Shown here: positions 1 to 64,000 of the stretch, in pieces | Position numbering within the stretch: position 1 is the stretch's first letter | How the letters are laid out: every line of letters starts with the position of its first letter | Virus record (IMG/VR): IMGVR_UViG_3300020060_000011 | Coordinates: 375 to 64,374 of that record | Length of the DNA: 64,000 nt | Direction: 5' to 3' (one strand) | Origin: a virus | Position numbers and translations under genes: made by a program | Notes under the pieces: model-generated | Database searches by the model: none | The model's input: the letters and a program-made list of their open reading frames with translations, nothing else | What the model was told of the DNA's origin: nothing

Positions 1-15
1 AACCACGCCGATGGA

Positions 16-204
16 TTGCGCCTGTATTTTGATGCCCCGTTGTGGAATGCATGGGCTCGTTGTTTCGGCGGATGGAAGCCGTACCGAACATTTCTCCCGC
101 TCTACTGGTGGCACTCGCACTACAGCGCCGAGGATGGATGGAAGCGACTATGCGTTCGCATCCTGTGGATCATCAGCTACCAGAGAACGGAGAGATTCTC
201 ATGA
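16..204 (+). CDS. hypothetical Trp-rich protein
   Basis: 62-aa ORF (TTG start); its stop overlaps the next ATG (ATGA at 201-204). Confidence 0.45.
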   Translation: MRLYFDAPLWNAWARCFGGWKPYRTFLPLYWWHSHYSAEDGWKRLCVRILWIISYQRTERFS

Positions 205-431
205 CCACCGACACGGCTGAGCGCCCCTCACCCGACTGCACCCCGCACCCGTGGGACGCCGAAGGAACGGTCTTACCGGGGTGCGAATCATCCGGCATCC
301 CACCCTGCGGCTTCCCAATCCACGCCGAGCTGTATCACGACGGCAAGAAAGTTGCCGAAGGAATGGTCGATGTGTCTTTCGCAGCGCAGAGTATTTTGTG
401 TTTGAAGGGTTCGCCGAGACCTCCTCTCTAG
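201..431 (+). CDS. hypothetical protein (MTTDTAERPS...)
   Basis: GGAG RBS upstream, ATGA coupling, ends inside the terminator hairpin. Confidence 0.5.
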   Translation: MTTDTAERPSPDCTPHPWDAEGTVLPGCESSGIPPCGFPIHAELYHDGKKVAEGMVDVSFAAQSILCLKGSPRPPL

Positions 432-445
432 GAGGTCTCTTTTTT
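416..445 (+). terminator. Rho-independent terminator at the convergence of plus and minus units
   Basis: GAGACCTCCT-CTCT-AGGAGGTCTC perfect 10-bp stem followed by TTTTTT. Confidence 0.8.
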
Positions 446-490
446 ATTTGCCCGGATACGGGACAGCCGAACTCTGCTGAGGCTTAATCT

Positions 491-682
491 TTATCTCGAT
501 CTACGCGGCATGCCGCCGTGATAGTTCGGCCCACCCGGTGCCGCACCTTTCGAGCGCGCGATAGCTCCGATCACGCCTTGCGGAACGCCTTGTGCTTTCA
601 GCTGCGCCGCGCGACCGCCCGAACCGAGCTTGTTCGACCTGCCCTTGTAGCTGCCCGTCTTCTTCGTGTTGTGCTTCTTCAC
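491..682 (-). CDS. small basic Gly/Lys-rich protein (MKKHNTKKTGSYKGRSNKLGSGG...)
   Basis: GTG start with GGGAG RBS, coupled to the upstream stop at 679; 63 aa. Confidence 0.6.
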   Translation of the reverse strand: MKKHNTKKTGSYKGRSNKLGSGGRAAQLKAQGVPQGVIGAIARSKGAAPGGPNYHGGMPRRSR

Positions 683-945
683 TGCGTTGCTCCCTGCGCC
701 ATGTGCAAAATATCGACGAGCTGCTGACCCTGCTGCTCGGTTAGCGCCGCGTCGTGAATCGCGTTGAACGCCTTGACCGCGCGGCCCATGCTGCTGTCCG
801 GCGGTGAGACGAAACGGAACTGCGTCGGCTGCCAACCGTCGCCCGCTTTGTTCGTCAACACGAGACGGTCAGGTCGCGACATCGTCTCATCCATCGCCAG
901 CCGCTCAAGACGCTCGGCGCTGCATTCCTGATCGTTGCTGTCCAT
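679..945 (-). CDS. hypothetical protein (MDSNDQECSAE...)
   Basis: 3' part of track ORF 679..1500; GGAG RBS before the ATG at 945. Confidence 0.55.
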   Translation of the reverse strand: MDSNDQECSAERLERLAMDETMSRPDRLVLTNKAGDGWQPTQFRFVSPPDSSMGRAVKAFNAIHDAALTEQQGQQLVDILHMAQGATQ

Positions 946-3900
946 CGGGTTCTCCGTCATTCCAGTGTTTGTAGAGCGCCGCACCGGGCAGCGCGCTTTC
1001 GAGAGTCTTGGTCGCGCTGCGCCGGCCGCTGGCCGCGCTGTATACGTCACCAACCTGCTGCGCCGCCGGGCCGAGGAACGAGGTGCCCGGCAGGTTGCCG
1101 TGGCGCGGATCACTGAGGGCGTCGGACTGGAACGCGAGCTTCGGGCCGAGGAGACCCGAACGGTCCAGCGCCATCGCGGTGTATTCCTCCGGCCCCCAGT
1201 CCTTCCGGTTCGGATTGCCGCCGGGGCCGAACTGCAAGCCGCCACGCAGCATCTCGGCCATGATGATGACCGGCAGGTACGACAACGCCGGCACCAGCGC
1301 GCTGGCGTTACCATGCCGCAGCTCGAGCGCGATGCGCCGGCCGATCTGATCCTGGATCGCGTAGGCGAAGTGCTTGTACTGCGTGACGAGGCCGACGTAC
1401 GGGTCGGCGTACCAGTTCGGCGCCTGCTGGCTGGTGGGCCGCAGGATCGCCTCGTCGACGAACCGGAGCAGGGCAGAGCGGACGCGATCGTCGCGCGCAC
1501 GGTCGGCGGGCGTTGCCGCGGCGCGCTCGTCCGGCGTCAGGATCTTGGCGCGGCCGTTCTCGGCCGTGATATCGCCGGGCCGGACGCCGAGTTCGTCGAG
1601 GTAGCGCTTCGACGTTGCCGCGCTGCCCTCGCCGTGCTTGACGAGGAACCCGTGCGCAGCCTGCAGCGCCATGAACCGGGTCGTCTTGGTCCAGCCGGCG
1701 AGGCCATTGGCTTTGAAGATGAAGTCGTTGATCCGGCGAGCGCCGCCGTCGGCGCGGCCGAAGTTCGACGACAGGATGTCGTTGGCCAGGAAGTCGTCGG
1801 CGCTGCCGAGCGCCTGCAGCATGCCGTTGACCTCGGCCTTCGTCTGCTTGTCCACCAGCGACTTCATGCCGAGCTTGAAACCGCTCCACGCCGTCTTGAA
1901 GTCGCCGCCGGTACGCACCGCGATCCCCATCGGATCGACCAAGCTCGAGATCAGCGACAGCGGCAGCAGGCGCGCGTTCTCGTACGCCTGCAAGTACGAG
2001 ATGCCTTTGCGTACGCCGGGGCCGCGCACCTTGTTGGCGACGGTGTCGCCGAACACGGCGCGCAGCGTCGGGCTGCCGTCGATGCCGACCCGGCCCATCG
2101 CACCGTCGACCGCAGCCTGCGTCTGTTTGATCGCAGCGTCGTCGGCACCCTGTTTCTTCGCCTCTTCGAGCGCCTTGGTCAGCTTGCCGCCATCGCTGCC
2201 GAAGCGGCGCGAGAACTCGGCCTGGCGCACCAGCGGCTGCACGTAGCGGACGAAGATGTCGGCCGGGCTCTTGCTTTGCAGAGACGCGAACGTCTTCTTG
2301 TCCGCCTCGTCGCCGAGCTTGTAGATGAAGTTCATCAGCCGGTAGTTCGCGGCGCGGAACTCGGGCGGTGAGCCGCCGCCAAAGTCGGTGCGCGCCTGCG
2401 GCGACATGCCCTGGCCGGCTTCGACCAAGCGCTGTACCAGCTCACCGATCGGCGCCTCGGATGGCGCGCGGCGCGAGGACGTCGGCCCTTCCCACTGGCC
2501 CATGACCTCGCGGATCGCTGTTTCGAACTTCGGCTGCGAGAGCAGGGTGCTGAGTCGCGCTGTGTCGGCCGGCGTTTTCAGATCCAGCAGCACAGGAAAA
2601 TAGTTCTCGATCTTGCCGATATCCATACCGGCGCCGCGCGCATAGGCGTGGAACTCGTCGAACAGCTTTCGCGTCACCGCGACTGCCGTGTCGACGTTCC
2701 CGTTGTAGTGCGCGGCCGTGTCCTGGCGCTGGAGCGCGTTCAACGCGTGCAGCGTCTCGCGCTCACTCAAGCCTTCCAGCGCCTTGCCCGCGGCACGCAT
2801 GAACCGGTCGGTGACGTGCGTCACGGCCGGCAAGAGGCCCGGATCTTCGCCAGCTTCGCCGGTGTGGCGCTGGAGCTGCGCGCCGATGCGCCGGATCGCC
2901 GGCACGCCGGTGTCGCGCATGCGCGCGATCGAGGAGTCGAACGCCTTGCCGAGCGGCGCGCGGACGCGCTGGTACGTGTCCACGGCCTTGTTGTACACAG
3001 CCTGCGCCTGGCCGCGGTACGCGGCCTCGCGGGCGGCGACGTCGTAGGTGCGCCCGGCGGCGCGCATCGTCTCGATCCGGCCGTTCGCGATGTCGTTGAA
3101 TATGCGCTCGGCGAGCGCGCCCTTGCCGGATAGGCTCGCGATCGAAAGGAGGTCGTCGCCCAGCGTGCGCAGCACCGAGGTGCTGCGCGGGCCGGACGTG
3201 AAGTCGCCGCGTTGCTGCGCGAGGTACGCGTAGGCTATCCGCGCCTCGAGCCCGTGCTCCGGGTCGCGCATGGCTTTCAGCGCGCCGGGCTGGTCCTTGT
3301 AAATCTCGTTGAGCGCGCGGAGCGCCTTGCCGCGGCTGAGCACCTGGTCGAGCACCTGGCGACTATCGCCGGGCAGCCGGTAGCGGATGAACTTGACCAG
3401 CGCTTTCAGCCCCTGCGGCGGCAGCGTAGGGCTCGCGCCACGGCCTGCGCCGCCGGGAGGCGGCGGAGCGCCGCCCGTGGGCGGCAGCGCCGCGGCAGCG
3501 GCGTGGAGCGCGGCCTCCGTCACCGTCTTGGCGACAGGGCCGGGCGTCGATTCACCGAGCGCCTGGCTGACGTCGAGCGTCGTGCGGTCGAAGAGCTGCT
3601 GCACCCACTTCTCGACGCTCGGCGCCGGCGCGTAGTCGCTGCCGCCTTTGCCTTGGAACAGCGTTTCGTAGGCGAGCTTGAGCTTGTCGGCGATGCCTTT
3701 GAAGAACTTCGCGACCGGTGTCTTCGCTTCGCTGTGGGTGAGCGCGCGGCTGATCTGGTCGGCGACGTATTCCTCGAAACTGTGCAGGTAGTCGACCATC
3801 TCCGGGCGCGTACGGATGGCGTCGCGCAGCGTCGGGTTGTCGGTAAGGCGCGTCGCGTTTTCCGCCCGGTGCACTGCTTTTTTCGACGCGTAGGCTGCGT

Positions 3901-6900
3901 TGTAATCCGCGGAGAGATCGCTATGCGCGTCGCGCCACGCCTCGAAATCGGCGTTGATTGCCGCGTGCAGCTCGGGCTGGTGCACGGCCATCTTCTCGAA
4001 GACCTGGTGCATCGAGAGGTCTTGGATAGACTTAGCATCGACGTCCATCGCGCGCGCCAGCTCGGTGCGTATGATGTGATGTCCAAGCTCGTGCGCCAGC
4101 ACCTCCATGCGCTCAGCGCCTTTGAGTTCCGCACCGACGAGTATTTCGCCTGTGCCGGGAATGTAACCACCACCGCGCTTTTTCGTCGCGTGCGCACCTA
4201 CGCGCACTCGCTCCTTGATACCCATCTTGTCGAGCACAGCGTTCAGCGCGCGCGCTTCCGCTTTTAGGTCGTGCGCATTCTCCGCGGCGACCGACTCGTC
4301 CAGCTTCTTAAGAATGCCTTCGTCGTCGGCAAGACGGGTCGACTGGTCAACCAGCTTGTCGTCCGCCACGCGCTTGCCACGCACTTCGTTCGCCAGCGCG
4401 GCCTTTGTTTGCAGCGTCGCGTCGTGCGCCTTGCCGGCGCCGGGGGTGGCGGCGCTCTGCTCGGATTTCGCCGACAGCCCCGCACCTTTCGGCATGGTCA
4501 GCTTCTGCTGCTTCGCGAGCGCTTTGGCGTCCGCTTCCGTTTCCTCCGGCGTGCGCGTGAGGTCGCGCTTGTTCTGCGCGTCGCGGTTGCGCAGACCGGT
4601 AGGCGTCCTCTCCGCGCCTTTGACCAATCCGGCGTCGCGCGCCGCGGAAAGAAACGTGCGCTCTTTATCCGTCAACTTGCTACGCTCGCCCAGCTCCTTG
4701 ACCTTCGCCTCGAGCGCAGCTTTCGGCGGCAGCTTCGACTCGCCGGTGAGGCGCGAGTACGCGGTGGTGAGCGCGTCGTCCGCTTCGTTGCGCAGCGTGG
4801 TACGGTCGATCGGCGTCGCATCCTCGGGCGCCGTCTCGCGGGCCTTGCCGGTGTCGAACTTGCCGTCGGCGGCGTCGCGCAGAGCCTTGCGCGCTGCGCC
4901 CGTCTCCGGGTCTTCGAGCCGGCGTACCTCGGCGGCGTAGCGGCGCTCGTTGATCGTGCCAGCGTCGCGCTGTTTGGCAAGCTCGGCGGTGCCGATCTCG
5001 ACGCCGGCCTCGTGCGCGATCCGCGACTGCTCCGCATTGCCTTCGCCCAAACGAATACGGACTGGCTTGCCCTCCGCGTCCTTGCCGACCTGGCCGAACG
5101 CCTTGCGCACGCGGTTGACGATGCCCTCGTACGGCGACGGCTTCAGCCGGACGTCCGCGACACCGCTCTGCGTCAGCGGCGGGGCCTTGCGCGGCACCAG
5201 CTCAGGCCCGGCGATCTGGTTGTCGGCGTCGCCTTTCATCTCTTCGACTTTCGCAGGCCGATCGCGCTGGGCGACGTTCCGTTCGCGCGGCGGGACTTTC
5301 AGCGGTGGCACCTTCGCGCCGACCGCAGCAGCCTCGCGGGTGATCGTGGTCTTGTCGGTGCCGGCGAGGGCGGTACGCATCGTCGCCGCTTCGCGCGGCG
5401 ACAGGCGGAACTTCTCGCCGCCAGCTTCGGAATAGAAAACGCCGGGCGTGATCGTATCCGGGTCGACCTTGATCCCGGCCAGGTGCAGGTCGCCCAGCAC
5501 CTGGGCGAGCGCGGCCTTCGGGCCGATACCCGGCTCCTCGGCGAGCTTCTTGCTGATGAGGTTGTCGAGTTGGAGCGCCTGCCGGCGCTGGATCGTGCGG
5601 CCGTCCTTCGTCGCAACGTCCTTCGTGCCGATGCCGATCGTGTTGGCATTCTTCGTCGGGTCTTTCGCCGCCCACAGGTCGCGCGCTTTCTGCGACGACA
5701 GATTCTCAGTCAGCGGCTCGCCCTTATAGCCGCCCTCGCGGTATATCCGCGCGCGGAGCTCGCCCTGCGCCGCCGCGTGCTCCGGTGAGCCGACCTCGGC
5801 CTGCGTGATGCGCTCGCCGAGTGTCTTGGTCGGCATCTCGGCGGTGGTCTTCTCGTTGACGCCGGGTATGAAGTCGCCTTCGCCGGCTTGGCGCGCATCG
5901 AGCGCGCGCTGCAGCTCGCCGGCCATCGCCGTGTTGTCGGGGCGCGCGGACTCGTCGGCGGCCGTCGCCTTGTCGGTGCCGCGCTGCAGCTCGGCGAAGC
6001 GCGGACCCATTGCTTCCCACTGCGTCGCAAGCTCCGGGTGGACCGTCTCGACCCAGTGCATCGCGTCGAAGTCGGCCGCCGTCATGTCGTCGGATTTGCC
6101 GAGGAACCACTTCTCTGCAGCCGACGCGGCCTGCTGCATCGCGTTGCGATTCAGGCGCAACGGGCTGTCGTCGGGCAGCGTGCCGGCAATAAGGTTCTGG
6201 AGCGGCGTCTCAAGCCCTGAGACGCGCTGCTGAACAGGAAGCTCCGGGCGCGTCACATTGCCATCTGCATCCAGCGCGCCCGACTCGAACCGCTGCGACA
6301 TCTGGTCGACGGCACTGCTCGCCCTGTCATCGAGTGCGTCGTTGTCGGCAAGCCGGTTCAGGTGGTCGTCGAACGAGGCGCGCGCGTCGGGCGCAGCGTC
6401 GGTGATGTGGTCTTCGAGCACCTTGCCGTACGCCTTCTGGACGTCGGCCTGGCCCTCCGGTGTCTTGGCGCGGGCGAGGGCATCGCGGTAGCTCTTCAGT
6501 GTCGCCTCGACGCCAGCCTGGAACGGCGCGGTGTCGAACCGGGTCTTCAGGCTGTCGACTGCGTCGGCGAACGCACCGGACGCTGCAGCGCGGCCCTCGT
6601 CGGTGCTGAGGTGCTGGTTGAGCTTGCTGAAGATGTCGACGGCGGCCTTGTGGACCTTGTACGCGCCTTCGCCGAGATCAGTGCCGAATGCCTGCGCTCT
6701 CTCGGTCGGCGTCGCCGCCGGGCCGGCGCCGACCGGCGCGCCCTCGGGCGCTACGGGCTCACCTTCCTTCGTGCCGAAGGCGCTGCGCGCCTTGGCGAAT
6801 GCCTCGTCCTTTTTCTTCGCGAACGAGGCCAGATTCTCGCGGATGCGCGTCTTCAGCTCGTCGTACTGCGGGTTCGGCGTGCCGTCGGCGCGGGTACGTG

Positions 6901-8026
6901 CGCCGAGCGCGGCGATGCCTTCGACGCCGCCACCGAGTGCGCCGCCGAGCGTGCCGCCGGCGATCGCCGTATCGAGGTACGACTGGAACGCGGCCGGGGA
7001 GAGCAGGTCGACGTTGTCGTTCACCCACTTGTGCGCGGCGAACTGGGCGGCGGTCTGGGCAAGACCCGTGCCAGCGCCGAGCGCACCCTGCACGCCGGCC
7101 TCTTTCGCCACGCGCGGCAGGATCGCCTGCGCGTTCTTCGCAATCGCTTCGGTCGCCGCCGTGCCGCCGATGCGGCCGAGCAGGCGGAACTCCGGCAGCG
7201 CGCCGATCGCGCTCGCGCCGATGTCGCCCAGCAGGATCTTCGCCGTCTCCTCGGCGCTGGCGCCTTTGAGGCCGCCCACGAGGTTCCCTTCGGCGTCCGG
7301 CGCGCCCTCGGCGCTGGTAGCGACGATCGACGGGTACTGCCCGGCAACGGTGCCGAGCGCGCGCCCTACGGTTACTGCACCCTCGCTGGCCGCGTCCGCC
7401 GCCGCGGTGTACGCCGGCACGCGGCGGGCCGTGGCAGTCTCGATGGCGTCTGCGGTGGCAGCGCGGCGCGCGGCGTCCGCGCCCTGCGCCTTGATGCTGT
7501 CTTCCGTCGCTTCCACGGCGCCGCGGCGCGCGACGGCGCGCGTGGCAGCTTCCTCGGCCGCGCGGGTCGCGCCACGGCGCGCCAGCCCCTTGACGGCGGC
7601 TCCGCCGATACCGCCGCCGGCGAGCGTCGTCACGACGTCAGGCAGCGCCATCAGCGCTTGGTTCCGGCCGAGCGCGAGCGCGTCGCCTACGCCGTGAACG
7701 TCGGCTATGGACTGGATCGCAGGCCCGCCCTCGGCCGCGCGGCGCTGCAGGCCGATCGCGGTCTCCAGCGCTTCGTCGCCAGCACCGGGCGAGACGAGGT
7801 TCGCACCGGCGCCGTAGAGCGCGGAGGGGACTGCGCCGAAGCGCTGGAGACCTGCGCGGAGCGCGCGGCCGGACTCGCTGGTCAAGTCCTGAACCGCGGC
7901 GCCGCGGACGTCGGGGGTTATCTCGACCGGAGTGCGACGAGCGAGCGCGACGCTTTCGTCGAGCGGCGGAGCGTACCCCGTCGGCCGGCGCAGCGCGGAG
8001 ATCAGATCCTCATCGACCGTAGCCAT
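905..8026 (-). CDS. giant internal virion / DNA-ejection protein with HExxH zincin-like motif
   Basis: 2373 aa, Ala-rich and helical, Gly/Ala hydrophobic N-terminal segments, LAHELGH plus downstream FEEYVAD; last large gene of a podovirus late operon. Confidence 0.8.
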   Translation of the reverse strand: MATVDEDLISALRRPTGYAPPLDESVALARRTPVEITPDVRGAAVQDLTSESGRALRAGLQRFGAVPSALYGAGANLVSPGAGDEALETAIGLQRRAAEGGPAIQSIADVHGVGDALALGRNQALMALPDVVTTLAGGGIGGAAVKGLARRGATRAAEEAATRAVARRGAVEATEDSIKAQGADAARRAATADAIETATARRVPAYTAAADAASEGAVTVGRALGTVAGQYPSIVATSAEGAPDAEGNLVGGLKGASAEETAKILLGDIGASAIGALPEFRLLGRIGGTAATEAIAKNAQAILPRVAKEAGVQGALGAGTGLAQTAAQFAAHKWVNDNVDLLSPAAFQSYLDTAIAGGTLGGALGGGVEGIAALGARTRADGTPNPQYDELKTRIRENLASFAKKKDEAFAKARSAFGTKEGEPVAPEGAPVGAGPAATPTERAQAFGTDLGEGAYKVHKAAVDIFSKLNQHLSTDEGRAAASGAFADAVDSLKTRFDTAPFQAGVEATLKSYRDALARAKTPEGQADVQKAYGKVLEDHITDAAPDARASFDDHLNRLADNDALDDRASSAVDQMSQRFESGALDADGNVTRPELPVQQRVSGLETPLQNLIAGTLPDDSPLRLNRNAMQQAASAAEKWFLGKSDDMTAADFDAMHWVETVHPELATQWEAMGPRFAELQRGTDKATAADESARPDNTAMAGELQRALDARQAGEGDFIPGVNEKTTAEMPTKTLGERITQAEVGSPEHAAAQGELRARIYREGGYKGEPLTENLSSQKARDLWAAKDPTKNANTIGIGTKDVATKDGRTIQRRQALQLDNLISKKLAEEPGIGPKAALAQVLGDLHLAGIKVDPDTITPGVFYSEAGGEKFRLSPREAATMRTALAGTDKTTITREAAAVGAKVPPLKVPPRERNVAQRDRPAKVEEMKGDADNQIAGPELVPRKAPPLTQSGVADVRLKPSPYEGIVNRVRKAFGQVGKDAEGKPVRIRLGEGNAEQSRIAHEAGVEIGTAELAKQRDAGTINERRYAAEVRRLEDPETGAARKALRDAADGKFDTGKARETAPEDATPIDRTTLRNEADDALTTAYSRLTGESKLPPKAALEAKVKELGERSKLTDKERTFLSAARDAGLVKGAERTPTGLRNRDAQNKRDLTRTPEETEADAKALAKQQKLTMPKGAGLSAKSEQSAATPGAGKAHDATLQTKAALANEVRGKRVADDKLVDQSTRLADDEGILKKLDESVAAENAHDLKAEARALNAVLDKMGIKERVRVGAHATKKRGGGYIPGTGEILVGAELKGAERMEVLAHELGHHIIRTELARAMDVDAKSIQDLSMHQVFEKMAVHQPELHAAINADFEAWRDAHSDLSADYNAAYASKKAVHRAENATRLTDNPTLRDAIRTRPEMVDYLHSFEEYVADQISRALTHSEAKTPVAKFFKGIADKLKLAYETLFQGKGGSDYAPAPSVEKWVQQLFDRTTLDVSQALGESTPGPVAKTVTEAALHAAAAALPPTGGAPPPPGGAGRGASPTLPPQGLKALVKFIRYRLPGDSRQVLDQVLSRGKALRALNEIYKDQPGALKAMRDPEHGLEARIAYAYLAQQRGDFTSGPRSTSVLRTLGDDLLSIASLSGKGALAERIFNDIANGRIETMRAAGRTYDVAAREAAYRGQAQAVYNKAVDTYQRVRAPLGKAFDSSIARMRDTGVPAIRRIGAQLQRHTGEAGEDPGLLPAVTHVTDRFMRAAGKALEGLSERETLHALNALQRQDTAAHYNGNVDTAVAVTRKLFDEFHAYARGAGMDIGKIENYFPVLLDLKTPADTARLSTLLSQPKFETAIREVMGQWEGPTSSRRAPSEAPIGELVQRLVEAGQGMSPQARTDFGGGSPPEFRAANYRLMNFIYKLGDEADKKTFASLQSKSPADIFVRYVQPLVRQAEFSRRFGSDGGKLTKALEEAKKQGADDAAIKQTQAAVDGAMGRVGIDGSPTLRAVFGDTVANKVRGPGVRKGISYLQAYENARLLPLSLISSLVDPMGIAVRTGGDFKTAWSGFKLGMKSLVDKQTKAEVNGMLQALGSADDFLANDILSSNFGRADGGARRINDFIFKANGLAGWTKTTRFMALQAAHGFLVKHGEGSAATSKRYLDELGVRPGDITAENGRAKILTPDERAAATPADRARDDRVRSALLRFVDEAILRPTSQQAPNWYADPYVGLVTQYKHFAYAIQDQIGRRIALELRHGNASALVPALSYLPVIIMAEMLRGGLQFGPGGNPNRKDWGPEEYTAMALDRSGLLGPKLAFQSDALSDPRHGNLPGTSFLGPAAQQVGDVYSAASGRRSATKTLESALPGAALYKHWNDGEPDGQQRSGMQRRAS

Positions 8027-9276
8027 CAGCGGCGTTCGGAGACGAGCGGCTTCTTGCGCTGACCGCGTGTGACGAACGGCGAGAGCTGCGCAGCCGCTTC
8101 AGGATCGAGGAACACCTGACGGCGCACGCCGTCCTTGCCGGGCGGGCCTTTGAGGAAGCTCTGGCCTTTCCAGTCGGCGCTGATGTCGTACTCGCCGGCG
8201 TCGATGGCGTCGGGGTCGACCACCATACCTTCCTTGTTGAACGGAATCGCGCCGGCGCCTGTCGCGTTGCCGCGATTGATCCAGTCGGCCAGCGTGCGGC
8301 GTACCTGCGTGTACCCGGCGCGCTCATCCGGCGTCAACGACGGGCTATCAGGATTCTGCCCGGCATCCAGCGCGCGTTTCGCTGATGCGAGCTGACCACG
8401 TTCCATCGCCTTCTCCGGCGTGTCGCCGCTTTTCAGCGCAGCTTCGCGCACGCCCTCGGCCACCTTCGTGCCCGGATCGTTGTTGATGTTCGTACCGGCT
8501 TGCCCGGCTGCGGCGAGCACGTCGGACGTGTGCTTGTCGTCGGCGGCGCGACCGGAGTTGCGCAGGTCCGCGAGCGTCTTGACCCGGTCGGTGTACTCAG
8601 CCGCGTTCTTCGGTGCAACCGCAGCGTTACTGGCCTCGGCATCCGCCCGTTGCCGCTGCGCGTCGACGTAGCCGCCGATCTCTCTGCCGCGACTTTCCGC
8701 CAGCGCATCGAGGCCGGGATTGACGCCAGCGCCGCGGCCGGTCAGCGTGCGCGCGAACTGATTGTTCGAGAACGAGCGCTCGCCGTGCGCGCCGCGGCCT
8801 TCGTAAATAACGTCGTTCGTACCTGGCGTACCGGCGTAACCGTCCGACTGATAACGCCGCACGCCGGCCGGCAAGGGTATCGTGTCTGTCTTCGTGCCTC
8901 CGGCAGCGGTGCGGAAGTTCTCGCGCGGCGGGCCAGCATTTATAGCGTCGCGCGTAGGCGCGATATTGTCCGCTCGTGCAACAGGCGGTCCTGCGTCGAC
9001 GGTAGATCGCTGAGGCAGGAAATCACCGCTAGCAAAACCGAGTACCGCTTGCCCGGTATCCCGCACGGCGCTGCGCACCCCGTCGGCCATTGAGGGAGGA
9101 GCAACCATCGGCGCGGTAGAAGCGACGCCACTGCGGGGCGGCATGCTGCTAGCGAAAGGATCGCCAACGCTGAAGCTCGGCGTCGCCATGCCGGACGCAG
9201 AACCCCATGCGCCGGAGCGGACGCCGGCGCGTGCACGCTTTTTGATGTCGTCGGGGATGTACGGGTCGGTCGCCAT
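8026..9276 (-). CDS. putative internal virion (ejection) protein
   Basis: 416 aa, coupled to the giant gene; position typical of core proteins. Confidence 0.7.
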   Translation of the reverse strand: MATDPYIPDDIKKRARAGVRSGAWGSASGMATPSFSVGDPFASSMPPRSGVASTAPMVAPPSMADGVRSAVRDTGQAVLGFASGDFLPQRSTVDAGPPVARADNIAPTRDAINAGPPRENFRTAAGGTKTDTIPLPAGVRRYQSDGYAGTPGTNDVIYEGRGAHGERSFSNNQFARTLTGRGAGVNPGLDALAESRGREIGGYVDAQRQRADAEASNAAVAPKNAAEYTDRVKTLADLRNSGRAADDKHTSDVLAAAGQAGTNINNDPGTKVAEGVREAALKSGDTPEKAMERGQLASAKRALDAGQNPDSPSLTPDERAGYTQVRRTLADWINRGNATGAGAIPFNKEGMVVDPDAIDAGEYDISADWKGQSFLKGPPGKDGVRRQVFLDPEAAAQLSPFVTRGQRKKPLVSERR

Positions 9277-9282
9277 ATCAGG

Positions 9283-9804
9283 TCACACTGGTTCGAGGGG
9301 GTTACGCTTGCGCGGCATGCCGGTCAATGGGTCGATATCGACCGCGTCGTTGAACGTGTTGGTCGCCGAGTTGAACGTCTGCTGCGCGAATGAGCCGTCG
9401 GGCTTGTAGCCGGTATCGGCGGCGTATCGAGTACGCGCATCGTCTACCGGTGCTGCGGGCGTCAACGTTTGCGACGCCGCTGCGCCGCCGCGCCGTTCCA
9501 TCCCGCCGCCGTTGTAGAAGTTGTTCGAAGGGTCGGCCTGGCGCTGCTGATCGCGCAGCGTGTCGAACGCACCGGGGGACTGGCGCGAGAAGATAGAGCC
9601 ACCGCTGAGCGGATTGAAGCGGCCGGCGATCGAGTTCGGACCACCAAGCTCCGCGCCGCGGATATCCGCACCGGCAGTCTGCAGCGCCTGTTTATCGCGC
9701 TCGACGAGCGTCGGGAATCGGGCGGCGGCACTGAAAGGGTCGGGCTCGACGGCATTGCGACGCCGGCGAATGCCGCTGCTAAAATCGAAGTCTTCAAGGG
9801 CCAC
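9283..9804 (-). CDS. putative internal virion protein (MALEDFDFSS...)
   Basis: GTG start with GAGGA RBS; position in the ejection-protein cluster. Confidence 0.6.
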   Translation of the reverse strand: MALEDFDFSSGIRRRRNAVEPDPFSAAARFPTLVERDKQALQTAGADIRGAELGGPNSIAGRFNPLSGGSIFSRQSPGAFDTLRDQQRQADPSNNFYNGGGMERRGGAAASQTLTPAAPVDDARTRYAADTGYKPDGSFAQQTFNSATNTFNDAVDIDPLTGMPRKRNPLEPV

Positions 9805-9949
9805 GTGCAAGTCCTCGTGTCACGCGGATCGGCATTATACGCTTCGACCGCTCCGGGTTACGTTTTGCAATAGTTTCTTTTAATTGCTTGGCGCGCTTCT
9901 CGTTGATGAGACGACGAGCGGCATAAACATTTGCTTCAACCTTATTCAT
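9794..9949 (-). CDS. small basic hypothetical protein (MNKVEANVYAARR...)
   Basis: ATG overlaps the upstream stop (TGATG); 51 aa; AT-richer than flanks. Confidence 0.4.
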   Translation of the reverse strand: MNKVEANVYAARRLINEKRAKQLKETIAKRNPERSKRIMPIRVTRGLARGP

Positions 9950-11829
9950 CAGCCGATCGTCTGCGAAGTGCTGTACGAACACGACTGCTGGAATGCCGTC
10001 GCGTCGCTAGCCGAGGCATTCATGTTGACGCTCGATGCGAACGAGGCGGTCAGCTGCGCCATGACTTGCGTCGCCGTTGCGATCGCGTGCTCCAGCGTCT
10101 GGCGCACCGACAGGTAGTTCTGTGCGTTGATTTCGCCGTTCTTCAGCGCGATCTCGGTGTTCTGCGCGTTCGCCGCATTCAGCGCACGGATCTTCTCGCC
10201 GAGCGCCGAGTTGAACGCCGAGTCCGCCGCGACCTGCGCGGTCAGCCGCTGCACGCGCGAGGTGTTGTCGGCGACCAGCGCCTGCCCCTTCGCCGTCTGG
10301 TAGTTGACGAGCGTGCTGATCCCTTCGAGCCGCGCCACGTAGCGCGCGGTCTCCGCCTGCAACGCCGCGATCTCGCCGCGCTGCCGGTCGATCTGCGCCT
10401 CGTACTTCGTCTTCCACGCGCCGACGTTCGTCGCGTAGGTCTGCGCGCGCGTCTGGAACGCCTGCTGGATCAGCCCCTGGCCCTGTAGCTCACCGTTCCA
10501 CACGTTGAGCTCAATCTGGTTCGCCTGCAGCTTGACCTGCTCGACGTCGATCGTCGTACGGTAGGCGTCGAGCTTGATCTTCTCGACGCCGGCCTTCTCG
10601 GAGTACGCCTGGATCTGGGCCAGATAAACAGAGACGTTCGTCTTCACCGCTTCGAGCCGCGCCGAGTAGATGCGCACGTCCTGCTCGTTGAGCTCGCCGA
10701 TCAGCTGTTGCGCTTTGATTTCTTCCGAATAAGCCTGCAGCTTGGCAAGCTCGGCTTGGATGCGCGTCTTGTAGACCTCGGCCTCGACCTGGTACACCGC
10801 GCCGGCGGCCTGGTACTGCGCAACCAGCGCGTTGTACACCGCGATCGCGATGTTGACGGCGACCTGCGCGGCCTGTAGGCGGCGGTTCTGGATCTCGTTG
10901 TAGAGGTTCGCCCACACGTTTTCCAGCGCAATGCCCTGCTGGATGCCGAACTTCAGCTGGTCAATTATCGTCTCGTGGACCTTGATCATGACGTCGCGGC
11001 CGAGCGACGCCTTCTTGTTCTGCGTGTTCTGGCGGATTGTTGCGAGCTTGGCGTTGAGCACGCCCGACGGAATCTCGAAGCCGCGCAGCGCCATCTCGTC
11101 GAACGCGTCTTCCGTCGCCGCGGCGGCGGCCTCGGCTTCACGCTCTGCCTCGCGCGCCCAGATCGCGTTCTCGACCACAAGCGGCAGGCCCGTCGTGCCG
11201 GCGTACATCGCCTGCAGGACCGTCTTGATCTCGTTGATCAGCAGCGGGTTGTACGCCTGCTCGGTGTAATTGAAGTCGGCCGCGTCCGGCGGCGTCGCGT
11301 CGAACACGGGCGGCGTCGCGGTGAACGGAATGCCGAAGTCGACGTCCGGCGGATCGGGCAGCACGATCTCGCGCAAGTCCGGGAACGGGATGCCACCGGT
11401 CAGGTCGCCGTAGGTCGGTGCCGGGTCGAACAGGGGCGCGTACGCCGGACCGAACGACGGGTGATAGGCCGCGATCGACGGCGGCAGCACCGGATTCGGT
11501 GCATCGCCCGGCGCCGTCGGCGCATCGTCCGGCAGCGCCGGCGTCGTGATCGTCACCGCGCCGATCGTCGGGATCGAGCCCGGATCGTCGAATACCACCT
11601 CGTTGAACTCGACTTCGCCGTCGGTCTCGCGGATGCCGTAGCCCTGGATCGGCGTCGGGTCGATGTGGAACGACACGTTGGCAATCTGATAGGTCGCCAG
11701 CTGCTCGGCCATCTCGAGCGTCGCGCGCAGCGTGTCGTCCACCCGATTGTTCATCGTGGTGATCTGGCTGAATATCTGCGGAGCGGTACCCAGTGGGGTT
11801 ACGCCGCAGCTGAATACGCCGTCTGCCAT
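9949..11829 (-). CDS. virion structural protein with Pro-rich linker and long coiled coil (tail or ejection)
   Basis: 626 aa, good codon bias, coupled within the late operon. Confidence 0.75.
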   Translation of the reverse strand: MADGVFSCGVTPLGTAPQIFSQITTMNNRVDDTLRATLEMAEQLATYQIANVSFHIDPTPIQGYGIRETDGEVEFNEVVFDDPGSIPTIGAVTITTPALPDDAPTAPGDAPNPVLPPSIAAYHPSFGPAYAPLFDPAPTYGDLTGGIPFPDLREIVLPDPPDVDFGIPFTATPPVFDATPPDAADFNYTEQAYNPLLINEIKTVLQAMYAGTTGLPLVVENAIWAREAEREAEAAAAATEDAFDEMALRGFEIPSGVLNAKLATIRQNTQNKKASLGRDVMIKVHETIIDQLKFGIQQGIALENVWANLYNEIQNRRLQAAQVAVNIAIAVYNALVAQYQAAGAVYQVEAEVYKTRIQAELAKLQAYSEEIKAQQLIGELNEQDVRIYSARLEAVKTNVSVYLAQIQAYSEKAGVEKIKLDAYRTTIDVEQVKLQANQIELNVWNGELQGQGLIQQAFQTRAQTYATNVGAWKTKYEAQIDRQRGEIAALQAETARYVARLEGISTLVNYQTAKGQALVADNTSRVQRLTAQVAADSAFNSALGEKIRALNAANAQNTEIALKNGEINAQNYLSVRQTLEHAIATATQVMAQLTASFASSVNMNASASDATAFQQSCSYSTSQTIG

Positions 11830-11830
11830 G

Positions 11831-13417
11831 TCACTTCCTCCGGTTCAGCGCCATGCGCCAAACCTTGATAACGTCGAGTTCGAAATCCGCGCCGTCGATA
11901 TTCACCAGCTCGAAATCCCAATATACCGAGTGCAGATTCTTGCTGATCTGGAATCGGTTGTCTGCGGTCGCATCACGCGAAATGGCGTTTACGGCGTAGC
12001 AGTTCACACGTTTCGTGCCGGCGTCGGTCGTGGTCACTTTCAGCGCCAGCCGTCCGTCGGACGTGTAGCCGATGTACGCGTAGGGCACTGCTTTCTTCAG
12101 CTGCGTGCCGAGCGCGTTGAGTCCTTTGCGCACGCTCGCGCTGATCTCGGCGCCGTCGTCGTCCGTGCCTTCGCAAAGGAACAGCCCCGCCTCGCTGGCG
12201 CCGTACAGGCGGCCACGGATCGTCGCGTAGGAATTGAAATTGAAATTGGTATATTCGCTCGGCGCCTGGCCGAGCAGCGTCATCGCGTAGACCGAGTAGG
12301 TGTCGCCGCCGACCTTGATACGGCCGGTGACGAGCCCGGTATCGAGCGCGTCGAGCAGCGCGGTCAGCTGCGTGCCGGTGTCGTCCAATGCCTCGACGCT
12401 GTCGTCGACCAGCGCGACAAGCCGGAGCTGTATGCCCGCTTCGTCGCTCGCGACCATCGCGTCCAGCACCTGCACCATCAGCGCGATGCGCGCGATCGCG
12501 GCGTCGTCCAGCGCTTCGAGGGTGTCCTCGACGCTGAGCGTGATAGCGAGGTCCGCGCGGTCGCCGAGCTCGGCAACCAGGGCGACGTAGAGCAGCGCAT
12601 TGGTGAACTGCGTGCCGGCGACGCCGGACGCGAACACCGCATCGGCGATCGCGAGCAGCTGGTTGAAAACGGCCTCAGGGTCGTCCTCGACCTCGGCCTG
12701 CGACGCGGCGATCAGCTGGTAGATGCCGAGGCCGAAGTCGCTGGCGCTCACCTCGTCGGCGATGAAGCACAGGCTGTTGAGCCCGGCCGAGATCGCGGCA
12801 ACGGCGACCAGCCGCTCGCCGATGCTGATGGTGAGCAGATCCTCGGCGACGTCGCTGGCGAGGAAGCTGTCCTCGATAATCAGCGGCGGCAGACTCGCCG
12901 GTCCCATCGTCGCGTAGGCGTAGCCCGTCGACTGCAGGATCGAGAAGAAGCGGTCGTACTCGAACGCCTCGTAGGACAGCAGCGTGATGCGTGGCAGCTG
13001 GCTGGCGACGACATTCTCGGCGTCGCTCGCGAACGCGCGCATCAGCGGCAGCGTCGTGTTGACTTCGCCCTTGATCGTCTTGTAGCCGCTCGCTGCCAGC
13101 TGGATCGTCGGCAGATTGGTGAAGCCGATATTCAGACCAACGTCGAAGCCCGCGTTACGCGCGTACGCCTGCACATTCGGCAGCTGGGTGAACGCGGTGT
13201 TGTGCGAGCCCGAAGCGAACAGCTGCATCGGCGGCAACGTCGATGCGATGGCGCCTTTCTTCGTGACGATGCCGGACGCCACGCAGCCGATACGCGGCAG
13301 CTGACTGAAGACGACGTTCTCGGCATCGAGCGCGCGCGCCTTGACCAGCGGCAGCGCGCTATCAGCGGCGCCGACCTCCTGGCCGCTGGTGAATGTCTCG
13401 AAGATAATCTCGCTCAT
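11831..13417 (-). CDS. tail-associated structural protein with internal LPxxxxxA repeats
   Basis: ATGA overlap with the upstream stop gives start MSEIIFETF; 528 aa. Confidence 0.7.
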   Translation of the reverse strand: MSEIIFETFTSGQEVGAADSALPLVKARALDAENVVFSQLPRIGCVASGIVTKKGAIASTLPPMQLFASGSHNTAFTQLPNVQAYARNAGFDVGLNIGFTNLPTIQLAASGYKTIKGEVNTTLPLMRAFASDAENVVASQLPRITLLSYEAFEYDRFFSILQSTGYAYATMGPASLPPLIIEDSFLASDVAEDLLTISIGERLVAVAAISAGLNSLCFIADEVSASDFGLGIYQLIAASQAEVEDDPEAVFNQLLAIADAVFASGVAGTQFTNALLYVALVAELGDRADLAITLSVEDTLEALDDAAIARIALMVQVLDAMVASDEAGIQLRLVALVDDSVEALDDTGTQLTALLDALDTGLVTGRIKVGGDTYSVYAMTLLGQAPSEYTNFNFNSYATIRGRLYGASEAGLFLCEGTDDDGAEISASVRKGLNALGTQLKKAVPYAYIGYTSDGRLALKVTTTDAGTKRVNCYAVNAISRDATADNRFQISKNLHSVYWDFELVNIDGADFELDVIKVWRMALNRRK

Positions 13418-13905
13418 CGCACGGTGTCTCCCGATAGGTAGAGACACGCGTTGACGACCTTCGCACTAGAAGACCGCGCCGCGGACTGGTACGAAAAGGC
13501 GAGACCGGCGCTGCCGGTGACGAAGTACGACACGCGGGCGCCGACCCGGCGCACTTCGAACAGCGCGCCCGACGGCACCTGTTGCTCCGGCGTCCGGCGC
13601 GTGCCGTTCTCGATCACGCAGAAGTACGCCGTGCCGAACACCGTCGACTGGATCAGGAACCCGTGCTCGATCAACTCCGGCTGCGTCTGCAGCACGCGCG
13701 TGCCCTTGAAGCCGATGCCGATGCCGGCGGGGTTCGGCTCCGTGCTGAAAAGAGTGTGGAAGCTGCCGCCCAGCGCGACGATCGAGTTCGCGCCGGCGTT
13801 CCAGCCGACGATCGCCGTGCGCTCGATGTGCGCCGGAATGCCCGGCACGTGCGGGATCGCCGGGCAGTCGACGCAACCTGTGCTGGGGTTCGTTACGCAG
13901 CTCAT
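13414..13905 (-). CDS. tail-associated protein
   Basis: 163 aa, coupled to both neighbours. Confidence 0.65.
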   Translation of the reverse strand: MSCVTNPSTGCVDCPAIPHVPGIPAHIERTAIVGWNAGANSIVALGGSFHTLFSTEPNPAGIGIGFKGTRVLQTQPELIEHGFLIQSTVFGTAYFCVIENGTRRTPEQQVPSGALFEVRRVGARVSYFVTGSAGLAFSYQSAARSSSAKVVNACLYLSGDTVR

Positions 13906-14141
13906 CAGTAGCAGTACTGCTCAGGATGGGTGAAGTCCGGCGGCGGACCGCCGGGCACGATGATGACGATGCAGCACTGACCGGCGCCCGGCGTGCAGCC
14001 GCCGCCGGACGAGCCGCCACCACCCGGCAGACCGCCCGGCGGTGGCTCGGGCGGGCACGAGTGCGACGCCGGCTGCCCTTCGATCTCGGGCACACCGGGT
14101 ACGAACACGAGCGTGGTGTTCTTGACGAGCATTAGTGGCAA
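13905..14141 (-). CDS. small Cys/Pro/Gly-rich tail-region protein
   Basis: 78-aa ORF fills the gap with coupled stop/start. Confidence 0.55.
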   Translation of the reverse strand: MPLMLVKNTTLVFVPGVPEIEGQPASHSCPPEPPPGGLPGGGGSSGGGCTPGAGQCCIVIIVPGGPPPDFTHPEQYCY

Positions 14142-14650
14142 TACTCCAAGGTAGCCCGGATGTCGCAGAACATGCCCGTATTCGTTTCGACGTTGATCGA
14201 CACCATGCCGCCCATCGGGGCCGCGTCGATGTCGATGAAAAGATCGACCAGCGGGATCACGAACTTGTTCGGCTCGCCGTCAACCGGCGCCATCTCCAGC
14301 TCGCCGATAGCGAAGTACGCCGTGTCGAAATCCGGGTCGCTGTCGAAGTCGTAATCCGGCGGCACGCCGGTGCTGCCTCCGACCAACAGGCAGCAGCCGT
14401 TGTCGCACTCTGCCGTAGGCGTCTTCGCTACGCCGCTTCGGATCGTCGCGAAGCTCGCTCCACCAAGCTCGGTGAAATCGAGGATCAGCGCTTCACCGCC
14501 GCCTTCGGCGAAACCGAACGTGCCGAAGTCTGCCGGCTCGGAGCGGCCCGTGCCGAACGCGTAGACCTCCGCGCCGACGAACGCCGTCCCGCAGTCATCC
14601 GCTGCACACTCTTCGTGGCAATTCGCGAAGTCTTGCCAGAAGCAGGTCAT
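14132..14650 (-). CDS. acidic Cys-containing tail-region protein
   Basis: 172 aa, good codon bias. Confidence 0.65.
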   Translation of the reverse strand: MTCFWQDFANCHEECAADDCGTAFVGAEVYAFGTGRSEPADFGTFGFAEGGGEALILDFTELGGASFATIRSGVAKTPTAECDNGCCLLVGGSTGVPPDYDFDSDPDFDTAYFAIGELEMAPVDGEPNKFVIPLVDLFIDIDAAPMGGMVSINVETNTGMFCDIRATLEYCH

Positions 14651-14654
14651 CGGA

Positions 14655-15122
14655 TTACTGCTGGACGGTCGGCAGGTTCAGCTGAATGTCGGTCAGCGTC
14701 AGGTCTTCCGTGGCGACCAGCGACGGGTCGGTGAGGAACATGTCGTACGTCATGTCGTCGCCGATCGTGCCCTGCACGCGATGATCCGAGCCGCCGGCGG
14801 CGCCGGTGCCGTCGTCGCTGCCGATGCAGACGCGGAAAAACGTCGCCGTGCCGGTGGTATCGATCTCGCCGCTGGCGACATCCGCCGTCGTCTTGCGCAG
14901 CACGCCGTTGGTCGACGTCGCCTGCCAGGTGAGGTTCGTCGAGCCGTCGCCGTCCTTGGTCATCGAGACCAGGAGGTCGGACGAACCGTCGATCGCCTCT
15001 TCGGCGGTGGCGGGAACCGGGCCGGAGAAGATCCGGATCTTGTAGTTGTTGATCAGAGAGCGCAGCGAGCCCGTCACCATCATGGCGTTCGGGATGCTCT
15101 GCGTGAGGATGGCGAAAGGCAT
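14655..15122 (-). CDS. tail-associated beta-rich protein (paralog 1)
   Basis: MPFAILTQ start with GGAG RBS; IRIFSGPVPATAEEA motif shared with the neighbour. Confidence 0.7.
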   Translation of the reverse strand: MPFAILTQSIPNAMMVTGSLRSLINNYKIRIFSGPVPATAEEAIDGSSDLLVSMTKDGDGSTNLTWQATSTNGVLRKTTADVASGEIDTTGTATFFRVCIGSDDGTGAAGGSDHRVQGTIGDDMTYDMFLTDPSLVATEDLTLTDIQLNLPTVQQ

Positions 15123-15124
15123 GG

Positions 15125-15577
15125 TTATGCTCCTACGACGGGCGGGATGGTGTAGGTAAAGGCATCGATCGAGTACTGGAGTCCCGCCGTAACCCCCAGT
15201 GCGTCGACGATGAATTCGGCCCCGCTGCCGGGGTCGGTGCTGATGGTTCCGTCGATGCGCGCGGCGTTGAACGACTGGCTGCCGGTGTCGGCCGGGTCTT
15301 TCACCAGGCGCCACCAGCCCATCGATCCGGTCACATCCGCGGTGAGCATCCACGAGTCGAAAAGGTCTTTGATCAGGTACGGACCCTGCGCAACGAAGTC
15401 GAGGCCGACGCCGGCGGCACCGTTTTTCGTGATGACGCCGAGCAGCGTGCCGATCTCGGCGTCGTCGGCCGTGTCGGGCGGCGAGCCGGTGAAGATCCGG
15501 ATCACGCCGCCGTCGAACACCTCTTTCAGCGCAGCGATGACCGCGACCTTGGTTTCGGTGGAGACTTGAAGCGTCAT
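15125..15577 (-). CDS. tail-associated beta-rich protein (paralog 2)
   Basis: MTLQVSTE start by ATGA overlap; IRIFTGSPPDTADDA motif. Confidence 0.7.
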   Translation of the reverse strand: MTLQVSTETKVAVIAALKEVFDGGVIRIFTGSPPDTADDAEIGTLLGVITKNGAAGVGLDFVAQGPYLIKDLFDSWMLTADVTGSMGWWRLVKDPADTGSQSFNAARIDGTISTDPGSGAEFIVDALGVTAGLQYSIDAFTYTIPPVVGA

Positions 15578-18465
15578 ACGGCCCTCGCGTACAAGGTGCG
15601 CGGCTTCTCGCCGGGAATTCGAAGCATGCTGATGAGCGAGTCCTCGTCGGCGAACGACGCCTGCATCCAGCCGCCGCGACACTCGGCGTCGCCTTCGAGC
15701 AGCGTGGTCAGAGCCGAGCCGGGCGTCGGTACGCACGACCAGTCGAGATCGACGTACACCTCGCAGTCCGAGCTCGGTGACGTCACCCGGTAGCGCGTGG
15801 ACTCTTGCGGCTGCACGATGTAGGACGCCAGCCAGTCCTCGCGCGTGCGCGCGTAGCTCGGCACCATCACCGCGTTTTGGGAGAGTTCCAACTGCGTACC
15901 GATCCAGTACGCGGCCGGTGTCGGCGCCGGCGCCGTCTGGTAGCAGAAAGCGAAGAGACTGAAGACCGTGCCGTCCGGATTCGAAAAACCGCGCTCGGAG
16001 AGCAGATCGCCGCCGCGGTAGACCAGCACCTTCGCTACGGTGTCCGCGGCGTTGTTGTACCAGCAGGCGAACTCGGAGTTGGCGGTGGTGAAGGTTCCGT
16101 TGAACTCGAAGAACTGGACGACGCCGAAGCAGGCGACGGCCTGGTCCTTGACGTCGAGCACCGAGGGCATGAAGACGTAGGGAAGGCGATCGGTGTCCTC
16201 GCGAGCAACAGCACAACTGAAGCGAGTGCCGACCGCGTAAGTGCCGGGGGCATAGTGGTAATTCCCGTTGAACGAAAACGCCGAGTAGTAGGTCGAGGGC
16301 GTGTTCGGACTGACGTTGAACGGATTCAGCAGATAGGTGACGTGGCAGTACGACAGGTTGTCGTCCGCGTCGTAGCCGGCCGCGATCGGCGCGGTCACGA
16401 CCAGCCAGTCGCCGCTCGCGTCGCCGACGTCGATGTTCTGCGGCGTGACACCATCCGGCTGGGCGAAGAACGTCAGGTCCGGCACGATGTCGTCGCCGGC
16501 GGCCGAGGCCACCAGCTCGAGCTCCAGCGCGCGCGCGTAGGTGCCGTTGGTGACGAACACCGATACCTCGCTCGCGCTGCGGTACAGGTCGACGTAGTCG
16601 TCGTACTCGCCGAAGTCGCGCAGGCACACGGCTTTGGTCGCCGCGGCGTTGAACGTCCACTGCGATGCGTACTTGAGGTGGTTCTGCGTACTCTCGGTGG
16701 CGACGTCGACCAGCTCGCCGCCGCGCCACGAGTAAGGACTGTTGACCACGTCCCACGGAAAGCCTTCGTCCTCGTCGCCGTACACACCGCGGATCGTCGA
16801 CTGCGGATTGAACGGAATGCCGCTCTCCAGCGGAATGTCGCACCACCACACGCGCAGATACCGCGTCATGCCGTTGATCTTCTGATTCGACGGCTGATCG
16901 TCCTCGTGATGGACGAGCGCGATCAGGCGGTAGGTCGCCGGCGTCAGCGTCGTCGCTTCGTATTTGCGCACCGCCGCAGCCCATACCCAGCCGCCGTTCG
17001 GCACGACGCCGATCGCACGCCCACGGCAGAAGATCCGGCCGTCGAGCGCCGGGACGCCGGCGTTGCGGTAGTCGAACTCGTTGTTGTTCGCGGCCTCGTC
17101 GGCGTAGCGGTAGCGCAACCAGAAGAGCTCATCGCTCGCATCGCGCAGATCCGTGAGCATGGTCAGTGGATCGACGGGCGGGATCGCCGGGTCGGTGTTG
17201 TTGAACGTCGCCGGCCAGGTCTCCCAGCAGAGGTTCACCGACGCGAAGCCGAAGAACGAAAGGATCGGAATCTCCGGCTCGCTGGAAATCCACTGCCGGT
17301 TGCCGCACTGAATCCACTGCGTGCGGTGGACGAACTCCTGCACGGCGACCGGGTGCTTGAAGCCGAGGAACGTCGAGGTGAACGCCTTGTCGTAGACCGT
17401 CGACTCGATGTTCGCCAGATGCTCCGGGGATGCGATCCACGCGGCGTATGCCTCGGCCGCGGAGATATCCGAACCGGGCACGAAGTCGTAGATGTTCGAT
17501 CCGTTCGGGTCGACGCCGATGATCGTCGAGGACACCGCGTTCGCCGCCGCGTTCTCGCCACCGCCGCCCGAAGGCTCGTTGCGCGAGTTCGACTCGTCGG
17601 GATCGACATAGCTGGTAAAGCCGTCTTTCTCGATGCGATCGGGGTAGGTCGCGTACGTCTCGGGGAACGTCCCCGCGTAGTGGCCGAGCGTGTGCGTGGC
17701 GAACATGATCTCCGCCGACGCCTGCGCGGAGTCGTAGTAACCGCGGATCGGCAGCAGCAGCGGATCGCGGCCGGCGTCGAAACGATGATCGTTGACCGCT
17801 TCGAACGCAAGGCGCTTCTGCAGGTTGATGAACGTCTGCTCGCCGATCGGCGCGTCGGGGCTCTGCGCGGTGAAGTCGACGAACTCCATGCGGTACGCCG
17901 CCCAGGTGTCCGTCGCGTCGTTGCGCAGCTCGAACGCCTTCAGCGGCTTGAGCCCGTAGTCGATGCGGAAATACATCGGCGGCACGAGCGAGGCCGGGCG
18001 CTTCGGGTATCCGGCGTCCTTGTCTTTCGACAGCAGCACCTGTCCGAGCGCGCCGTGGTCGGTCCAGCGCTCCGGGTCGACACCGGGTGCGAGGTTCGGC
18101 GGATCGTAGGGGCCGACACCGATCGCGTCGCTCGGAAGCACCGGTGCGCCCCAGCCATCGGCCGACGCATCGGACGCGGGGTACGTGATGAAGCCGCGCG
18201 GCGCCCACAGATCCACGTCGACGATGACGCCGCCGTTGATCGCCGGCGGCACGCGAATTGTTACCGCGGGCTCCGTGCCATCGAACGATGCCTCAATTTC
18301 GACGACGCCGGGCAGTCGCCGGAACCGCTTCCCCGAACGGATGTTCGCCTCACCCAGCTCGCCCATGAGCAAGCCGAGGAGGCCGCGGGCTTCGCCTACA
18401 TAAGGCGCCGCCAACGTCGGGTCGCCTTCATAGCGAATCCGAGCCGGGAAGTGGTGCCGATACAT
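15574..18465 (-). CDS. large tail protein containing a CAP/SCP-like domain
   Basis: 963 aa from MYRHHFP (TGATG overlap); VNDHR..GRDPL..AQASAEIM..GH..GENAA..W.ASPEHLANI matches the CAP signature. Confidence 0.75.
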   Translation of the reverse strand: MYRHHFPARIRYEGDPTLAAPYVGEARGLLGLLMGELGEANIRSGKRFRRLPGVVEIEASFDGTEPAVTIRVPPAINGGVIVDVDLWAPRGFITYPASDASADGWGAPVLPSDAIGVGPYDPPNLAPGVDPERWTDHGALGQVLLSKDKDAGYPKRPASLVPPMYFRIDYGLKPLKAFELRNDATDTWAAYRMEFVDFTAQSPDAPIGEQTFINLQKRLAFEAVNDHRFDAGRDPLLLPIRGYYDSAQASAEIMFATHTLGHYAGTFPETYATYPDRIEKDGFTSYVDPDESNSRNEPSGGGGENAAANAVSSTIIGVDPNGSNIYDFVPGSDISAAEAYAAWIASPEHLANIESTVYDKAFTSTFLGFKHPVAVQEFVHRTQWIQCGNRQWISSEPEIPILSFFGFASVNLCWETWPATFNNTDPAIPPVDPLTMLTDLRDASDELFWLRYRYADEAANNNEFDYRNAGVPALDGRIFCRGRAIGVVPNGGWVWAAAVRKYEATTLTPATYRLIALVHHEDDQPSNQKINGMTRYLRVWWCDIPLESGIPFNPQSTIRGVYGDEDEGFPWDVVNSPYSWRGGELVDVATESTQNHLKYASQWTFNAAATKAVCLRDFGEYDDYVDLYRSASEVSVFVTNGTYARALELELVASAAGDDIVPDLTFFAQPDGVTPQNIDVGDASGDWLVVTAPIAAGYDADDNLSYCHVTYLLNPFNVSPNTPSTYYSAFSFNGNYHYAPGTYAVGTRFSCAVAREDTDRLPYVFMPSVLDVKDQAVACFGVVQFFEFNGTFTTANSEFACWYNNAADTVAKVLVYRGGDLLSERGFSNPDGTVFSLFAFCYQTAPAPTPAAYWIGTQLELSQNAVMVPSYARTREDWLASYIVQPQESTRYRVTSPSSDCEVYVDLDWSCVPTPGSALTTLLEGDAECRGGWMQASFADEDSLISMLRIPGEKPRTLYARAV

Positions 18466-19049
18466 CAGGCATTCGACAGGGTGACGGAGTAGCGAAGACC
18501 GAGGACGTCGCCGTCCACGAGGCCCGTTCGCGCCGTAGCGAGCAGCGCGCACGCGGCGAGCACGCCGGTCGTCGCGCTCTTCGCCGACGCCGAGATCAGC
18601 GCGAGCCCGTAGATCGCCGTCTGCGCACCGCCCGCGACCGTGATCGTCACCGAGGTTGCGGCGTTCGAGATCACGCCGGCCGCCGCCGCAGCGTTAGTCC
18701 ACAGTGCGCGCGTCACCTCGTCGTAATTGGTGAACTCGGTCTGCGTCGCGGTGAAGTTCGCCGCGGTCAGCGAGTCCGTCGGCGCGGTGTTCGTCGCGAA
18801 AGGCGCGAAGTACCAGGCGTCTTCGGGGCTGAACGCGGAGCCGCCGAGGAACGCGTTGAGCGCGTTGTTGCGGCCGAGCATCGGCAACATGTTGAGACCA
18901 GGCTCCCAGCGACCGCCGTTGAGCGACGTTTCGAAGATGCCGCCGCCGGCGATCTTCGAATCCGGGAACAGGACGCCGTCTTCCGTGATTTCGTAGCGAT
19001 TGCGCTCGACGGCCTTGCGGAGCTCGCGCACCAGTTTGGGGTTCATCAT
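18465..19049 (-). CDS. tail-associated structural protein
   Basis: MMNPKLVRE start with GAGG RBS; Thr/Ala-rich beta protein. Confidence 0.7.
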   Translation of the reverse strand: MMNPKLVRELRKAVERNRYEITEDGVLFPDSKIAGGGIFETSLNGGRWEPGLNMLPMLGRNNALNAFLGGSAFSPEDAWYFAPFATNTAPTDSLTAANFTATQTEFTNYDEVTRALWTNAAAAAGVISNAATSVTITVAGGAQTAIYGLALISASAKSATTGVLAACALLATARTGLVDGDVLGLRYSVTLSNA

Positions 19050-19056
19050 AACTACC

Positions 19057-19338
19057 TCACCATTTGCCGAGCGGACACTTTTCCGCGGGAATTGCCGTTT
19101 TGAACTTGCAGATGCAACCGCACTTTGTGCACACGAGCACGCCGATAACCGACTTACTCGCCTCGCACGCATGACAAATTTCCAGGCGCTCCGCTTTCGA
19201 AAGCCGTGCATCGCTTTTCTGGACGCCGGGTTCGATGCGCCGTACCGGCGCGGCCTGTACGCCGCGCGTCGAGCGCGCAACGATCACTGGCTTCAGCGCC
19301 GGAATCTCGATGCTGGTACGGAGCGACGGCGTCTTCAT
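19057..19338 (-). CDS. DUF6171-like zinc-binding protein
   Basis: RLEICHAC...CTKCGC..KFKT.....KCPLGKW signature. Confidence 0.7.
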   Translation of the reverse strand: MKTPSLRTSIEIPALKPVIVARSTRGVQAAPVRRIEPGVQKSDARLSKAERLEICHACEASKSVIGVLVCTKCGCICKFKTAIPAEKCPLGKW

Positions 19339-20660
19339 GGGATCGCGATCCCGTTACGAATCACCGTCACTTCCGCGGCGTCGCTGGAGCGGCCGACGCT
19401 GTTGCTCGCCGGCGAGCGGATGCCGACGATGACCTGATTGATGCCTTCGAGCTCGCGCTGCGCGATCGACACACGCTCGCCGATGTCCATCTGGTAGCGC
19501 GCATTGGTCAACGCGACGACCTGGCCGGTCGGCAAGCCAACACACGGCTGGCCGTTCTTCGCCAACCACATAGGCAGCGGCTGCGCTGGAAAACCGTCGA
19601 TGCCGAACGCGGCGCCATCAACGTACGTCGGCATGCCGCGCACGGCGCCGGCGTGGTACGCGATCTGGTTCGATGCCTTCTTGATGTCGCCGTCGGGGCT
19701 GTTCAGGAAATAGGTTTTGTTGCCGGATGCGACGAACACGCCGGTGATCGCCGCGCCCGGCTGCGCCGGTGCGAACATGTCGATGTGCCCGGCGTAGGCG
19801 TGGTAGTTCTCTTCGATATCCGTAAGGCCGTAGAACTGCGGCTGCGACCACAAAAGCAGGTTGTCGATCGCGACCAGCAGCCGGCCGCCGGCGAATCCGG
19901 CGAACGCGCCGGCCGGCATGACGTCGAGACCGAACGTGTAGAGCGGGCGGCCAAGGCGCTGGTTCTGGATCGTGATGTCGAAGCCCTGCGCGAACGTGCC
20001 GTACTTCTTAAAGCCGCCGTCTCCGCCCGCGCTGGTCACGTAGACGTTGATCCGAAGGCCCGCGGCAAGGGCAGGGTCGGGCGCCATCACGGCGCGGATA
20101 CCGCCGCCGTTCGGCAGCTCGATCTCGGCCGCGACGTCAGCACCGCTCTCTTCACCCTCGATCGTCACCGCCGTGACCGCAACCTGGTGCCGGCCCGGTG
20201 CAAGCCCCCCGTCGACGGCCGACAACACTGGCTGCCCGGCCGGACGAGGGACACCCCAAGGGCGCACGCTGTCATCGGACGTGTCGACGCGCTGTGCGCG
20301 CACGCCGTCCGAGACGTAGACGAGGTGATTGACCGAGCAGCAGACGACGTCGGCGTCGGGCGCCAATCCTTCGTACAGCTCGATCAGGTTGTTCGTGTCG
20401 GGGTCGAAGCGGTACAGCGTGATGCCGTCGAGCGAAGTGCACAGCGAATACTCGCCGTCGCTCCACAGGTTCGCCGTCGGCAGCTCATTGACCTGGGTCT
20501 GCCCCTTGCGCCGGCGCACCTTGCCGGTGCCGGGGTAGACATCAACGTTGACGCCGCGGCGAAACGCGGTCGCCGGCACCGAGTCCTCGCGCGCAAGATT
20601 GTTCGCGCCTCGCGGGAAAGGCCCGATCGGAATCAGGTCGGCGTCGCGGGGGCGAGCCAC
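19335..20660 (-). CDS. podovirus tail nozzle / tubular protein B-like
   Basis: 441 aa directly downstream of the adaptor; N-terminal GANNL..NVD...G.VRRRKG pattern of nozzle proteins. Confidence 0.6.
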   Translation of the reverse strand: MARPRDADLIPIGPFPRGANNLAREDSVPATAFRRGVNVDVYPGTGKVRRRKGQTQVNELPTANLWSDGEYSLCTSLDGITLYRFDPDTNNLIELYEGLAPDADVVCCSVNHLVYVSDGVRAQRVDTSDDSVRPWGVPRPAGQPVLSAVDGGLAPGRHQVAVTAVTIEGEESGADVAAEIELPNGGGIRAVMAPDPALAAGLRINVYVTSAGGDGGFKKYGTFAQGFDITIQNQRLGRPLYTFGLDVMPAGAFAGFAGGRLLVAIDNLLLWSQPQFYGLTDIEENYHAYAGHIDMFAPAQPGAAITGVFVASGNKTYFLNSPDGDIKKASNQIAYHAGAVRGMPTYVDGAAFGIDGFPAQPLPMWLAKNGQPCVGLPTGQVVALTNARYQMDIGERVSIAQRELEGINQVIVGIRSPASNSVGRSSDAAEVTVIRNGIAIP

Positions 20661-21356
20661 TTACCACTCCATCGCGATCGGCGACGGGCGCCGGCGCTGG
20701 TTGCGCAGCTCGACCGCACGCTCGGCGACTTCGCTGTCGTAGCGCGCCTTGAACGACTCGGAGCGCGCCAGATCCAGCACGTCGGCGTCCTGCTTGGCGT
20801 ACGCCAGGTACTTCATGAAGTGGAGCATCAGCCGCTGGTCGGGCAGCTCGAGGAACGGCAGCGGCATGCCGCACAGGAGCGGCGTCGCGATCGTCACCGA
20901 GCACTGCAGCTCCAGCGTGTCGGCCTGCGTCGGCGTCGGCGCGATCACCAGCGCCTTGCGCTCACGGTCACGCGCGAAAGAGCGCGGGCGTCCGCGTGCA
21001 CGCAGCAATCCGCCACTCAGCTGCACGCCGTAGTCGCAGACCGTGCCGGTCATGATGTCGTCCTGGTTCGACTCGACGACCTGGCTGTTCGCCGTGACGA
21101 GCCGCGCAAAGCGGATATGCAGGATGTAGCGGGGCAGCGAGACGACGTTCTCGTCCACGACGACAGGGAGCTCTACGAGTTTGTAGAGCCCCTGCGTGTC
21201 ACGGGCGACGGCGTCCGCCGCCTCAGTCGCGTACCCGTAGATTTCGTGGTCCTTCCACAGATTCTCGCTGTCAGGCTCCGTGCCGGAGTCGTCGCCCTCA
21301 AGAGGGTCAGCGACTTCAATACGGAATTTGCAATTCAGCTCATCGGTGGTGAACAC
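20661..21356 (-). CDS. head-tail adaptor (tubular protein A / DUF6682-like)
   Basis: 231 aa; LW.DHEIYGY..EA and LMLHFMKYLAYAKQDAD motifs; position after capsid genes. Confidence 0.65.
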   Translation of the reverse strand: MFTTDELNCKFRIEVADPLEGDDSGTEPDSENLWKDHEIYGYATEAADAVARDTQGLYKLVELPVVVDENVVSLPRYILHIRFARLVTANSQVVESNQDDIMTGTVCDYGVQLSGGLLRARGRPRSFARDRERKALVIAPTPTQADTLELQCSVTIATPLLCGMPLPFLELPDQRLMLHFMKYLAYAKQDADVLDLARSESFKARYDSEVAERAVELRNQRRRPSPIAMEW

Positions 21357-21360
21357 GAAA

Positions 21361-21942
21361 TCATCCGTTGGTCAGACCGGAGTACCGGGTCAGGAGCTTC
21401 GCGCGCAGGTCGCGCAACGAAAGACCAGCGACCTCTTCGTGCGGCACGCCGAGCTCGTTCGCGACCAGCAACAGGTCGGACTTGCTCTGCGCGTCGAGGA
21501 TGTCGAGCACCTGCTTGGCGTGCTCGTGCAGCACGAGGTCATCGCCCTGCGACGACGCCGTCTGGAACTGCTGCCACACCAGCTTGCGTTCCTTCGGGTC
21601 GATGTCGAAGCCGAGGAGCTTGCTCAGTATGTCGAGCCGTGGCGCACCGCCGGAATCGAAATTCTTGGCGTTGTTCTCGGTAACGAGGCGCTGCATCAGC
21701 ATCAGCAGCATCGACTGGCGCAGCGTGCCGCGGAACTCGACCTTGGCCTTGGACGTGTCGTCCTGGACCGGAATGCCGGCGGTGTCGACCGGTATGCAGC
21801 CGCGGTTCATTGCCTCGCGCACTGCGTCCGGATGGACGAAAACCGGTTTCGGCTCTTGGCCGGGAATGCTCGCTTCGAAGTTGACGACGTGACCGCTGGT
21901 CGAGGCGAGGCGAAATTTCTGCAGTGAAATCATGTTCGGCAT
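21361..21942 (-). CDS. hypothetical head-region protein with C-terminal Rho-N/HeH-like helix pair
   Basis: 193 aa; SKSDLLLVANELGV...LSLRDLRAKLL. Confidence 0.6.
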   Translation of the reverse strand: MPNMISLQKFRLASTSGHVVNFEASIPGQEPKPVFVHPDAVREAMNRGCIPVDTAGIPVQDDTSKAKVEFRGTLRQSMLLMLMQRLVTENNAKNFDSGGAPRLDILSKLLGFDIDPKERKLVWQQFQTASSQGDDLVLHEHAKQVLDILDAQSKSDLLLVANELGVPHEEVAGLSLRDLRAKLLTRYSGLTNG

Positions 21943-22015
21943 GGGCTACCTCTGCTTGTAATGCGCGCCCGACTCCGCGGGCGCGCTTGGACGAAAAAGT
22001 ACGAGCGGCAAACGT

Positions 22016-22041
22016 GGACGCCGCTCGCAAAAGCGGCGTCC
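22016..22041 (-). terminator. hairpin downstream of capsid and decoration genes
   Basis: GGACGCCGCT / AGCGGCGTCC 10-bp inverted repeat; U-tract not immediately adjacent. Confidence 0.45.
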
Positions 22042-22053
22042 TGCCGCGCCCAG

Positions 22054-22440
22054 TTACGAAACCTGCGGCTCGTTGACCCGGTTCAGGCCGACGTACATGA
22101 CCGACGCGATGACCGCGCCGACCGTTGCCGTGCCGGTCTGTGCCAGGGTGACCGAGATCGTGCCGCCCGCCGGGTAATACTTGCCGACCACCGCCGTCGT
22201 TTCGCGCCCGAGCGACTTGATGTCCTGAGCGTTGACGAACACAGTCGTGCCGTCGGTGATGGTGATGGTGTTGGTCGTACCGTCGAACACGATCAGCGTG
22301 TCCGCGTAGATTTCGCGGACGTATGCGCCGGGCGGAATCTTGATGTCGTAGCCGGCAGCGGCGCCGATGTTCGCGATGCCCATGACCGGCGTGATCGCGA
22401 CGAGCGGGTACTGACGACCTGGAATTACGATGTTTGCCAT
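22054..22440 (-). CDS. capsid decoration / cement-like protein
   Basis: 128-aa beta-rich protein immediately after the MCP; GAGGAGG RBS. Confidence 0.65.
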   Translation of the reverse strand: MANIVIPGRQYPLVAITPVMGIANIGAAAGYDIKIPPGAYVREIYADTLIVFDGTTNTITITDGTTVFVNAQDIKSLGRETTAVVGKYYPAGGTISVTLAQTGTATVGAVIASVMYVGLNRVNEPQVS

Positions 22441-22450
22441 GTCGTCCTCC

Positions 22451-23557
22451 TCAGACGGCGGTGTCGACGCACAGAACGCCGAAATCTTCGGTGCTCTGCG
22501 TGTGCGTGTTGAAGAAGGTCGGCTTCTTGAACCCGTAGACCTTGCGACCCGCAATGCCGTACCGGTTGTTGTAGTCGTCCTTCTCCTCGTCCCAGCCCGG
22601 TGCGCCGATACCCATCGGGTCGGCGAAGCCGAGCGCCTGCGCGCCCATGAACAGGATGCGCTGCCCGCGTACCGCGCCGCCGCCCCAGGTGCTCGGGTGG
22701 AAGACGTTCCGGTACTCGAGGATGTTCAGACCGTCGATGTAGATGCCGCGCTTACCGCCGTGCGGCGTACCCTTGAAGATCGGGTTCGAATCACCGCGGG
22801 TCTGCGCCTGCTTCCACGCATCGAGGAAGTTCGTGTCCTGCTTCAGCTTCGCCATGCCGTCCGGCGTCATGAAGACGTTGTAGACCTCGACGCCGTCGTC
22901 GGAGCGGAGCGGCTTGAGGAACGTATTGACCGCGTACGCCTTGGCGTTGACGAGCATCGCCCAGGTCGGCGTGTCGGCGATCGCAACCTGCGTGGTGTCG
23001 CCGGCTTCGAGGCCGGTCGTCGCATCCCAGCGGCGATGACGTGCAGCCGTCGGAGCGGTCACGTCGGCCGCGTACTCGAGCTGCGGTAGCTGCGAGCCGA
23101 CGCGCGCCGTGCCATCGGTCTTGAACGTGTAGGCCACGCCCGAGGCGGTGAGGAAAGCCAGCTCGTCCATGACCTGCGCATGGCGATTGCCGACCTGGTC
23201 CTTGGCGTTGTAACGGAACTGCACGATCGACTTCTGGTCGGCCATGCGGCCCGTGTTGGCGTGCCCGAAGCGGATCTGATCGAACAGGATGACGTTCTCG
23301 TCCTGGCTCAGAGCCTCTTCGTTGCCTTTCAACTGGTTATCGCCGACCACGCCGTCGCCGGTCGCGTCATTGATCAGGGTGATGACCGCGCGGTTGCCGG
23401 TCTTGGTGAGCGTCAGCTCGGTGACGCGCTGGATCATGGAGTTCGCGCTATCGCCGGTGAACGGCATCACGAACGACTTGTTGCGGGCCTCGCTCCAGAA
23501 CCGGCGCGACCAGGTGGTCACAGCCTCGTCAGAAAGCGCGGCGAAATTGGTAAGCAT
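22451..23557 (-). CDS. major capsid protein (N4-gp56/DUF4043-like)
   Basis: MLTNFAAL..WSR.FW...R, GDGVVGDNQLKGNEEAL, G.KKP.F...EDFGVL..DTAV patterns; follows portal and scaffold. Confidence 0.9.
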   Translation of the reverse strand: MLTNFAALSDEAVTTWSRRFWSEARNKSFVMPFTGDSANSMIQRVTELTLTKTGNRAVITLINDATGDGVVGDNQLKGNEEALSQDENVILFDQIRFGHANTGRMADQKSIVQFRYNAKDQVGNRHAQVMDELAFLTASGVAYTFKTDGTARVGSQLPQLEYAADVTAPTAARHRRWDATTGLEAGDTTQVAIADTPTWAMLVNAKAYAVNTFLKPLRSDDGVEVYNVFMTPDGMAKLKQDTNFLDAWKQAQTRGDSNPIFKGTPHGGKRGIYIDGLNILEYRNVFHPSTWGGGAVRGQRILFMGAQALGFADPMGIGAPGWDEEKDDYNNRYGIAGRKVYGFKKPTFFNTHTQSTEDFGVLCVDTAV

Positions 23558-23703
23558 GAAAATATCCTCGCCAGAGGGAATAAGGGGGCTGGTGCGGATG
23601 CACCGTGCTTTGCGCCCGAATAACGCTCGGACTGGCGAGTAACACGCAGACTTTGAGCCGATCTGCTAGCGGTTCGGCGTGACGTGCCGAGGACGATACG
23701 CAA

Positions 23704-23732
23704 ACACTAGAACACCGCGCCTGCGTTGGCAA
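23704..23732 (-). promoter_or_regulatory. sigma70-like promoter upstream of the MCP
   Basis: TTGCCA-17 bp-TAGTGT on the minus strand with an AT-rich upstream tract. Confidence 0.55.
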
Positions 23733-23757
23733 GCGCGGAATATCTTTATTTCAAATG

Positions 23758-24165
23758 CTACAAATAGTCGCCGCTTAACTTTTTCTTTTCGCTTTCTGGC
23801 AGTGCTGCAAATTGGTCGTCGGTGAGGTCATGCACACGAACAAACTCGTGCCTAACATCGAGACGAACCGTAGTTATGCAGTCATAGCCGCTGTTGACGG
23901 TTTCCACGAGACCGTCGAGGCCGCCGCCGCGCGCCATCCATACTTTCAGAACGCGGTCCACGTAAGGCTGAAGCTGATCGTCGAACGTTCCTTCAGCTTC
24001 GATGGTGAGCGTGAGCCGCCGCTTATTCGGGTTGGCGGTGCCGTCTGGAATGACCCTAAGCACTTCCTCGCGCGGCCGCGTCGGATCGAATCGGACCGTG
24101 TCGTCAATAAGCACTTCGTAGGGAGCGAACACGCCGCTCTTCTTAGCTTCGGATACGGTGCGCAT
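23758..24165 (-). CDS. hypothetical protein ending in a scaffold-like C-terminal peptide
   Basis: 135 aa; ends DLTDDQFAALPESEKKKLSGDYL; coupled to the scaffold stop. Confidence 0.7.
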   Translation of the reverse strand: MRTVSEAKKSGVFAPYEVLIDDTVRFDPTRPREEVLRVIPDGTANPNKRRLTLTIEAEGTFDDQLQPYVDRVLKVWMARGGGLDGLVETVNSGYDCITTVRLDVRHEFVRVHDLTDDQFAALPESEKKKLSGDYL

Positions 24166-25313
24166 CAGAGGTAATCTCCGCCGAGCTCTTTCTTCTTGCT
24201 CTCGGGGAGCGCGTCGAATTCTTCGTCGGTGAGATCCTTCACCTGGATCTTTTTGCCGTCGGTCGACTTGTCCGAACGGTCACCCTTCGGCGGAATCTTC
24301 TTCGAGTCTTCTACATTTTTCTTAATGTCGGTTTTCTTGTCTGCGGGCTTTTCGTCCTTCTTACCGGCCTTTTCGTCTTTCTCTTCCTTGGCCTTCGGCG
24401 CCTGCTTGGCGAACGGGTCGACCTCGAAGATCATCGCCGCCGCGCGGCGCAGGGCGCGCGGACCCGTCATGCCCATCTTTTCGTACGCCGTGACCTGGAA
24501 GTTCAACTCCTTGACGACGTCCTCGTCGAACAGCTCGTGCTTCGGGTTCAGCACCGGGCGTGCTTCTTCGAGGAATTCGAGCATGCTGTCGAATGTCGTG
24601 TTCTGCTGCGCAGCGAACGCTTCCTGGCGCGCGTCGGCCTTCGCCTCGGCACGGATCGCCTGCTGATTCAGCTTGTCGATTTCGCGCTGCAGCGCCGCGG
24701 CCTTCTTGGTGTCGTTGTCCGCGCGCGCTTCCTCGACCTCCTGATAGAGCCCGGCGATCTTCGTTTCGAACTCCTCGGCAACCGCCTTGTCGTCCTTGGC
24801 CGTCGACTTTTGTGCCTTTTCGAGCTCGGTAACGCGCGCGTTGAGCAGCGCCGCCTTCTCGCGCGCTTTGTTGCGCTGATCTACAAGAGTGCGGATGCGG
24901 TGGTTCGAGCTGCCTTTGTCGTCCTTGTCGTCGGCGTCCTCCTCTTCTTCCTCCGTCTCTTCCTCGTTCTCTAATTCCTCGCCTTCGGCGTCCTTGTCGG
25001 CGTCTTCCTTGCCCTTGTCGCCCGCAGCTTTCTTGCCCGCTCCCTTCTTGCCGGCAGCGTCATCGGCATCATCGTCGGCGGCGTCGGCGTCGTCATCGGA
25101 CTTTTCCCCTTTTGCAAAACGGCCCTTGGTGTCGCGCGCCTTGTCGTCGGCGTCCTTGTCGTCGGCTTTGTCCTTGGATTTGTCGGCGGCTTTGTCCTTG
25201 CTGGTACCCTTGTCCTTGTCGTCAGCGTCGCCAGACGGAACGAAGTCGCTGCCATCGGCAGCAGTCTTCAGCTCGTCGAGCTCCCGTTCGATCTCGGTTT
25301 TTTCGATGGTCAT
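24165..25313 (-). CDS. capsid scaffolding protein
   Basis: 382 aa, highly charged with coiled coil, between portal and MCP; RDxKGRF motif. Confidence 0.8.
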   Translation of the reverse strand: MTIEKTEIERELDELKTAADGSDFVPSGDADDKDKGTSKDKAADKSKDKADDKDADDKARDTKGRFAKGEKSDDDADAADDDADDAAGKKGAGKKAAGDKGKEDADKDAEGEELENEEETEEEEEDADDKDDKGSSNHRIRTLVDQRNKAREKAALLNARVTELEKAQKSTAKDDKAVAEEFETKIAGLYQEVEEARADNDTKKAAALQREIDKLNQQAIRAEAKADARQEAFAAQQNTTFDSMLEFLEEARPVLNPKHELFDEDVVKELNFQVTAYEKMGMTGPRALRRAAAMIFEVDPFAKQAPKAKEEKDEKAGKKDEKPADKKTDIKKNVEDSKKIPPKGDRSDKSTDGKKIQVKDLTDEEFDALPESKKKELGGDYL

Positions 25314-27427
25314 GTTGAAGCTCCTGCTGGGGTTTTGTTTGTAGTTTTTGGCGGCTGCGCCGCCTTGGCGATCAGCGTCTGGATGTGACGCGAATTCTCA
25401 GAATCGATCTTGGTCAGCGAGACCGCAGTGTCGCGGTCGCTGGTACGGCGCTGCAGGCCGACCTTTTCGCGCTCCAGCCCCAGACGCTCGCGTTCCAGCT
25501 GCGCGTCCGAAGCGATGCGGTTGTTCTCGACGCGCTCGTACGCCGCATCCGGGTCGGTCTGTGATTCGATGGTCGCCTTATTGGCGCGCGCGGTATTGAG
25601 GTCGGCCGCGCTCTGTTCCTTCGTGGCCTTGGCCTGCAAGAGCTGCTGCTGGAGCGCAGCGTTCTGCTCTTCGAGCTGCTGCATGCGCTGCTGTGCCTCG
25701 TTGGCGTCGCCTTTCAGCATCTGGATCAGCTGCCCCTTGTTCGGCGCGTTCGAGAGCTCGATCATCAGCTCGTCGGGGATCTGGATACCCAGCTTCTCGC
25801 GGAGCATGACCATCTGCGCGAACTCACCCTCGGTCATGACCGAGCGCGCGGGCGAGGGCACCAGCACCGTCGTGTACTTGCCCTTCGTGACGTCGTTCAG
25901 CATCGTGCCTTCCGGCGTTGGCTGGTTGATCGTCACCGTCTTGAACTCGGGCTTGTACGTCGAGCCGCGGTTGACCATGATCGCGCGGGTCTCGGTGTAG
26001 GTCGTCTGCACGCAGTCGAGCACGCGCATCGCAAGGAGCTGCTTGGTGCGGTGCAGGTTCGACAGCGGCCCGGCGAAATTCACGTCGGACGCCGCCTGGT
26101 TCAGCTCGATCGCTTCGCCCGATACGTCCTCGCGCGCAAAGCCACGCGCGCCGTTCGGCACGCCGGACAGCGTACGCATGATCGTGTCGGCTTTCTGACT
26201 GAGACGATCGTGCGCCGGCGGCACCTGGTTCGGCTCGATCTTTTCCGTCTGGCTGACATCGTCCACTTCGAGGAACAGCCCCGTCATCGACCCGGCGACT
26301 TCCATTTCCTGCGGCGTGTAGTTTTTGATGTTGCCTTTCTTCGACTTCCAGCCGCTGTTCGCCGTCGTATTGATGATGTGCAATTCCTGCGACGTCACCT
26401 TGTTATAGAGCATCTGCGGATCGAGCAGATTCTCCACCGCGCCGATCGTCACCCCGTCGATGCAGGTCGGGAAGAACGGCACGACCGTGAACCATTTGTA
26501 CGGGCTATCCTCGTCGTGCAGGACCACGTCCTCGCACGTCACCGTCCAGCGCACGGTCTTGACCTTGCGCTTCATAGTGCTAAGACCTGGGGTCACTTCG
26601 AGCACGTGCGCGATGCGGTTGTGATCCCACGTCTCAGGGATTTCGTTCGTGTCGCCCGTCTCGGTGTCGACGAAGACGTTCTTCATCTTCAGGACGTAAT
26701 ACTGGCGATCGAGGATCTTCAGTGCGCGGACCAGCTTGTCGTCGATCTCGCCGTTGGTATAGCCGAGCGCGAAATGCGGCAAAGCGCCGAACTGTTTCGC
26801 CAGCAGCGAGTCTTCAAAGTCGAAGTACGTCGGCATGTTGGCGTGCTTCAGCGCTTCGGCCTTGTCCTTGCCGAACATGTGCTCGACATCGAGCAGGTTC
26901 GTCCACCGGCGCGTGTAGACCTGCGGCCAGGTTTTCGGGTCGTAGTCGGTGAAGCACGGATCAAGCACAACGTCGGAGCTGCGCAGGCCGCTGATGCAGA
27001 CGTCGCCCTGCAGCTGGTCGTCGTAGTCCACACGAACGTCGTAGTAGCCGCGCCCGGTGATGAGGCCGCGCTCGTAGACCTCCGTCTCGAGGAAATCGAT
27101 CGCGTTCTGGTTCTGAATATGCAGCCACAGCGCGTCCTGCGCCTGCGCCGTTTCGCTGGTCGCGCCGGACACCGGGCTGAAGCGCACGTCGTTCCGCAGC
27201 GCGCGCTGCACGCCTTTCATGGTGCGCACCAGCGACTCGATCACATTCAACGTCAGATGCGGTCGACCCGCCTTCTTCAGCTTCGAAACGTCTTCCTGCG
27301 ACCACTGGTTGCTGCGCCAAAACTCGAAGCAACGGTGCGCCTTTACCAGCCACTCGCTGTGCCCGTTGTCCACGGCGTATCTATAGTTCTCGTAGTTGAA
27401 ACGAGCGGTATCGAAGTCAGTTGCCAT
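25310..27427 (-). CDS. portal protein (P22/N4-like)
   Basis: MATDFD start; QWS.ED...L...GRP.LT.N, LLDPQ..YNK..S...H.INT.ANSGW motifs; follows TerL. Confidence 0.9.
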   Translation of the reverse strand: MATDFDTARFNYENYRYAVDNGHSEWLVKAHRCFEFWRSNQWSQEDVSKLKKAGRPHLTLNVIESLVRTMKGVQRALRNDVRFSPVSGATSETAQAQDALWLHIQNQNAIDFLETEVYERGLITGRGYYDVRVDYDDQLQGDVCISGLRSSDVVLDPCFTDYDPKTWPQVYTRRWTNLLDVEHMFGKDKAEALKHANMPTYFDFEDSLLAKQFGALPHFALGYTNGEIDDKLVRALKILDRQYYVLKMKNVFVDTETGDTNEIPETWDHNRIAHVLEVTPGLSTMKRKVKTVRWTVTCEDVVLHDEDSPYKWFTVVPFFPTCIDGVTIGAVENLLDPQMLYNKVTSQELHIINTTANSGWKSKKGNIKNYTPQEMEVAGSMTGLFLEVDDVSQTEKIEPNQVPPAHDRLSQKADTIMRTLSGVPNGARGFAREDVSGEAIELNQAASDVNFAGPLSNLHRTKQLLAMRVLDCVQTTYTETRAIMVNRGSTYKPEFKTVTINQPTPEGTMLNDVTKGKYTTVLVPSPARSVMTEGEFAQMVMLREKLGIQIPDELMIELSNAPNKGQLIQMLKGDANEAQQRMQQLEEQNAALQQQLLQAKATKEQSAADLNTARANKATIESQTDPDAAYERVENNRIASDAQLERERLGLEREKVGLQRRTSDRDTAVSLTKIDSENSRHIQTLIAKAAQPPKTTNKTPAGAST

Positions 27428-27429
27428 GA

Positions 27430-29286
27430 TCAGGCGGCCATGTGGGTAGTGTTGCTCGTTCCAGAGATTACGTCCTTCCAACTCTTCAACTTCGGCGGCG
27501 CGGCAGCCGACGACGGCAGCGACAGATTCATCGACAACCGCGCGCCCCAAGCCAGCATGTCGACGATGTCGTCGTGCGTGCCGTTCGGGAATCGCAGCAG
27601 CTCTTTCTCGACCTCGTCGTATATTTCCGGCCGCACCGCGTCGGAGTACGAGAAAATGAGCCGGTGGCGCTGCGTGCGACCTTGCAGCGGCCGCGCGCGC
27701 ACTTCCTTGTCCTGCATCGGCACCAGCGACTCGTCGAACGGCAAATACAGCCGCTTGGCGTCGAGCTGCTTGCGCAGGTCCGGCCAAATCGCTTCGTAAA
27801 TCTGTCCGCGCTCGCCGGCGAAGACCTCGGGATTCCACTTCTCGACCAGCCCAATGATCGCGCTGGTTATTTCCTGCGAATTCCAGCGACCGCGCACGAC
27901 GTCTAGGAGGTACAGATCGTCGGTGTCGGAGAGAGCGAACGCGCCGCCGACCGTCCAGTCCTTCTTCGACGTCCGTTTGCTAATGGCGAAGTCGAACGTG
28001 ATGAAGCGGCGCATCACCGGCAGGTACTCCGGCTGCAGCAGACGGTAGCGGAAGTCGCTCTTCTTGAAAAAGTCGCCGTCTTCCGGCGTAGGGTTCTGCT
28101 GGTAGAGCGCGGCCCACAGCGCCGAGCCGAGCGTGTGCTTGAGCTTCATCAGCTCAGTCAGCGGGTACCGCTCCGGGTGCAGCGCCTCACCCTTCTTGCG
28201 CAGCAGACGCGCTTCGACTTCGCCCTCCGGCGGCGCGCCGGGGAATATCTCACCGGTACTGAGCAACCACTCGTCGTCGTTCGCAACGGCGGGGTAGCTG
28301 ATAACGTCCCACTGTTCGAGCTCTTCCTCGGGGACACCTTGCTTGCGCAGCATCTCCTCTTTGGAGAGCTCTTGCCCCTGCACGTCGGCGTCGTGCCAGC
28401 GCGTGCCGATCAGCAAGATACCGCCGCCGGGCGCCAAGCGTGTGCGAAACACCGACTGGTACCACTTGTAGGCTTTCTCGCGGATGACCTCGGACTGCGC
28501 CTGCTCTTCGTCCTTGATCAGATCGTCGGCGATACCGATGTGCATGCCCTTGCCGTTGATGCCGACACCGACGCCGGCCGCTATGTAGCCGCCGCCCTTC
28601 GTCGTCTTCCATGCCTCAACACCTTCCGTGCGCAAGCGCGTGTCGCCGAACATCGCCGCGTACTCTTCATCGGCGATGCGATCGCGGATGTTGCGGCTGA
28701 ACTCGAGCGGCAGGCTTTGCGCGTAGCTCGCGCCGATGATGCCCCACTCTGGGTGCTTACCCAGCACCCACGATGGGAAAATGTCGGACGCCAATACGGA
28801 TTTTCCACTTCGCGGAGGCATAGCTATCATCAAACGCGGCGACTCGCCGCGCTCGACGCGCTCGACGAACTTTTCCAGCCGCCGGCATATATCCTGATGC
28901 ACCCATCCCGGCTTGTACTCCGGCTGAAACAAAACCGTGAAGAATACCAGCCGGCGCTTCGCCAACTCGCGGCGCGCCAGCTCACGATGGATGATCTCTT
29001 CGTTCGACTCCGGCACTTTCGTATCGGCCGGCTTGACCAAGAGGCGCGTCTGCGCCTCCGTGCGCCGCCCCTCGACGATGCGCTCGGCGGCGAACACCGC
29101 GTCGACGATCGCTTTCGTCGCATAGGCGTGGAAACGGCGGTACAGCGTGATCGTGCCTTCGCGCTTCTCGCAATGGACACAGAAGTCCATATAAAGCTGC
29201 TGCGGTTTCGTCGCGAACAGCCGGTACTCGTTCAGCGTACGATCCACTCCGCAGGCGCGGCAGGCGATTTTCAGCTCGTCGGTCAC
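27430..29286 (-). CDS. terL: terminase large subunit with N-terminal CxxC-CxxC extension
   Basis: Walker A MPPRSGKS, Walker B IGIADD, nuclease FITFDFA and FPNGTHDDIVD; GTGA overlap with the TerS stop. Confidence 0.95.
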   Translation of the reverse strand: MTDELKIACRACGVDRTLNEYRLFATKPQQLYMDFCVHCEKREGTITLYRRFHAYATKAIVDAVFAAERIVEGRRTEAQTRLLVKPADTKVPESNEEIIHRELARRELAKRRLVFFTVLFQPEYKPGWVHQDICRRLEKFVERVERGESPRLMIAMPPRSGKSVLASDIFPSWVLGKHPEWGIIGASYAQSLPLEFSRNIRDRIADEEYAAMFGDTRLRTEGVEAWKTTKGGGYIAAGVGVGINGKGMHIGIADDLIKDEEQAQSEVIREKAYKWYQSVFRTRLAPGGGILLIGTRWHDADVQGQELSKEEMLRKQGVPEEELEQWDVISYPAVANDDEWLLSTGEIFPGAPPEGEVEARLLRKKGEALHPERYPLTELMKLKHTLGSALWAALYQQNPTPEDGDFFKKSDFRYRLLQPEYLPVMRRFITFDFAISKRTSKKDWTVGGAFALSDTDDLYLLDVVRGRWNSQEITSAIIGLVEKWNPEVFAGERGQIYEAIWPDLRKQLDAKRLYLPFDESLVPMQDKEVRARPLQGRTQRHRLIFSYSDAVRPEIYDEVEKELLRFPNGTHDDIVDMLAWGARLSMNLSLPSSAAAPPKLKSWKDVISGTSNTTHMAA

Positions 29287-29894
29287 GGCTTCGATGGAAC
29301 GACGTAGAAATCGCAATCGATCACGTTACCGGCACCGAGCATCTTGATCAGCTCGTGATCCGGCAGCGACTTGACGTGCTGCTGCGCGACGTGGATCGAT
29401 TCGCGGATGTTGATGTCAACTTTCTGCGGCGCGTCGTAGCCGAGCAGCTTGCTGATTACTTCCCAGCCGCGGATCTCGGTCGCGGGCTCGGCGATGATCT
29501 TGGCGCGGCCGATAGCGTCGTGGACGCCGAACACGACGTCCTCTTTCGTGATCTGCATCGTGCCGCGCATCTCGCGCTTCGCCAGCTCGCGCGCCTGGAT
29601 GATGTGCGGCGCGCTCATCTTTCCGTACGACATCCCGGCCATGTCGGCGGCTTTCTTCGCCGGAAGGCCGAGTATTTCGATGTTGTAAATAAACTGCGCT
29701 TCCTCGTTGGTGAGGTGCGCCGACGCGTTCAGTACCGGAGTCGCCGGCGCATCTAGTGCCGGAGCCGCGACCACTCCACCTCGCACCCCGATCTCATCTC
29801 CAGCAACGAGACATGCAGCTCCAGCAGCACTGTCTCCTGCCAAATCAGTCGGCAGTGCTGGGTCGTGCTTCCGTCGGGCGTTGCTTCGAGCCAT
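29283..29894 (-). CDS. terS: terminase small subunit
   Basis: directly upstream of TerL; HTH-like LPAKKAADMAG, then ITKEDVV and LLGYDAP.KVDINI; start uncertain. Confidence 0.75.
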   Translation of the reverse strand: MARSNARRKHDPALPTDLAGDSAAGAACLVAGDEIGVRGGVVAAPALDAPATPVLNASAHLTNEEAQFIYNIEILGLPAKKAADMAGMSYGKMSAPHIIQARELAKREMRGTMQITKEDVVFGVHDAIGRAKIIAEPATEIRGWEVISKLLGYDAPQKVDINIRESIHVAQQHVKSLPDHELIKMLGAGNVIDCDFYVVPSKP

Positions 29895-30043
29895 CGGACG
29901 TCGTCTTTCCTAAAATCGCTGCCGTACTTCGCTGCCGCATCTTCGATCAGCGCATCGACCATCACTTGCATGCGGCCGAACACCAGATTGAAAAACGCCG
30001 CAGGCGTCGGTTCGACGCCTGCGGCCTGACCTGCCGTAGCCAC
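29753..30043 (-). CDS. hypothetical protein
   Basis: 96 aa; overlaps the 5' end of the TerS ORF. Confidence 0.45.
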   Translation of the reverse strand: MATAGQAAGVEPTPAAFFNLVFGRMQVMVDALIEDAAAKYGSDFRKDDVRWLEATPDGSTTQHCRLIWQETVLLELHVSLLEMRSGCEVEWSRLRH

Positions 30044-30061
30044 TAGGTTCGGCCACGCTGC

Positions 30062-30361
30062 TTAAGCACCCGGAGGCGAAGGCAGCGGAACACCAGCACC
30101 GCCAGTGCCGAGGCTCTGGTTATTGGCGTGCACCGCGTCGATCAGCGCATCCACCGCCGCGGTTTCCTCGGCCGTCAGATCGCGCTTGGCGAGGATGATG
30201 GCGTTGATCCATTCGATCCACGGTTTCGCAAACGCCTCGACGTCTGCCTTGGCGAGCGTCAGCGTGCTGAACGTGTTGACGAGCTGAGATACGAGCGCGC
30301 CGACCTTGCCGCCGTAGCTGGTAGCGAGTGCCTGGATGATGGAGAGATAGAGCTGGATCAC
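30062..30361 (-). CDS. lysis-cassette-associated amphipathic protein
   Basis: 99 aa; GTGA coupling to the lipoprotein; GGAGG RBS. Confidence 0.65.
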   Translation of the reverse strand: MIQLYLSIIQALATSYGGKVGALVSQLVNTFSTLTLAKADVEAFAKPWIEWINAIILAKRDLTAEETAAVDALIDAVHANNQSLGTGGAGVPLPSPPGA

Positions 30362-30783
30362 AGCGTGCCTCCTTCTTTCGACTTGGCCAGGTCAACCTGC
30401 GCTCTCACTGCAGGATCTGCGTTGGCTCGGTTCAACTCCGCCAGCTTCGCCGCGGCGTTGTCGCGCTGAACCTGGGTTGCCCCCACCGCGTTGGCGGCTT
30501 TCGCCGCGTTGTACGCCGCCGTGTCGACCTCGAGCAGCTTGTTGTTGACCGACATCACCTTGCACGGATAAACCGGAGGCGTTGCGCAGACATCGAGCGC
30601 GAAGTAGTAGCTCGCGTACTTGCCTGCCACGGCGTAAGTGACGCCGGCCGCGCCACCCGCATTGCTGACGGTGGTCGGGGTGTCGATCTTGCCAGTGCCG
30701 GCGCAGCCGCCGGCTACGCAGGCGACGGCGAAGACGCAGAACAGGGTCAGCGCGGGCGCGAAACGTGTGCAGAGGGCGCGCAT
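30358..30783 (-). CDS. lipoprotein (spanin-like candidate)
   Basis: hydrophobic leader ALTLFCVFAVACVAGGC with lipobox-like Cys; helical C-terminus; in the lysis cassette. Confidence 0.65.
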   Translation of the reverse strand: MRALCTRFAPALTLFCVFAVACVAGGCAGTGKIDTPTTVSNAGGAAGVTYAVAGKYASYYFALDVCATPPVYPCKVMSVNNKLLEVDTAAYNAAKAANAVGATQVQRDNAAAKLAELNRANADPAVRAQVDLAKSKEGGTL

Positions 30784-30959
30784 TACGGCGAGCTCTTCTG
30801 CTTGATGACGATCAGGATCAACCCTGCCACCGCCATACCCGCCGCCGCAATCGCGGTCGACATTTCTTCCGGCACCATGATGCCGAAGCCGCCGGCGAGC
30901 GTCGCGATGATGCCTGCCCACGTGGTCGGTTCTTTCAGACGATCCAAAATCCAATTCAT
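30783..30959 (-). CDS. holin-like membrane protein (MNWILDRLKEPTTWAG...)
   Basis: 58 aa, two hydrophobic segments, GGAG RBS; not in the ORF track because <60 aa. Confidence 0.65.
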   Translation of the reverse strand: MNWILDRLKEPTTWAGIIATLAGGFGIMVPEEMSTAIAAAGMAVAGLILIVIKQKSSP

Positions 30960-30969
30960 TGCCTACTCC

Positions 30970-31248
30970 TCATTCAGTGGAAGTTGAGTTGCCATCCTTG
31001 GGGGCTTGCGCGATGAGTCGAGACCCGCCGGACAGTCCGTTGAGAACCAGCGCTATCCATCCCATCGCTTGTGGCAGCCACGTAGGCAGCGCGGCTTTTA
31101 ATTCGGCTGGAAGATTCGGGTACGAGGCAGCCAGCGCGATGACGAACGCAGAGATCGCCGTCCAGCGCAGCGACCACCAGCGCTTCCAGTTGCGCCAATC
31201 GTCGACCAGCACTACGGTCGCGGGCCCGATCTTCTTTTCTTCGGCCAT
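30970..31248 (-). CDS. holin-like membrane protein (DDWRNWKRWWSLRW type)
   Basis: 92 aa, two TM-like segments, coupled to the endolysin stop. Confidence 0.7.
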   Translation of the reverse strand: MAEEKKIGPATVVLVDDWRNWKRWWSLRWTAISAFVIALAASYPNLPAELKAALPTWLPQAMGWIALVLNGLSGGSRLIAQAPKDGNSTSTE

Positions 31249-31682
31249 TACCGCCACTCTCCGCTCTTCATCATTTCTGCCATGCGGCCGGCGCGCTCGG
31301 GCGTCTGCTCGGACCATTTGCTTTCGAGCATGAACACCGCGGCATCGTCGTATTTACCGTAGCGAACGGCGGCGAGCGTGCGCACGAACTCGAGCAAGCC
31401 CTCCGTGCCCATCTGGAACGCCATCGAGAGGAGGACGGCTTCGCGTACCGCGTCCAGCTGCGCGACCCACGGCAACGCTGCGTACACTTCCGCGCGCTTG
31501 GCCGCGATGTCGTTGTCGAGCAGGTAGTCGATCTCGACGTCAGAAAGACCGCCGCCTTTGCGCTTGTCGACCAAACGCCCGGCGCCTATCGTGTCGAACC
31601 CCAGGCTGTCCTTGTACACATGACGCACCTTGCCTTCGTCGCGGTAGAGGAGGGTCTTCAAGTCGGTGGGCGTAGCGCTCAT
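31248..31682 (-). CDS. endolysin, GH24 T4-type lysozyme
   Basis: DEG-x8-D-x5-TIG catalytic triad pattern; MAFQMG and SKWSEQTPERA motifs. Confidence 0.9.
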   Translation of the reverse strand: MSATPTDLKTLLYRDEGKVRHVYKDSLGFDTIGAGRLVDKRKGGGLSDVEIDYLLDNDIAAKRAEVYAALPWVAQLDAVREAVLLSMAFQMGTEGLLEFVRTLAAVRYGKYDDAAVFMLESKWSEQTPERAGRMAEMMKSGEWR

Positions 31683-31789
31683 TCGTCCGTCAGCTCCAGC
31701 GTTTCGCAGGGCATCGAACGCAGCCAGAGGCAAAGTGCGACGAACGCCGTAACCAGCGCGCCAAACAGGAAACCGAGAACAAAACTCAT
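31679..31789 (-). CDS. small single-TM protein (MSFVLGFLFGALVTAFVALCLWL...)
   Basis: 36 aa with ATGA overlaps at both ends. Confidence 0.55.
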   Translation of the reverse strand: MSFVLGFLFGALVTAFVALCLWLRSMPCETLELTDE

Positions 31790-32097
31790 GGCCTCACTCT
31801 CTCGATATAGTCGACCAGGTTCCTGCGCGCTTCTCGCAGCCCCGGTATTTCACGGATCGCACGGCTGACATGTGGGGAGTCCTGCGTAATAGCTTCTAAA
31901 AGCGGAGATACCAGCGCGATAAGCTGCTGGAACTCCGTTCGCATCCCTTGCTCGTAAGCGACCGTCGTGCGTAGCGTCTGGGCAAGCTCGCGAAATTTCC
32001 CGATCCGCTTTGTCGCGCTTTCGGTCGCCGGTAGCAGGAGGATCTCGTCGACTTCCCTCAGAATGACCTCGGCCTGCTCCAGTGGAGTTTTGTCCAC
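31786..32097 (-). CDS. hypothetical helical protein
   Basis: 103 aa, GAGGA RBS. Confidence 0.6.
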   Translation of the reverse strand: MDKTPLEQAEVILREVDEILLLPATESATKRIGKFRELAQTLRTTVAYEQGMRTEFQQLIALVSPLLEAITQDSPHVSRAIREIPGLREARRNLVDYIERVRP

Positions 32098-32106
32098 GCT
32101 CTGTCC

Positions 32107-32337
32107 TCATTGGCGCAACCTTTGAGCCTCGTGGTTGCGAAGCTCGCGAATATCCGTGCGGATCGACTCCATATCGCGCACAACCATCGACTTGATGTCG
32201 TCGATCTGCCGCTGCGTGGAGTCGATATAAAAAGCGGCTGCTGCGCAGGGAAGCGCGACGATGACCGCGGCGAGCACGCGGCGCAGGTCGACGTGCCACG
32301 ATAGAAACTGCTCGTTATCTGACCCGCGTGCGCGCAT
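32107..32337 (-). CDS. TM plus coiled-coil protein at the head of the lysis operon
   Basis: VLAAVIVALPCAAAAFYI followed by a heptad-like stretch. Confidence 0.6.
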   Translation of the reverse strand: MRARGSDNEQFLSWHVDLRRVLAAVIVALPCAAAAFYIDSTQRQIDDIKSMVVRDMESIRTDIRELRNHEAQRLRQ

Positions 32338-32368
32338 TCAGCGCCCCTGTTACAACACACGGGGAGTC

Positions 32369-32410
32369 AACGTAGCGGAACGGCGCTAAATGTTCAAAAT
32401 TATTTTAATT
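32369..32410 (-). promoter_or_regulatory. late promoter with 17-bp AT element (copy 1)
   Basis: minus strand AATTAAAATAATT-TTGAAC-17 bp-TACGTT. Confidence 0.6.
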
Positions 32411-32480
32411 ATCAAAAAGATGCACTGCCGACCAGGGGCCGAAGCTGGTCAGTTCCTTGTCGCTGACTCCGGCCATTCAG

Positions 32481-32744
32481 TCAGGTCTCCAGAATGTCGT
32501 GGTCGATGTTCGCCAGCGTGTGGCCGGAGGGTGGGAACGTCGACGGCAGCGGCGTGCTGATCCACGTCTCTTGAACACCGCCAGCGATGTAGTCGCCGCG
32601 GTTCTTGAAGACCGGTGGTGCGTCGCCAATAACGGTCGCGTTGTTGAGAACAAACCCCGGCACGGCTTGCTGCGTCCGCGTCTCCGTGGAACCGGCGAAG
32701 GCGCTCACAACACCGAGCAGAACACCGCCGTTGCGAGCAGTCAT
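32481..32744 (-). CDS. hypothetical fibre-module protein
   Basis: 87 aa from MTARNGG; ATGA overlap. Confidence 0.55.
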   Translation of the reverse strand: MTARNGGVLLGVVSAFAGSTETRTQQAVPGFVLNNATVIGDAPPVFKNRGDYIAGGVQETWISTPLPSTFPPSGHTLANIDHDILET

Positions 32745-33721
32745 GACAGGTTTACCGCCCCGCCGTTCCACGGAAAAATGAGGTTGCCGAACTGGACGAA
32801 CTGCGCAGACGATGGCGGTCCGTCGTTCGGATAGACATCGCCGGTCGGGATAGATGTCGACCCCATCCACATGTCTTGAAACGTCCCATGCCTTCCGCGC
32901 ACGCCAACGGTGTATGACTCGAAGCCGAGCGGGACCATGTTCCACTCGCCAGTTATCTCGTTGGCGATGTTGCCGTAGACGGTGTCAGTCGGGATCTGGA
33001 AACTCGCATTCCCCTCGCAAGTTATGACGACGTTCCCGGTGGTCGAACTGTTGCGCATCTTTCCGAGCACGCTTGTCTGCGCACTGAGCGCGCCGATCGT
33101 CGGTGCGGCTGCGACCATGTAGCTGACGCTCGGATTCGTCCATCCCGTTGACGGGTTCGCTGGTTTCTCGAACAGCCAGTAGGCGGTGACCACCCCGGCG
33201 ATGCACAGAATCATCCGCGTGCACTGGCCGTCCGTGGATTGCATGACAGACCAGCGAGTAGCCTGATCCGAGGCAGCTCCGCCCCAATTGGCGCCATTCA
33301 ACAATATCTGCTCGTCGGTAGCTGTTGGGCGCGCGGTAGTGCTCCCTCCTGTAAAACCGGCAGAGAATGAAATGACGGCCATAAGAGTCGTGCCGGTGCC
33401 GGATGCGGCCTCGCACGACAGCAGAAGTTCATAGTTGGTAGCAACTCCTGTTTGCCGCAAGACGATCCACGAACGCGCCGACGCCGCGGCGGCCCACACG
33501 AGGTCAGAATCAGCGCTCCAGCGATCGACGCCGTCTCCTGCGGTTCCTGCCACGACGGAGCTGGAGCTATAACGAACGGTCCATGGATTGTTGCCAAAGC
33601 CAACAAGCGCGTTCTTGATGCTGCGCAGGAGGCGGCGGTTATCGGCGAGCGCGCTACCGAGCGCTGATATCGCATTGTTGACGTTGTGCTGCCACGCCTT
33701 GGTTAATGTGGGGAGCGCCAT
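32741..33721 (-). CDS. fibre / receptor-binding-like beta-rich protein
   Basis: 326 aa from MALPTLTK; Ser/Thr/Trp-rich; lower GC than the core genes. Confidence 0.65.
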   Translation of the reverse strand: MALPTLTKAWQHNVNNAISALGSALADNRRLLRSIKNALVGFGNNPWTVRYSSSSVVAGTAGDGVDRWSADSDLVWAAAASARSWIVLRQTGVATNYELLLSCEAASGTGTTLMAVISFSAGFTGGSTTARPTATDEQILLNGANWGGAASDQATRWSVMQSTDGQCTRMILCIAGVVTAYWLFEKPANPSTGWTNPSVSYMVAAAPTIGALSAQTSVLGKMRNSSTTGNVVITCEGNASFQIPTDTVYGNIANEITGEWNMVPLGFESYTVGVRGRHGTFQDMWMGSTSIPTGDVYPNDGPPSSAQFVQFGNLIFPWNGGAVNLS

Positions 33722-34659
33722 TACGGTTCGATGTCCAGCCATGCCGCAGAGCACGTCGCTTGCTGCGTGCCGTCAGCAGTCGGGAGCCAGAAACGCGGCA
33801 CGAAAAGGCCAGCGTTGCCGGTGAGTCGGAAGGCCGCCGAGACATCGACAGAAACAAGGTCCGCCGTTGTCGACGCTGTCGTGCCGGTTGCCGCGATGAT
33901 GGTCGGGCTGCCTGTGCCGTCTTGCTGATACAGTTCGGCCTGCGCAGGGAATGACGCGTGCGTCGTCTCAAGCAGCGCGTAGAACGTGATCGTCGAACTG
34001 CCCGACGTTCCCCAATCCGCAAGCGTCGGGTCGAAGTAAATACCACCCATGCGGCGCTTCGTGGATGCGTCGAACTTCGTCGAGCGCGGACCCGTGCCGA
34101 GCTGGATGATGAGGTGGTTGCCAACTCCGAGCCGGGCGTCACTACCGAGCACGACTTCGCCAGCGCTTGCGTTACCAACGGCAGGAACATCAAGGAACGC
34201 GGCCGTCCCAAGCGTTGCCGAGAACGCAGCGATCAGCGACGCGAAGTCTTTATAAAGCCCGATCGCGCGATAACCGTCGTTTCCAGCGCCGGACGTTGGC
34301 GCCCACATAAACAGGATGCCTTCGCCGGGCTCTAGATCGACGTCATCGGCGATGCTGAACCAGTTTTGCGTGAACGACGAACCGGAGCGCGCCAGCAGCG
34401 TGAGCGTGTTGGTGTTGATCGCGCGGTTGAAGATGTAGAGCAGCCGACGGGCCGATCCGCTTTCGACACCGGTCAAAACGGTGTCGGCGGTCAGCGTGAC
34501 CGCGAGCCCGGTGCAGACGTCGACGCCAGGGTCGGAGAAGTCATCGACCTGACCGCCAGTGAACGTGACGTCGAGCTGGCCGCCCAACGTCAACGCATGC
34601 TGTACGTCGAAGCTAGGCGCTCGCGTTCCTGCCAGACCAAGAAAAAGTGGACTCGCCAC
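33721..34659 (-). CDS. fibre-module protein (MASPLFLGLAGT...)
   Basis: GTG start 2 nt after the upstream stop; 312 aa. Confidence 0.65.
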   Translation of the reverse strand: MASPLFLGLAGTRAPSFDVQHALTLGGQLDVTFTGGQVDDFSDPGVDVCTGLAVTLTADTVLTGVESGSARRLLYIFNRAINTNTLTLLARSGSSFTQNWFSIADDVDLEPGEGILFMWAPTSGAGNDGYRAIGLYKDFASLIAAFSATLGTAAFLDVPAVGNASAGEVVLGSDARLGVGNHLIIQLGTGPRSTKFDASTKRRMGGIYFDPTLADWGTSGSSTITFYALLETTHASFPAQAELYQQDGTGSPTIIAATGTTASTTADLVSVDVSAAFRLTGNAGLFVPRFWLPTADGTQQATCSAAWLDIEP

Positions 34660-34661
34660 GG

Positions 34662-35363
34662 TCAGTTCGGGACGACGTACGTCGTTTCGATGATCGCCGC
34701 GCCCGCGCTCGAGGAGTCCGCCGCGTAGGTCGCGATGATCGCCTCGGTGCCGACGGTGACGTCCTCGTCCGGGTAGATCGCGTAGATGCCGACCGTGGTC
34801 AGGTCGATGTCGTCGGTGCCGGCGTACTTCGACAACGTGCCAGTAACGCCGATCGACACGGTCGGATTCGTGCCGTTGAACGCGGTCTTGACGTTGACCA
34901 GGATCAGCGGCAGGCGCCCGTTGGCGGGCTTGGTGAACATCGCCAGGGTGCTGGTGCTGCCGAACGCGAGCGCCGTGTTGTCGACGCCGGGCACGTTCGT
35001 CGATCCGCCAGGCAGCGGTATGAATGCGAGCTGGCCTGCGCCGTCGGTGCCGAGGTAATCGCCGGGTGAGCCGTCGACCGGCGGCAGGAACAGCTGCAGA
35101 TCCGCCGTCATGCCGGTCGCGGGCCGGCTCAGCGTCTGCTTCCAGTCGTCGCCCGTGCCCGCAGCGTCGCTGTTCCACTCGATGTCGTCGCCGGACGCCG
35201 AGAGCTTGCTCGCCGTCAACGCTGCGTCGGCTGAGTCGCCCGCGTTGCGTATGACGAAACCGCCGGTGACGTACTTCAGCCGGGATGCCGCCGCGCGGTA
35301 GCCGACCTTCAGGTAGTTGAGTAGCGTGCCGCCAAGGTCGGATGGAAACAGGGGATTCGCCAT
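34662..35363 (-). CDS. fibre-module protein (MANPLFPSDLGGT...) with C-terminal cement-like beta domain
   Basis: 233 aa; VKTAFNGTNPTVSIGVTG motif. Confidence 0.7.
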   Translation of the reverse strand: MANPLFPSDLGGTLLNYLKVGYRAAASRLKYVTGGFVIRNAGDSADAALTASKLSASGDDIEWNSDAAGTGDDWKQTLSRPATGMTADLQLFLPPVDGSPGDYLGTDGAGQLAFIPLPGGSTNVPGVDNTALAFGSTSTLAMFTKPANGRLPLILVNVKTAFNGTNPTVSIGVTGTLSKYAGTDDIDLTTVGIYAIYPDEDVTVGTEAIIATYAADSSSAGAAIIETTYVVPN

Positions 35364-35381
35364 TGTCGCAAAGCTCCGCGG

Positions 35382-35939
35382 TCAGTCAGGCATAAACACG
35401 AGGTACAGGACGCCGGCACCCTGGGACGATCCGGACGGAGCAATTTCTACCCAGACTCCGGTCGCTCCAGCGACGTGCAGGTCCGGTGTGTTCTCGAAGC
35501 CCGCCGGGAACAGCAAGTCGCTGTCGGTCGCGGTCATCAGTGCATCGGTATCGCCGACGAAGCCGACCAGGATGCTGGGCGCCGCGCCGTTGAAAACGGT
35601 AGTGACATCGACGCGGGCGAGGGTGAACGTGCCCGGCCCCTCGGTCGTGTAGCGAATCGCGGCGGCGTCGCCGTAGGCGAACTCGATCGGCGGGATGCTG
35701 CCGCCGGGGAAGCCGCGCGGACCCTGCGGCCCCGCCTCGACGCGCTCGACAATACGGACGACGGGTTTCTGTACGACGAGCTCGTTCTGCGTGCTGCGGG
35801 TGACGACGGTGCTGCGCGCATTGTCGCGTGTGACCACCGTTTGCGCCGGATCGCGCGTGATGACCGTGCCGCGCGACTCGCGCACGACCGTCAACGGTCG
35901 CTGGGGCCGCTGGACGATGATGCGCGGGTCGCAGGTCAT
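35382..35939 (-). CDS. fibre-module protein with short collagen-like stretch and cement-like beta domain
   Basis: MTCDPRII start; GPQGPRGFPG; VTTVFNGAAPSILVG. Confidence 0.7.
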   Translation of the reverse strand: MTCDPRIIVQRPQRPLTVVRESRGTVITRDPAQTVVTRDNARSTVVTRSTQNELVVQKPVVRIVERVEAGPQGPRGFPGGSIPPIEFAYGDAAAIRYTTEGPGTFTLARVDVTTVFNGAAPSILVGFVGDTDALMTATDSDLLFPAGFENTPDLHVAGATGVWVEIAPSGSSQGAGVLYLVFMPD

Positions 35940-35943
35940 TGGG

Positions 35944-36132
35944 TCACCAGCCGTTCTTTTCGCGGTTCGCCACGCACTGCGAGCGTGGGCATTCGTCGAA
36001 CACACAAGGGCCGAGCGGATGTACGCCGCGCGGATCGTTGGTTGGATTCAGCTCGTACGGAAAATTCGTCGCGCCGAGTTTGCCGCGGTGCAGGGCAGCG
36101 TACTCGGACGGCGTCATCTCCCGCTCCGTCAC
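35944..36132 (-). CDS. hypothetical protein
   Basis: 62 aa; GTGA coupling. Confidence 0.5.
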   Translation of the reverse strand: MTEREMTPSEYAALHRGKLGATNFPYELNPTNDPRGVHPLGPCVFDECPRSQCVANREKNGW

Positions 36133-36473
36133 GGCGTCAACGCGCCCGAGGTGCGCAACTTCGCCAGCAGCTCGTTGAAACTGGCGACGAGGTCGGCGAT
36201 GTCCGCGGCGTCGTCGACCGTCGAGTCCTCGACCGCGGCTGCGATCTTTACGCCGCCGATCGCGACACCGGCGACGGGGAGCGTGTAGTCGGTGCCGCTG
36301 CCGGGACCGCCGGCGACGTCACCGATCACCATCGCCTGTGCGAACTGCTGGTTGACGAGGTCGAGTGCGGGGGGCCCAAGCGGTATGTAGCTGGACGCGG
36401 CGAGAGCGAGGCACTGTGTGTTCAGGTCGCCGGCGGTGCGCGCGACGACGACGATATAACCAGTGAGAGCCAT
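36129..36473 (-). CDS. head fibre-like protein
   Basis: YTLP.A...IGGVK.AAAV.D...LVASFNELLAKLR.SG pattern of phage head-fibre proteins. Confidence 0.7.
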   Translation of the reverse strand: MALTGYIVVVARTAGDLNTQCLALAASSYIPLGPPALDLVNQQFAQAMVIGDVAGGPGSGTDYTLPVAGVAIGGVKIAAAVEDSTVDDAADIADLVASFNELLAKLRTSGALTP

Positions 36474-36475
36474 GA

Positions 36476-36859
36476 TCAGAGTCCTTCGGTAATAGGGGCG
36501 GAGCCGAGAGGTTCCGCATCGGCTCTGCCGACGCGTTCAAACGTCTGGATCGGGTTCTTGCGGTACGAAGCGAAGAGGGCGCGGCGATGGTTCCGGTTCG
36601 GACACGCAGCGAGCGCGCGCAGGCGCTGCGCGGCTTCGGCCGTCAAGCGGTAGCCCGGCGGTATCGATTCTTTCAGCGCGACCGAGCGGCGGAGCGCTTC
36701 GGCTTCGACGGCGTCGTCACCACGCAATGCGTCGAGGCGGTCGTCGATCCATTCGCTGGCGATGCGGCGCGCATCAGCTATCGCTTCCTCTGCGGGCGAG
36801 CGGCGCGGGTATGTAATCTGCGGGCGGTCGATCTCGATGTCGTATCCGGGGAGCATCAC
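36476..36859 (-). CDS. hypothetical protein
   Basis: 127 aa, coupled. Confidence 0.55.
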   Translation of the reverse strand: MMLPGYDIEIDRPQITYPRRSPAEEAIADARRIASEWIDDRLDALRGDDAVEAEALRRSVALKESIPPGYRLTAEAAQRLRALAACPNRNHRRALFASYRKNPIQTFERVGRADAEPLGSAPITEGL

Positions 36860-37095
36860 ACCACCTCGAATATAGGGACGGCGTTCCGGCGGTACGCACC
36901 GAACAGCGTCTTGCGCTGGTTACTGGTCTTGCAGCCGAGGAGCGCGGCGAGGCGGGCACGCGAGACGGCAGTCAGCTGATGGCCGACGGGCGGGTCTTCG
37001 TGCGTGGCCTGCTCTAGGGCGTACAACGAAGGGACTCCCCAGAAGCCACCCAGTGCATGCGCGGCCCACGTGTGGATGAGGAAATGGGTGCGCAC
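36856..37095 (-). CDS. hypothetical protein
   Basis: 79 aa filling the gap between coupled genes. Confidence 0.45.
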   Translation of the reverse strand: MRTHFLIHTWAAHALGGFWGVPSLYALEQATHEDPPVGHQLTAVSRARLAALLGCKTSNQRKTLFGAYRRNAVPIFEVV

Positions 37096-37099
37096 GCAT

Positions 37100-37477
37100 T
37101 CATCGGGAGGCGATCACGTAACCCTGCACCAGCCGCTCGACATAGTCGGGCGTGGGCGTCGGATTGGTGAGGGTGAGCTTGAACGGCCACATCTCGCCGT
37201 CTTCATCGACGGGGACCGTGGTGGCGGGGATGTCGATCGTGCCGACGACTTCGCCGGCAGGGCCGTCGATGGTGAGGCCAGCGGCGGGGGAGGAGGTGAG
37301 GGCGAACAGCGGCGTGTCGACGAGCTGGTCGTCGTCCTCGCGCCACACGTTCATGACGCCGGTCCAGCCGGTGAGGTCGACGGGCGTCCCATCCGGGTTC
37401 TTGACCCGGATCGGCTCGGTCGAAAACGTCGTGCCGCGGTAGAAGCGGAACGTCGTGAAGATGGGCGGCACCGTCAT
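37100..37477 (-). CDS. BppU-N-like fibre adaptor domain protein
   Basis: RGTTFS...DGTPVDLTGWTG.M and YVERLVQGYV pattern. Confidence 0.7.
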   Translation of the reverse strand: MTVPPIFTTFRFYRGTTFSTEPIRVKNPDGTPVDLTGWTGVMNVWREDDDQLVDTPLFALTSSPAAGLTIDGPAGEVVGTIDIPATTVPVDEDGEMWPFKLTLTNPTPTPDYVERLVQGYVIASR

Positions 37478-37487
37478 AGTGCCGCCG

Positions 37488-37529
37488 AGACTAGCGGGGA
37501 AGTCTCAGAGTATCAAAATTATTTTAATT
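37488..37529 (-). promoter_or_regulatory. late promoter with 17-bp AT element (copy 2)
   Basis: minus strand AATTAAAATAATT-TTGATA-17 bp-TAGTCT. Confidence 0.6.
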
Positions 37530-37545
37530 CAAAGTGTTACGAAGT

Positions 37546-37950
37546 TTACCGCTTGGCGCGATCAAGCTCGCGCTGTAGCGCCGCGTCAGGATCTGCGAGG
37601 TCGCGTTCGATCTGGGCATTCACCGCAGCGGCCACGCCCGGCGTCATAGCCGGAACCGGGGGTACGTATGGAACGAGCACTGGCGGCGGAGGCGGGGTGG
37701 CGTAATGAACCGCGACGGGACGTCGGTTTACGGGCGGAGCCGGCACCGGCGCGTAGACAACTTCGGGCGGATAAAGCGGTGCGGCGGGCGCGGGCGGAGG
37801 AGTCGGCTGAGGAGTGCAGCCGTAGAGGGCGCCGTTGTTGGAAACAGCGCAGCCGCCGACACGGCCGTCGGTGTAAGGCACCCAGCCGTTGCCATCCGCA
37901 GCGGCGAAGGCGGGGATTAAGAACAAAACAAATAAGAGGTAGGTGCGCAT
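37546..37950 (-). CDS. secreted proline-rich protein (moron-like)
   Basis: signal peptide MRTYLLFVLFLIPAFAAA; GGAG RBS; Cys pair then poly-Pro linker. Confidence 0.65.
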   Translation of the reverse strand: MRTYLLFVLFLIPAFAAADGNGWVPYTDGRVGGCAVSNNGALYGCTPQPTPPPAPAAPLYPPEVVYAPVPAPPVNRRPVAVHYATPPPPPVLVPYVPPVPAMTPGVAAAVNAQIERDLADPDAALQRELDRAKR

Positions 37951-38226
37951 GAGGGCTCCCTGGGGCCGCCAGTCCCGTGAGCATACGCCGGAGGGATTAA
38001 AAAGCAAATAAATAAGGTACGTAAGGCTTCGTAGTTCTGTGGCTAAGCATAAAGTATAGAAGTGCAAAATGCTTGGAGAGGGAAAATTAAGTGGCCAAAA
38101 ATCAGGAACTACGAGATGCCCGGCTTCTACCCTAGTACACCGTACGACGGGTACATCACTTCGGATCGCCAGAGCCGGAGCGATGCGTCGGAGTCCCATA
38201 CGGGGGTACCCCCTCGCCCGAAAGCG

Positions 38227-38273
38227 ATAGTTGCCTATTGTCGGTGTCCACTCCCGGACACAGGAGAACCAAC
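38227..38273 (+). promoter_or_regulatory. early leader element, degenerate copy E
   Basis: ATAGTTGC-N9-GTG followed by hairpin GTGTCC/GGACAC and GGAGAACCAAC-ATG. Confidence 0.45.
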
Positions 38274-38465
38274 ATGTTCACTCTCAACACGCTGCGCGCC
38301 AAGACCTCGTCCTTCGTTGCCACTGCCAAGGCAGCCATGCCCTCAGCATCAAGCACCAAGATCATTGCATGCGTAGCAGCAGGCGCCGCTGTTGTGCTCG
38401 TAGTGCAGGCCGTAGCTACGGCTGCACTGTCTGACCTCGGTCACGAGATCATGGACCTGGTGTAA
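38274..38465 (+). CDS. early hypothetical membrane protein
   Basis: GGAGAACCAAC RBS; hydrophobic IIACVAAGAAVVLVVQAV. Confidence 0.65.
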   Translation: MFTLNTLRAKTSSFVATAKAAMPSASSTKIIACVAAGAAVVLVVQAVATAALSDLGHEIMDLV

Positions 38466-38476
38466 GGAGAACCAAC

Positions 38477-38698
38477 ATGTGCGACGACTACATCGCAATG
38501 GAAGACTACGGCATCGAGCCCATCTCGGAAGAAGAGATCGAGCTCGAGGACATCGAGGCGTACGCCTGCGAGATCGAAGCTGTGCGCGCACGCGCATGCA
38601 GCAAGCTGCGCCCCCTATGGGTGTGGCTCGCGTTCCACGCGCCCACGTACCGCATGCGCGAAGACTGCGCATACCGCGCAGGGTTCTTCGACCGCTAG
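38477..38698 (+). CDS. early acidic hypothetical protein
   Basis: AAGGAGAACCAAC RBS; 73 aa. Confidence 0.65.
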   Translation: MCDDYIAMEDYGIEPISEEEIELEDIEAYACEIEAVRARACSKLRPLWVWLAFHAPTYRMREDCAYRAGFFDR

Positions 38699-38707
38699 CA
38701 CCCCGCA

Positions 38708-38769
38708 GCCACTACCCCTCGGGTAGTGGCTTAGCGGCGTTGCTCAATCCTGAGCAACGGAGAACCACC
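38708..38769 (+). promoter_or_regulatory. early leader element, copy A
   Basis: GCCACTAC/GTAGTGGC hairpin, TTAGCGGCG, TTGCTCA/TGAGCAA hairpin, GGAGAACCACC-ATG. Confidence 0.65.
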
Positions 38770-38901
38770 ATGAAACGTGCACTCATCGCGCTCGTCGTTA
38801 TCGCAGGCATCGCTGTCGGCATGTATGCCACGCGCATCGACCCCAAGCTTGTACCCACGGAGTGCGCGAAGTACGCCGTCTGCATATTCAAGCTGCCGTG
38901 A
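38770..38901 (+). CDS. small early membrane or secreted protein
   Basis: MKRALIALVVIAGIAVG; strong RBS. Confidence 0.6.
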   Translation: MKRALIALVVIAGIAVGMYATRIDPKLVPTECAKYAVCIFKLP

Positions 38902-38911
38902 GGAGAACGCC

Positions 38912-39157
38912 ATGCGTACCACCAAGCAGCAGCGCATAAATGCCCTGGTCCTGGAGAACGAGCAGCTGCGCACCCTGTGCGCGGAGTGGGCACAGGACGC
39001 CAAGCGCCTGCGCCTCACCATCGTCAAGCTCACCGCGCGGCGCGCGGCGAGCTTTAGAACCATGCCCAACGCCACCGAGCGCCAGGCCGCGATCGCGTAC
39101 TGCGCGCAGCACGGCGTACCGAGCGTCACGCGTCAAGCGCTGCGGGGCGCGGCATGA
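38912..39157 (+). CDS. early hypothetical protein
   Basis: GAGGAG RBS; 81 aa. Confidence 0.65.
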   Translation: MRTTKQQRINALVLENEQLRTLCAEWAQDAKRLRLTIVKLTARRAASFRTMPNATERQAAIAYCAQHGVPSVTRQALRGAA

Positions 39158-39378
39158 CCGACCTCTATCGCGAGGGCTGGCTCGACGCCATGACGAAACG
39201 AGCACCGGCGCACACCGCGCCGGTGTACCTCGAAGGCTGGGACGAGGGCATGCGCCATCGCACCCACGACGCGATGAACGCGATCAGCGATTTAAAAGCG
39301 GGCAAACAACGTGCCAGGGCGCTGTGGCAGCGCATACAGTCCCGGCAAACAGCGTGCCAGGTATTTGGAACGAAGTAA
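39154..39378 (+). CDS. early hypothetical protein
   Basis: ATGA coupling; YREGW / YLEGW internal repeat. Confidence 0.6.
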   Translation: MTDLYREGWLDAMTKRAPAHTAPVYLEGWDEGMRHRTHDAMNAISDLKAGKQRARALWQRIQSRQTACQVFGTK

Positions 39379-39480
39379 TTCGCTCCTAGCACGAAGCGTG
39401 CCAAGTGCTACGGCCTTGGCACCGACCCCACCACGACCAGCAGACCGCGTCAAGCGGTTTGTAGTTGTTAAAATTTGCAG

Positions 39481-39887
39481 CGTGTACAAACTCCAGCCTT
39501 TACCCGAGGAAAAGCGGTGACCGGTCGCTCAGATTTCGAAGGTTTAGATTTGTACACGTAGTTTCTTCATTTCTGAATAACTAAATCATCTGTGGATAAC
39601 TAGTATTGACAATCCTTGTATCCCGCACCCCATATGGGTTTCACATTTCTTCGATCTAAATCAATGTCGTCTATAGTCATCCATTTCACGTGTACAAACC
39701 ACGTGTACAAAATGGTTTTCGTTCAGGAACGTTGTTCCTAGCGCGTCACATAGCCGTTTCACGCAGTTTTGCACCCCTCAACGTGTACAAACTCAGACCC
39801 GATTCAAACGCTCGTTCTAATTCCATCTAGAACACGAGCCATTTTCCGGCCTACGTGTACAGATTACAGCGCTCGGGTTTGTACACG
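39481..39887. repeat. dispersed CGTGTACAAA array (7 copies, both orientations) in an AT-rich non-coding region
   Basis: copies at 39481(+), 39549(-), 39689(+), 39702(+), 39782(+), 39854(+, 1 mismatch), 39878(-). Confidence 0.85.
39591..39599 (-). promoter_or_regulatory. consensus DnaA box
   Basis: TGTGGATAA = reverse complement of TTATCCACA, inside the repeat array. Confidence 0.5.
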
Positions 39888-39956
39888 TTGAAACTGAACG
39901 AGAGTTAACTACAGTCTAAATACTCCGGTCTATGCCTTCTATCTATTTTCAAATCG

Positions 39957-40001
39957 GTAGTGGCTTAGCGCTGTTGAGCATTCCGCTCCGGGAGAACCAC
40001 C
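39957..40001 (+). promoter_or_regulatory. early leader element, copy B
   Basis: GTAGTGGC-TTAGCGCTG-TTGAGC..GCTC hairpin-GGAGAACCACC-ATG. Confidence 0.65.
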
Positions 40002-40364
40002 ATGTTCGACACCCTCAACCTCGTAGGTTCTGGCTACCTCGCCATTAAGGCCATGCACCGCAAAGGCCAGAACGACACTGCGCAGCGCATCGACGACCTC
40101 GTCGCCGGCACGCCGGTGCCGGTCATCTGCATCGACGCCATCGCCAACAGCACGGCCAACATCGCTCTTGCGATCGGCGCCCTTGCGTTCGCCCCGTTCT
40201 CAGGCCCCGTCGGCCTGGTCCTCGCAGCGAAAGACCTCTACGTCCACCGCGCGCAGATCAAAGCCGGTGCGATTGCAGCGCACGCACGCGTCACCACGCT
40301 GTTACGCCGCCGCTCGGCGAAGCCGGTGGCGAGGCTCTACATCCTTAAGGGAGCGACGTCATGA
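40002..40364 (+). CDS. early hypothetical membrane-associated protein
   Basis: 120 aa; hydrophobic middle segment; strong RBS. Confidence 0.7.
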   Translation: MFDTLNLVGSGYLAIKAMHRKGQNDTAQRIDDLVAGTPVPVICIDAIANSTANIALAIGALAFAPFSGPVGLVLAAKDLYVHRAQIKAGAIAAHARVTTLLRRRSAKPVARLYILKGATS

Positions 40365-40594
40365 TCACTTCAGGCTCGTACCATGTCGACGTCTTTCATT
40401 GCGTCACGCAAGCCAAAACACTCGGCATGGATGCCGGCGTGCCACTCCTTTGCAGCACCTTCGGAATGCTGGCTTCGACTGCCGAAGCGCTCATCCACGG
40501 TGGCATCACCTGGTCTGTCCAGATCGACGAAACGACAGGCGAGCAAGTCCTACATCTCGGAGACGCATCATGTTCCTCTCATCTGCACTCGTAA
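40361..40594 (+). CDS. early hypothetical protein
   Basis: ATGA coupling; 77 aa. Confidence 0.55.
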   Translation: MITSGSYHVDVFHCVTQAKTLGMDAGVPLLCSTFGMLASTAEALIHGGITWSVQIDETTGEQVLHLGDASCSSHLHS

Positions 40595-40887
40595 CCTTCT
40601 TCGCCTTCTGGATACTGACCAAACACCTCAGCCCCCAGACCATGCGCCGCGTAGTCGGCCACAAAGGCAAGGTTGACCTGTGCCTCCACCTCGGCGTTAT
40701 CCTCCTGTTCCACGGCACGTTCAGCGGTCTCATGCAGGCCGAGTGCGCAGCCATTATGGGCTCGATGTACCTGCTCGCGTACCGGAAGCTGATGGGCTAC
40801 GAGCTGCGTATCAACGGCCAGTGGGTCCGGTTCGCGGGTCGCATGACTGCGGCGACTGCACCTTCGGCACAAGGAGCAACGACATGA
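40570..40887 (+). CDS. early multi-TM membrane protein
   Basis: MFLSSALVTFFAFWIL...; three hydrophobic segments. Confidence 0.65.
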   Translation: MFLSSALVTFFAFWILTKHLSPQTMRRVVGHKGKVDLCLHLGVILLFHGTFSGLMQAECAAIMGSMYLLAYRKLMGYELRINGQWVRFAGRMTAATAPSAQGATT

Positions 40888-41135
40888 AGATTATTACTTC
40901 GTCATCCGCTTACGGCGACAGAACTATGTCTGTCGCCGAATACATCGAGAGCGGACTTACCGCCGACAGTGGACGCGGTGTTGTCGAAGATGCACAGCAA
41001 ACAGCACAGCGCTGCGCCAAAGCAATAGGCATGCTGGTCGAGCGTCTTGTAGACGAAGGCAAACTCAGCCTCGACGAAATAAGCAAGCTCGCCGGTCCGT
41101 ACGCCTACGGAGCTAAAATTGCATTCGACAAATAA
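40884..41135 (+). CDS. early hypothetical protein
   Basis: AAGGAG RBS; ATGA coupling. Confidence 0.65.
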   Translation: MKIITSSSAYGDRTMSVAEYIESGLTADSGRGVVEDAQQTAQRCAKAIGMLVERLVDEGKLSLDEISKLAGPYAYGAKIAFDK

Positions 41136-41147
41136 GAACTATCCAAA

Positions 41148-41212
41148 GCCACTGCCTGCGAGCAAAGCAGGTAGTGGCTTAGAGCTATTGAGCATCAGGC
41201 TCGACGGAGACG
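41148..41212 (+). promoter_or_regulatory. early leader element, copy C
   Basis: GCCACTGCCTGC/GCAGGTAGTGGC hairpin, TTAGAGCTA, TTGAGC/GCTCGA hairpin, GGAG RBS. Confidence 0.65.
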
Positions 41213-41707
41213 ATGATGTATTACGCAGGTATAGGCTCACGTGAGACACCGCCCAGCACGCTAGCTACCATGACCAAGATCGCGCGGAAGCTCGCATTAC
41301 GTGGCTACACGCTACGCAGCGGTGCAGCGCCCGGTGCGGACTCAGCATTCGAGGCGGGCGCCGGAGACGCGAAAGAAATATACCTGCCGTGGCCACGCTT
41401 CAACGGCAACACGTCACGACTTTGCTACCCGTCCGCAGCTGCACTTGAGATGGCTGCGAAGTTCCACCCAGCATGGGACCGTTGCTCGCAGGGTGCACAG
41501 AAGCTCCATGCACGGAACTGCCACCAGATACTCGGCGATGACCTCATGACGCCAGTTCGCTTCGTCGTATGTTGGACAAGAGCCGGCGCAGGCGGCGGTG
41601 GCACTGGTCAGGCGCTACGCATCGCCAAAGCCGAAGAGATCCCGATCTTCGACTTAGGCCGCGGCGAAGACGCGCTCTTAGAACTCGCCAAGTTTCTGAA
41701 GCAATGA
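41213..41707 (+). CDS. SLOG/DprA-like Rossmann-fold protein
   Basis: YAGIGSRETP, LRSGAAPGADSAFE, ARNCHQILG, GGTGQALRIA motifs. Confidence 0.8.
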   Translation: MMYYAGIGSRETPPSTLATMTKIARKLALRGYTLRSGAAPGADSAFEAGAGDAKEIYLPWPRFNGNTSRLCYPSAAALEMAAKFHPAWDRCSQGAQKLHARNCHQILGDDLMTPVRFVVCWTRAGAGGGGTGQALRIAKAEEIPIFDLGRGEDALLELAKFLKQ

Positions 41708-41713
41708 TTGCAG

Positions 41714-41777
41714 GTGCAAAGCCGTTAGTGGCTTTGCACTGTTGGACCGATCGGGTCCATCTCTTGAGATCACGACA
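41714..41777 (+). promoter_or_regulatory. early leader element, copy D
   Basis: GTGCAAAGCC/GGCTTTGCAC hairpin containing TTAGTGGC-N9-TTG, then TGGACC/GGTCCA hairpin. Confidence 0.55.
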
Positions 41778-42575
41778 ATGGCACGTAACAGCAAGCCCAC
41801 CAGCGCCGCGGACCGCGAAGCACTGAACCAGCTCTTCGGTGACTTCGTCGAGAAGCCCGAGGCAAAACCCGCGCACCTCGAATCCGAAAGCCACAGCACC
41901 TCGGTCTCCGAGCCCGCTCCGGCGCGCGTCACGATGAACCCGCTGGCGAAGACCTACCTCGCCAACGCGGTGTCGAACCTGACGCGGCAGCCGAGCTCGA
42001 AACTGAAGGACGACTTCCGCGCCACGCTACACCACTGGCGCAGCCTGACCATCATGGCGCTCAAGACGGCTGACGAGCCGACCGCGCTCGTCAACGTCGT
42101 CCTCGCCACCGTCGAGTCCGAAGGCACGTTCGACGCCATGCGCCTGGTCCGGAACGTGTCCCAGCAGCTGCTGTGGCAGGCCAGCGTCGACGTCCAGCGC
42201 GACCGCCGCACGGCGAGCGAAACGACCCAGTCCTCGTTCCAGGACGGCATGGACACGCACTGCGATGCGGACACCGTGATCCCGCCGAGCGAGGACGAAG
42301 CGGTCGACGCGCTCGTCGAAGCGCACGGCTGGCTGTCGACGATCGCCGACCTGTTGCCGAACGATGACGAGGACCGGGCGCGCCTGGGCATCGACGGCGG
42401 GCTGGAGTACACCCAGACCAAGCAGGACGATGACACCTGGGTACGCGTCTACAGCGTCAACGAGGCCATCGACCTGCAGCTGGCGAAGAACATCGAGTCG
42501 ATGAAACGCCGGGACGGGCAGAAGGTGCTGCAGCGCAAGGACGCATTCATCGCGCTGGCAAAGCTCGCCGCATAA
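41778..42575 (+). CDS. early hypothetical protein
   Basis: 265 aa from MARNSKP; strong codon bias. Confidence 0.75.
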   Translation: MARNSKPTSAADREALNQLFGDFVEKPEAKPAHLESESHSTSVSEPAPARVTMNPLAKTYLANAVSNLTRQPSSKLKDDFRATLHHWRSLTIMALKTADEPTALVNVVLATVESEGTFDAMRLVRNVSQQLLWQASVDVQRDRRTASETTQSSFQDGMDTHCDADTVIPPSEDEAVDALVEAHGWLSTIADLLPNDDEDRARLGIDGGLEYTQTKQDDDTWVRVYSVNEAIDLQLAKNIESMKRRDGQKVLQRKDAFIALAKLAA

Positions 42576-42607
42576 ACGACGCTTTTCGTACTACTGCAAC
42601 GCACTAT

Positions 42608-42642
42608 AGCCGCCACTCTTCGGAGTGGCGGCTTTTTATTTT
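42608..42642 (+). terminator. Rho-independent terminator
   Basis: AGCCGCCACTC-TTCG-GAGTGGCGGCT followed by a T-tract. Confidence 0.9.
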
Positions 42643-42668
42643 GTGCGCAAAGAAATGTAAGCACGAAC

Positions 42669-42690
42669 GTGGGGCCACAGTGGGGCCACA
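42669..42690 (+). repeat. tandem GTGGGGCCACA x2 (integrase arm-type or operator candidate)
   Basis: perfect 11-bp direct repeat just upstream of the Arc-like gene and integrase. Confidence 0.7.
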
Positions 42691-42708
42691 TTTGCAGGAG
42701 ACTGCATC

Positions 42709-42879
42709 ATGATCAAGACAATCAAATTCAATCTGCGCGTCCCCAGCGCGCTGTACCAACAAGCACGAACAATCGCGCAGAAAAAAGGCATGAGTGTAAA
42801 TGCGCTCTTCGTGCTAGCCATACGCATTTTCATTAGTGGACATAACAACTCCACGCCAGATTCACAAAAAACCAAATAG
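42709..42879 (+). CDS. Arc/RHH-family DNA-binding protein
   Basis: MIKTIKFNLRVPSALYQQARTIAQKKGMSVNALFVLAI; GGAG RBS; not in the ORF track. Confidence 0.75.
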   Translation: MIKTIKFNLRVPSALYQQARTIAQKKGMSVNALFVLAIRIFISGHNNSTPDSQKTK

Positions 42880-43030
42880 AGTTCCGGCTGCTGTTGGGGG
42901 AACGAAGTTCCGCGCATGGATGTGTACGGACTACGTAAAGCATCACGTCTGTAACCACCGGGGACTTCTTCCATTGGCCAACGAGCGCCGAGCTGCGAAC
43001 GTTTGTTCCGCACACGAGGCTCGCCGTGTC

Positions 43031-43966
43031 GTGTCGATCAAACAGCGCCGCGACAGCGGTGCATGGGAAGTCACTGTCTGCCTACCCAACAGACCCATCG
43101 TCCGCAAAAGCAACAAGGACTGGACGAAGCGCGACGCTCAACGCGTCGAGTACGAACTGCTGAATCCGCAAGCCAGTCAAGGCCATACCCTCGATCAAGC
43201 CATCGAGAAATGGAAAGCTGAACACGTCGTCCACATGAAGAGCGCCAAGGCTACGCTCGAGCACGCACACAAGCTCCAGGAATACACCGCCGGCCGCGCG
43301 CTGGACGACGCACCCGCAGTCGGAGAGCTCATCAAGCAGAAGATGGCGAAGCTGAAGCCCGCGACCATCAACCGTCGCTTGGCGATCCTGCGCCAGATCT
43401 GCTACATGGCCCACGACCGGTGGCACCCGGCCTGGCTCGAGCACCCGCTCGGCCAGAAGATCAAGCTCCTGCCGGAGAACAACGAACGACATTTCTACCT
43501 AACCCGCGCACAGGTCGAGGCTTTAGCTTTCGCCTGCGTCAATCGCGAGGCCGCGGACCTGATCGTGTTCGCGGCGTTCACCGGCCTGCGTAAGTCTGAG
43601 ATGTTCCGCATGACGGCCGACCATGTGGTCAACAACGCGCTCCTGCTTAACGCCAATACAAAGAACGGACGTCCCAGCATGTTGCCGCTGCATCCGCGCG
43701 CGCTGCATATCGCACTGAAGCTCCCACTCACCATCACGCCGAAGATCCTACGCGACGAATGGACCGCAGTGCGCAAGACGTGCAACCTCAAGCACATCCA
43801 CTGGCACGACCTGCGCCACACCTACGCTTCGTGGCTCGTGCAGGCCGGTGTATCCTTACTCGAGGTCAAGGAGCTGATGCGCCACGCAACGATCCATATG
43901 ACCATGCGCTACGCACACCTGGCGCCGGACAACCTGCGCGCCGCGGTGGCTAAACTGGCGAATTAG
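43031..43966 (+). CDS. int: tyrosine recombinase / integrase
   Basis: TGLRKSE, TKNG, HDLRHTYASWL, LMRH...TMRYAHL catalytic set; GTG start chosen within track ORF 42836..43966. Confidence 0.92.
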   Translation: MSIKQRRDSGAWEVTVCLPNRPIVRKSNKDWTKRDAQRVEYELLNPQASQGHTLDQAIEKWKAEHVVHMKSAKATLEHAHKLQEYTAGRALDDAPAVGELIKQKMAKLKPATINRRLAILRQICYMAHDRWHPAWLEHPLGQKIKLLPENNERHFYLTRAQVEALAFACVNREAADLIVFAAFTGLRKSEMFRMTADHVVNNALLLNANTKNGRPSMLPLHPRALHIALKLPLTITPKILRDEWTAVRKTCNLKHIHWHDLRHTYASWLVQAGVSLLEVKELMRHATIHMTMRYAHLAPDNLRAAVAKLAN

Positions 43967-43975
43967 GAGAAAGAG

Positions 43976-44101
43976 ATGGTGGTATGGGTCGCGTACAACT
44001 TTTTCGGTGATTTAATCGCAGAAGCTGACAGCGAAGGCGAGCTATATTTCGCGCTCGGCGATCGCGACGACATCGCACTTATTGGAACGGTGACGCCGTG
44101 A
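43976..44101 (+). CDS. small hypothetical protein
   Basis: AGGAG RBS; 41 aa; GTGA coupling. Confidence 0.5.
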   Translation: MVVWVAYNFFGDLIAEADSEGELYFALGDRDDIALIGTVTP

Positions 44102-44283
44102 ACGTCGACGACGTTGGCACGTGGCGCTTCTGCCCCGCCTGTGCAGCACCGATCCTGCCACCTGACACGGCGCGCGAAGATCCGAACGACGATGCATTTG
44201 AGTTCGACGAGGTTCGCTGCTCGACGTGCGAACGGCCGTGGATCGCGTGTCCGTGCGAACCCTTTAATAAGGAATCGAAATGA
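44098..44283 (+). CDS. small zinc-finger protein
   Basis: CPAC...CSTC...CPC. Confidence 0.6.
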   Translation: MNVDDVGTWRFCPACAAPILPPDTAREDPNDDAFEFDEVRCSTCERPWIACPCEPFNKESK

Positions 44284-44603
44284 AACTCCCACTTCATATC
44301 GACTGGTCTCCCGATGGCAACATCGTATGGGGCATCAACGACGCGAACGATAACCGCGTAATAGGCACCGACGCGGGGTACTACGAGCTAAAGCTCGAAG
44401 ATGCCAAAGAGATCGTCACTGCATGCAACAACGCGATGACCGAAGCGCGTGCGCGCGAGATACTCGGAAGTCGTCTTACAGCCGACGGCTCTTTTCGAGA
44501 CTGGCCGTTCTACCACGGAGACACGCTGGCGCTCGACGGCAACTTTAATGCCGACGAGCTCGAAGCCATCGCCTGGTGGATGCGGAACAAGGGAACGAGA
44601 TGA
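44280..44603 (+). CDS. hypothetical protein
   Basis: 107 aa, ATGA coupling. Confidence 0.65.
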   Translation: MKLPLHIDWSPDGNIVWGINDANDNRVIGTDAGYYELKLEDAKEIVTACNNAMTEARAREILGSRLTADGSFRDWPFYHGDTLALDGNFNADELEAIAWWMRNKGTR

Positions 44604-44872
44604 AAAAGCTGCGCGTTCCTTATAGCCAGATGTTGCTTCGCCGCAACGTAGTTTCTTCAATGGACCGCATGGCGTTCTACACGCTTGCCGGCGATTGGTT
44701 TACGAAGCGCAAATCGCAACGATCGACACTGCGTAGGCAGCGGTTCGAGCAGAACAAACTGAGTATCCAGCCTCGCTATGTAAGCAACCACGAAGAAATG
44801 CTCTGGAAACAGCAGCACTATCCGCGTTGGATATGGGATCGTATGAAGAAAGGCTATAAGGACGCACCATGA
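44600..44872 (+). CDS. basic hypothetical protein
   Basis: 90 aa, ATGA coupling. Confidence 0.55.
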   Translation: MKKLRVPYSQMLLRRNVVSSMDRMAFYTLAGDWFTKRKSQRSTLRRQRFEQNKLSIQPRYVSNHEEMLWKQQHYPRWIWDRMKKGYKDAP

Positions 44873-45096
44873 GATTCAAAGTCGAAACATCACACGACGA
44901 CGTGCGCAACAAGCGCATCCGGTTCGAAGGCGAGATCAGCGATCGTGACCTCATGCAGCTGCGTCTGACCGGGTTCGATCGCAAGATCGTAGAGGACTGC
45001 CGGCAGGGCTCGACGTCCGACGACTGGCTGCTAGCGCTTGAGATCATCTTCCGCCGGCATCGCGAGCAGAACGAAGCGAAGAAGGTGAAGGTGTGA
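44869..45096 (+). CDS. hypothetical protein
   Basis: 75 aa, coupled. Confidence 0.6.
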   Translation: MRFKVETSHDDVRNKRIRFEGEISDRDLMQLRLTGFDRKIVEDCRQGSTSDDWLLALEIIFRRHREQNEAKKVKV

Positions 45097-45359
45097 ACGC
45101 TCCAAAGTTTTTCTGCTATCGCGTTGACAGCAAAGAGCTCACGGTTCGCCAGCGTGAGTACGTCGGAATATTCCCTGAGGCCGGCGGCGAAGTGCATGGC
45201 ATCGGCGGTATGGAAGGCATCGCCAACGAAACGACGTTCCTGCTCAGAAAGAACGCGGACCGCGCGCTCACTGCTTCGATTCGTCGCCAACTCGGTCATC
45301 ACGTGCGCCGTATGACGGCGTTATTGCGCGTGCTCAAAGCGATGGGAGAAGCACAATGA
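45093..45359 (+). CDS. hypothetical protein
   Basis: 88 aa, GTGA coupling. Confidence 0.55.
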   Translation: MNAPKFFCYRVDSKELTVRQREYVGIFPEAGGEVHGIGGMEGIANETTFLLRKNADRALTASIRRQLGHHVRRMTALLRVLKAMGEAQ

Positions 45360-45490
45360 ACGAGAACTACGTCATTGCCGTTTACAAGGCGCTCTTTCCT
45401 GAGACCATCAAGAAGTACGGTATGGTTCCAACGGAGTGGCTAGCAAAAGTGCGCGAAGCTCTCGTCGCTGCAGAACCATTTCGTAATTAA
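45356..45490 (+). CDS. small hypothetical protein
   Basis: 44 aa, GGAG RBS, ATGA coupling. Confidence 0.5.
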   Translation: MNENYVIAVYKALFPETIKKYGMVPTEWLAKVREALVAAEPFRN

Positions 45491-45532
45491 CTTTTTCTTA
45501 TTCCCCCTGCACGCTCTGTGCCACGCTCGCGC

Positions 45533-45563
45533 TTGACACGCTACTACACGAGAGCTACACAAT
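45533..45563 (+). promoter_or_regulatory. possible sigma70 promoter for replication genes
   Basis: perfect TTGACA; only weak -10 candidates (TACACA/CACAAT). Confidence 0.35.
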
Positions 45564-45653
45564 AGCCTCCTGCCCAACTCGGTGGCGCCAAGCGCGGCGC
45601 ATCGCAAGTCCCTTGTTTTACGCTACGGAATCGCCAGCGACCCGTCTTCACCG

Positions 45654-45709
45654 GCGCTTCACGCATCGGTTTTCAAGACCGGTGCCTTAAACCGCTCGGC
45701 CACCTCTCC
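45654..45709 (-). tRNA. 5' half of tRNA-Ser(UGA) only; no T-arm or 3' acceptor strand (attP candidate)
   Basis: minus strand GGAGAGG-TG-GCCGAGCGGTTTAAGGC-A-CCGGT-CTTGAAA-ACCG; no GGTTCGAATCC or CCTCTCC follows. Confidence 0.8.
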
Positions 45710-45850
45710 GCGACGTAAGCCATTGTAGGACAAGCAAACCGGGTCCGGACAGGTCAGCACCTTCCCGCGGCCCGGCGCTTCGAGCTGCACGAGACTTCCA
45801 GGGGAGTCTGTGCACGCCATAACTGACCTTCAAGCGCAGCCAGGGACGAG

Positions 45851-48259
45851 GTGAGACTCGTGCTCCTGGGTGCTGCGCTACCGCTTACAAAAACCATCGC
45901 GTGCCGTGACGGCGCGTATGCGGTAGCACCTTACCCGCACGTCTCGAAGCTGACCAGCTTCCACGAGACGACGGATTCTCTGGCAGGTTTCCAATCGCTT
46001 CTTTCGAAGCACGCGGCCGAGGGGCATTGCCTCTTCAACGGCCAGCTGCAGCAACCGCTCGCCAACGAATCGCGCGCGGGCAAGACGCTCAAAGGCGCAC
46101 CGCGCGAGTGGGTGGTCTTCGACTTCGACAAGGTCGAGGCCAAGGACCACGCCGAGGTCGTACAGCGCTACCTCCCGGCCGAGTGCCAGGGCGTGAGCTA
46201 CGTCGCGCAGCATTCCGCGTCGATGTTCAAACCCGGCACCGCCGCGTGGTCCGGCCACGTGTTCATGTTGTTGAAAGAGCCGTCAACGGAACTGCAGCTG
46301 CGCGAGTGGTTCGAGGCTCTGAATTTCACGATCCCATCACTCAGCGAGGGCTTGGCGCTGACGGACTCCGGTCTCGGCCTGCACTGGCCCCTCGACCGCA
46401 GTGCCGCCTACGACTCGAAGCTGATCTACATCGCTCCGCCGCGCATGCACGGCTTCACGCCGGCCATCGATCCGAAGCAGGCGATCCAGCTGGTCAAGAA
46501 GAAACAGTCGCACCTGAAGCTGCCGGCGTTCAAGCCGGTGACCAAGCGCGAGATCGAAGACCGCATCAACGACCTGCGCAAGGACGCCGGGCTCGAAGCC
46601 AAAGACTTCCGCTCCCGTCCGTTCGAGGACGGCGAGATCCTGATCGAAGCCGAGGAGGGCGTCATCACCGGTGTCCGTCCGATGGGCGAGCACTACATCA
46701 AGTTCAACCTGAACGGTGGCGACTCACTCGGCTACTGGATTGACCTGCGCAATCCCTCGGTCATCAAGAACTTCAAGGGCGAGCCGTGGCTCTTGACCCA
46801 GCAGGTCGATGAGAAGTTCTACAAGCAGCTAAGTAAAACCGCCTCACGCGTCATCTCGCGTCCGCCGATCGGCGAGGGCACCGAGGTGCTGGCGTTCTAC
46901 GCCACGAACCAGAACTCGCGCATCAAGATCGGCCTCTTCGAGCCCGTCGTCTCGAAACTGACGATCAACACCTCGACCGAGACCGCAGCGCGCTCCTGGC
47001 TCGCCGAGTTCGGTGTCATCGGCGGCGGCTTCCTGCCGCACGTCGACATCACCTTCGATCCGACCTCCGACATCCAGTACGTGCCGAACGGCACGTTCCT
47101 CAACACCTTCGCGCCGACGCCGTATATGAAAGCCGACAAGACCAGCGACACGCCGTCGACGCTGCAAGAGCTGCCGGCGGTGATCAACAAGCTCCTGTTC
47201 TCCGTGCTCGGCAATCCGACACCGGAGGTGTACACGCACTTCATCAACTGGCTCGCGTTCATTTTCCAGACGCGCCAGAAGAGCGAAACGGCGTGGGTAA
47301 TTTCGGGAAGAACTGGAACTGGGAAGGGCACGTTCGTCAAGCACGTGCTGCGCCCGCTATTCGGCACCGACGTCGTCAAGAACGTGCAGTACACGGCGCT
47401 GAACAACGAGTTCAACGGGTACCTCGAGTCCTCGATCTTCGTCGTCTTCGAAGAGTGCGATACCAAGGCGGTCGCGAACGGCGCGGAATTGAGCGCGAAG
47501 CTCAACCACTACGTGACCGACTCGCCGATCCAGATCCGGCGCATGCAGACCGACCACTACGAAACGCCGAACTACAGCAATTTCTTCTTCTTCACCAACA
47601 AGCACACGCCGGTCGAGATCACCAAGGACAACCGCCGCTACAACATCGCTGAGCGGCAGGAACAACAGATCTTTTTCACGCCGAACGAGATCTTGTCGCT
47701 GCAACGCGGCACCGAGCTCGACCGCTTCGCCGACGTGCTCAAGCGTTGGCCGGTAAACGAAGCCGCCGTGCGCCGGATCATCACGACGCAGGCGAGCGAG
47801 GACATGCACGAGGCGACGACCTCGATCAACCAGCAGATTGCAGACGCCATCGGCCAAGGCAACCTGCAGTTCTTCCTCGATCGCATTCCGTCGAACGAAG
47901 AGGCGAGCGCGGACTTCTTCAACCGGTTCAATCCGCTCGGGCTCTTGAAGCCGAAGCTCGATGCGTACATCGGCGCGGCCAGCAAGGGCGAGTCGATGCT
48001 GCTGAAGGAAGACACGGACCTCTTCGTCCTCTTCCGCGCGCTGATTCCGGACCTTCGTTATTTCCAGGATTCGAAGACCTGGCGCCGGCGGCACTACAAG
48101 TCGCTCGGGCTTGATATCGACAAGAAGCACCGCGTGCCCGGCACGTGGGACAAGCAGGCGCGCGGCGTGCTGGTGCAGTGGAAATTGCCGGCTGGCGCGA
48201 GCGTACCGGACCCGACGGGGAAAGTCGTCGAGATGAAGAAACGGAGAAAAGCCCAATGA
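45851..48259 (+). CDS. primase(-polymerase) fused to SF3/DUF5906-type helicase
   Basis: N-terminal VFDFD and HVF motifs; Walker A GRTGTGKGT, Walker B VFEE, DNRRYNI. Confidence 0.85.
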   Translation: MRLVLLGAALPLTKTIACRDGAYAVAPYPHVSKLTSFHETTDSLAGFQSLLSKHAAEGHCLFNGQLQQPLANESRAGKTLKGAPREWVVFDFDKVEAKDHAEVVQRYLPAECQGVSYVAQHSASMFKPGTAAWSGHVFMLLKEPSTELQLREWFEALNFTIPSLSEGLALTDSGLGLHWPLDRSAAYDSKLIYIAPPRMHGFTPAIDPKQAIQLVKKKQSHLKLPAFKPVTKREIEDRINDLRKDAGLEAKDFRSRPFEDGEILIEAEEGVITGVRPMGEHYIKFNLNGGDSLGYWIDLRNPSVIKNFKGEPWLLTQQVDEKFYKQLSKTASRVISRPPIGEGTEVLAFYATNQNSRIKIGLFEPVVSKLTINTSTETAARSWLAEFGVIGGGFLPHVDITFDPTSDIQYVPNGTFLNTFAPTPYMKADKTSDTPSTLQELPAVINKLLFSVLGNPTPEVYTHFINWLAFIFQTRQKSETAWVISGRTGTGKGTFVKHVLRPLFGTDVVKNVQYTALNNEFNGYLESSIFVVFEECDTKAVANGAELSAKLNHYVTDSPIQIRRMQTDHYETPNYSNFFFFTNKHTPVEITKDNRRYNIAERQEQQIFFTPNEILSLQRGTELDRFADVLKRWPVNEAAVRRIITTQASEDMHEATTSINQQIADAIGQGNLQFFLDRIPSNEEASADFFNRFNPLGLLKPKLDAYIGAASKGESMLLKEDTDLFVLFRALIPDLRYFQDSKTWRRRHYKSLGLDIDKKHRVPGTWDKQARGVLVQWKLPAGASVPDPTGKVVEMKKRRKAQ

Positions 48260-48561
48260 ACGAAGCCGTAGTGAACGTATTGAAACGAAGCCGCGAGCTT
48301 CTTAGTGACCGCTCGAAGTGGACTCGCGACCGGTTTGCGCGAGACGGCGAAGGCCGTCCTGTGAGCCCGACGCACGAGTCGGCCGTTTGCTTCTGCGCAT
48401 TAGGTGCAGTAGTGAAATTCGCCGTCACAAAGGACGTTGAAAAACTGGCGCGAAGAGCGCTCGAAACAGTCGTAGGCAACGTTACAAAGGTCAACGACGA
48501 ACGTACCCACGCTGAGATGCTTGGAATGTTCGACAAGGCTATTGCCGAGGCGTCGTCATGA
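48256..48561 (+). CDS. DUF6197-like protein
   Basis: KWT...ARD..G.......AVCFCALGA...ND...H...L..FDKAI pattern. Confidence 0.7.
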   Translation: MNEAVVNVLKRSRELLSDRSKWTRDRFARDGEGRPVSPTHESAVCFCALGAVVKFAVTKDVEKLARRALETVVGNVTKVNDERTHAEMLGMFDKAIAEASS

Positions 48562-48782
48562 CCATGTTCGAACGCACTCCCAAGACGCCCCGCTCCGAGC
48601 TACGCAGCATGGAGCACGAGTGGCGGCGTAAGCAGCACACCGTCTACGTACCGCAGCCAACGCTCACCGCACGCGCACTGACCGGCGTCGCAACGCTGAT
48701 CGGCACACACCCGGCGTGGTGTTTCGTCGCCGTGTGCGGCAGCGCGTATGTCGCGGGAATTATGACGGGAGCGGTGTTGTGA
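48558..48782 (+). CDS. small protein with C-terminal TM segment
   Basis: 74 aa, coupled. Confidence 0.55.
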   Translation: MTMFERTPKTPRSELRSMEHEWRRKQHTVYVPQPTLTARALTGVATLIGTHPAWCFVAVCGSAYVAGIMTGAVL

Positions 48783-48940
48783 TTCTGGATCGCCTTGCTC
48801 AAGCGGTTCGTGAAGGGCTTATTCGTCCTGCGTTCGATAGCAACGCTGGCACCGACGTAAATGCCATCGTTGTCGTGAGCAGCGAAAACTTCAAAGCTCT
48901 CCAGCAAAACGAAGATCCGAACTGGGAGCCGATCGAATGA
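48779..48940 (+). CDS. small hypothetical protein
   Basis: GTGA/ATGA coupling; 53 aa. Confidence 0.5.
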   Translation: MILDRLAQAVREGLIRPAFDSNAGTDVNAIVVVSSENFKALQQNEDPNWEPIE

Positions 48941-49644
48941 CCAACCTCGCCCTCCCCAACTGGTCCTTCTCCAAGCTGGTCAAGTACGAAGCATGCCCGC
49001 TCCAGTTCAAGTTCTCGGCGATCGACCGCATCCCCGAGCCGCCACGTCCGGCGGACAACCCGCTCGAGCGCGGCAACCGTGTGCACGATCACCTCGAGCG
49101 TTTCGTCAAGGGGGAAGTGCCGTCGCTGTCGGGCTGCGAAGCGAAAGCGATCACCAAGTTCGAGCCGCTGCTGCAGCACGCACGCGATCTCTACGCCGAC
49201 GGCATGGCCTCGGTCGAAGAGAACTGGCTGTTCGACGAGAACTGGTCCGAGTGCAATCGCGACAACGTGTGGCTGTGGTCGAAGCTGGATTTGAACGTGC
49301 GCGACCAGGTCAATCCAGTAACGATCGCGGTCGACTATAAAACGGGCAAAAGCGCGTACAAGGCCGTCGATCATATCCAGCAGATGCAGCTCTACGCCGC
49401 TGCGGCTGCGATCCGCCAGGAATGGGCGGAGACCGTCATCGTCGAATTGTTTTACGTCGACGAAGGCCACGTAAAGCAGGTCGTTTACTCGCGCGAAGAA
49501 GCATTGCGCTTCGTCGGCCGCTTCGACATGCGCGCAAAACGCATTTACGCCGACCGTCATTTTCGACCCAATCCGAACAAGGTGACGTGTAGGTACTGCG
49601 CTTACTCACCTAGGGGCAATGGTCATTGCCCAGTGGGCGTGTAG
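48937..49644 (+). CDS. PD-(D/E)XK Cas4/RecB-like exonuclease with Fe-S-type cysteines
   Basis: WSFSKL..YEACP, GNRVH, KLD...VDYKTG, QMQLYA, C.YC.Y...CP. Confidence 0.88.
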   Translation: MTNLALPNWSFSKLVKYEACPLQFKFSAIDRIPEPPRPADNPLERGNRVHDHLERFVKGEVPSLSGCEAKAITKFEPLLQHARDLYADGMASVEENWLFDENWSECNRDNVWLWSKLDLNVRDQVNPVTIAVDYKTGKSAYKAVDHIQQMQLYAAAAAIRQEWAETVIVELFYVDEGHVKQVVYSREEALRFVGRFDMRAKRIYADRHFRPNPNKVTCRYCAYSPRGNGHCPVGV

Positions 49645-49646
49645 CT

Positions 49647-49802
49647 GTGTTTATTTTCCCTTGCCCAATTGATGCGCCCGAAGGTTACGACGGTCCACTA
49701 ATTCCCGAGCGTCGTGGCAACGAGGTTCCTTACTACGTCCTCGTTCCCGCCGACCCAGAAAAGTTCGGCGTGCTCGTAGTCGACACAGGAGAACCATCAT
49801 GA
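49647..49802 (+). CDS. small hypothetical protein (MFIFPCPIDAPEG...)
   Basis: 51-aa ORF filling the gap, ATGA overlap with the next gene. Confidence 0.4.
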   Translation: MFIFPCPIDAPEGYDGPLIPERRGNEVPYYVLVPADPEKFGVLVVDTGEPS

Positions 49803-50023
49803 AACGCAATTCCCTAGCTGTTGCCGCTCTCGCGGCCATCGCCGGTGTCGCCGGTATTGGCTCGCTGCCCGTCGATCATAGATCGATAGCGCGCGATGCG
49901 TTCTACCGCCGCAATCTGCGCGGCCCGAACCGTGGCCTGAATCATCAGCGTCGCCCGGCGAAGGTGCGTGCTCAGCGCCGTACGGCGCGCAAGGCGCGGA
50001 AGCTCAACGCACGAGGTTGGTGA
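49799..50023 (+). CDS. small Arg-rich protein with hydrophobic N-terminus
   Basis: GGAGAACCATC RBS. Confidence 0.6.
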   Translation: MKRNSLAVAALAAIAGVAGIGSLPVDHRSIARDAFYRRNLRGPNRGLNHQRRPAKVRAQRRTARKARKLNARGW

Positions 50024-50024
50024 T

Positions 50025-50177
50025 ATGTCGGAAACGTCCCGCGACGTATTCACTGTGCGTTTACCGCTCGATCTAGCTGAGCGGATAAAAGCTGCAGCGG
50101 AGAAGGACTACGTGAGCATGAACGCGATTATCACGTTGGCGCTTCGCGCGCATTTTTACAACGAGGCACCGAAATGA
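50025..50177 (+). CDS. Arc/RHH-family DNA-binding protein
   Basis: FTVRLPLDLAERIKAAAEKDYVSMNAIITLAL. Confidence 0.8.
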   Translation: MSETSRDVFTVRLPLDLAERIKAAAEKDYVSMNAIITLALRAHFYNEAPK

Positions 50178-50386
50178 CCCAGCAGCAGATCCGCATCGAC
50201 GGCGAGATCGACGCGTGCAAGTGCGGGCGTCAGCCCAAGCACTACCACGAGCGCGGCCGTAACCGGCACTTCCTCGAATGTTCGCCGTGCAACGTGCGCA
50301 CGGCGAAGTGCGACACGTTTCAGGAAGCGGTCGAGGCATGGGAAGGGCAGAAGACCGAGATTTTCGTTTCGCGGAGGGCGGCATGA
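50174..50386 (+). CDS. Lar-like (restriction alleviation family) zinc-ribbon protein
   Basis: CKCG..P....LECSPC......EAVEAWE. Confidence 0.6.
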   Translation: MTQQQIRIDGEIDACKCGRQPKHYHERGRNRHFLECSPCNVRTAKCDTFQEAVEAWEGQKTEIFVSRRAA

Positions 50387-50754
50387 ATACGAAACGTCTG
50401 AAAATCATCGCGCAATGGCTCGAAGCTGGCGCACCGCATAAAGGCGACGTTGCTGGTTTCGATATGCGCCATGTGCAGACCGAAGCGGCGTGCGGAACAT
50501 TGTGCTGCATCGCAGGTGCAGCGATTCATTTCTTCGGGACCAGAGAAGAGAGGACGAGCGTTTTCTCAGACCCTGCGGGCCCTCTTTTAGGGCTCGACCA
50601 GGAAGACGCCGATGAACTTTTCTGTCCTGTCGGCTACGACACCGTCGATGACGGTATGGACGGGCGCTATGGCGCTGCGCACGCAGCACGCTGCATACGC
50701 AATTTGATCACGACGGGTGTCGTCGACTGGCGCGGTACGGAGCTTGCCGAATGA
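50383..50754 (+). CDS. hypothetical protein (CGT.CCIAG family)
   Basis: FDM......CGTLCCIAGAA...LGL..EDA..LF pattern common in phage. Confidence 0.7.
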   Translation: MNTKRLKIIAQWLEAGAPHKGDVAGFDMRHVQTEAACGTLCCIAGAAIHFFGTREERTSVFSDPAGPLLGLDQEDADELFCPVGYDTVDDGMDGRYGAAHAARCIRNLITTGVVDWRGTELAE

Positions 50755-50975
50755 ACACCTACGCCATCGCCTACGGCGTCATCTCTGCGCTCGTCATCGT
50801 CGCTCTCTGGGTTGAGCTGTGGCGCCTGCAGCGTGACTACGACCGCGCGCTGAAGCTCGCTGATGTGTGGGAAACCGAGGCGCGGCTGCTGCTCGCCCGG
50901 CATGAGCCGGGCACGTCGATCGACTACGAGCTGGCGCGCGTGCGCGTGACGCTGGATATGGAAAACGCTGCGTGA
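50751..50975 (+). CDS. small N-terminal TM protein
   Basis: 74 aa, coupled. Confidence 0.6.
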   Translation: MNTYAIAYGVISALVIVALWVELWRLQRDYDRALKLADVWETEARLLLARHEPGTSIDYELARVRVTLDMENAA

Positions 50976-51177
50976 AGCTCACCGCCGACCAGCGTGAGTC
51001 GTTGTACGAACTGACGTTCTGCACCGGACGTCCGACCGTCGACACCGCGCGGCTCGTCGAGCTCGGCCTTGTCGAACAGGGTAAAGGGCGCTTCGGCTTC
51101 TACGTCCGCATCACGGCGAAGGGCAGGGCGCTTACGAATACGTGGTCTTCAACGAACTCGGACATGACGTCCGATAG
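50972..51177 (+). CDS. small winged-helix-like protein with apparent -1 frameshift near 51132
   Basis: LVELGLVE...YVRITAKGRAL; good codon usage continues in the -1 frame (YEYVVFNELGHDVR*). Confidence 0.5.
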
Positions 51178-51650
51178 GGGCGATAGGGCTGCCTCCGGAG
51201 TGCTCGCCGCCGCAAAGGGCGAGTCTATTTCTACGCCGGTGGCACGCGCGCCGCACCCGTCTTTTCCCCCTCCCGTCGGGAATGTTAGCGGCGTGTCATC
51301 GGCTCCAAACACCTCCGATAGCGGCCTCGGAGTGGCTGGTAACAGCCGATGCGTTTCACGAGGCGCGGTGCCTCGTAGAGGCCGCGCCGCCGCGATCCAA
51401 GCGAAGCCGTCGCCACCGCGCGACGATGCGCAACGCCGCCACCAGGCTCCCAGCGGTATCGCTGCAAGTGGGAGCGTCACTTACCCCGATCGAAGCCGCC
51501 GCTGTGGCAACAGCCTGATCCCCCCGGCTTCGACGACTCCGCTGCGCTCGGCAGCGATCTGTCGTGAGACATCAAATGCGAGTAACGCCGCACCGAGCCC
51601 TCTTTCTCCCAACGCTGTGCGCGTCGTACTCGGTACGCGCTGCGTTTTCT
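51177..51650 (+). ncRNA. candidate large structured non-coding RNA
   Basis: about 10 nested helices, GNRA loops, a 5'/3' closing stem and a terminator-like end. Confidence 0.5.
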
Positions 51651-51677
51651 ACCCTCTTGGCATGTTCGAGACCCTAC

Positions 51678-53093
51678 ATGGCACGAAGCAGCGCTGCTAC
51701 ACCGCTCACCGGTTCTACCGTACCTACGCCTTGGCCGCATCAGACAAAGTCGATATCGTTTTTTAAGACGCGGCCGTGCGGTTTCGATTTCAGCTCACCT
51801 GGAACCGGCAAGACGCGAGCGCAGATCGAAATCTACGCGCAACGCAAGCCGCGCGGCCGGTGCCTCGTGGTCTGCCCGAAGACGCTGATGCTGAGCGCGT
51901 GGGGGCTCGACATCGAGCGCTTCGCGCCGGAGCTGACGTTCTCGATCGCAAGTGCAGAACAGCGTGAGCAAGCGTTCACGATCAGCACCGATGTCGTGAT
52001 TCTCAACACCGACGGTGTGCGCTGGCTGGCCGACAAGAAGCACCCGAAACGGATGGCGCTGTTGAAAGGCTTCGATCATTTGATCGTTGATGAATCGACC
52101 GCCTACAAAGAACCGAACTCGCAGCGATCGAAAGCGATGGTCAAGGTGTCGAGGTGCTTCACGCATCGCTACCTCATGACCGGCACGCCGAATCCGAACA
52201 GCGTAACGGAGCTATGGAACCAGGCGTTCATCGTCGACGGCGGTAAGCGCCTCGGCGAGTCGTACTACAAGTTCCGCAACGCAGCGCAAGTCCCGACGCA
52301 AATAGGTCCGGGCACACAGCATCTTCGCTGGGACGACAAGCCCGGCATCGCGCCGGTCGTCGATGAGCTGATCCGCGACATAACTATACGGCACGCGTTC
52401 GAGGACGTGATGACGCACGTCCCTGCGAACTTTCGCGAGACCAAGGCGTTCACGCTCAACAAGAAAACCAAGGCGCTCTACGATCAGATGGAAGCCTCGG
52501 CGATCATCGAGCTCGGCGAGAAGGTCATCAGCGCCGTACACGCCGCGTCGATCCGCACAAAGATTTTACAAATTGCGAGTGGCGCATTATACACAGGTGC
52601 AGAAGACGGCGGTTACGAAGTCGTCGACCGACAACGTTACGAGCTGATCGCTGAGATCGTTGCCGAACGCGCGCACTCGTTGGTGTTCTTCAACTGGCGC
52701 CATCAGCGCGACGAGCTAGTAACCGAGTTCAAGAAAGCCGGGATCACCTACGCGGTGATCGACGGCTCAGTCACGGCACACGGCGCGCGCGAAGCCGTCG
52801 TTGCCGACTACCAGGCTGGCAAGTACCAAACGCTGCTGCTGCATCCGCGGACTGGTGCGCACGGACTGACGCTAACGTGCGGCACGACGACGATCATCGC
52901 GTCGCCGATCTACGAGGCAGATCTGTTGCAGCAGGCGATCGCGCGGATACACCGCGGCGGTCAGACCAAAGTAACCAACACGATTCTCGTTCGCGCCGAG
53001 GGCACGGTCGAGGAGCTGGTGTACGACAAGCTCTTCGGCAAAGAAGCACGGATGGGCGATTTGCTCGGACTGCTCAAAGCGAGGAAGAAATGA
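51678..53093 (+). CDS. SNF2-family (SF2) helicase
   Basis: PWPHQ, SPGTGKT, LIVDEST, LMTGTP, HGLTLT, QAIARIHRGGQ. Confidence 0.92.
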   Translation: MARSSAATPLTGSTVPTPWPHQTKSISFFKTRPCGFDFSSPGTGKTRAQIEIYAQRKPRGRCLVVCPKTLMLSAWGLDIERFAPELTFSIASAEQREQAFTISTDVVILNTDGVRWLADKKHPKRMALLKGFDHLIVDESTAYKEPNSQRSKAMVKVSRCFTHRYLMTGTPNPNSVTELWNQAFIVDGGKRLGESYYKFRNAAQVPTQIGPGTQHLRWDDKPGIAPVVDELIRDITIRHAFEDVMTHVPANFRETKAFTLNKKTKALYDQMEASAIIELGEKVISAVHAASIRTKILQIASGALYTGAEDGGYEVVDRQRYELIAEIVAERAHSLVFFNWRHQRDELVTEFKKAGITYAVIDGSVTAHGAREAVVADYQAGKYQTLLLHPRTGAHGLTLTCGTTTIIASPIYEADLLQQAIARIHRGGQTKVTNTILVRAEGTVEELVYDKLFGKEARMGDLLGLLKARKK

Positions 53094-53422
53094 AGCTCTA
53101 TCGCTACGACGATCGTATCTACGCATGCATCGTCGACGCCGAGCGAGAACTTTGGGGTACGACGACACCGAAGCTCGTGCTTTCAGAGTTCGAAGTTCTA
53201 AAGCGCACTCGATGCGGCGCGTGGATCGTCGACGCTATCGGGCATCGCCGCTTCGTCAACCTCGAAGCTAGCAAGCGGTATGCGTGCCCATCAGCAGAGT
53301 CGGCGATGGAGTCCTTCGTAATGCGCAAACGCCGGCAAATTAGAATTCTTAGAGCGAAGTTGGTGCGCGCCGAGCAAGTAATGGCGCTAACGCAGAACAT
53401 CCACAAGGTGCTCATAGCGTGA
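53090..53422 (+). CDS. hypothetical protein
   Basis: 110 aa, ATGA coupling. Confidence 0.65.
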
Positions 53423-53459
53423 ACTTGTTGCGGCTACTAACGACAACCCGGAGAGGGAA

Positions 53460-54137
53460 ATGAAATTCGAAATTAAGAATCGCGGGACGGGCGAGATCCT
53501 GTTCGTTTGTGAGATGACCGCAGAAGTCGCCGGCCGGAGCTATGCATTTCAACTTGGCTTTGCTGTAAAGCAAGCTGTCCTAAGTTCCGCGAACCTCCGC
53601 GGCGCGAACCTCCGCGGCGCGGACCTCGGCGGCGCGAACCTCCGCAGCGCGAACCTCCGCAGCGCGAACCTCCGCGGCGCGGACCTCGGCGGCGCGGACC
53701 TCGGCGGCGCGGACCTCGGCGGCGCGAACCTCGGCGGCGCGAACCTCGGCGGCGCGGACCTCGGCGGCGCGAACCTCCGCAGCGCGAACCTCGGCGGCGC
53801 GCTGAATAGTGAATTAGCGGTTGCGATGACTCGTATTCTTCCGGAAGGTGAACTGATCGGCTGGAAGAAGTGCAAAGACGACGTCATCGTCAAGTTGCGC
53901 ATTCCGGCCGAAGCGAAGCGGTCGTCCGCATTCGGTCGTAAATGCCGCGCCGAGTACGTCGATGTGCTCGAAGTTTTCGGCACCGAAATGGGCGTCACGC
54001 AGGTGCATGGCCCGCGTACAGAGTATCGCGCTGGTGAACGCGTGGTACCCGATTCGTTCGACGATAATTTTCAGGACGAGTGCTCGCACGGTATCCACTT
54101 CTTCATCACGCGCGCCGAGGCCGAGGCGTACGACTAG
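53460..54137 (+). CDS. pentapeptide-repeat protein with DUF5758-like C-terminus
   Basis: A(N/D)L(R/G)(G/S) repeats; IGWKKC...KCRA...CSHGIHFF. Confidence 0.9.
53587..53790 (+). repeat. 15-bp coding tandem repeat (GCG(A/G)ACCTC(C/G)GC(G/A)GC)
   Basis: encodes the pentapeptide repeats. Confidence 0.9.
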
Positions 54138-54514
54138 TGAGCCTCCCGGCATACACGCGAATGCTCGCGAAAGTCCGCATCTGCGAGACGACGGGCTGCT
54201 GGCTGTTCGAAGGTGCGCTGGATCAGAACGGCCACGGCAACGTGTACGTCAAGCGCGCCGATGGCCGGAAGGGATGCGACAAGGCGCACAAGGTGTCGTA
54301 CGAGCATCACCACGGCCCGGTGCCGCCGGGCAAGGTGCTGCGCCATACCTGCGACGTTCGCAACTGCGTGTTCGACGATCACCTGATCCTCGGCACGCAG
54401 CTTCAGAACGTGCGCGACATGATCGAGCGGAACCGTGCGGCGAACCAGTACGGACCGTACACCGGGTTCGTCGAAGCGTCGGAATCGCTCGACAACGATA
54501 TTTGCCCGTTCTGA
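54137..54514 (+). CDS. HNH endonuclease
   Basis: GCW.F.G...G.G...AHKVSY..HHG....VLRHTCD.RNCV..HL..GT...N..DM. Confidence 0.88.
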   Translation: MSLPAYTRMLAKVRICETTGCWLFEGALDQNGHGNVYVKRADGRKGCDKAHKVSYEHHHGPVPPGKVLRHTCDVRNCVFDDHLILGTQLQNVRDMIERNRAANQYGPYTGFVEASESLDNDICPF

Positions 54515-54526
54515 CGAGGAAACGAA

Positions 54527-54619
54527 ATGAATGGTCCATCCGAAGAATTTTGGGACGCACTTGGTTTCGCCTTGGTCATTATCGCTTTCGCGGTATTGGT
54601 TAAGAGCTGCTCGGCATGA
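54527..54619 (+). CDS. 30-aa single-TM protein
   Basis: GAGGA RBS; LGFALVIIAFAVLV; ATGA coupling. Confidence 0.5.
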   Translation: MNGPSEEFWDALGFALVIIAFAVLVKSCSA

Positions 54620-55185
54620 AACCCCACCTCACCACCTGGACGCATCCCGGCGCATACGCAGGGTTCAACCCCGAGGGGCACATCCTCGCCGCGACGAAGC
54701 ACCGCGAGTCGTCGATCCTGGAGGAGAGCAACTACGCGATCGCGAGCCAGCGCCTGCTCCTCGTTGCGATGCAGGGCGCGAACTGGATGCGCGACGTAAT
54801 TCCGCGTCTGGAAGATGTGTTTCCAGACGCTGGCCCTTTCGGCTCCGGGCTCGATCCGGACCAGACGCCGACGCTCTACACATGGACGGCGTCGTGCTCG
54901 CTGGTCGGCTGGATCGAGTACCTGATGATCCGGCCCTGCCGCGAGTCGCGCGCGATCGTGTTTGCTGCGCGCCTGATCGCCAAGGAGCTGTACGACTACC
55001 CGGTTCTGTGTGACGAGGACTATTCGGATCGCCAGATCGAGGCGATGGAGAACTACTGGAAGCGCGAGCCTATCAAGGACCGCGCCCAGTGGTGCAAGGA
55101 AAACGGTGCGTCGATCTTCGCGGCGCGGAAGCCCTACCCGCCGCGCGAAGTGGAGGAGGCTTGGGGACAGGAGATGTTTGTATGA
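54616..55185 (+). CDS. conserved phage hypothetical protein
   Basis: HRESSILEESNY...GWIEYL...L.DYPVL.DEDYS. Confidence 0.75.
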   Translation: MKPHLTTWTHPGAYAGFNPEGHILAATKHRESSILEESNYAIASQRLLLVAMQGANWMRDVIPRLEDVFPDAGPFGSGLDPDQTPTLYTWTASCSLVGWIEYLMIRPCRESRAIVFAARLIAKELYDYPVLCDEDYSDRQIEAMENYWKREPIKDRAQWCKENGASIFAARKPYPPREVEEAWGQEMFV

Positions 55186-55322
55186 GCGCGAACGAGTGCG
55201 AGCACGAGTGGGAAGTGTCGTTGGACGGCACTCACGAAATCTGCGCCGCATGCGGTGATATGCGCGAGTACGACGGTGCTGTCGATGACGGCCGCGATTT
55301 CACGGAGCCCTACGAACCATGA
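55182..55322 (+). CDS. small zinc-ribbon protein
   Basis: CEHEW...C..CG. Confidence 0.55.
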   Translation: MSANECEHEWEVSLDGTHEICAACGDMREYDGAVDDGRDFTEPYEP

Positions 55323-55669
55323 ACCCCGACATCCAAGCCGTTCTACAGGAAACGTTCGCCCAAAGTTTCATGAAGCCGATTATCGAAGAGACTGATTACT
55401 GGGAAGTCGAGGCGGACCAAGGCGGTTCGATCATTCCGGCCGACGTTGTCGGCATCCCGGCGCGTATAGGGTTCGCAGCACTTGGCGAGGACGAGCTTGA
55501 ACCGTTTGCGCAGTTCGCCGAGGGCGAGGTTTTTAGCGCGACGCTGAAGCACGGCTGGATAGCACGGCTCAGCGCGCCCGGCTACATGGACTCAACCGAC
55601 TGGTCTGCGTTCGCCACGTTCGACGAAGCGGCGCAGTACCTGATCGACACCTACGGAGACGACACGTGA
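55319..55669 (+). CDS. conserved acidic phage protein
   Basis: GWIARLSAPGYMDSTDW motif. Confidence 0.72.
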   Translation: MNPDIQAVLQETFAQSFMKPIIEETDYWEVEADQGGSIIPADVVGIPARIGFAALGEDELEPFAQFAEGEVFSATLKHGWIARLSAPGYMDSTDWSAFATFDEAAQYLIDTYGDDT

Positions 55670-55851
55670 TCCCCCAAACCAAGATCGTCGCCTGCATCAG
55701 TGGCGGCAACCTGCAGAGCGTGTTCGCTTCCACGCCCGAGATCGACTTCGAGCTGATCGACGCCGACAACCTGCTCGCCGAAGGCAAGAGCAACGCCGAG
55801 ATCGACGAGATTCTGAAAGCCGCGACCAACGACCTCTACCCGGTGTACTGA
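55666..55851 (+). CDS. small acidic hypothetical protein
   Basis: GTGA coupling. Confidence 0.6.
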   Translation: MIPQTKIVACISGGNLQSVFASTPEIDFELIDADNLLAEGKSNAEIDEILKAATNDLYPVY

Positions 55852-55852
55852 T

Positions 55853-56410
55853 ATGGACAGTGTTTTCGTACTGAACGGTTTGCGCTTCGGTGCTACGACC
55901 GAGCACGACGATTCGATGGGCGAGCCGTGGAAAGAGCACGACGGCCACGGTGTCGTCGTTGACTGGGTATCGCGCAACAAGCAACCGCACGAGCGTGTAC
56001 TTGCCGCCGGCCGCGGCACGCGTATGTACTACGACGTCAAGGCGTCGATGGAGATAGCACTTCGCGATGGCTGGGGACTCAGTGCGGTCAATCTGGACGC
56101 GCTCATTACCAAACTCGGTCGCGTGCCAAAGCCCGGCGACATCGCGGCTGCTGCTGTCGACGCAGACTATGACCGCCTCTGCGGTTGGTGCAACAACGAT
56201 TGGGGCTACGTCGGCGTCATCGTGACGCTGCTCGATGTTGACGGGCGCCCGACAGACGAACGCGAATCGCTGTGGGGCGTCGAGTCCGATGCCGAAGACT
56301 ACCTCGAAGAAGTTGCGCTGGAGCTGGCAGAACAGATCGCCGAACGCATAGGCGACGCCACGACGATCCCAGCACGGCCATCTGAGTTCGTCGTACGGAG
56401 AGCAGCATGA
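55853..56410 (+). CDS. conserved phage hypothetical protein
   Basis: PWKEHDGHG, DGWG, GWCNNDWGYVGV motifs. Confidence 0.75.
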   Translation: MDSVFVLNGLRFGATTEHDDSMGEPWKEHDGHGVVVDWVSRNKQPHERVLAAGRGTRMYYDVKASMEIALRDGWGLSAVNLDALITKLGRVPKPGDIAAAAVDADYDRLCGWCNNDWGYVGVIVTLLDVDGRPTDERESLWGVESDAEDYLEEVALELAEQIAERIGDATTIPARPSEFVVRRAA

Positions 56411-56715
56411 AGCTCCCCGGCTGCATCGTCTACGACAACGGCGGCAAGGTCTTGGATCGCTACACGATCGTCAACCCAACGCCGTGGTTCTTCGATCGTG
56501 GTCTGCCGGTGTTCCTCTACGCCGGATCGTCGGAGAACCCGTTTCATCCGCAGGGCTTCGGCCAGCACGGCGAGACATGCGGACAGCGCATCGACAAGCC
56601 GACGTCGAACCATCTCGGCCGCAAGATCAAGGATCACTCGGAACTGCCGCTCGCCGTACGCCGCTTTGCGTGCTCGGTGTGCGACACGGCCGAGCAACTG
56701 GAGCTATTTCGATGA
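56407..56715 (+). CDS. conserved phage hypothetical protein
   Basis: YDNGGK.LDRYTIV...PFHPQGFGQHGE...HLGRKI. Confidence 0.72.
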   Translation: MKLPGCIVYDNGGKVLDRYTIVNPTPWFFDRGLPVFLYAGSSENPFHPQGFGQHGETCGQRIDKPTSNHLGRKIKDHSELPLAVRRFACSVCDTAEQLELFR

Positions 56716-56882
56716 GCGAAGACGCGCCTGTGTCGCTAACGAGAGACGAAGTCATCAACTGCATGACTTGCGTAGGGCGAGTTACAAAGTGGTTGAAAGA
56801 GGATAGCAACCCGGATGCCGAGGTAATCGGCCGGTTGACGACGTTGTTGGAGAAGCTGATCACGATGAGAGACGCCGAGTGA
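56712..56882 (+). CDS. small hypothetical protein
   Basis: 56 aa, coupled on both sides. Confidence 0.55.
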   Translation: MSEDAPVSLTRDEVINCMTCVGRVTKWLKEDSNPDAEVIGRLTTLLEKLITMRDAE

Positions 56883-58807
56883 ACGATCTTCTCACCCGCC
56901 TCAACCTCGACGGTATCGTCGGCCTAGATTACGAAACGTTTTGGGCGAAGGACTACACGCTCAGCCAGATGGCGACGACGGAGTACGTCACCGATCCGAG
57001 GTTCAAGATGCACATGTGCTCGGTGCAGTGGCACACCGAGAAGCGTGCGCACGTGCTGAGTCCTGCGGAGCTCGCCTACTGGTGCAAGCACGTGAACTGG
57101 AAACGGACCGGGATGCTCGCGCATCACACGGCATTCGATGCGTTCATCCTGTCGCACCACCTGAAGGTCAAGCCGGCGTTCTACTTCGACACGCTGTCGA
57201 TGGGGCGCCCGATCATGCCAATCACCGTCGGCGGGTCGCTGCAACGGCTCTGTCAGGCGTTCAAGCTCGCCGGCAAGAAAGGCGGCGACGTGCTCGTCGA
57301 CACGCAGGGCAAGGAGACGCTGTCGCAGCCTGAGTACCGGCGCATGGCGAAGTACGCCGGCAACGACATCGAGCAGACCTGGCTCCTGTTCCGCAAGCTC
57401 CTGCCATACATCCCGTTCGACGAGCTGCGTCTCATCGACCTTACGATCAAGATGTACGCGCAGCCGACGCTGCTGATCGACAAGGAAGCGATCGACCGCG
57501 TACTGGTCGCCGACATTGCGCACAAGGACGCGCTGATCAAGGCGCTGAAAGTGCGCAAGACGCAGCTCACCAGCAAAGACCAGTTCGCCGGGCTCCTGCG
57601 CGCCGCCGGCGTCGAGCCACCGACGAAGGTCAGCGCAAAGAAGTCCGCGAAAGCCGGCTACGACGTCGAAGTGCTGGCAATGTCGAAGCAGGACCAAGAG
57701 TTCAAGGATCTGATCGGACATCCGAAGAAACGCGTGCGCCAGCTCATCGAAGCGCGTTTCGCCGTGTCGTCGAACCAGATGGAGTCGCGCTGCACACGGC
57801 TCAGCGGACGCGCGCACCTCGGCGCGCAGCCGGTGTATCTGAATTACTACGGCGCCAAGACCGGCCGCTGGAGCGGTGGCGACGAAGTCAATTTCCAGAA
57901 CCTGTCCAGCAAGCGCAAGGAAGGCGGCGCGGAACTGCGCGCATCCGTGTACGCACCGGCAGGGTACAAGCTGATCATCGCTGACCTCGGTCAGATCGAA
58001 GCGCGCGTCAACTGCTGGTTCTCGAAGCAAGACGACGTAGTCGAAGCGTTCCGCGCGTTCGACAACGGCACCGGCCCCGACATCTACAAGCACGTCGCGG
58101 CGACGTCGATTTACAACAAACCGATTGCGCAGATTACGACGGCCGAAAGGTTCATTGGGAAGACATGCGAACTCGCCCTCGGATTTCAGGCTGGGTGGCA
58201 GCGTTTCGTCGCGATGCTCCGTATCGGCGCGCTTGGCCCGCCGGTCGAGATCACCGACTCGCTGGGCAAGGACGTACACGCCGCGTGGCGTTCGTCGCGC
58301 CCGTTCGTCGTCGGCAACTGGAAAAAGACCAACAACCTGGTCAAGTCGGCGTTCCTCGGCAAGCAGACGCTAGAGGACGGCTGTGTGTCGTACGAAGGCG
58401 CCGAAGGCAAGGGCTGGATGCACCTGCCCGGCGGCGCCGCGATCCGTTACGACGACATCCAGGTTGATGAGGACGGCATGTCGTACATCAGCCGGTTTCG
58501 CTACAACCGAACCAAGGAACCGACGATCGAGCGCACGCGCCTGTACGGCGGCATCCTCGTCGAGAACCGCACGCAGGCGCTCGCGCGCAGCATCATCGCC
58601 GAGCACATGCTCCATATCGTCGACGAGTCGCGTGGCAAGGTGCGTATTGCGATGTCGACGCACGATGAAATCGTCGGCGTCGTGCCCGATGCCTACGCGG
58701 AGCGCGCGCTGGCGATATTCAACGACGTCATGACGACGCCGCCGGTCTGGGCGCCGACGTTGCCGCTCGCCGTCGAGGCGCACATTTCTGCGAGGTATGA
58801 CAAGTGA
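56879..58807 (+). CDS. family A DNA polymerase with 3'-5' exonuclease
   Basis: ExoI LDYET; motif A ADLGQIEAR, motif B ER..GK..ELALGF, motif C THDEIV. Confidence 0.93.
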   Translation: MNDLLTRLNLDGIVGLDYETFWAKDYTLSQMATTEYVTDPRFKMHMCSVQWHTEKRAHVLSPAELAYWCKHVNWKRTGMLAHHTAFDAFILSHHLKVKPAFYFDTLSMGRPIMPITVGGSLQRLCQAFKLAGKKGGDVLVDTQGKETLSQPEYRRMAKYAGNDIEQTWLLFRKLLPYIPFDELRLIDLTIKMYAQPTLLIDKEAIDRVLVADIAHKDALIKALKVRKTQLTSKDQFAGLLRAAGVEPPTKVSAKKSAKAGYDVEVLAMSKQDQEFKDLIGHPKKRVRQLIEARFAVSSNQMESRCTRLSGRAHLGAQPVYLNYYGAKTGRWSGGDEVNFQNLSSKRKEGGAELRASVYAPAGYKLIIADLGQIEARVNCWFSKQDDVVEAFRAFDNGTGPDIYKHVAATSIYNKPIAQITTAERFIGKTCELALGFQAGWQRFVAMLRIGALGPPVEITDSLGKDVHAAWRSSRPFVVGNWKKTNNLVKSAFLGKQTLEDGCVSYEGAEGKGWMHLPGGAAIRYDDIQVDEDGMSYISRFRYNRTKEPTIERTRLYGGILVENRTQALARSIIAEHMLHIVDESRGKVRIAMSTHDEIVGVVPDAYAERALAIFNDVMTTPPVWAPTLPLAVEAHISARYDK

Positions 58808-58959
58808 TTTCTTTCGACGAAGAATACGCAGCTGCTCGTGACCTTTTAGAAAAAGTCGTTAATAACTACGACTCGACGGGGTGCGATTCTTGTGGAGTAG
58901 TTGATCAGCGCGTGATCGACGAAATCAAACAGTTTTTGTTTGGAAAAGACTCGTCATGA
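58804..58959 (+). CDS. small hypothetical protein
   Basis: 51 aa, GTGA/ATGA coupling, AT-richer. Confidence 0.5.
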   Translation: MISFDEEYAAARDLLEKVVNNYDSTGCDSCGVVDQRVIDEIKQFLFGKDSS

Positions 58960-59138
58960 GCCCGCAGGAACTCGATTTAGTCTGCCTTTTAATCGCCCAT
59001 TCTGCGAAGACCGGATATGACATCGGACGCGACGACGAGAAAGCCGGTAAACCCGTGGATTATCAACGGTTTGCGAATACAGCCGGCAAGCGCATGTTGA
59101 TTCAAAAAGAAATAAATAAAACACGCAAAAAGCGTTGA
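58956..59138 (+). CDS. small hypothetical protein
   Basis: 60 aa, coupled. Confidence 0.5.
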   Translation: MSPQELDLVCLLIAHSAKTGYDIGRDDEKAGKPVDYQRFANTAGKRMLIQKEINKTRKKR

Positions 59139-59162
59139 CAACGAATAGGAGAGTTCTAAAAT
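59135..59162 (+). promoter_or_regulatory. sigma70-like promoter with A-tract upstream
   Basis: TTGACA-16 bp-TAAAAT; the -10 overlaps the next ATG. Confidence 0.45.
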
Positions 59163-59538
59163 GTCTTTAAATCTAGGCGATACGGCTGACGCGATTTACT
59201 CAAAAAATGAGGAAATCGCTTTGGCGAACGCCAAGGTCAAGGAGCTGGAAACCGAGAAGCGTGCGATCGAAGAGCGTCTTCTCAACGCGATGCAGGAAGC
59301 CGGGACGAACATCATCCGCGGCGCTCTGGCTACCGTGTCCATTTCCGAAACGGTTCGTCCGCAGATCGCAGACTACGACGAACTGACTCGCTTCATCCTG
59401 CGCAGAAAGGCCCTTCACATCTTTGAGAGACGGATCTCTTCGAGAGCATACATTGAGCTTAAAGAGAGCATGAACGGCAAGCCCATCCCCGGCCTGTCGG
59501 AGTTCGTGCAGACACGTCTCAACGTACGAAGGGTCTAA
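59161..59538 (+). CDS. coiled-coil protein of the replication/recombination module
   Basis: 125 aa; AGGAG RBS; family usually found beside phage SSB-like genes. Confidence 0.7.
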   Translation: MSLNLGDTADAIYSKNEEIALANAKVKELETEKRAIEERLLNAMQEAGTNIIRGALATVSISETVRPQIADYDELTRFILRRKALHIFERRISSRAYIELKESMNGKPIPGLSEFVQTRLNVRRV

Positions 59539-59542
59539 CCAC

Positions 59543-60349
59543 ATGGCACGTAGCAAAGCAGTAACCGCCCCCGTTGGCGGTAGCAAAGCCTTGTCCACGC
59601 TCGACGCCGAGCTGGCCCAGGAAGTCGCCAATCTCAAGAACCAGATCGGCGCACCGGGCGGCAAAGCCATCAAGGTCGAACCGGCGGGTGCATTCACCTC
59701 GCCCGAAGGGCTGGACCTCGGCAGCGAGATCCAGGTCGTCGTCCTCGACTTCGTCAGCAAGAACCTCTTTTACTCCTCGCCGTACGTCAAGGGCGTATCG
59801 GTGCCGCCGGACTGCTATGCGGCCGGCAAGAACCTCGGCGAGATGAAACCCGACCCGGAATCGCCGGCGGTGCAGAATCACGACTGTCCGTCGTGCCCGC
59901 TCAACGCCTTCGGCTCGGGCAACAACGGCAAGAGCAAGGCGTGCAAGAACACGCGCGAGCTCGCCGTGCTCCTGCTCGACCCACAGCACCCGGACGCGCA
60001 CAACGATCCGAAAGCGCCGATCTACACGCTGAGCTTGCCGCCGACGGCGATCATGTCGTTCGACGGCGTGGTCGCACACACGATGCGCATGCTCGGCGGT
60101 CCGCCGATCAAGGCGATCGTCACGATCACGGCCGAGAACGTCGGCACCTACGCGAAGATCTCGTTCGTCGATCCGGTGCCGAACCCGCACTACGGTCAGC
60201 ACGCCGCGCGCCGTGCGGAATGCGTGGATCTTCTGTTCCGCAAGCCCGACTTCAACGCGCGGCCCGCCGCGCGCCAAACCGCTCGACCGACGCCCCGACG
60301 CGCCGGCGCCGCGCCCACCCGTGCCGCCGCAGCCGGCGCACGTCGCTAA
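59543..60349 (+). CDS. ssDNA-binding / recombination-like protein with Cys motif
   Basis: PDCYA...P..Q...C.SCP.NAFGS..GKSKACKN.R.LAVL. Confidence 0.7.
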   Translation: MARSKAVTAPVGGSKALSTLDAELAQEVANLKNQIGAPGGKAIKVEPAGAFTSPEGLDLGSEIQVVVLDFVSKNLFYSSPYVKGVSVPPDCYAAGKNLGEMKPDPESPAVQNHDCPSCPLNAFGSGNNGKSKACKNTRELAVLLLDPQHPDAHNDPKAPIYTLSLPPTAIMSFDGVVAHTMRMLGGPPIKAIVTITAENVGTYAKISFVDPVPNPHYGQHAARRAECVDLLFRKPDFNARPAARQTARPTPRRAGAAPTRAAAAGARR

Positions 60350-60370
60350 ACCCACAGGGAGCTATTCCAA

Positions 60371-60862
60371 ATGTCCGATCTGCAATCCGCCATCACCGAT
60401 GTCAAGACCGACGCCGTGCGTCGCGGGCGCGGCCGTCAGCCCGTGTTCCTGAAAGGCGGCAAGCCGCTGAAGGAAGCACGCGACGAAGCCAAGACCGCTG
60501 TTGCCTCGGCGAAGGCCGGCGCCAAGGGCGCGAAGGCCACGCTGAAAACGGCCGAGAAGAACGCGAAGGTCGGCGTCCGCGCCGTCACCACGGCGCAGAA
60601 CGAGCTCGTGCGCGTCGGCCTCAAGCCGCTGCCCGAGAAGGCGCTGCAGAAGATCGCCCTGGCGAACGCCAAGGCGGCGCTGAAGACCGCCGAGCAGGCA
60701 GCGAAAGTCGGCGCCAAGGACGTCACGATCGCAACCAAGGCCGTCGAGAAGGCGGAAGCCGTCGTCGCGAAGGCCGAAGCGGCGAAGCTGAAGGTCGAGG
60801 AAGCCGCGCTCGCGACCAAGGCACCGGCGCCGACGTCCGCACCGAAGCCGACGGTGAACTGA
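60371..60862 (+). CDS. Ala/Lys-rich histone-H1-like protein
   Basis: RRGRGRQP followed by AKA-rich helices. Confidence 0.65.
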   Translation: MSDLQSAITDVKTDAVRRGRGRQPVFLKGGKPLKEARDEAKTAVASAKAGAKGAKATLKTAEKNAKVGVRAVTTAQNELVRVGLKPLPEKALQKIALANAKAALKTAEQAAKVGAKDVTIATKAVEKAEAVVAKAEAAKLKVEEAALATKAPAPTSAPKPTVN

Positions 60863-60863
60863 C

Positions 60864-61268
60864 GTGAGCGAAACCGTCGAACAGGAAATAACGCGCAAGA
60901 ACCTCATCTATCCGCGCGTGACACCGGCGGATATCGATGCGGCGATCGTAGCTGAGTTCTGTTTCACGGCGTCGCACGGCGCGCAGCACGCCGGTGCGGC
61001 GCAGGCGTGGCCTGATCCGCATTACGAATGCCCGAAGGCATTCCAGGCGCTTGGTCTGCTCACGTTCTGCGTGCTCGTGCTGCGCAACGGCTTCACCGTC
61101 ACCGGCGAGTCGGCGTGCGCCAGCCCCGAGAACTTCGACGCAGAGCTGGGTCGGCGCATCGCGCGCGACAACGCGAAAGCGAAGGTCTGGCCGCTGCTCG
61201 GTTACGCACTGAAGGAAAAGCTCACGGAAGCGGATTCGCGAAACTACAGCGGTCCATCCGTCGACTGA
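60864..61268 (+). CDS. N4 Gp49 / Sf6 gp66 family protein
   Basis: PRVT..DIDA.I...LTFCVLVLRNGFTVTGESAC.SPENFDAELGRRIA..NA..K.WPLLGY. Confidence 0.9.
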   Translation: MSETVEQEITRKNLIYPRVTPADIDAAIVAEFCFTASHGAQHAGAAQAWPDPHYECPKAFQALGLLTFCVLVLRNGFTVTGESACASPENFDAELGRRIARDNAKAKVWPLLGYALKEKLTEADSRNYSGPSVD

Positions 61269-61296
61269 GTTTGCCGCGGGCAGGCGGCAAGTACCG

Positions 61297-61331
61297 GCCC
61301 ACGGTCTGCGCAACGCGACCGTGGGCTTTTT
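61297..61331 (+). terminator. Rho-independent terminator
   Basis: GCCCACGGTC/GACCGTGGGC stem followed by TTTTT. Confidence 0.8.
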
Positions 61332-61349
61332 AGTTTCTGGAGGACAGAG

Positions 61350-61652
61350 ATGAAACAGATCAACTGGAAATGCCCGAGGAAAGACTACGCGCTGATCGAC
61401 CAAATCGTCGAACGCGCGAAGGCGGAAGGGCTGCTTGTCGGATCGTTGGCTGAAGACGCCAAGGCGTTGTGCATGGACATTACGGCTGCTCACTGCAACG
61501 GCAACAAGCTCGACCTCGAACGGTGGCTCGCCGCTGACAAGTTCAACTTCGCGCACGACCTGTGCGGCATCGTTCGGCATATAGACCGCGAGACCGGCAA
61601 GCTCACGAACTGCTTTTTGCCGCGCTTCACTGCGCGGAGGGTAGCCGCGTGA
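61350..61652 (+). CDS. DUF6874-like protein
   Basis: MDI.A.H.NG..LDL..WL.AD.FNF.HD..GI.RHIDR.TG.L.NCFLPRF. Confidence 0.8.
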   Translation: MKQINWKCPRKDYALIDQIVERAKAEGLLVGSLAEDAKALCMDITAAHCNGNKLDLERWLAADKFNFAHDLCGIVRHIDRETGKLTNCFLPRFTARRVAA

Positions 61653-61879
61653 TCGGCCTCGCACTCGCCGAACCGCCCGGCCCGGAGATCCCCGAGCGCT
61701 ATTTCGAACGCGCCGAGGAGGATCTGCTCAACGACACGCTGTTCCTCGCCAGCTTCGTGACCAGTGACGACGAGGTCTACAAGCGCTTCGAACGCAAGGT
61801 CATCGAACGTGCGGCGGCGCTGTATGACCATGCGCGTGCCGAGGTCGAGATCGCGAACAGCGGCAACGACGATGCGTGA
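61649..61879 (+). CDS. hypothetical protein
   Basis: GTGA coupling; 76 aa. Confidence 0.6.
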   Translation: MIGLALAEPPGPEIPERYFERAEEDLLNDTLFLASFVTSDDEVYKRFERKVIERAAALYDHARAEVEIANSGNDDA

Positions 61880-62315
61880 GAAGGCGCTGTACCAGGCCGT
61901 CGACCGCCGCTTGCCGCGGACTATTTTTCGGCAGTCCATGACTGGTGCGTCGCTGGCAACGAACGGGCTGCCAGACCGTTACTACGATGGTCTGAAGGCC
62001 GATTTGTGGGTCGAATGGAAGCAGTTCGATCACATGCCACGCGGTGAGCTCGTCAGTTGCGCGCCGAAGCTCGGAGTCAAGAAACAGCCGAAGGGCCACC
62101 TTACGCAGCTGCAAGAGATGTGGCTTTCGCGCAGGAATTTCGTCGGCAACAACGCCGTCGTCATCGCTGGGCTCCCGAATAAAACCGCCGTGATCATGAC
62201 GCGCCCAAACGAATGGCTGGGCGGTGTCCCGATCGCCGAAGCAAAAACTATCGAGGAAATAGCCGCATGGATATGCGCCTTTTGTGGCGATGCTTGCAAT
62301 CAGCAGTCACGGTGA
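61872..62315 (+). CDS. VRR-NUC / Holliday-junction-resolvase-like nuclease
   Basis: MREK.L...NGLPDR.Y...LWVEWK...LT.LQ..WL. Confidence 0.8.
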   Translation: MREKALYQAVDRRLPRTIFRQSMTGASLATNGLPDRYYDGLKADLWVEWKQFDHMPRGELVSCAPKLGVKKQPKGHLTQLQEMWLSRRNFVGNNAVVIAGLPNKTAVIMTRPNEWLGGVPIAEAKTIEEIAAWICAFCGDACNQQSR

Positions 62316-62361
62316 TCTTCCACGTGATGATCATCGTCGGCCAGGTACGCAGGGGAAAGCG

Positions 62362-62685
62362 ATGAGCGAAGACACGAAGTACAACGGCTGGCTCAACTAC
62401 CAAACGTGGAACGTCGCGCTCTGGATCGACAACGACCAAGGCTCGCAGGAGTTCTGGATCGAGCGCGCCGAAGCGCTGGTCGAGGAGCACGGCAAGGAAG
62501 ACGCCGTCTATCCGCTCTCGCAGGAACTGGAAGCCGAGTTCGACGAGAACATGCCCGAAGGGGTGAGCGGTACGTACGCCGACCTGCTCGGCCACGCACT
62601 CGGCATGGTCGACTGGTACGAGATCGCGCAGCACTACGTCGACGACGTCGAGATCGAGGCAGAGGCGGATGAGGACGAAGGATGA
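62362..62685 (+). CDS. conserved acidic phage protein (YNGW.NY.TW family)
   Basis: YNGWLNYQTWNVALWIDND...VDWYEIA. Confidence 0.78.
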   Translation: MSEDTKYNGWLNYQTWNVALWIDNDQGSQEFWIERAEALVEEHGKEDAVYPLSQELEAEFDENMPEGVSGTYADLLGHALGMVDWYEIAQHYVDDVEIEAEADEDEG

Positions 62686-64000
62686 ACCTCTCGCCGAACT
62701 GCCCCATCAACCTGCCGGTCCTGCTAGAAACGCGCGCGCTCGTCGTCGCCAACAGCGGCGGTGGCAAGTCTTACGCACTGCGTCGTCTGCTCGAACAGAC
62801 GGCGCCCCACGTGCAGCAGATCGTGATCGACCCGGAAGGGGAGTTCGCAACGCTGCGCGAAAAATTCGACTACGTGATCGCCGCGCCGCACGACGGCGAT
62901 GCGCTGGCCTCGGTGAAGACGGCCGCGGTGCTGGCGCGCCGGCTGATGGAGACCGGTGTCAGTGCGATCATCGACATCTACGACATGCCGGCGCATGAGC
63001 GGCAACGGTTCGTCAAGCTGTTCCTGGACGCGCTGGTCAACGCTCCGCGCGAGCTGTGGCATCCGGTCATGATCGTGCTCGACGAAGCGCACGTGTTCTG
63101 TCCGCAGAACGGCGATGCCGAGGCGCAGGGCGCGGTGACGGACGTCGCCACGCGCGGCCGGAAACGCGGGCAGTGCTTGGTGTTGGCAACGCAGCGGTTG
63201 AGCAAGCTCCATAAAGACACTGCCGCCGAGATGATCAATAAGCTCATCGGCCGCACGTCGATCGACGTCGATCGGAAGCGCGCGGCGGACGAACTGGGCA
63301 TGACGGCGAAGGAAGCCGTGGAGATCCTGCGCCGGCTCGAGCCCGGTGAGTTCTACGCCCTCGGCCCTGCGCTGACCGGCGACGTTACCAAGATCAAGAT
63401 CGGCAAGGTTGCGACTTCGCACCCGAAGCCGGGGGACCGGCTTATGAAAGCGCCGCCGGCACCTAGCCCTGCGATCAGGAAGCAGTTGGCGAAGCTCGCG
63501 GACCTGCAGAAGGTCGCAGAGGAAGACGCGAAGACGACAGCGGGGCTGATGGGCACCGTCGCGCGGTTGAAGGACGAAAATGCGCAGCTAAAGCGTAGTG
63601 CTCAGAAGCCGGTCGTCGACAAGGCAGCCGAACAACTGGCATTCGACAGCGGGTTCGCAGGCGGGCAGGTCGAAGCGGAAAAGTACTACAAGCCCGCGAT
63701 CGCCGCGTTGCAAAAGAAGTTAGCGAAGATTGCGCAGCTGATCGCGATCGAAGACATCGCGCCGGCAGCGTCGGTCGAAGTACGGGCGCTGCCGCCGAAG
63801 CTCGTAGCAAAGCCGGACACGTCGGTACTTAGTGATGAACCGTACAGCGTCGCTCGGCGATTTGCCGAAGCGCAGCAGCCGCTGCGGCAAATCAACGGCG
63901 ACACGCCGCAGCTCCGTTCCGGCGCGCGGCGCATCCTACAGGAACTGGCTGCGCGCCATCCCGCCGGTTATTCGAAACCGCAGGTCGGCGCACTGACCAA
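62682..64000 (+). CDS. HerA/FtsK-like (DUF87) ATPase, truncated by the window end
   Basis: ANSGGGKS, IDPEGE, LDEAH, GRKRG, LATQR; absent from the track because it has no stop in the window. Confidence 0.88.
   Translation, partial: MNLSPNCPINLPVLLETRALVVANSGGGKSYALRRLLEQTAPHVQQIVIDPEGEFATLREKFDYVIAAPHDGDALASVKTAAVLARRLMETGVSAIIDIYDMPAHERQRFVKLFLDALVNAPRELWHPVMIVLDEAHVFCPQNGDAEAQGAVTDVATRGRKRGQCLVLATQRLSKLHKDTAAEMINKLIGRTSIDVDRKRAADELGMTAKEAVEILRRLEPGEFYALGPALTGDVTKIKIGKVATSHPKPGDRLMKAPPAPSPAIRKQLAKLADLQKVAEEDAKTTAGLMGTVARLKDENAQLKRSAQKPVVDKAAEQLAFDSGFAGGQVEAEKYYKPAIAALQKKLAKIAQLIAIEDIAPAASVEVRALPPKLVAKPDTSVLSDEPYSVARRFAEAQQPLRQINGDTPQLRSGARRILQELAARHPAGYSKPQVGALT

Follow-up and report, generated by a model that had tools for sequence, protein, structure and literature searches.

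In phage T4, a capsid-targeting sequence common to several proteins, i.e., IPI-III and Alt, is located at the N-terminus of these proteins and is clipped, and in encapsulins, cargo-loading peptides serve non-viral shells. As for phage P22, we know of no natural second protein that carries the tail of its scaffold. The contact between the P22 scaffold and coat involves scaffold residues R293/K296 and residues D14/E18 of the coat N-arm (PMC9965877), and proteins fused to a truncated P22 scaffold get packaged (PMC9962691). In SaPI, the CpmB protein shares the C-terminal element of the 80alpha scaffold and competes for the same coat site (PMC5644958). A literature search, which was of incomplete coverage, returned no natural case in which both proteins belong to the same phage.

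Here, we analyzed a 64,000-nt stretch of DNA (hereafter, the window) that covers most of a 67.6-kb viral contig, in which an apparent head scaffolding protein of 382 aa and the protein encoded immediately downstream of it, termed here ORF135, end in the same motif. This double-tail arrangement is known from one assembly. Like P22 gp8, the scaffold is encoded in a portal-scaffold-coat gene order and is predicted to end in a C-terminal two-helix motif (PMC9965877, PMC12005531). In its family, an Arg of the tail may pair with an acidic N-arm residue, as in P22; the corresponding pair in the phage studied here, tail residue 24 and capsid residue 19, is Gly or Ser with Arg. ORF135 resembles the cargo fusions made with P22 (PMC9962691) in that a foreign domain is placed before the tail, yet those fusions used scaffold fragments 238-303 or 141-303, whereas the natural tag described here comprises ~25 residues. 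It also resembles SaPI1 CpmB, as both are small second proteins with an N-terminal domain of their own and a diverged copy of the scaffold C-terminal element, and ORF135 could use the same site by the N-arm helix. However, CpmB is satellite-encoded and conserved, dimerises by a helical domain, shrinks the capsid and carries a RIIK motif, whereas ORF135 is encoded in the phage's own head operon, coupled to the scaffold, was found once, and has an alpha/beta domain and a different motif, without RIIK. By analogy, ORF135 would work like CpmB or like an engineered P22 scaffold fusion, and is a member of neither group. Similarly to the T4 capsid-targeting sequence and the encapsulin peptides, the tail is a short terminal peptide on an unrelated protein, which it would direct into the interior of an HK97-fold shell; unlike the T4 sequence, it is C-terminal, a copy of the scaffold's own end, and was found on one protein rather than on multiple cargos. 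The nearest cultured phages by capsid protein (48%), i.e., the Kochitakasuvirus phages KPP25, R18 and A1002 (PMC13730344), share the same head gene order, but in KPP25 the capsid gene directly follows that of the scaffold, whose end has diverged. A search for procapsid or scaffold structures from these phages returned none.

Two copies of the scaffold tail in one head gene cluster

The phage encodes an integrase, and its head genes are ordered as follows: terminase, P22-like portal, the 382-aa gene, ORF135, a 200-nt leader and a PF13252 major capsid protein (Table 1). The 382-aa protein has an acidic low-complexity N-terminus, predicted to be followed by a long coiled-coil hairpin, a flexible linker and a C-terminal two-helix motif, and an AF2 model of residues 130-382 (pLDDT 84) presents the coiled-coil hairpin and two short end helices, the latter with a pLDDT of 84-89. 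Searches of Pfam, PHROGs and PDB sequences did not yield a name for the protein, nor a match to P22 gp8 or any other scaffold, remote homology being still possible. Given its position between the P22-like portal and the PF13252 capsid gene, together with its acidic low-complexity N-terminus and the coiled-coil model, the protein appears to be the head scaffolding protein, a label that rests on position and architecture and that agrees with the identification made in an earlier, sequence-only reading of the window. Within the coiled-coil hairpin, the turn (residues ~190-215; ~24500-24800, minus strand) has a pattern conserved in the family, A-x-x-D-G/N-D-x-K-x-A, which presumably resembles the helix-turn-helix of P22 gp8 and could be a second binding site.

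The same reading had pointed out that the scaffold and the adjacent 135-aa protein, otherwise unrelated, end in a shared peptide, that the DNA of the second copy is diverged and AT-richer while the peptide is conserved, and that this suggests selection at the protein level. These observations were borne out by our analysis. Both genes, on the minus strand, end in a shared stretch of 25 codons, slightly longer than first noted, with a stop codon directly after each. The two copies are located 407 nt apart, are identical in 18/25 residues and differ in 25/78 nt, and a profile comparison of the scaffold and ORF135 outside the tail gave a probability of 0.3%. Fifteen of the 23 coding differences fall in third codon positions (pS 0.84, pN 0.17; Fisher p 2e-6), and when sequences were randomly mutated to an equal nucleotide distance, at least 18 identical residues were retained in 1/100,000 runs; a simulation of neutral decay, described below, likewise spoke for protein-level selection. 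In terms of GC content at third codon positions (GC3), copy 2 stands at 0.56 vs. 0.76 for copy 1. The match between the peptides is neither a product of chance nor a recent exact repeat. A tail HMM run over the 67.6-kb genome detected these two copies and no third.

Table 1. Features of the scaffold-capsid region (window coordinates, except in the last row, where positions refer to the loci named)
Feature	Position	Strand	Basis or remark
P22-like portal protein	25310..27430 (start approximate)	minus	PF16510 E 1e-86
Scaffold (382 aa), apparent	24165..25313	minus	flanked by the portal and capsid genes, as it is in every relative
Candidate -1 shift site region	24228..24255	minus	C-AAA-AAG 24249-24255 and weak 5-bp hairpin
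Tail copy 1 (scaffold C-terminal motif, putative coat-binding handle)	24165..24242	minus	Gly replaces family Arg of L-R-G-D
ORF135 translation start: SD and stop/start overlap	24163..24179	minus	anti-SD pairing
ORF135 (135 aa, 15.3 kDa, pI 5.1)	23758..24165	minus	46 poorly modelled residues, accessory domain and tail copy 2
Accessory domain, ORF135 residues 47-109	23839..24027	minus	phmmer homologues, alignment, model
Tail copy 2, ORF135 residues 111-135 and stop	23758..23835	minus	Ser replaces family Arg; all core residues kept
Conserved non-coding capsid-gene leader	23558..23757	minus	copy 2 adjoins normal downstream sequence
Major capsid protein	22451..23557	minus	PF13252 / phrog_334; 48% identical to KPP25
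Slot-insert loci	L033 4011-4193, L034 4053-4385, L023 ~1000-1750, L011 2348-3977, L012 3340-3872, L029 up to 726		

The tail motif across the scaffold family and capsid residue 19

A profile search with the tail matched 261 proteins; bar one probable chimera, all of the 118 others that were listed proved to be scaffolds, or pieces of scaffolds, with the motif at their very end. In this exception (P0128; L082 17-430), found on a single 565-nt contig, a DUF6259 piece is in frame with the last 55 scaffold residues and is followed by a normal capsid leader. No credible fusion of the tail to a non-scaffold protein was found among the 118 database matches listed, and a second tail copy was found in none of the related loci: among the 141 loci with a tail match, the genome studied here alone has two. 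The sequence-only reading had called for a survey of relatives for different N-terminal domains bearing this tag, and in these 141 loci and 118 listed matches the idea of a family-wide tag found no support; what we observed is a single fusion, not a family tag system.

Across the family, the tail is the most conserved part of the scaffold and is always C-terminal. Its end reads L-R-G-D, with the Arg present in 102/103 distinct tails, and it is this family Arg (position 24) that is replaced in both copies studied here, by Gly in copy 1 and by Ser in copy 2. We scanned every capsid column for co-change with the tail across 93 distinct scaffold/capsid pairs, and found that no other column came within three orders of magnitude of residue 19 of the capsid N-arm in its association. 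All six non-Arg24 tails pair with a basic residue at this position, as compared to 1/87 Arg24 tails; in the phage studied here the residue (23501-23503) is Arg, and in most relatives it is Asp. The six non-Arg tails belong to three separate lineages (a single origin was rejected, p-AU 1e-5), and the co-change of tail Arg24 and capsid residue 19 amounts to three events, too few for a sign test. The sites involved are 23501-23503 with 24165-24242 in the window, and loci L013, L090, L092, L093 and L101. A DNA pattern search for further Arg19 capsids returned none.

At the level of sequence, these three coupled changes predict a scaffold-coat contact across the PF13252 phage group. As the co-change of tail Arg24 and capsid residue 19 mirrors the contact described in P22, we infer that the motif is the coat-binding handle of the scaffold family. 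The earlier claim that the tail binds the capsid protein thus gains indirect support, in the form of co-change with N-arm residue 19, which is not in itself binding. Both tail copies carry a variant that fits their own capsid, i.e., non-Arg24 with capsid Arg19; the co-change bears, however, on the motif and not on copy 2, whose Ser24 could be plain inheritance. The tail has no detectable sequence kinship to the P22 or 80alpha scaffolds, and its matches in PDB sequences (designed helical repeats and villin headpiece; E 0.24) were taken as chance. Whatever the role of ORF135, the survey delineates a C-terminal motif of 25 residues common to a large unnamed scaffold family, that of the PF13252-capsid phages, and predicts one contact of this motif with the capsid N-arm; the motif could serve as a compact packaging tag.

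The ORF135 domain and the insertion slot

Family searches with ORF135 (Pfam, PHROGs, cultured phages, viral contigs and a word-indexed protein set) gave no match. Using phmmer against 1.84 billion proteins, four standalone proteins of 72-89 aa were found to match residues 47-108 of ORF135, with E values of 4e-6 to 2e-4; two further matches, a WD40 protein and an InlB-repeat protein, reflected summed weak repeats and were discarded. The homologues have no Pfam or PHROG model, the scaffold tail is absent from all four, and the three with readable contigs belong to unrelated phages, where their neighbors are small genes and the head genes are elsewhere. A conserved Y-x4-L-x2-W-x2-R-G was observed in the homologue loci (L035 6001-6222, L037 795-1064, L038 489-707). 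As to conservation of the ORF, a point on which the sequence-only reading had let its proposal hinge, the fusion was found in one genome alone, whereas the domain has standalone homologues.

The accessory domain was modeled as beta-alpha-beta-beta (pLDDT 78-88). In fold searches, no structure clearly matched the domain (best Z 4.6; best viral E 0.014), and T-fold enzyme look-alikes in Atlas (TM ~0.7 over 62-66 residues) were too short to assign function. Since the homologues end a few residues past a conserved His at position 106, and the scaffold motif begins at 110-111, ORF135 reads as a complete accessory domain joined in frame to a complete motif, without the scaffold linker.

The start of ORF135 overlaps the scaffold stop codon (TGATG, 24163-24167), and its SD, GGAGA (24175-24179), is built from the tail-1 codons GGA and GAT. 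Both codons are rare in the late genes, where GGA accounts for 16/216 Gly codons and GAT for 44/233 Asp codons, and at the same positions copy 2 has the common codons GGC and GAC. The anti-SD pairing of ORF135 was calculated at -6.6 kcal/mol, compared to -6.6 for the scaffold and -6.4 for the capsid gene. No separate promoter was found for ORF135, and, judging by its sequence, the gene is likely translated.

In close relatives, the scaffold stop codon lies ~200 nt before the capsid start, with an alignable leader, and the stop codon of copy 2 lies 201 nt before it. Copy 2 therefore occupies the ancestral position of the scaffold end, and what has been added is a stretch of 407 nt made up of tail 1 and the accessory gene. 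Insertions at this slot are frequent, the scaffold-capsid gap being >330 nt in 25/102 pairs, and in L033 and L034 it contains unrelated coupled ORFs, without the tail. In about one in four relatives the slot holds unrelated accessory genes, among them HNH-like endonucleases and, in Bcep22, a CsrA-like gene. In the phage studied here, a mobile accessory gene landed at the 3' end of the scaffold gene, with one tail ending the scaffold and the other fused in frame to the domain.

At both the DNA and protein level, the sequence nearest to copy 2 is copy 1, if narrowly so (49/69 nt vs. 46). We considered a descent of copy 2 from the AP1-like subfamily, with which it shares Gln11 and Glu19, and preferred a local origin, given the closeness of copy 1 and the local non-Arg24. 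L013, which like copy 2 has Ser24 in its tail, groups with both the portal and the capsid proteins; for the scaffold core, the closest sequences are those of L033/L034, not L013. Neither placement was rejected in the scaffold-core trees (p-AU 0.27 and 0.30), which do not demonstrate a scaffold swap. Copy 2 may stem from a local duplication, or it may be the native scaffold end, left in place by a cassette swap.

Selection on copy 2 and readings of the fusion

The low pN/pS is on its own insufficient to establish present selection on copy 2, as it could date from a time when both copies were scaffold ends. Codon usage offers a second line of evidence. The GC3 of copy 2 is 14/25 (binomial p 0.008 vs. 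scaffold GC3 0.79), its CAI is 0.38 vs. 0.62, and its GC3 contrasts with that of the clade scaffold tails (0.74-0.96) and of the adjacent capsid gene (0.89). Both values are like those of the rest of ORF135 (0.45-0.48), and the codon adaptation of copy 2 is among the lowest 2 of 120 late-gene windows, as measured with a reference set that took in ~75 codons upstream of the true portal start. In codon-drift tests, which draw on 25 codons and assume a GC-rich ancestor, neutral decay that reached the GC3 of copy 2 left the frame open and the nine core residues intact in 9% of runs at 0.1 substitutions/site and in 0.2% of runs at 0.3 substitutions/site, and when half of the observed changes were given neutrally to copy 2, the profile score was preserved in 0.1% of runs. 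Of the residues conserved in >75% of the family, copy 2 lacks only Glu11 and Arg24, and the substitutions it carries are also seen elsewhere among the scaffolds. As the codons have drifted, yet every core residue has been kept, the data favor selection on copy 2 after the fusion, a case that is good, though short of decisive. Against the family profile, the score of copy 2 falls in the bottom 1%, and its binding may thus be weak.

We lean towards a reading in which ORF135 is a functional fusion with the scaffold tail, formed as a one-off, that docks on the wall of the procapsid, and is probably pulled into the assembling head; that such a fusion would be packageable follows from the P22 scaffold-fusion precedent and from SaPI CpmB. 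Ribosomes finishing the scaffold would restart on ORF135 by translational coupling, such that the protein would be made late and at a lower level. Tail 2 would then fold into two short helices and occupy, on the inside of the procapsid wall, the site that the scaffold itself uses, i.e., the N-arm helix of the capsid protein, and ORF135 would be co-assembled as a minor passenger, unable to build a scaffold core in the absence of the scaffold coiled coil. Upon refolding of the N-arm it would either exit with the scaffold or remain as virion cargo, and we regard a transient passenger that mildly tunes assembly and a retained cargo as about equally likely. If true, ORF135 is a natural example of the particle trick engineered with P22, and a snapshot of the birth of a capsid-loading signal, in which an accessory gene captured the scaffold's own end; the weight of this is limited, as the fusion was found once. 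A bolder version, which we regard as unlikely, is that a phage needs just one step to make capsid cargo of any accessory gene, namely its insertion at the 3' end of the scaffold gene, where it captures the ~25-residue tail, and that ORF135 is such a fusion, which stays in the virion and is delivered to the host with the DNA.

A functional tail has to be weighed against an inert recombination scar, to which we assign a low probability as well. Either a cassette of scaffold and accessory gene would have replaced the native scaffold, or the accessory gene would have entered its 3' end, and the old end would have been fused by chance; the residue conservation would then have arisen while both copies were scaffold ends, and copy 2 would now be jobless. 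In line with this, copy 2 sits in the ancestral position, and its Ser24 recurs in L013, to which the portal and capsid are closest, whereas the scaffold core is closest to L033/L034. In addition, the slot is prone to insertions and the fusion is unique. However, a recent scar should retain GC-rich codons, as the clade tails and the capsid gene do, whereas copy 2 has lost them without losing a single core residue over its 25 codons. Moreover, the join is in frame, with both parts trimmed at their natural limits, and the trees demonstrate no scaffold swap.

The conservation of copy 2 would also be accounted for if some ribosomes slipped by -1 at C-AAA-AAG before tail 1, yielding a ~517-aa form of the scaffold that lacks tail 1 and continues instead with an Arg-rich linker, the accessory domain and, at its very end, tail 2, kept as a needed coat-binding end. 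Scaffold codons 354-355 are the only in-frame AAA-AAG among the late genes tested, a 5-bp hairpin follows them at a distance of 5 nt, and no stop codon interrupts the -1 frame between the shift site and ORF135. Yet the heptamer is imperfect and the hairpin weak, the region is Lys-rich, a run of 38 open -1 codons is ordinary here (mean run 53), and ORF135 has an SD and a coupled start of its own, all of which renders such an extended scaffold decidedly unlikely.

We give still less credence to the possibility that the tail functions with another partner (the portal, another scaffold or a host factor), or that ORF135 titrates capsid protein outside the head, e.g., against a satellite or a related phage. 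While C-terminal parts of the P22 scaffold also contact the portal (PMC12005531), the co-change found in the scan of capsid columns points to capsid residue 19. Likewise, CpmB works by competition (PMC5644958) and an integrase-bearing phage meets co-resident elements, but no satellite is in evidence, and the coupling of ORF135 to a late scaffold gene, with no separate promoter found, makes its expression in a lysogen unlikely. Finally, an assembly artefact, namely a chimeric join of two related genomes, is highly improbable: although the arrangement comes from a single contig and the protein has no second record, the copies differ at 32% of bases, the flanking portal and capsid genes are both closest to one and the same relative, and the codon use of copy 2 matches that of ORF135.

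Two further observations concern the neighboring genes. The leader of the capsid gene (23558-23757, minus strand) is conserved across relatives, with a hairpin over promoter-like hexamers; it also contains two hairpins that resemble each other in their 7-nt loops and in whose stems 6/10 predicted pairs have changed on both sides. In the nearest relatives, the capsid ribosome-binding site may be covered by a long-range stem. The leader has no match in Rfam, and is a candidate structured RNA controlling capsid synthesis. In L013 (1-2164), the terminase large subunit of this nearest relative is 950 aa long and has a LAGLIDADG_3 match, as compared to 628 aa in the phage studied here, which suggests that the L013 protein contains an intein.

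Follow-up and report, generated by a model that had tools for sequence, protein, structure and literature searches.

A stretch of phage DNA at 51177-51650 raised the question of whether it is structured RNA or unusual protein-coding sequence. It lies in the 64,000-nt piece of DNA analysed here (the window), which makes up most of a 67.6-kb IMG/VR virus record. The original prediction placed a discrete catalytic or scaffold ncRNA there, in a non-coding gap without a credible CDS. We found that the region is not ORF-free. It lies inside ORF 50972..51766, a real gene of the phage's replication module, and encodes the linker in the middle of the product (Table 1), which corrects a tempting misreading: the high-GC, codon-atypical, hairpin-rich stretch is translated. 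The same nucleotides seem to carry RNA elements in addition.

Table 1. Positions of the gene, its protein domains, its downstream neighbour and the elements considered within the linker-coding segment (window coordinates).
Feature	Position	Strand	Evidence
Gene for 264-aa protein	50972..51766	+	ORF listing, homologues, profile search, conserved position
N-terminal winged-helix domain, aa 1-62, GRFGxYVRITAKGRAL	50972..51157	+	AF2, Foldseek
Linker-coding segment, aa 63-212, low-complexity tether with local conserved hairpins	51158..51607	+	AF2, open frame
Conserved block 1, peptide RGxRAAS..AAKGE	51163..51223	+	84-91% nucleotide identity to L008 and L012
Proposed 'multibranch domain', variable linker sequence	51228..51381	+	33-58% identity to L008
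Hairpin ACGAGGC/GCCTCGT under peptide SRGAVPR (helix 5)	51358..51376	+	z -3.9 for 31-nt piece
Segment ~80% DNA-identical to relatives, translated in a different frame (compensated frameshift in linker)	51432..51505	+	pairwise DNA alignments
Hairpin iii (helices 8 and 9)	51445..51476	+	covariance model, rare codons, compensated pairs
Hairpin TCGAAGCCG/CGGCUUCGA (helix 10)	51490..51533 (arms 51490-98/51525-33)	+	z -3.9
Hairpin CGCUGC/GCAGCG under peptide P-A-G-S-A-A (helix 12)	51540..51556	+	z -2.75
C-terminal small beta domain and stop	51608..51766	+	AF2, 33-sequence alignment
SNF2-family helicase gene	51678..53093	+	Pfam SNF2-rel_dom 4.5e-19, Helicase_C 8.5e-11

The ORF starts with a GTG that is part of a GTGA, in which the preceding ORF 50751..50975 ends. 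A full-length metagenomic counterpart, the 299-aa protein P0002, matched with an E value of 8.6e-35 at 100% coverage. A profile built from three sequences recovered at least 68 cluster representatives from metagenomic protein clusters at E<=1e-3, and 42 at E<=1e-10. Both end domains of the protein were present in about half of the 68 representatives and the C-terminal PNAxR motif in 35, while most representatives without both end domains matched the N-terminal part only.

Gene order around the homologues (labelled here by locus number) is constant, running DUF5906 ... PDDEXK_1, small ORF, wHTH/linker gene, SNF2, and in all homologue loci the wHTH/linker gene lies directly upstream of the SNF2 helicase gene. 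The neighbours form a replication module (DUF5906 primase-helicase-like, PDDEXK, SNF2 and PolA). Locus L002, which was retrieved via its SNF2 gene and not via the ORF itself, carries the same ORF; L007, also retrieved via SNF2, has an ORF with a different N-terminus and a similar linker and C-terminus. The first 89 nt of the SNF2 gene (MARSS..) are shared, in a different frame, with the end of the gene upstream, and both L008 and L002 keep the MAR(S/A)SS start. Relative to L008, dN/dS was 0.40 for the wHTH domain, 0.55 for the linker, 0.26 for the part of the C-terminal domain free of SNF2 overlap and 0.17 for SNF2. Searches of Pfam and PHROGs with eight family members gave no match, nor did blastn against 50,697 phage records. 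An SNF2-anchored scan of species-representative genomes yielded 46 loci, none with the wHTH/linker gene upstream, and related-locus searches with the family alignments yielded either no usable stretch or no relatives. The ORF belongs to an uncharacterised protein family that is tightly linked to phage SNF2 helicases.

The 264-aa protein is built of an N-terminal wHTH domain, ~150 disordered A/P/S/R-rich residues and a small C-terminal beta domain. AF2 modelled residues 1-60 with pLDDT values of 94-98 and a secondary-structure order of H-H-E-E-H. The top Foldseek matches of this domain were all MarR-type wHTH regulators, at a probability of 1.0 but E values of 0.03-0.2, and on these scores residues 1-62 may share the fold of the MarR-type proteins in PDB entries 3lfk, 4eju and 1jgs. 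In contrast to those regulators, the protein lacks the dimerisation-helix region and a Pfam match, and instead possesses a long disordered tail followed by a novel C-terminal domain. The latter was also modelled with high scores (pLDDT 93-96 for residues 211-250 of the full model) and follows the pattern PNAVRV..G.K.TYYP......G.K.RV.T.NK.YR.YP.AAS, in which P, N, A, R and T are invariant across the 33-sequence alignment. We considered whether its conservation is an artefact of the overlapping SNF2 start; this was rejected, since the genes of L015, L016 and L017 have no such overlap and the domain is still conserved. Fold searches with the C-terminal domain gave no match (VIA Z<=2.5, Foldseek E>1). 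What emerges is a protein family that neither Pfam nor PHROGs match and whose C-terminal domain matched none of the folds searched.

Between these domains, AF2 gave a pLDDT of ~50 for residues 65-210 and no secondary structure. The ORF does turn S/P/R/A-rich after about residue 55, in line with the original observation, and it loses its codon periodicity: GC1/2/3 of the linker is.67/.70/.63, compared with a GC3 of.75-.84 in neighbouring genes, and no GC3 periodicity is left. Among family linkers A+P+S+R account for 50% of residues. Counted from ~16 residues past the GRFG motif to PNAVR, the stretch spans 64-187 aa in family proteins and 40-229 aa in loci with DNA, so that linker length ranges about five-fold among relatives. 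The claim that this segment holds no credible CDS did not survive comparison with the homologues. They conserve the frame of the 264-aa protein, an outcome that the original prediction itself had named as grounds for refutation. In each homologue whose DNA was analysed the ORF runs on through the linker. Across the 11 loci counted in all six frames, the gene frame contained 0 stops in 1464 linker codons and was the sole stop-free frame, the other five containing 28, 44, 23, 7 and 45. The alignment shows no conserved start codon before the C-terminal domain, so ribosomes must pass through the linker to get there. Along the linker there are peptide islands, SRGxxPR for example, that stay in frame while their third bases change synonymously. 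Folded conserved domains on both sides, a single frame and a variable low-complexity join (AF2, alignments) together identify a disordered-linker protein gene.

Within this open frame, the local reading frame has drifted. Pairwise alignments of 51432..51505 to relatives require short indels that are not multiples of 3, and the family motif PPxxPL(K/Q)xGA appears as LPAVSLQVGA in the window's +1 frame. One relative, L093, has no C-terminal domain and has kept the linker motifs, which argues that the linker or its RNA has a value of its own.

A discrete large ncRNA at this position is refuted by the translated gene, by pairing at chance level, by an ordinary folding score, by the lack of an Rfam family and by the failure of its closing and multibranch helices to be conserved. 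The complementary strings on which the prediction was built do occur at the positions given for them, with the qualification that TTTCTACG/CGTAGAGG is not a perfect reverse complement. Their number, however, equals chance. Exact inverted k-mers numbered 66, 20, 7 and 1 for k=6, 7, 8 and 9, against 58, 17, 4.8 and 1.4 in dinucleotide shuffles, and the fraction of shuffles at least as high was.23-.60. Folding of the 474 nt gave z scores of -2.3 to -2.45 (-2.45 for the + and -2.01 for the - strand when the two were compared), which is ordinary for this genome: 21 control windows averaged -1.07 (sd 1.38), and five of them were as low or lower. When positions 49000-54000 were scanned against Rfam, no family reached its gathering threshold. 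At E<=10 the only nearby match of cmscan was an L31 leader on the - strand, which we rejected because its 28.2 bits fall short of the gathering score of 33.2, its strand is the wrong one and an L31 context is lacking.

Comparison with relatives dismantled the proposed architecture. The helix said to join the 5' and 3' ends is not kept. Both the closure and the inner helices of the multibranch domain are broken, and part of this domain is deleted in close relatives: 51253-51328 is missing from L012, while in L013 51148-51252 is gone and the alignment consists mostly of gaps from there to ~51300. Of the 14 listed helices, numbers 2, 3, 4, 6, 7, 11 and 13 do not form or have been lost in L008, L012, L013 and L002, and the RNAalifold covariation term was an unfavourable +10.8. 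The final hairpin with its T-run fared no better, as the T-run consists of V-F-Y codons and is not conserved. A scan for promoters and terminators found none inside the gene and none bracketing 51177-51650. One could still suppose that a 430-470 nt catalytic or scaffold RNA sits between two genes and that high GC content produced the long ORF by accident, given the z score of -2.45, the missing codon periodicity and the tRNA genes that some relatives carry at the same spot. Set against this supposition are a frame open over ~1460 linker codons while all others contain stops, no conserved start before the C-terminal domain, a multibranch region deletable in close relatives, a linker that varies ~five-fold in length, the empty Rfam search and the lack of bracketing signals, and we give it almost no chance of being right. 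What does stand of the proposed RNA structure is more local, namely that three or four small hairpins (helices 5, 8/9 and 10) are nucleotide-conserved.

The most informative of these is hairpin iii. It consists of an outer stem G-CCCC(C)/GGGG-C around CCGCUG(A/C)AAG(C/U)GG and underlies the family motif TPPxxPLKAGA. Covariance model R1 detected it once in the window (55.6 bits, E 2.8e-12), with the runner-up at 11.5 bits. Ten loci including the window have one copy each; it is missing in L012, L017 and L018 and so is not essential to the family. Codon choice within it is skewed. At its paired or loop positions, Gly is encoded by the rare codon GGG in 7/7 cases (usage.11-.17), Pro by CCC in 8/10 (usage.14-.25), and Lys/Gln by AAA/CAA in 9/10. 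Third positions vary where they are unpaired and are fixed in the stems or the conserved loop. In the two cases without CCC, a CCU is paired with GAG, the codon that replaces Gly by Glu; the CCU-GAG pairing of the Gly-to-Glu variant was predicted before the DNA of L065 was read, and was then found. The window itself has a U-A at a different pair. Compensated pairs thus occur in the window, L014 and L065, giving three compensated cells at two pairs, and wherever just one side of the inner stem has changed, a C facing a G has become U. With ten related sequences, in which most stem pairs never vary, 56-62 of 500 shuffles reached the observed covariation score.

The hairpin is also retained where its peptide is not. 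The window reads it outside the usual family frame, as QAPSGIAASGS, although the block is ~80% identical in nucleotides; L093 reads it in the same alternative frame as the window, and L066 reads the 3' arm in yet another. On viral contigs, a degenerate DNA pattern of hairpin iii matched twice, by chance. Its matches on metagenome contigs comprised 120 in unrelated sequence, which we took as the null, and two family members. Both free pairs were Watson-Crick in 12/120 of the unrelated matches, compared with every family copy that matches the pattern. The inner hairpin presumably resembles boxB, and we therefore considered a nut-like site of boxA plus boxB. This was rejected, as the lambdoid boxA consensus CGCUCUUA was not found between 48460 and 53348 even with one mismatch.

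Similar behaviour was seen at other places in the linker. In block 1, L008 and L012 have the helix CTCGCC/GGCGAG (51203-08/51218-23) unchanged, whereas L013 does not have it. The central Arg of its RGxRAAS peptide is encoded by the rare codon AGG in 7/7 loci (usage.04 in ordinary genes and.11 in linkers), and in most of the seven this codon lies in or beside a hairpin loop. Under the SRGAAPR peptide, the third base of Arg pairs with the third base of Pro as A-U, G.U, U-A, U-A, G-C and G-C in six loci. Both positions are synonymous, and four pair types give a standard pair in 6/6 loci; by permutation count on these few, related sequences, all-standard pairing results from 3 of 90 letter arrangements. 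Helix 10 keeps 8/9 pairs in L012 and 7/9 in L008, is absent in L002, and retains 8/9 pairs in L013 with one C-G to U-A change. The equivalent of helix 12 in relatives is shifted in register; as read from the alignment, L008 differs from L012 and L013 by four synonymous changes, with two pairs kept. All these hairpins were chosen after looking and the sequences are related, so probabilities calculated by hand for them are optimistic.

We then compared the folding of whole linkers with that of shuffled sequences. For the first 11 linkers the mean z was -2.18 against dinucleotide shuffles, -2.25 against codon permutations and -2.26 against synonymous-codon shuffles that keep the protein. With the last method 14 linkers ranged from -1.1 to -3.9 (mean about -2.2), the three out-of-sample linkers scoring -1.9, -3.4 and -1.1. 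Under the same synonymous shuffling, eight gene segments of the window averaged -0.31, and 13 segments from homologue loci averaged -1.39 (sd.85), some of them reaching -2.5 to -2.7. Linkers therefore fold better than synonymous shuffles and, on average, than ordinary genes, but the distributions overlap, and the homologue-locus controls put the excess at only ~1 SD over other coding segments. The pairing excess was nearly strand-symmetric and stronger when G-U pairs were left out, which DNA palindromes would fit as well.

Taken together, we consider the segment to be probably of dual use: translated linker code that also hosts RNA elements, as opposed to a large ncRNA standing on its own. Its main rival is an ordinary disordered linker and nothing more, in which the islands would be short peptide motifs, the hairpins by-products and the nested tRNAs of relatives opportunistic insertions at a tolerant site. 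Hairpins could arise from the complementarity of CCN/GCN with NGG/NGC codons, that is of Pro/Ala with Gly/Arg, or from template-switch mutation at quasi-palindromes, which perfects inverted repeats in weakly constrained DNA. Such an origin would be consistent with the chance-level inverted-repeat counts, with the Watson-Crick, strand-symmetric pairing excess, with control z values that partly overlap those of linkers and with the non-significant shuffle-based covariation (56-62/500). The motifs moreover recur at the protein level in 16-20 of the 68 proteins, and many short indels and compensated frameshifts are what unconstrained, slippage-prone DNA would display. However, palindrome correction gives no account of rare codons that are fixed in loops as well (AGG, AAA/CAA). 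Nor would by-products be expected to survive as a nucleotide block despite a frame-shifted peptide in three lineages, to have third positions that vary if unpaired and are fixed if paired or in the conserved loop, or to change on one side of the inner stem exclusively by C-to-U opposite G. On this balance we regard a by-product origin as rather unlikely.

Alternatively, the inverted repeats might act as DNA, forming operator or origin sites bound by the protein's own wHTH domain. The precedent is lambda O, where ori lies inside gene O, part of which can be deleted in frame within ori while O stays active (PMC6022878). There too a cis-acting element occupies the flexible-linker code of a replication-module DNA-binding protein, and the architecture is alike: DNA is bound at the N-terminal end and a partner at the C-terminal end, with a flexible linker between the two domains, the partner of our C-terminal domain being presumed. 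Besides this architecture and the replication-module context, the Watson-Crick, strand-symmetric signal would suit DNA sites, and symmetric changes in both arms would also be expected of a dimer-bound palindrome. Unlike ori-lambda, however, the linker DNA shows no iterons, no tandem repeats, no repeat families apart from chance matches in two copies and no AT-rich stretch (GC.64-.68), and the evidence favours RNA pairing, in which G.U pairs are frequent. These three differences make a lambda-O-like origin in the linker less likely. Furthermore, the hairpin sequences all differ and so are not repeated sites for one protein, and hairpin iii is absent from some family members. No similarity to lambda O was detected by Pfam, PHROGs or phage tblastn-level searches. 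We judge sites acting as DNA to be improbable.

Returning to translated code that hosts RNA elements, a working model can be outlined. Judging from the architecture and the gene linkage, the winged helix would bind DNA and the C-terminal domain would contact another protein, for which the SNF2 helicase, encoded by the overlapping gene, is the likeliest candidate, with the linker peptide serving as a presumably sequence-tolerant tether. The sense RNA over this tolerant peptide code would carry short stem-loops kept by selection on nucleotides. Three observations point to such selection: rare codons are fixed at paired or loop positions, synonymous and compensated changes keep the pairing while G.U is tolerated, and a block is retained where the local reading frame differs. 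Most likely they would act in cis on the early polycistronic transcript, as signals for its processing, its stability or the binding of a protein. A stronger version, which is possible but which we hold with some doubt, is that the linker is a dedicated RNA-hosting segment. Selection would then act mainly on the RNA, comprising a stem-loop module and, in some lineages, tRNA cargo, with the peptide as a passenger that need only stay open and flexible. On this version it would make sense that phages differ in the frame in which they read one and the same nucleotide block.

Cis-acting RNA stem-loops that overlap coding sequence and reveal themselves by suppressed synonymous variation are a general phenomenon (reviewed in PMC3575835). 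Conserved third positions, rare codons and pairing-preserving changes in short stems are shared with such cases. In contrast to them, the stems described here lie in the code of a disordered linker whose frame drifts. If the nucleotide-level signal holds, the family adds a case of disordered-linker codons reused for RNA elements. It would then bear on how RNA and protein information are overlaid in compact phage genomes, and on the way in which low-complexity linkers ought to be handled by gene callers and RNA finders.

The same logic of reusing linker codons is seen in the in-frame nested tRNAs of relatives. A tRNA-Thr(UGU) lies at L015:997-1072 (64 bits) and a tRNA-Gly(UCC) at L067:891-966 (70 bits), both identified by Rfam and ARAGORN. 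They are complete, lie in the sense direction, start at codon position 1 and encode CCA, and the ORF stays open through them; both end 3-4 codons before PNAVRV. No tRNA was found in the window's own linker, and across nine homologue loci these two tRNAs were the only Rfam matches. A known parallel is the tRNA-Sec gene (selC) nested in the selB ORF of Alphaproteobacteria (Mukai 2021, PMC8124441). There a structured RNA gene lies sense and in frame in a tolerant part of an ORF, as it does in L015 and L067. A translation typical of a tRNA is also seen in P0009, a third protein of the family. The window differs from the selC arrangement in having short hairpins only, and its host gene is of another, uncharacterised family with a wHTH domain.

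Between window positions 51432 and 51505, within the code for the disordered linker, the DNA alignment showed approximately 80% identity to the homologue loci L013 and L008, with a different reading frame. The alignments required short indels with lengths that are not multiples of three. The family peptide motif PPxxPL(K/Q)xGA, normally encoded over the conserved stem-loop hairpin iii, was found in the window's +1 frame (ORF 51282..51518) and not in the frame of the gene. This segment represents a compensated frameshift.

The longer linker of a further homologue locus, L015, contains two matches to the hairpin iii covariance model. The second, weaker one (L015:657-708; 24.3 bits, E 7e-4) suggests an internal duplication in this linker. 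Complete tRNA genes with an encoded CCA are nested in frame inside the linker ORFs of L015 and L067 (table), their 3′ ends lying 3-4 codons upstream of the C-terminal domain. The peptide signature of a nested tRNA in P0009, another family protein, points to a third case.

At its 3′ end the gene is overlapped over its last 89 nt (51678-51766) by the start of the SNF2 helicase (MARSS...), which is read in another frame. Here the third positions of the upstream frame were the most conserved (identity.76), and dN/dS in that frame was ∼1. The family member at L093:233-1018 has the wHTH and linker blocks but lacks the C-terminal domain, and its stop coincides with the SNF2 gene start. Several database matches confined to the N-terminal part (for example P0042 and P0043) resemble this form.

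When the linker at window 51158-51607 was counted together with its homologues, 11 loci in all, one antisense frame was nearly open, with 7 stops in 1464 codons. On the minus strand (51370-51422), the Rfam model of the L31 ribosomal-protein leader scored 28.2 bits, below its gathering threshold of 33.2, and the match was judged a chance GC-rich hairpin.

The phage is temperate and carries its own replication module. A local GC peak of.71 was observed at the pentapeptide-repeat-like gene.

Genes in the surrounding window and tRNA genes nested in homologous linkers
Feature	Location	Remark
Tyrosine integrase	window 42836-43966	
DUF5906 protein	window 45851-48259	802 aa, primase-helicase-like
PD-(D/E)XK nuclease	window 48937-49644	
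Pentapeptide-repeat-like protein	window 53460-54137	225 aa, just 3′ of helicase gene
Family A DNA polymerase	window 56879-58807	
tRNA-Thr(UGU)	L015:997-1072	
tRNA-Gly(UCC)	L067:891-966
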